Below are positions 1 through 23,464 of a stretch of 23,464 bases of DNA, piece by piece. Source of the DNA: Amoeboradix gromovi X-113 (lineage: Eukaryota; Fungi; Sanchytriomycota); contig JADGIF010000071.1 of NCBI GenBank assembly GCA_018985225.1, forward strand, positions 1 to 23,464. Reading direction: 5' to 3'. Each line of letters begins with the position of its first letter. The stretch's first letter is position 1. The notes below the pieces were generated by a model, which was given only the letters and a program-made list of their open reading frames with translations, was not told the DNA's origin and ran no database searches. Both the position numbers and the translations under genes were made by a program.

Positions 1-140
1 TATTTATTTTCCTTTTATACTCGTCAACTCCGCAACTAGCTGAATGTCCACTCGCCTCTTAAATCCATAAAACTAATAAAGCTGAAATAATGTTCCAAGC
101 TGTTACAGAAAGTTGGTCCAGTTTTTATATTTGATGTCCC
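1..140 (-). mobile_element. Partial copy (A) of the 514-bp TIR element, cut by the window edge; 5' end relative to the internal ORF
   Basis: Aligns by eye with 5417-5555 with 6 substitutions and a 1-nt indel over 140 nt. Ends in the TIR AGTTGGTCCAGTTTTTATATTTGATGTCCC (111-140). Confidence 0.93.
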
Positions 141-1043
141 TTTTGTTTTTTGTAAATTTTCAAGTTTCAATAGTTTTTATAACGCATATGTCAAATGCAA
201 GTCCACAGGTTAAAATAACTGAATTTACTAAGATAGATTCAACACTGAGGTCTCTTGGTCTCTAATGTCCTTCATTCTAAATTCCACTGGAAACACTTTC
301 ACCAAACTTTACATGAAACAATAATCGTGACAGTTCGATTGTTTTCTTGAATAAATCATTCATCGCAAATTTTTATGCATTTTTGTATAATTTCAAGACT
401 TTTCCAGATTTTTCTAATAGCTTAAATACTCGATTTTCTAGGAAATCAGAACTTTTAACGAGGAGATCTGTGCGGCCATTTAAGATGTGATTATTAATGT
501 CATTGTGATAGTAAATCGCTTCTTTTCATATACTGCTGTCTTACTCTTCCGATCATCGTATTTCATGTTTGCAGCTAATATTTCTTCAATTCACTCAACA
601 CCTGCTACATCTCTGTCTTGGGTTTTTTGAATTTGATACTGGTGCTATTTTCTGGTAGTATATGTATATTGTAGTTATGGACACTTTGGTATTCTCCTCA
701 CTAAGAGTCTTGGCTAACTACAAAATCGAAAATTTACACAGAGAAAAACGATGCTTGCGGCTGAGTTAGAGCAGTTGGTCTCGCTTCCACTACTCTGAGA
801 TAGAACTGTAGTTCCGCAACTTGTGCACAACTTGTGCATTTTGCATTAATATACGCTTCATTGCGTTCCCCCAATGTCTTTCCAGTCGTTTGTCGTAAAT
901 TCAAAAACATGAGTATCTTTTTTATCCGATTCGAAAACTAAAGAAAAAACTTTTGGCGCGATAAAAAGTCATGCAATCGGGATAAACTTTTTATTCAATT
1001 AGAATCGATTCCTGATTTTACCCCAATCTATTTTTCGCAGAGC

Positions 1044-2051
1044 ATGTCCCAAATGTTCACTCCATTTAAAATTGGTAACTCAGAACTAAAGCATAGAATC
1101 GTTCTTGCACCGCTAACAAGAATGAGAGCTCCAGGGCATATGCCAAATTCATTAATGGAAAAGTATTACTATCAGCGCAGTACAGACGGTGGGTTATTAA
1201 TTACTGAAGGCACATTTCCCAATGAGAGTGCTATAGCATTCAAAAATGTGCCTGGTATTTGGTCCACTGATCAAACCAGTGCTTGGAAGCCAATTGTACA
1301 GGCCGTTCATTCCAGAAAATCTACTTTTTATATGCAACTATGGCATACTGGTAGAGCGTCTATGTTTAAGCCAGTTAGCTGCACTGCTGCACCATTAAAG
1401 GCAAAAGGAAGCAAGGTTCCTCATGCTTTAACTCCTGCGCAGATTGAACAAACAGTTCTAGATTTTCAAAATTCGTCGGCAAATGCTAAAGAAGCAGGAT
1501 TTGACGGCGTAGAGATTCACGCAGCTAACGGATACTTGTTTCAACAATTTTTAGATAGTACAATTAATGCCAGAACGGATGAATATGGGGGAAGTTATGA
1601 GAACAGATGCAGATTCCTGCTAGAGACTGTTAAAGGCGCTTTGAAAGTGTTTCCAAAAGGAGTAGGTGTTAGGCTAAGTCCTTATAGTACATACAATGAT
1701 ACAAATGAGATGGATGAACAGTTATGGCTCCATGTGGTTAGAGAGTTGAACAAATTGGAATTATCTTATTTGCATTTAGTGGAACCCAGGGTGATCGGAG
1801 GAGGACAAGAGGTGGTTACTTCTAACTCACTAGACAGTTTAATTAAAATTAATAAATTGCCTTTGATTTTGGCAGGTGGATTTAACTCAACAAATTATGA
1901 ATCAAAGAAGAATGTAGCGATTGCTTTTGGTCGCTATTACATTAGCAACCCTACTCTAGTCCATAAGTTGAAGAATAATATTGAATTGACGAAATACGAT
2001 AGATCCACGTTTTACTCTTCTGGCGAAAAAGGATATACAACGTACACTTGA
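1044..2051 (+). CDS. Old Yellow Enzyme family NADH:flavin oxidoreductase (ene-reductase / OPR-like), 335 aa
   Basis: N-terminal LKHRIVLAPLTRMRA, GLLITEGT, QLWHTGR, catalytic GFDGVEIHAANGYLFQQFL (H-x-x-N-x-Y), RTDEYGGSYENRCRF, AFGRYYISNP and C-terminal TFY...GYT are all classical OYE motifs. Confidence 0.96.
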   Translation: MSQMFTPFKIGNSELKHRIVLAPLTRMRAPGHMPNSLMEKYYYQRSTDGGLLITEGTFPNESAIAFKNVPGIWSTDQTSAWKPIVQAVHSRKSTFYMQLWHTGRASMFKPVSCTAAPLKAKGSKVPHALTPAQIEQTVLDFQNSSANAKEAGFDGVEIHAANGYLFQQFLDSTINARTDEYGGSYENRCRFLLETVKGALKVFPKGVGVRLSPYSTYNDTNEMDEQLWLHVVRELNKLELSYLHLVEPRVIGGGQEVVTSNSLDSLIKINKLPLILAGGFNSTNYESKKNVAIAFGRYYISNPTLVHKLKNNIELTKYDRSTFYSSGEKGYTTYT

Positions 2052-2576
2052 TGTGAAGACATTAATAAAGTATTACTACAATCTTAGTGTCATAGTGTGT
2101 CTGGCGTTTAATCATTTCGTAATGCCTCTTCGTTTAATTTTGATTCCCCCTGTAAAGAACAAGCTTCTCTTTCATGTTCTCTATCTCCCACAGTCTTTGA
2201 TAGGATCAGATATTTTCGCTGCTCTTCTTACCTTTAATGCCTATCGATATGACCTACTATCAAGTTAACATGCCCGAAAGCATTAACATTTTATCAACTT
2301 AATCGACGAATCAGGAAACCTTGGACTTCGAAGCATATATTTTTACAACGCAACTGCAATTAGATTTGCCCAACAAAATAGAAGCGATTGGTTTAAATAA
2401 AAGTTTACTCTCAGTGATAAGAAAAATTAAAAGAATTTGTTTATTTTAGCACGGTAATTGCTTAGAAATTTTAGATCAGGGTAGAACTCTCTTTTTGTTG
2501 AACTGAAATCTAAGTAACATCGCCAAATGGCTTATGAACCCATGCTGATCAATATTCTCGAATGGTACATTCTCCA

Positions 2577-2648
2577 CCAATCGGCGTGATTCAGTAAATT
2601 CTAAGATTCTTAAGGGTTTCCAAAAGAATGTTCGCAATACTATAAAAG
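2577..2648 (+). promoter_or_regulatory. Putative Pol II core promoter (CCAAT box + TATA box)
   Basis: CCAATCGG at 2577 and TATAAAAG at 2641-2648, spaced ~60 bp apart, upstream of the small ORF whose first ATG is at 2733. Confidence 0.4.
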
Positions 2649-2732
2649 AAGTTCAGGTTATTAATTCAAAAAAAGGTGTTAGTTGAACAGTCGAGCTATT
2701 TGTTAGACAACATAGAGAGAGTAAGTTCTTCA

Positions 2733-3026
2733 ATGGCAGGCTCTGAGCGAGCATGGATGAGTTCCATCGTTGAAAATTCCTCTAGATATTCACGCAATTG
2801 GGAGAATGAGTCTAAAGCCCAAGTATATGCTGAAGAAAGTTCAAGCATGCCAAGTTTGAGTTCGTCAAGTCAGATCTATGCAGAATATGTCGCTCCTAGT
2901 GCGACTGTACCATCTGATGTTTATTCCTCATCCCTTTACAAAGCAGAACCACAGGCCACCGAGACATCTGCATCTTGGGTGATGCTGAAATTCAATATCA
3001 TGATACTGATTGCGCTGTTCTTGTAA
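2733..3026 (+). CDS. Small Ser/Glu-rich protein with C-terminal hydrophobic tail (tail-anchored or GPI-like); true start uncertain
   Basis: Frame open from 2676 (GTG); first ATG at 2733. Ser-rich low-complexity body ending ...SASWVMLKFNIMILIALFL. AATAAA at 3039-3044. No N-terminal signal peptide visible. Confidence 0.55.
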   Translation: MAGSERAWMSSIVENSSRYSRNWENESKAQVYAEESSSMPSLSSSSQIYAEYVAPSATVPSDVYSSSLYKAEPQATETSASWVMLKFNIMILIALFL

Positions 3027-3248
3027 AAACAATTAAAAAATAAATGAATACCACTGCAGTTTCTTAATTTCTCGCTTAAACTTCTAAGTATCATTGTACT
3101 GTTCTTGAAATCAAAAATAGTAGACTGTTAATAATTTTAGCTTAATTAAAGAATACCTTTATTTAACATTTCAAGTGGTAAATTATTGAAGTTTCATAGA
3201 CTGCAAAACAGAAGAGATCTTAAGCACAAGTTACATAACATTTTGTAT

Positions 3249-4874
3249 TTATTCCAGGTATTTAACCATGTATGGCCCTTCCAACTCATATCCCAACTTC
3301 CTGTAGTAGTCTCTGGTACCGACCCCAGATATAACTGCCAGCTTTTTGCTTTTATGCTCTTTCTTAGCTATTCTTTCTGCTGCCTCCATTAATAAGGTTC
3401 CAAACCCCTGATGCTGGAACTTTGTTGGATCTCTGTTATGAATTGGCACCACGCTGCCATAAACATGCAGCTCCCTAACAATACTCTGCGGAGTTCCATC
3501 CATAAGCAGCTCAGGCCTGAAAACAGTTTCGCTACATTTTCTTAAGCGTAATAACCCAATTAATATATCTTGTTGGGGATCTTCATAACTTAAAAAAGTC
3601 TCCCATCCTCCATTTGCCACGTAATCTCTGCGTATCAACTCGACGTGATTCGGTACAACCTTTGCATGTACTTCTTGTATTCCTACTTCTCTAGTTCTTA
3701 CATCTCTGCATTTGAGTTTCAAGTCCTTCATCCTTTGCAGTGCCAGCTCTCTGATATTTCCATGTTCTACACCACTGGTAACTAACGGCATAGGTATATC
3801 TCGTTGCACTCTGTATACTCTAACCCATGGTGGTACAACACTTAGTATTTTGGCCAGTAAATCAATCAAATCATTTGGCTTGTAATTTTTATATCTTCCT
3901 TGTCGCCATAATTCATAAATACCTGTACCCCTAATGACCAATAACGGATATATCTTTAGTCCGTCTGCTCTGAATTTAGGGCTATCAAAGAATTCATCAA
4001 ATTGGTCTAAATCTCTCTCCATTCCTACATTTGGTAGATCGGGCATCATGTGCGCCACAACTTTGTACCCAGCATCCTTTGAAAGCTGAAACGACTCACA
4101 TACGGCTTTAACTGTATGGCCTCGGTTAGTATCTCTAGCTACATCTTCGTAAACACTCTGAACTCCAATCTCTAATCTAGTGCAGCCATATTTGAGCATG
4201 TCGTTTATATGAGGTTTTAAACAATAATCAGGCCTGGTTTCTATTGTAATTCCTATACACTTAGTAACTGAATGTTCACTAAACATTACTGCTTCATTTA
4301 TATCCTGGGAAGTGTGACCTGACAAGGCATCGTGCAGCTTAGCAATAAAACCGTCTCTATAATCTTGAGGTAGACTCATAAATGTACCGCCCATCACTAT
4401 GTATTCTACTTTATCGCATTGGTGACCCAACTGCTCAAGTTGTTTTATTCTACCCCGCGCTTGTTCAAATGGATCATATCTAGCTCGAATAGCCCTCATG
4501 GAAGTAGGCTCAAACCCAGTATAGCTTTGAGTGCTATATTCAAAGTCGCTATCAGGGCCACCAGGACAATAACTGCACACATACTTTGTATACGCAATGT
4601 GTGGGCAACGATGGGGTTTAGCCATCACAGCAACGACAGCAATTCCACTAGCAGTTCTAATAGGTTTCGCCTTTAAACGAGGAAGCAGGCTTTTCTTATG
4701 AACTTCCGGAACGCAAGCTATTATATCAACTAATCGGGGTTGAGATGCTAATTTGTATTTTTTTGATATTTTACCTTTAAGAGCATTTAAGTTGCAAGAT
4801 TCGTCCTCTTTTAATTTTAACAGTATTTTCACTATTTCAGTACATGCCAACACGGTGACTTCTTTCTGATTCAT
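3249..4874 (-). CDS. ELP3: Elongator complex catalytic subunit Elp3 (radical SAM + GNAT tRNA acetyltransferase), 541 aa
   Basis: [15 protein letters not shown], radical-SAM CPH-x7-C-x2-CPGGPDSDF, [40 protein letters not shown] and [16 protein letters not shown] are Elp3 signature motifs. Confidence 0.99.
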
Positions 4875-5041
4875 TGCTCCTCCAAGTTAGATCCCAATAA
4901 AATTGGACAAATACTTTTTTGCACGGATATCGCCGCCGATTTTTGTAATCTCATCAAACGGCAGGTAAGACTTATAAAGACAATTTAAGTAAGACTTGAT
5001 ATCGCTAAATTAAAGTTTAGAAAAAACTATCTTATCAGCAT

Positions 5042-5555
5042 GGGACACCAAATATAAAAACTAGACCAACTCGTTTTTAAAGGTGTTCCATACGGAGGAA
5101 ATGCTATCATTAATAAAAGATCTTCTATTATACCAAGATTCTTTCATTAATTGTATTCCCCTCTTCAAAATAAAACTAGAAGACCCTACATCTCTTTCAA
5201 ATATATGAGGTCTTTGAGCATCTAAGCAAAAGGTGCATTTTCTTAGACGGTACTCTTTTCTAGAGTCATTTTGTAATGTTATACTAGCATCATTACTCTT
5301 ATCTATTCTAGTTTTTACAGAGTAATAGTGATATTTTATTTGAAATAAAGATTGGATGAAAGAGTAAGAGAATAGATCTACAGAATATTTATTTTTGAAA
5401 TTTCGATACAAAAAGTTATTTATTTTCCATTTATACTCGTCAACTCCGCAACTAGCTGAATGTCCACTCGTCTCTTAAATCCATAAAATAATAAAGCTGA
5501 AATAATGTTCCAAGTTGTCACAGAAAGGTAGTCCAGTTTTTATATTTGATGTCCC
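5042..5555 (-). mobile_element. Complete 514-bp non-autonomous TIR DNA element (copy B), candidate Fanzor-derived 'ghost' element
   Basis: Left TIR 5042-5071 is GGGACACCAAATATAAAAACTAGACCAACT. Right TIR 5526-5555 (reverse complement) is GGGACATCAAATATAAAAACTGGACTACCT; 26/30 match, 23/25 over the outer 25 nt. Direct repeat CAGCAT flanks both ends. Two further copies lie in the window. Confidence 0.95.
5061..5411 (-). pseudogene. Truncated ORF with TnpB/Fanzor-like C-terminus (second Zn-ribbon CxxC and RuvC-III-like motif)
   Basis: RKEYRLRKCTFC-LDAQRPH-IFERDVGSSSFILKRG aligns without gaps to the TnpB/Fanzor pattern CxxC-x(6-10)-[DN]RDxNAAxNILxxG. No ATG upstream of the motif (track start is TTG), and RuvC-I/II are absent. 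Codon-level conservation with copy C supports a coding origin. Confidence 0.6.
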
Positions 5556-5688
5556 CAGCATGTAATCTGCTCATATTTTACAGCATTTACTTAACTTTGT
5601 TTTAGTGTGTAGGATAGCTTATCAAAAATAGAATGGAGGGTGTAAAGACTGGTTACCTAAAGCTTATCATTAATTTTATTTATTGGTG

Positions 5689-7584
5689 TTACTCACTCTC
5701 TTCACTATCCTCATATCCACTTGTATCCTCTTCCTCGCTCTCCAAATCAATTTTCATGCCAAAGATCTCAAATTCCGATTCTAGATATTCCTTGATTTCA
5801 GTCCCATTTCCTTCCAGGTCGTAAGCACAATTAAAGATTTCCTGCACATTCTGTTGTATATATATCTTGTTTTTGTGTATTAACTCAGTCATTAGTTCGT
5901 ATTCTCCCTTGGCAAGTAGCAGTGAATAAAAACAGCCATTGTTATATTCTAGGTTAAATTGGTCTAGCATGGTATATATCCTGTTCTTAAGCTTGTAACC
6001 GCTTGTGTCATATGCGTAATACGGCATGCAGTCAGTTACATCAAGTGTAATAATGTTTTCCAGCTTACTGTCACTTCTGCTAATTGAACTTTTGTGTGGC
6101 GACCTTAGCAAGTCATCAAGCAATTCTACAAACTGGAGTTTAAAAACGTGTTTAATGTAGCATAATCTGGTTTCTTCACTATTATCCAGCATTGGAAATA
6201 TAAGTTCCATCATTTTTAGTAATTCCAGTCTTTTCAGACTACTTTTCTTTATATCAACCAGAACGGAGTAGTCGCAAGGTAGATAAAATAATTTTATACT
6301 CTTTGGTTTGACAATTACACTGTCTAGAAGCCTATTAAATAGCAGGACATCGCAGTTGTACATCAGCCTAGTTATCAGTAAATCTAGTATATCGTACTGT
6401 GGATATTGCAGATATAGGTCAATAGCAGTATCCAAGTCATTAATAACATAGTATTTCAATAGCTCTAGCCTAATTTCTACAATGTTCCATAATTTTAATG
6501 AAGCATCAACAACTCTGGTCATGAAGTAGTCAATAAGAGGCATTTCAGTTTGATTGCAATGAAAAGTGCTTAACGGATCAGTACGGTTTAAACTGGTGAA
6601 TGACTCTGTCTGACTAACAAAAGACTTTGAATAAAATTTAAAACAGTGAATCACATGATTAATATGCTCAGAATCGATCAATATCTGGAACTTCTTAATT
6701 ATTAAAGGATTATAGGCTGGCGAAGACTTCAGTATGTCTAAAGATAAAGATTCTATAGCTAATGGATGTGTGGAACGTGCCAACTGATTAAGTTTAAAGT
6801 AAATATTTCTTTTGTTGTACAGAATAGAAGAAGAAGAATAAAAGCAGGTTTTATCCTGGTCATTTAAATCCAAGCATATCATATCCACTAATTCAATTGG
6901 CATTAATTCTAACAGTGGGGAGAGACGATTTAATTCTAATGGCGTGCAAGACAGCAGACGATAAAATTGAAAATCATTCATAAATCTAGATTGATGGTAT
7001 AAAATGTACTCCTCTAAGCTGTTTTTCAGAGACTTGGATTTGTTCGATTTGCGAGAAATCTGCTTGTTAAAATTGTTGATAATGGGCAAAAGTGGATTAT
7101 AATTACTTTTTAACCATGGAGTAAGACATAATAACCCAGATAATGTGACTTTTAGGGAATGGTCGCACTTTCTGACTGATAGTTTGTTAAATAAACGAAG
7201 AAGAAAACTTGACTGAACAATGCGATGGTTGTTAGTAACAAAAGTATTGAATAACAGAGACAGATGGTACTCTAGTTGTGATACCTTGTAATTTAACAAA
7301 GTACGCTGTTGGACTTGTAGAGGAGTTAGTGCTTTGTACTGTTGCAGAAATATATGGAATGGACATGATTCAAATATATCATTAAGTAATGTGTGGGTGT
7401 AATGTGGGAGCAGAGGATCAAGGCAGTTGGGACAATTTAATTGCGATAAATGCAACAATAAATCCTGGCATTTTTTAACATTCAGAGAGACTCGTAGTTC
7501 TTGGTGGATCTGATCGATGGCATCTTCTAAGTTATTCTGACAGAATTCTAACTGCTCCTGACTATCTAGAGAGAAGATGTCCAT
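5689..7584 (-). CDS. Hypothetical ~631-aa protein with internal F-box-like motif and acidic C-terminal tail
   Basis: Long uninterrupted ORF; first ATG at 7584 (track start 7611 is TTG). LLELMPIELVDMICLDLNDQDKTCFYSSSSILY (~6802-6915) fits the F-box pattern L-x-LP-x-E-l-x-x-I-x-x-x-L-x-x-x-D. C-terminus is ESEEEDTSGYEDSEESE. Confidence 0.75.
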   Translation of the reverse strand: MDIFSLDSQEQLEFCQNNLEDAIDQIHQELRVSLNVKKCQDLLLHLSQLNCPNCLDPLLPHYTHTLLNDIFESCPFHIFLQQYKALTPLQVQQRTLLNYKVSQLEYHLSLLFNTFVTNNHRIVQSSFLLRLFNKLSVRKCDHSLKVTLSGLLCLTPWLKSNYNPLLPIINNFNKQISRKSNKSKSLKNSLEEYILYHQSRFMNDFQFYRLLSCTPLELNRLSPLLELMPIELVDMICLDLNDQDKTCFYSSSSILYNKRNIYFKLNQLARSTHPLAIESLSLDILKSSPAYNPLIIKKFQILIDSEHINHVIHCFKFYSKSFVSQTESFTSLNRTDPLSTFHCNQTEMPLIDYFMTRVVDASLKLWNIVEIRLELLKYYVINDLDTAIDLYLQYPQYDILDLLITRLMYNCDVLLFNRLLDSVIVKPKSIKLFYLPCDYSVLVDIKKSSLKRLELLKMMELIFPMLDNSEETRLCYIKHVFKLQFVELLDDLLRSPHKSSISRSDSKLENIITLDVTDCMPYYAYDTSGYKLKNRIYTMLDQFNLEYNNGCFYSLLLAKGEYELMTELIHKNKIYIQQNVQEIFNCAYDLEGNGTEIKEYLESEFEIFGMKIDLESEEEDTSGYEDSEESE

Positions 7585-8196
7585 GTGTCTGTAAGTGGTT
7601 TCACTCCTCAAAATTGACTAGCAGTTGAACACTCAATATCGCGATTGATTGAATTCTGTCACTACAGTGGATCTACTATTAAAACTTTTGTAATAGAATA
7701 AACGTAATAATTTGTTTTGCTTATCTGCGAGAAATGTCCCCAAATAAATCTCATCCAGAATATCTCCAATCTTAAGACATCATCGAACAATGTAGAATCA
7801 ACTGTTTCCACTCAGAATTAGCCTTGAAATGAGATAATCGTAAAAACCGATTAGTGAAATCTTACGCAGCATTTGTTGCTCAATTTATACAAGGGTGGAT
7901 CTTCAATAAAATACAACTAAGAGACATGATGCGCAAATTGACATATGCAAGTGCATAGATTCTGCGATTAGCAACATATATCTGAGTCTATGCATCACTA
8001 TTAAATTATGCCTTAGAGTAATGGAACGATAGCAGCCAACGGAACGATTGGCTTTGCCAGTTTTTCTGTGAAAGAACTGGATTTGATAATAAATCAGGAT
8101 ATTTAATCAGAGAAGTTAAGATATGCAATGAGAAGGTATAAATTTTGCCTTGGGTTTCTATCCCGATCAACTAATACAATTTGTAGATTTTAAAAA

Positions 8197-8538
8197 TTAA
8201 TTTATTAATTTTAATCCATACCATTCCGAAGAACTAATTTCGAATGAATAATTCATTATCTTAATTATTAGAAGCTCTAGCTGATTGAGATACATTAGCT
8301 TGATACTAAAATTCCTGGCAAATTCGGAGTTCTTCAATGGGCAATCATTGAAAACTTTATCAACAATACACAAGCAGCTTATTATGAGCGGGTAATTAGA
8401 ATGCTTTATGCTAATATATTTGCGCACTCTTATGAAATAAACGTAAGCATATTCAATATGCAATAATGGGTATCTCAAGCTGCTTGCAATGCAAAAAAAA
8501 TTGTAAGGAACAAACTTTAAAATACCGTCGATAATCAT
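8197..8538 (-). CDS. PHO80/PCL (cyclin U/P-like) family cyclin, essentially the cyclin box only
   Basis: AYVYFIRV...LIISCLCIVDKVFNDCPLKNSEFA...LNQLELLIIKIMNYSFEISSSEW matches the Pho80/Pcl pattern (l.l.a.K...D...sN..wa...lN.lE...L..l...l.v...e). First ATG at 8538. Confidence 0.8.
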   Translation of the reverse strand: MIIDGILKFVPYNFFCIASSLRYPLLHIEYAYVYFIRVRKYISIKHSNYPLIISCLCIVDKVFNDCPLKNSEFARNFSIKLMYLNQLELLIIKIMNYSFEISSSEWYGLKLIN

Positions 8539-8704
8539 CACTAACTTCTAAAATTGCATATATTGGGTCTAGTCAAATTAAAACATTTAATTAATGGTTT
8601 TTTGATATTGCAAGGCGATTTATTGGCAAATGTTTCAAGCTTTAATTAGATTTATGCATGGACAAATTAATGACTGCACGTGACAAAATTCTTAACGAAT
8701 GGAT

Positions 8705-9922
8705 TTATTGCATCTGAAAAGTAGTGGCCAGTATAAATAATGTGTATCCTATAATGTTTTCATTTGCCGCTGAGAAATCATATCCAGGCTGCGCCTCACC
8801 AGAATAGTAATCTGTACTTTGAGTTTCTACTGGCGGTGAGTATGGCTCGCTAACAGGCTCTACTGATGGTAATGGTTCACTAATGTGTTCCACTATGGGT
8901 TCAGAAGCAGGTTCACCTACTGGCTCACTTATAGGCTCTACAGCAGGTTTAGCGACCGGTTCATCTTCTGGTTCAACACAAGGCTCCTCTTCTGGTTCAT
9001 ACTCTGGTTCTACAAAAGGCTCCTGTTCTGGTTCTACAGAGGGCTCCTGTTCTGGTTCATACTCTGGTTCTACAAAAGGCTCCTGCTCCGGCTCCTGTTC
9101 TGGTTCCACAAAAGGCTCATCTTCTGGCTCCTGTTCTGGTTCATACTCTGGCTCCTGTTCTGGTTCATACTCTGGTTCTACAAAAGGCTCCTGCTCTGGT
9201 TCATCTTCTGGTTCAACACAAGGCTCCTCTTCTGGTTCATACTCTGGTTCCACAAAAGGCTCATCTTCTGGCTCCTGTTCTGGTTCATACTCTGGCTCCT
9301 GCTCTGGCTCCTGCTCTGGTTCATACTCTGGTTCCACAAAAGGCTCCTGCTCTGGTTCATACTCTGGTTCTACAAAAGGCTCCTGCTCTGGTTCATACTC
9401 TGGTTCTACAAAAGGCTCCTGCTCTGGTTCATACTCTGGTTCCACAAAAGGCTCTTCAGTACTATAAGGAATTTCACTAGTTGCTTCTAAAGATTCTGTA
9501 GCTCCAGGATAGTCTCCATTGGGTATGTATGTATTTTCTGGACTCTCTTCTAACGAAGTATCTGTCTGGGTAGCATATGAATTTTCTGGACTCTCTTCTG
9601 TCTGGGTAGGATATGAATTAGCTGGACTCTCTTCTAACGAAGTATCTGTCTGGGTAGGATATGAATTAGCTGGACTAACAGAATCCGTTGCTTCTGCTGG
9701 ATAGCAATTGTTTGGTAAGAGCTCATTGTGATCACCATGTAAACCGCCAGATATTTCTGGCAGTCCAAAACATGTTTCCGTAGATTCGGATGTTTGGGTT
9801 GGCAAATTACTTTCAGATGCATATTCTGGCAATCCGTCATAAGCCTCATCAACTGATTCCGGTTTTGCCAATGGACTTGCATATCCTATCATTGATGTTA
9901 TAAAAACCATTTGCATTTTCAT
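8705..9922 (-). CDS. Secreted, probably GPI-anchored, acidic Glu/Pro/Tyr repeat surface or cell-wall protein, 405 aa
   Basis: Hydrophobic N-terminus [17 protein letters not shown]; Ser/Thr/Glu-rich region; EP-x-x repeat block; small-residue site (FSAAN) followed by hydrophobic C-terminus [13 protein letters not shown]. Confidence 0.85.
8958..9454 (-). repeat. Coding minisatellite: 12-bp units (EP-x-x) arranged in 36-bp ([12 protein letters not shown]) and higher-order repeats
   Basis: Recurrent plus-strand TCTGGTTCATACTCTGGTTC(T/C)ACAAAAGGCTCCTG(C/T). Confidence 0.97.
9530..9676 (-). repeat. Coding tandem repeat of 48/36 bp ([16 protein letters not shown]-like, ~3 copies)
   Basis: [16 protein letters not shown] / [12 protein letters not shown] / [16 protein letters not shown] / SPENTY in the protein. 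Confidence 0.9.
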
Positions 9923-10125
9923 TATCTTGCATCTGGAAATTCAAGCTATTTAAAAGATCTTCTTCTGTCTATTTTACTTGCACCAGTCATATATCTTGTT
10001 TCTGTGTTCAACCTCCAATCAACTGAAGTTGTTGATGACTATTAGGTCTGTAGTATATTACTAGGATTCTTTGACGAAATCATGGATTGTAAGAAATCAT
10101 GCATAAAATAAATTTAATTTATTTG

Positions 10126-13100
10126 TTACTTTAAATCACTGTTACAAACAATTCCCGTGCCTTTTACAGTTAATTGATCGCTCCATTTTAAGTTCAGCAA
10201 ACATATTAATTCATGTCTCTTGCTCGTCCTATAAACTGGTACTTGTCCACTTACTGTTTGGTTTGTCGCTGTGATGTGCAAAACTGGCATTACACTAGTC
10301 AATTGTTTTCCAGTGAGCTCCACAAACTGATTTAACCTTCTGTCATACTGACCACATTCTATAGTTAGTCCCCCTATATAAAGCCCTTCATTGGGTGCAT
10401 GTTCTAGGTTCTTAGCTACCTCACAGGTTATCGTCGTGCTGTCCAATGCCCACTTGTTATTTCTACTCATTTCTTGCTGAATAGTTGTTAACAACGACTG
10501 CGGCTGAAATATATAAGGCATATGTATTATTGCTAGTTTGTTCTGCATCCAGTTAATATAGTGCACCTGACGCTGTTGCAATTCTATAAAAAACAAAGAA
10601 TACGACTGGCACGGTATCTGTTGCCAGTCTTTTGGAAGTACTTGGCATAGTATGTTGTCCATCAATTGCTGTGTCTGGGTAGTCATCAAGCTACTTCCAT
10701 CTAACACCTTTATCAGATTGCTTAGATCTTTGTCTATTCTGGTGATTAAGGAATTGAAGACTTGCAATTCATGCTGTATAAACAACACGAACGCTTTGCT
10801 AAACTTCTTTGCTTCGTATTTAATCAGCATAGGTAACTTTGTTCTACTTTGATCAATCAGCTGTCTCAGTACCATTTCTCTATCAACTAGTACAGATTCT
10901 TGCGGCTGTATGTTGGTTATCGACTCCAATGTGCCCGTAACATAATTAGTATGAAAGATTATGTTGTTGTTACCGCTCAATCCATACTGGTTTGGTAGAT
11001 CCTGATCCCCTAGAATTTGTAGTTGGTTGATATACAAGTCAACCGTCTTGAACCCATGGATTTGCACTCCTAGTATCATTTTGCTTTTTATCGTTAGATC
11101 ATTAAATAGCAGCATGGTCAATGTCTGTATAAACTTACGATCCATGTTGTTAGTTACGCGTCCACCGTAATGTACATCACCGACCATATACCTTATTGTT
11201 TGCCATGGAATAGGTGATTTAGGATCCAACTGGTCAAATATCATTTGAATACACATTATTGAGGCTAAAAGATCTGCTTGATTAAATTCATACGGTATGA
11301 TCCATCCTATTGACCCATACTTGCGGCGCTCTTGTACTATGGTGTGGAACAGACACAAAATGTAAATCAGCAATGGGAATTCCTTGTAATTGGCATCTAG
11401 CTGCTCATTAGTTAACCAGCTGTATGTCCTCATCAATCCGGCTTTTAATCCTTGAGGTGGCTCATTCGTAAACTTGATACTAATTTGTAACAAATTGATT
11501 GGGAATTTAGCATTCTGCTCAGTGGTTATCCACAACCTAAACTGGTCGTTACAATCATCTAGTAACCCCATGAGTTCGTCCATAAATGGTAACCCCAAGT
11601 GACAGTTTTGTAGAAGCACCCACCCGCCTTGCAGCATTGAAAGTTTGATGTGTTTACGGGCATGCACCTCTTGCCCCTGTCCCATACTAATCACTACCAG
11701 GGGAATCTTTAGCTGCTTGCTCAGGCACTCGATATCACTAGTAGGGTCACTGCCACTGGTTAACAATGCAATCATTGGAGTCTTCACACTACTTTCAGAC
11801 AACAGTTCTTGTAAATTTAGCAGTTGAGGTTGAACAAATTGATTTCCCAGTGTCGAGCTGATGTATTTTCGACTCATTCCCAGAACTTTATCAATACAAA
11901 AGCATCTAATTAGTAACATGTGATGGAACGCACTCAATTCCATATTTGGCGTATCTAATAACTCAGGCTCGTCGTGCTCATACCATGATTTCCATTGTTT
12001 CTCATTGTTTTCAATGTTGTTAACTAGTTCATGAAATGGCAGCAATTGTCTAATGGCAGTTAAATTCAACCAAATAGAATCACTTATCCAAGAATAAGGT
12101 TTTTTTGTAGTGTCTACGCTGAGTTGTCCTGCCCTAATAAACAAATTGAATTCTTGGATTGATATCTTGTTTCTGTTAAGGTCAATTTTAAGACTAAGCA
12201 ACAAACTAAACATTAGTTTATGTTTTTCATACAATCCGCGTGTGAAATAACTGAACAATCTAAAAGTCAAGTAATCTAAAATATTTTCTATTCTCTTTTG
12301 CACAATTACATCCACTTTGGATCTATCCATTGACTCGTCAAACAACTGCAGAAACTGACCCAGACTGGTTTGGTACATGTTGCAAACATTTGCAAAATCG
12401 CTTATTAAAAAGTATATTATGGATCCTCTTATAGCTATAACTCTGTACTCATCTCTAGCATGTGTAATCTTCTTATTGGTGTCAGCAGCTACAATTAATT
12501 TATCGTTGACTTCGACAGAAGTCTTTTTAGTGTTCTCTAGTACCACAACTAGCGATTCATCATCCACAAGACTACCTTTAGTGCTACTAAGTCTACTCAA
12601 TAAATTGTCCTCTAAATCTTTGATTTTCTTTTTATTCATGCTGATTTCTTCCAACAGCTTTACTCTTTCAATCTCTAGCTCCTTCTTCTCACGTAAAATA
12701 ACTCTGCCAAGCAATTGTTCTTCCAATCCTCGTTGGGTTACTGTGAAATCCACTACACTCAGTTTTGCAAATACTTCGGGTGTGTAGCTAGGGTTAGGCA
12801 GTTTAGTAGTCATGTATAGTCTAAATCCACTGGTGTAGTCCAATTCTTTTTCACCAAACATAACTTTAAATCCCTTTCCACTTTTTAGCAGATTACGCTC
12901 TAAAATGTTGTCTAGACTTGGATCTACATATTCCTCGACGTCCTCTATCAATAATGGTCTACCCAAGTTAACAGCATCTTCAACGTTATTTCTAAAATAC
13001 TTGTTACTAAAATTAGTTATAATTAAGTTCTTACCCTCCTTTTTACTAATCCATTGTCTGGCTTGCGATTGTGGATCTATTATCAATGGGTATCTACTTC

Positions 13101-16100
13101 CTTCGGTTGTTATTATTCCATTCTGCACGCTCAACTCATCATTAGGTAATCCATTCAACTGCCACTCATCTAAAGTGTTCTGCTCTAACATGAATGTCTG
13201 TAAATTAAAATCGCTTGAAGGTATATTGTACTCGTTTAACTTTATTTTCCAACTGCACATCATTTTGTGCCTATAATCAAAGTTGAATGGTCCGCAGTAA
13301 CTTAGAAATGCGCTAGCTATTATTACGTCACCTACCAGTTTACCTATTTGTCGTTCTAAATCCTTTGCGGTGGTAGTCCATCGCTCTTTTTCACCTTGTA
13401 ATCCATTTATTAACATGGTTGCTATCCGCATCTTTTTTCTACATAAATCTGCTACATCCTGTAATTGTTGCTTTTGGTCAATTGCATCATCATACTTCTT
13501 TTTTAATTTACTAAGTTCGTGTTCTTTTTCATCGAGTATTGCTTGCGCTTTTGACAAGTCATACATTGCTGCACTATATTTGTGCTCTGCAACTATCAAG
13601 TTACTCTTTAATGGTATTACCTTTTTGTTTATATGGTAGTAAGTACACATCGCCCGTACCCAGCAGGCTAACCCAGCTACGTCCGCGCTCACTTTCTTAG
13701 CTCCCTCTACTGTAAAATCGGCCATTTCTATATATGGTTCAACCAGCTCAACTGTCTCTTCAGTCATCTCGTCTTTAGGAAACTTCAACAGTGATTGTAG
13801 AAAATCAGGTGTAGACATCAATTTCATGCTCTCCTGCCAGCTAGGTTTACAACAAGGTTTTTCAGGGTCTTGCTGCATTGTATCCAATTTTTTTTGTTGT
13901 AATAACAGCACGCCATCCATTATTCTCATGATTAAATGCGGTGGTTTAGCTAATTTCCGAACAGCGCTAATATGTGACGGTTGTATACTGTTAAGTGCGT
14001 TGGCTGCCTCCTCCAATGCAGGCTTTGCAGCTTCTAGTTCCGCTTCAGCTATACTTTTATCCTTTTTAATTATATCAGCAATTTCTTGGCAACTCAACTT
14101 AACTTTCAAAACCTCATCTTTAACTACTTGAGCTTGATGAGTTGACTCTGTCACCTCTTGCAATACTAGGTCTGCCTCCTTGCTTGCAACAAGTAGTTCC
14201 TTTTCTTTAAATGTTAGCTCTTGTTGTAAAATAGCTACACTAGATGCTGCTTCATTCAGCTTGCTCAACCCAACATTCATTCGTTCTGCCATGCTTCCTA
14301 CATGGTTAAGTTTTTTGCTGTACATCTTTATAAACGAGTTTAAGAAGCTCAGGTAACTTTTTGGGGTCAAGTACACTTTGCGCCTAAATGTGCTCAAATA
14401 TGAATCACACATTAATTGTATATCTTGATGTACCATTGCTATGAACCCAATCGCACTATTTTTCACCTCTTCTGTACATTTCAATGCCACTGGACTTAAA
14501 AATTTACTGCTTACTGCCATTAACGCTGCCTGTGGCCATTTGTTGAACCAATCTAATGTACAGCCACTAATTAGTCCAGGAAACTTTAAACTTCTCTGTC
14601 TGAATTTGTCCCCAACTGGTGAGAAGCACAGAATTACATGCAAATTCTTCATTACTCTCTCTATAAAAAAAGTATACAAGTTCTCATTAGTATCGACGAT
14701 AATTGGACTTTCCTTTTTCATATGCATCCTAACATCATTGCATATGGTTAATATTTCATCTTTTAAGAACAATCCTGGTATTTCTCCATTAGTTAAGATA
14801 TTGTTAATTATGCCAAGATATGTTTCATCCTTAACGTCGTTGTCGGTAAAGATAAATGTTGCAGACTCTCCATTCACTCCACAATATCTGTACATAATCT
14901 TCAAATCATCCATAAAATTAGTGATATTGTAGTTTTTGGTGATAGTAAGCTGAAATACTTTGGAATCGCATATAAATGCGCTTAGCTTTGTTAGTGACTG
15001 CTTACCACTCCCACCTACACCAACCAGTACCATTGATCCTCGAGGAGTTCTTAGTTGCCTGCATATTCTAAGTATATGATCAATAGCATCATCAAAAAGT
15101 ACCAGATCCAATTTGTTACTTTTAACACTCTCATTATATGATGATTGAAAATTTAGCAACCGTTGCTTTATTAAATCTATGTCTTCACATTGTTCGTAAT
15201 ACTTATAATCTTCATTTTCAGTGTCTTCTGGCGGTAACCTCATAAAGTCACAAAATCTCACAACGGCAGATGGATTTTGCACCTGAACTTGTTGTTTAAA
15301 GTATGAAACATCTTTTTCAGTCACCAACCTATCGCTCAGTACTCTGCTACACTCATGGGTCATGAGGTTGTTGTACTCTGCAACAGTTTTTAATCCAGAT
15401 GGTTTAGAGATGGTCATACCTTGAACTATTCTTGATAAATCTCTTAAGTTAAATATATAATGAAACTTATCCGGAGTGGGCAGCAACTTATTTTTTGTAG
15501 ACTGCCAGATATTTCTAATTTTATAAATACTCGAGCTCGCTTGTTGTTCTATATCTTTTGCAAACCCTCTAGTAGTACTGAAATACCCGTTTAATATTAG
15601 TCCGAAAATTTTATCAATTGATTGAGAGCTTGGCAAAGCGCAATTAATTATACAGAATTGCCTCTTTAGTCTGGCAGGTACATCATTCCTACCACCTCCA
15701 GGATGCATCATTGCTGCTAGATATTTGAAATCTATAACACTGGTCCATTCACCTGGTCTGTCTAAGGAATACATTCCGCCCTGTTCCATCAGCTGCCTTA
15801 CAATCTCACTTGTTGGCTGATCTCCCCAGTTATTAATTTCAGGCATATTAACATCATCAATAAACATCATCATTTTCTTACCTCCTGGAGGACCATAAGT
15901 CGTTCCCAATCTCTTTTCAACAATACTTTCTATACTTCTTTGGAATACATTCGGGCTAGTTGTTGAACTAAAAGCGATTGTCTTGCTGGTAGTTTGCTCA
16001 TTTGAACAAGACTGTATGTACTTACTGATTGTCATAGTTTTAGCACTACCCGGTTCACCTATAAGCATAACAGGCATGTTTTGATCAGTTAGTCGCTGAA

Positions 16101-19100
16101 TTAGATATTGGGTCCTAATATTATCAATGTTAGGTATAAATAATGTCGAGTAATCAAAGTCACTGTTTGGAAACTCCCAATCAGGTACAATAAACTGCCA
16201 TTCTTGCCATTCAAAATTGTTTAAATAATAATCGTATCCATTTGATTTCGAAGGAAGTAACAGAAACGTGAATTTATCAACAATAAACAAGTAAAGCTTT
16301 TCCCTCTCCAAGAGCTCTAATAAACTGCCGAATCCCCATGTGATAGCAAATACAAATGCCTTGTTAATATGCTCTGGATCCGTCTTGTCATTAGGCAAGA
16401 TAGAATCGAGCATTTTACTTGTAAATATAAAATAGCTAATATCTGGTATTGTCATTCTTGGATGTAACTCATTCTTAATGTATTCCAAAAGTGTATTAAA
16501 AGTCTTGTTAAATAAGTCAGCTAGAACAAAAGACTGCTTCAATTTTAACTTCAGCCAGGACTGTAATAGTGAGTCCCATGTCAAAGTACTCTGCCCTACA
16601 TATATCATGCCACATCTGCTAACAGTTGCCGGACTTGCGTTTCTCAAGGAATCTACTTCAAATACCAGTTTGGCACCTGGTGACATGATTAGTCTATCTC
16701 CGTTTGCCAACGTCAGTGTTTTATTATCATCTAGGACACTGTTTAAGTTCTCTATCCATACCGCATCCACCGGACCGTCTAATATAATCCAAATATTCTC
16801 TCCTTTTCTTTTTAAGGTTTTGCGCCATATTGCACTAAATATCCCGTCTGTCCAGTCATTTGTACTCGAATCCAATCTACCAAACATCTGGTAGTCCAAA
16901 ATAGCTTTGGGGTTCATTTTAACATCTTTATGGATGTAATTTGTATTCGTAAAAGCATTTAAGAGCGTCTGGATAATCTTGCTCTTTCCACTACCCGTAG
17001 GACCAAGCATCATTATTCCATGCCGCACTTTTGCGGTCTCATATAGCTGTATTACTTTTAATGTAAAATCATTGCTAGCAGTGATGTTCAACTCACCAAT
17101 TGCCTTAAATATAGCCCCTTCCATCTCCGGATAAGTTCCCTTTGGTGAGCTTACACTAGGAAATAAATCGTTAATCAGACCGCTGAAAACCAGTTCGTCT
17201 TCATCTACTAATTTACTCATGTTCATATCTCGCAAGACCCTCATCATTATGGTTTCCTCACTATCCATTGGGTTACTTCTTTTTACACTTCCACAAGTCC
17301 TCAACACGCTTAAGATATTTCTTAATCCAAAATCATAGTGAACCTGCTTACTCAGCTGCTCTTCACAGAGTTTGTATAATACAAAAAATTTTCTAGCCAA
17401 CGTGCTGTTATTTATAAATCCGCAGCCAGCCAATTTTACTTTAATTATAATTTGCCTGTCAGGTACCATCATAGCAACATATCTAAAATACACTTTCAGA
17501 TTTTCCGGTAGTTCTACTCTACCAGCATATCCTGGGTTCATTGTTATAAAAAATCCAACTTCCGGATTTAGTTCTACTAACTCCCCATCAGTAAAAATGA
17601 AATTACTTTTTTTTTCTTTTTTTGCATTTAACACGCTCGCTATCTGCTGTGCTGCCACACTCAGTACTGGTAACTCGATTCTGTTGAACTCATCGAAACA
17701 ACCCCAACATCCGCTTTGTGCCAGACCTTTGTAAATTCTTCCTAAACCCCTATAATCCATTTGGTCTGAACAATTGAATACAACAACCCATTTGCCTAAA
17801 GCCTTCCCCATATCTTTTGTTGTTTCGGTTTTCCCAGTTCCTGCTGGCCCCGCAGGACTTCCGCCTAAGTTCAAACCTATTGCTTGGGCTAACGTACAGT
17901 AGCATCTATCCGTTAATGGAGTTATCACTAGCCTGTCTGTACAGCCTAAGTATTCGTTCTGGTAAACAAAATCGAAGTTTGTTATGCTTACAATACACTT
18001 TTCTTCATCTTCCTTGTAATAAAATCTACTCTGTTTTAGCCACTCAAAATCATCTATTCTATTGACATTCAGCTTTGTTAATTCCTCGCTAACATCTCTG
18101 TGATGAACTTGTATAGTTATTAATGTTTCATATTTAATTCTATCCATTTTACTCAAATCCTTCGTTGTGGTACTTATTAGTGTATTCAGTATAATTGTTA
18201 TTCTTGCTAGGGCGTTCTGCATCGATTTTTTATCTTTGCTTGCTATTGCTTCTTCCATAATCATTGTCCATGATATTTGCAAGCATAAAAGTCCAACTTG
18301 TGCTGGGTATTTCTCAATTACATTTATCAAATCCATCTCGCTCATATCTGTTACTGCTGCCTTTATTACGAGTTGAATAGATTTCTTAACACATTCCAAT
18401 AACTGTCCAATCCATATTTCTACATTCCCAGTGGCCAATAATGGCTTGTAAAACACTACCTGCTCGCCTTCCATGCTTTCCATTCCCATGATCTTGTCAT
18501 GCTCTTTAACATCAAATTGCACACTATTCACGTTATCAAACAAGCTCTTTAAGTGGGGTATAATTGTATGAGTATCACTAGCTTGCCCTAGTATCTCCAG
18601 AAGCGATGGGTCACTCACAAAATAGAATCTAGGAAATATCCTTCTTTTGCTTTCTAAATATCCTACCAGAGACTTTTGACATTGCTCCAACTGTTCCATC
18701 ATTATTGGTAAGCATTCCTTCACGGTTTCATTGTCAACACATAGCGGAATGATTAATGGCGATTCATTTACAATGCCCATGACCCTGCACCATGTTTTGT
18801 CTACATTTTGAAACTTTTTAGCTTCTTTGGGCATCTGTTTAGCTATATCTCCACCTCCAAATACTGCTTCTAGGTAAATCCACAGATTCATGACACTTAG
18901 CCAGTTATCCAATACCTCACTAGTTATAGTAAGATACCTAATCCATTTCTGTATGTCTTCTTTAAATGGTGTGTTATATCTGTTACTAAATAACGATGCC
19001 AGCGTCATTTGACTATCTTCTAAGCTAGTTATAATCTCAGCAGTTGTAGATGGCTGCAATATTAGTAGTCCTCTTTGTTTAAACATTGAACTACAAAAGC

Positions 19101-22100
19101 ACTTGCTTGTCCATTCTAATACCACTGCTTGCAACTTACTGTCAATGTCATGTTCCTTTAGAGCTCCAGTGCATATGTCTTCCAAATCGTCTTTTAATAG
19201 TAGTGTACTGCTATTTATAAAGACGCCGATTGGTGAGTCGTTTTCAAAATCACACTGAACCTTGGTAATTGCACATATTCCATTGTAATGGCGGGGTAAC
19301 ATCTTCGGATTATTCATTTGTTCTAATAATGGTATCAGATCTACCAAATCGTCCACCAATGTCTTCAGTCCTAGATACGCTTGTTTTTCTTTCAATGACT
19401 TTGGAATCTTTTTAAATTTGCTCTGCAAATCCGAAACTAGTTCATTCATGAGCTTAAAGTCGCATTTGATCCATGTCAATTTCCTCAACTCACTGTAATA
19501 ATCTATACATTCCTTATATACTCCATATAACAAATATAGCAATTTCAATTCCTTTCTTATGCTGTTTTCAGAACTTGTATCAACCGGGACTGTATTAAAT
19601 AACATGGCACCTGCGTCCAGCCTCTTCCTTTGTCTCTCAATGTTATCTGAATATTTTATAAACATTTGCAATTTCTCTATTGCCTCTAACGGGTCTATAT
19701 TTTCAGCCTGGGGCCCGTTTAACAAATAGTCTTGTTGAAATTTATCACTTTCTACCTCCAGCTCTAATTGCATCAATTCAAATTTACTTTTAAACATTGA
19801 TTCTTTGGCATACAAACTTGATTGCACTAAATGACTTGTATTGGTTAGTTTATCAAAGTCGTATCTTATTGAGTCAGCTAGATCGTTAGTATTCTTGTTT
19901 ATTGCCAGATTGAATTTGGTTAAAATTGTAAATCCTTCTTCAATTGGCTTTATCTTCATTTCAATTGTCGGTTTCTCTAGGTAGAAATCTGTTAGACCAT
20001 CTACAATTGATTTAACATCCTCAAAATCATCTATATTACTATTCAGCTTAGCACTATACTGACCTAATTGATCAACCAAATTGTTAACATTGTTGTTTAA
20101 TAGTTCATTTAGTCTACATCCTATTAAGGATTGAAAGCCAAGCAATTTGTTAATCATCAACTTCTTTAACTCTATTGTACTCTGTATAAACGGTCCACTT
20201 GAGTAGTGATCACTTATTTGCTCTACAGAGTGCAAGTCTATTCTTGTTCGTATCAACACAGATTCCAGCTCATGCACGGTGGTTTCCTTATATTTCAACA
20301 ACTCATCCGTAGTGTTTAGTAAGATAATATATAAATACTCCTCTAATACTTTAAATGTCGGTACTATCAGAGATTTCCAATTCTTACTATATATACTCAT
20401 ACTTGATAAAAACCTTTGTACTTCCTTGTTTGCTATAAGTACTGACCAATCTTTAAATGCTGTTGTTTTAGCTAAAGGATTCTTGAAGCTACTTAACTCT
20501 ACTAGTACCAAGGTACAAATATCAATGTAATCAGATTGAACCGTATTCAAATTGGGTTTGATAATTAGTTCATTGCAATCAACATCAAAATCAATGTTGA
20601 TGCATCCGCAATCACTATTTAAATATACTTTAACATCTTCCATGTTTTGACGAATGCTTATAACTAATGAATCTAAAACTATAGATTTCAAATGGCTTAA
20701 GATTCTATCAAATAAAATTAAGAGCAAATCATCATTTTCTAGGTTTAATTGTTTCAATAACTGTTCAAGTGCATTCTTGATCAAGTAAGCTACGTACTCT
20801 GTTTGTAGTAGTAAATCTTCCACTATTTTGACACATTTGTTCATTCGGATTGCCATAGCATGCCTATACTCTCTTAATACAATTCTTTCAGTCTGAACAT
20901 CTATGTATATTATTTTACTTAAAGAGTTTTGTAATGGCTCTAATACGTTGCTCACTATGTCATTTACATTTTGTTTTAGTCCTCCTATCGCACACATGTA
21001 ATAATAGATCTCGTTCGTGTATTTTACTATGCTGAAAGAGTTCCATGTTATACTAATCAGACCTAATGCCAACTTGTTATCAATCCATTTGGCAATGAAT
21101 GAATAAAAGTCTTTTAATGGAGTCCAATGATTTAGTGTCAGAGAGTTGCGATCTGCTACTACACATTTTAATTTTTCGATTACACTTTCAATAGTAATCC
21201 ATCGTTTTGTTAATTTAAACAATACGTTTGGTATCTCAATCCCAACTGATTTCATATACTCGCATTCAATGATATAATTATGCAGGTTAACATCAAGATT
21301 TAAGTAAAAAGTGTTTCGTTCATCAATCACAAACAGCGAAGCATCTAAACTACTTAAACAAAATTCAATCTGACTTTGCCATGCCTCTAAAACCTTACTC
21401 TCAATTACAATCAATGCAGTCATTAGTCTATTGTACTGTTTCATTGCAATTGTGTAATCAGGATGACAGTTAAAATCCTTGTATGTTAATATCAGTTCCA
21501 ATGGCTGCTGTATCTTTATGATCATACTTTTAACCCATTTTAGTTTATTAACCGTATATGAACCATTTGATGTGTGCAAATCATCCTTATATATATCTAC
21601 ATGATGTTTAACATTATTTAACACGCCAACTGCGAATCGATGAAACATCAAATCATAATAGTCATTAAAATCCAGGTTGAAATAGTCTTTTATTGCCTTT
21701 AACTGTTCCATTTTGACTAAAACAAACTTGAAGTCTTCATAGTCATTGACAAATATAGTTAATTGAGTCAAAGTATCGTGCATTAAATTAGAAGCTTGCA
21801 AGTTGAGATAAGCCATATCTAAGTCAAAGTCTGTTTTCTTATAGTCCAGCACATTGGTTTGCTTAAGCATTAGCATTGATTCTAGCTGCATGTATTTCTT
21901 TACTGTTGGACCAAAGCCATCGATATGGACATTGTTGAAAGTGCTGAGAGTTGCCAAAATACAGCAAAATTCAACAACCCTGTTAAGTCTTTTGGTAAAT
22001 GCTTCTAATCTTCCAAATATATACATTTCACTGAAATCAAATTTAGGTAGTTCATCTTGTAAGTCTAACTTTTTTTTGACGGACAAATAGGCATTTGAAT

Positions 22101-23064
22101 AGTTTTTATAAATTTCTAAAATCCTCGGAAGATCTTGGCAATATACCTTGCTATCTTTGAAGTAATTGAATTGTAATTTCTTTGTTAAAATTTTTTTGAT
22201 TGAAACTAAGACTTCGTTGGTTACTTTAATTAGAAGGCTAGTAATACGATCTGGAGTGCAAAAATATTTGCTCGATATGTAAATGACATGAATTATGTTC
22301 ATAATAACTGGAATTGCCTGATTTAAAGATTCATAACTCAACTGGCCCAGTAACTGAGAATGTTTGTCAAGAGGTGCCAAAAAAACCACATTGTCTTTAG
22401 CTTCTGCAAAATTAAATTTCATTTTAGCCTCGATTTCAACTAAGTGTTCATAAACAGGGCTTACTTCATCATAAAGATGCTGTTTGATTTCAATGTAACC
22501 AGGGTTACACAACTGTAGTTTAATTGCTTGAAATCTGTGTTCGCGGTGCTGCCAATATATTAACTCGGCGCGAGGACCACTTATCTCTTCATCTTGTCGC
22601 TGTAATTGATCACTTTCAAGCATTATTAACTCCAATTCATGACACCATCCCTCCACTTTGCGCTCCAGCTCTTTTAAGGGTAAACTAATCACATCGGTGG
22701 TTTCCAAATTAAACTCGGACCTTTCTATCATGTTTTCTAAATACTTTCCACTCTTTTCTAATTGCAACTTTACCTGTTCGTTACCAACCAATTGACCATA
22801 GAGTTTGTAGATGGCCAAAGCAGCTTCAAATTGATTTCCATGTAGAACCCCCACTGTCAATTCACTATCTTTGATGACATAGATGTTTGTTTGATTTGCC
22901 ACAAACTGTTTGCTTACCACTAGTTCATTATTTATGAAAGTTATAAAGCACAATTTCTCAACTCCATCAAAGAATTGCAATATCTTTTGGGGTAAATCAG
23001 TCTTAACAGATTGCCCATGTACTAACAAGATTCTATTTGAAATTAATTGCCAACGCGAATCCAT
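10126..23064 (-). CDS. Axonemal dynein heavy chain, outer-arm gamma type (DNAH5/DNAH8, Chlamydomonas ODA2-like), 4312 aa, single exon
   Basis: P-loops GPAGTGKT (AAA1), GPTGSGKS (AAA2), GEPGSAKT (AAA3), GVGGSGKQS (AAA4). [28 protein letters not shown] and [23 protein letters not shown].WGDQ are characteristic of the DNAH5/8 clade. Stalk MTBD region [16 protein letters not shown] is present. Confidence 0.95.
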   Translation of the reverse strand: [4312 protein letters not shown]

Positions 23065-23387
23065 ATTTTTGCTTGACCTACGGAGTTAAAACGAAATCGA
23101 AACATTTTATATCTAAATCAGTGGTAAAAAGCTGAATCCAATTCATTATCATCTATGTGGTGCAAAGCTATACCAGAACACCAGGATCTTCATTAACCTC
23201 TGCAAATTCAACGCATTTGGGTCTGATTGATTACATCAGTTTTTAAGAAAGACTTCGACTACGACTATGAAATAAGATGATAGAGAAAAGAATAGTTGAC
23301 GAAGAAATTTACTACAGGTAGTGTGAGTTTTAAGCATTACAGAAAGGGTCATTACAGTGTACGAATAAGTAACTGTTGCATTCGACT

Positions 23388-23464
23388 GGGACACCAAATA
23401 TAAAAACTAGACTAACTCGTTTTTATAGGAGGTGCTCCATACGGAGGATATGCTGTCATTAATA
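23388..23464 (-). mobile_element. Partial copy (C) of the TIR element, cut by the window edge; 3' end relative to the internal ORF
   Basis: GGGACACCAAATATAAAAACTAGACTAACTCG... aligns to 5042-5115 with 5 substitutions and one 3-nt indel. Confidence 0.93.

Follow-up and report, generated by a model that had tools for sequence, protein, structure and literature searches.

Does the 514-bp element at positions 5042–5555 of the window (the whole 23,464-nt stretch of Amoeboradix gromovi DNA analysed here) descend from a transposon that carried a Fanzor-type RNA-guided nuclease and, if so, what moves it and what might its retained end still do? This ghost (non-autonomous) element is read on the minus strand, with its left end at 5555 and its right end at 5042, and is bounded, as a sequence-only reading of this DNA had described, by terminal inverted repeats (TIRs) of 30 nt each that are 87% complementary: a left TIR at 5526–5555, which begins GGGACA, and a right TIR at 5042–5071. 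The zinc-ribbon-like peptide named in that reading is likewise present on the minus strand, with CTFC at 5226–5237 (the second zinc-finger CxxC) and ERD at 5190–5198 (RuvC-III Asp, 5190–5192), and its frame ends at a TAG (5061–5063) within the right TIR. The 116-residue open reading frame is a chimera, in which ~5061–5307 (minus strand) is the C-terminal remnant of a Fanzor1 gene and the remainder is left-end DNA. The copy as a whole joins the left 220 bp to the right 265 bp of a longer element, and its left-end non-coding segment (5335–5555, minus strand) is common to the 1,660-bp member L061. RuvC-I, RuvC-II and the first CxxC have all been deleted; with neither RuvC-I nor RuvC-II, the window copy can encode no nuclease.

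An Elp3-like gene (3249–4874, minus strand) starts 167 bp from the right end of the element, and a gene on the other side (5689–7611, minus strand) encodes a 640-residue protein to which motif inspection assigned no function. An old-yellow-enzyme-like gene (1044–2051, plus strand) and a gene for a secreted-looking protein with EPE repeats (8705–9922, minus strand) were, like the Elp3-like gene, named from motifs. An unbroken dynein heavy chain of 4,312 residues occupies 10126–23064 (minus strand), its motor region best matching axonemal outer-arm DNAH5/gamma chains (1,729 bits); the genome paper describes sanchytrids as without axonemal dyneins (PMC8371127).

Longer members of the family were traced through an N-terminal scrap that persists in the longer miniature elements. 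The decayed copy L059 has SDG, GIDPG, FWEDG and E-x-x-TS-x-x-CxxC, and continues into the sequence of the window peptide. L060, which is truncated by the start of its contig, retains 436 open codons ending at a stop at the right TIR, and the window remnant is 63% identical to it over 65 residues. Its catalytic and structural residues include D125 within IDPG (124–127), FWGDG (300–304), E340 and D394. The published Fanzor/TnpB signature, D-X(125,275)-[TS][TS]-XX-C4 zinc finger-X(5,50)-RD (PMC3627910), is matched in L060 by D125, TS 343–344 (217 residues apart), C347, C350, C379, C382 and RD 393–394. The rearranged Fanzor active site, with DPG in RuvC-I, the canonical RuvC-II Glu replaced by Gly/Pro and an alternative Glu ~45 residues further on (PMC10530073, PMC10711439), is also present in L060, as IDPG, FWGDG and E340. 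The context is that of a eukaryotic transposon and not of IS607: L061 has two TIRs and a 4-bp target site duplication (TSD), AAAT, the environmental member L072 has both TIRs, and another, L066, has the TSD ATGT preceded by C. The window element therefore descends from a Fanzor1 gene. The sequence-only reading had proposed that the element arose by internal deletion from a TIR transposon bearing a Fanzor. It had also predicted the RuvC-I Asp, the RuvC-II Glu and the E-x-x-TS-x-x-CxxC motif for longer members sharing these TIRs, and on both points it was right. It further expected a full-length, divergent Fanzor in this genome or lineage; intact relatives of 585–642 residues occur in metagenomes, and in the A. 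gromovi assembly a piece-by-piece search of broken genes found no complete uninterrupted family gene.

The family protein belongs to a small, divergent clade within Fanzor1. When 1.84 billion representative proteins were searched exhaustively, 16 hits emerged, comprising 13 close relatives and three ordinary Fanzor1-like proteins; the 13 form one clade (support 99/99, in a small tree with long branches and an untested root). A profile built from the clade only reached GtFz1 at E 0.0047, and at 3.7e-15 once three bridging Fanzor1 sequences had been added. The model of the 616-residue relative P0003 matches SpuFz1, PpFz1 and GtFz1 over the full length (TM 0.46–0.54, E 4e-8 to 2e-6), with SpuFz1 the best fold match (TM 0.52, E 4e-8) and Fanzor1 proteins the only matches at E below 1e-3. 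The model of L060 is poor (pLDDT 46), yet Fanzor1 still ranked first in the fold search, so that the anticipated similarity to Fanzor profiles and structures was seen with the clade profile and with both models. In a Pfam search the parent protein scored 20.9 bits for the zinc ribbon, below the cut-off of 26.3; Pfam cut-offs thus miss this rare Fanzor1 branch. All long alignment rows contain the SDG/TDG motif of the WED domain, the TDG-type feature that characterises Fanzor1 together with an enlarged REC and the overall fold. The RuvC-III context differs: RDxNAAxNI is a common motif that lies outside the published Fanzor1 definition, and in its place the clade reads RDxxSxxxI, keeping the catalytic Asp and replacing both conserved Asn residues, with KD where others have RD in the A. 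gromovi subfamily P0009. Since the defining features of Fanzor1 are present, this replacement marks a divergent Fanzor1 clade, and the suggestion of a new eukaryotic OMEGA family falls; Fanzor1 in Sola elements (PMC3627910) and Fanzor1 ghost loci (PMC10432273) had, moreover, already been described.

The intact relatives are intronless and come from environmental assemblies. Both TIRs of L072 (protein P0007, 642 residues) are near-identical to those of the A. gromovi family, and L069 and L070 have one family-type TIR each. L066 and L108 lie in gene-dense contigs of 27% GC that, from their gene content, look like giant-virus DNA. Protein and TIR-pattern scans of low sensitivity gave no match in JGI metagenomes or IMG/VR. 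In the virus-like L066 contig a U-box gene (9363–10322, minus strand) adjoins the Fanzor, and the opening 100 residues of its product are similar to the N-terminal part of an A. gromovi transposase (30% identity, E 2e-10); in L072 the intact element is inserted directly after a histone H3-like gene (1–150). A. gromovi also has a second, distant subfamily (L093:1142–1960, L094 and L099; G000:C574, C1001 and C364) with ends GAG..CTC and KD for RD. In the tree it falls together with P0003 (support 86/90), whose contig is virus-like, a hint that exchange between fungus and giant viruses may have occurred.

The window element belongs to a real, very high-copy family of Fanzor1 ghosts in Sola-type elements, and the clade concerned is both rare and divergent. 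Two further family ends lie in the window itself, a left end at 1–140 cut by the contig start and a right end at 23388–23464 cut by the contig end (both minus strand), and a 24-nt TIR core (≤2 mismatches) has 1,355 matches in the 10.5-Mb assembly of this sanchytrid fungus, a parasite of algae, and none for the reversed control, in agreement with the claim that the element is multicopy. Because both ends of an element can match the core, these correspond to ~700 to 1,300 elements. The 44 complete copies read are 303–726 bp long with varied internal deletions; most are ~96% identical to their consensus, and the right end has no extra conservation. The published assembly was made from short reads of amplified DNA, and its paper makes no mention of transposons (PMC8371127); the literature searched gave no link between Fanzors and sanchytrids. 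Many family TIRs lie at contig ends, where the short-read assembly breaks at these repeats, and the family DNA recurs in the independent Logan assembly of these reads, whose contigs break within the element. Intact Fanzor genes may thus be hidden, and the chances that an active one survives in A. gromovi seem to us about even.

A direct repeat does flank the window copy, as the sequence-only reading held, in the form of a 6-bp CAGCAT at 5036–5041 and 5556–5561. It is atypical: this is the only 6-bp duplication among the 44 copies, which rules out 6 bp as the family rule, and the family TSD is 4 bp, ANNT, perfect in 11 copies against 2.8 expected from random pairing (p 8e-5). The other 33 have non-identical 4-bp flanks, though both follow ANNT. 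At ~4% divergence about three quarters of TSDs should still be perfect, so most copies have non-matching flanks, which may reflect mis-joins in the short-read assembly or real exchange between copies; an empty-site test found no informative nested copy. Insertion without a TSD is not favoured, given the excess of perfect 4-mers over chance and the clean TSD of a nested transposase element. When the 44 copies are oriented, the left flank reads (A)CANNT, with C at position −5 in 42, A in 43 and T in 38 copies (most commonly ACAWAT), while the right flank begins with A in 42 copies and has the mirror-image G at +5 in 22 (left–right asymmetry, p 2e-6). A conserved CA likewise precedes the left inverted repeat of SpuFz1, whose TAM is CATA (PMC10432273), so CANNT is the predicted TAM of the family Fanzor, a putative TAM- and guide-dependent nuclease. 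A bias of the transposase is an alternative source of the CANNT flank.

The likely mover is encoded elsewhere in the genome. A DDD-type transposase (DUF7869) has 56 genome matches, with open frames of 579–586 residues. Its motifs DNCxGQNKN and GHTKxxxD are those of what we take to be a Sola1-like member of the Sola superfamily, and an AWWT/AWDT target is a hallmark of Sola1. These motifs differ from those of the Sola2 proteins of dictyostelids (PMC3627910). The transposase elements end in TIRs of the same type as the miniature copies, one being identical to a miniature right TIR over 25 nt. One transposase element has inserted into a family remnant at C-AATT-G, the consensus target of the miniature copies, and is flanked there by a perfect AATT TSD. 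A 4-bp AT-rich TSD fits Sola elements, and with TIRs and target common to both groups the mover is most likely this putative Sola-type transposase. Very probably, then, Sola-type transposases act on the element in trans, inserting it at C-ANNT-(G) with a 4-bp duplication; no single element with both transposase and Fanzor was seen in the A. gromovi assembly. The transposase elements L046, L045 and L063 are several kilobases long, with internal TIR-like motifs and extra open reading frames without assigned function.

The right end may in addition encode a guide RNA. The last 125 nt of the element fold into two domains with z −3.5, a value reached by none of 200 shuffles, and the left end (5431–5555, plus strand) shows no such fold (z +1.1). 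Since the right-end hairpins form on the complementary strand too (z −5.4), folding alone gives neither strand nor proof of RNA. The upstream hairpin, predicted at 5095–5163 (minus strand) in the window copy, varies from 35 to 70 nt between subfamilies with its base kept, and is absent from the three most distant members tested. In the predicted terminal stem (5039–5092, minus strand) a motif 50–64 nt inside the element, here TATGG at 5088–5092, pairs with the last bases of the element and the first of the TSD, the right TIR supplying the 3′ strand. Elements ending CCC have TATGG (nine elements) and those ending CTC have TATGAG (five elements), a G-C to A-U change across the clade that represents few independent events. 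The motif lies in two different codon frames, so that this co-variation indicates a constraint acting on the nucleotide sequence outside the TIR. RNAalifold gives a weak consensus (−3.96 kcal/mol, two pairs with two-sided change), and a search of Rfam with the right-end candidate gave no match. As the stop codon lies inside the TIR, any scaffold overlaps the last 30–40 codons; overlap of a scaffold with the coding end is a TnpB-like arrangement. Fanzor1 scaffolds are predicted to include the TIR and TSD (PMC10711439), and ghost omegaRNAs are functional with SpuFz1 (PMC10432273). On balance, we lean towards an omegaRNA formed by these 125 nt, with transcription running on into the right flank and a scaffold that shares sequence with the coding 3′ end, TIR and TSD; the right flank at 5021–5041 (minus strand) would then comprise a TSD copy and, by the known Fanzor1 layout, a predicted guide segment.

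Taken as a whole, 5042–5555 is likely to have arisen by deletion from a Sola-type cut-and-paste transposon that carried Fanzor1, to be mobilised in trans and to bear a candidate omegaRNA. Under this scheme a Sola-type transposase would excise ghost copies and reinsert them at C-ANNT-(G), and the right-end RNA, with its flank-derived guide, would direct a full-length Fanzor supplied in trans to cut the empty donor site left by excision, recognised by a TAM of about CANNT followed by the guide-matching flank. Repair with an occupied copy as template would put the element back at the cut site, and such cutting and restoration would account for the derivatives examined all keeping the right end. 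The scheme would be superfluous if the element were a plain MITE, with the Fanzor1 descent real and the 3′ piece a passenger, the transposase requiring the subterminal DNA, no guide RNA being used and the Fanzor extinct in this genome. Such an account, which we hold to be unlikely, fits the absence of extra conservation at the right end of copies ~96% identical to their consensus and the fact that every longer member is broken or cut by a contig end, and the difference between the two ends means that the target asymmetry could be transposase-derived. Set against it are the terminal stem, which changes in step with the element end and is without a left-end counterpart, the 436 open codons of L060 with all catalytic motifs, and the breakage of the assembly at the very repeats that could hide intact genes.

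Two further explanations concern the protein itself. Replacement of both Asn residues of RDxNAAxN throughout the clade, and KD for RD in P0009, would suit an RNA-guided binder of DNA that does not cut, like inactive TnpB or Cas12m, with ghost RNAs directing binding or silencing; all three acidic catalytic positions are, however, kept in L060, P0003, P0006 and P0007, and GtFz1 cuts despite a non-canonical third residue (PMC11423790), leaving this very unlikely. That the element is an assembly artefact, or its peptide an unrelated zinc-knuckle tail, is scarcely credible: Pfam has no match to the 116-residue frame, nor do PDB sequences to L060 as a single sequence, but the Fanzor motifs and the profile and fold matches speak otherwise, the same ends recur in unrelated metagenomes and in Logan's assembly the family DNA is found again, and full-length relatives refute the unrelated tail. 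A bolder extension of the favoured scheme, which strikes us as improbable, is that this Fanzor1 clade is active, its RuvC-III remodelled and its omegaRNA TnpB-like in overlapping its own coding end, and that the approximately thousand ghosts serve it as a library of guides spread across the genome at one per 10 kb. If so, successive rounds of cleavage and inter-copy repair would shuffle the flanks, explaining the mismatched TSDs.

The family is distinct from the Fanzor2/IS607-type family of A. gromovi, which is also TnpB-derived with hundreds of cut-down copies (560 zinc-ribbon candidates genome-wide in a PF07282 search), but has no TIRs, a canonical RDxxAAxNI and a resolvase partner, and lies outside the Fanzor1 clade in the tree; the ghost family, by its TIRs, falls outside Fanzor2/IS607, and the TIR-less family was rejected as its parent. 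A 130-bp TIR-less remnant of that other family lies at ~335–465 of the window, and in L029 (G000:C542) an open 672-codon Fanzor2 frame overlaps an IS607-type resolvase frame (1476–3491 and 2770–3399, minus strand).

Among solved structures GtFz1 of Guillardia theta is the best sequence-profile match; it has Asn as its third catalytic residue (PMC11423790), whereas the present clade keeps Asp and alters the residues after it. The dictyostelid Sola2-Fanzor1 elements DFa-1 to -3 and PPa-1, -4 and -5 similarly carry Fanzor1 in a Sola transposon with a 4-bp AT-rich TSD. They are, however, 10–15 kb long with multi-exon Fanzors of 1,000–1,800 residues and 12–22-bp TIRs (PMC3627910), in contrast to the ~2-kb elements, intronless proteins of 585–642 residues and 30-nt TIRs of the present clade. 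Spu-1 of Spizellomyces punctatus, another zoosporic fungus, resembles the A. gromovi family in having a lone Fanzor1 (SpuFz1) between 30-nt inverted repeats, ~0.5-kb ghosts and a conserved CA directly upstream of the left inverted repeat, and has 19 full genes, 134 ghosts, a scaffold between stop codon and inverted repeat, and no transposase found (PMC10432273). The A. gromovi family differs in its ~700–1,300 ghosts in 10.5 Mb, its stop codon within the TIR, its 4-bp TSD and a Fanzor only ~11% identical to SpuFz1, and its genome holds a matching Sola-type transposase. This rare Fanzor1 branch is directly testable, since it offers intact natural members together with a predicted TAM and a predicted scaffold. 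Unlike Spu-1, it combines in one small genome a likely transposase, remnants of the nuclease and around a thousand ghosts, so that the question of why Fanzors ride eukaryotic transposons becomes testable as well.
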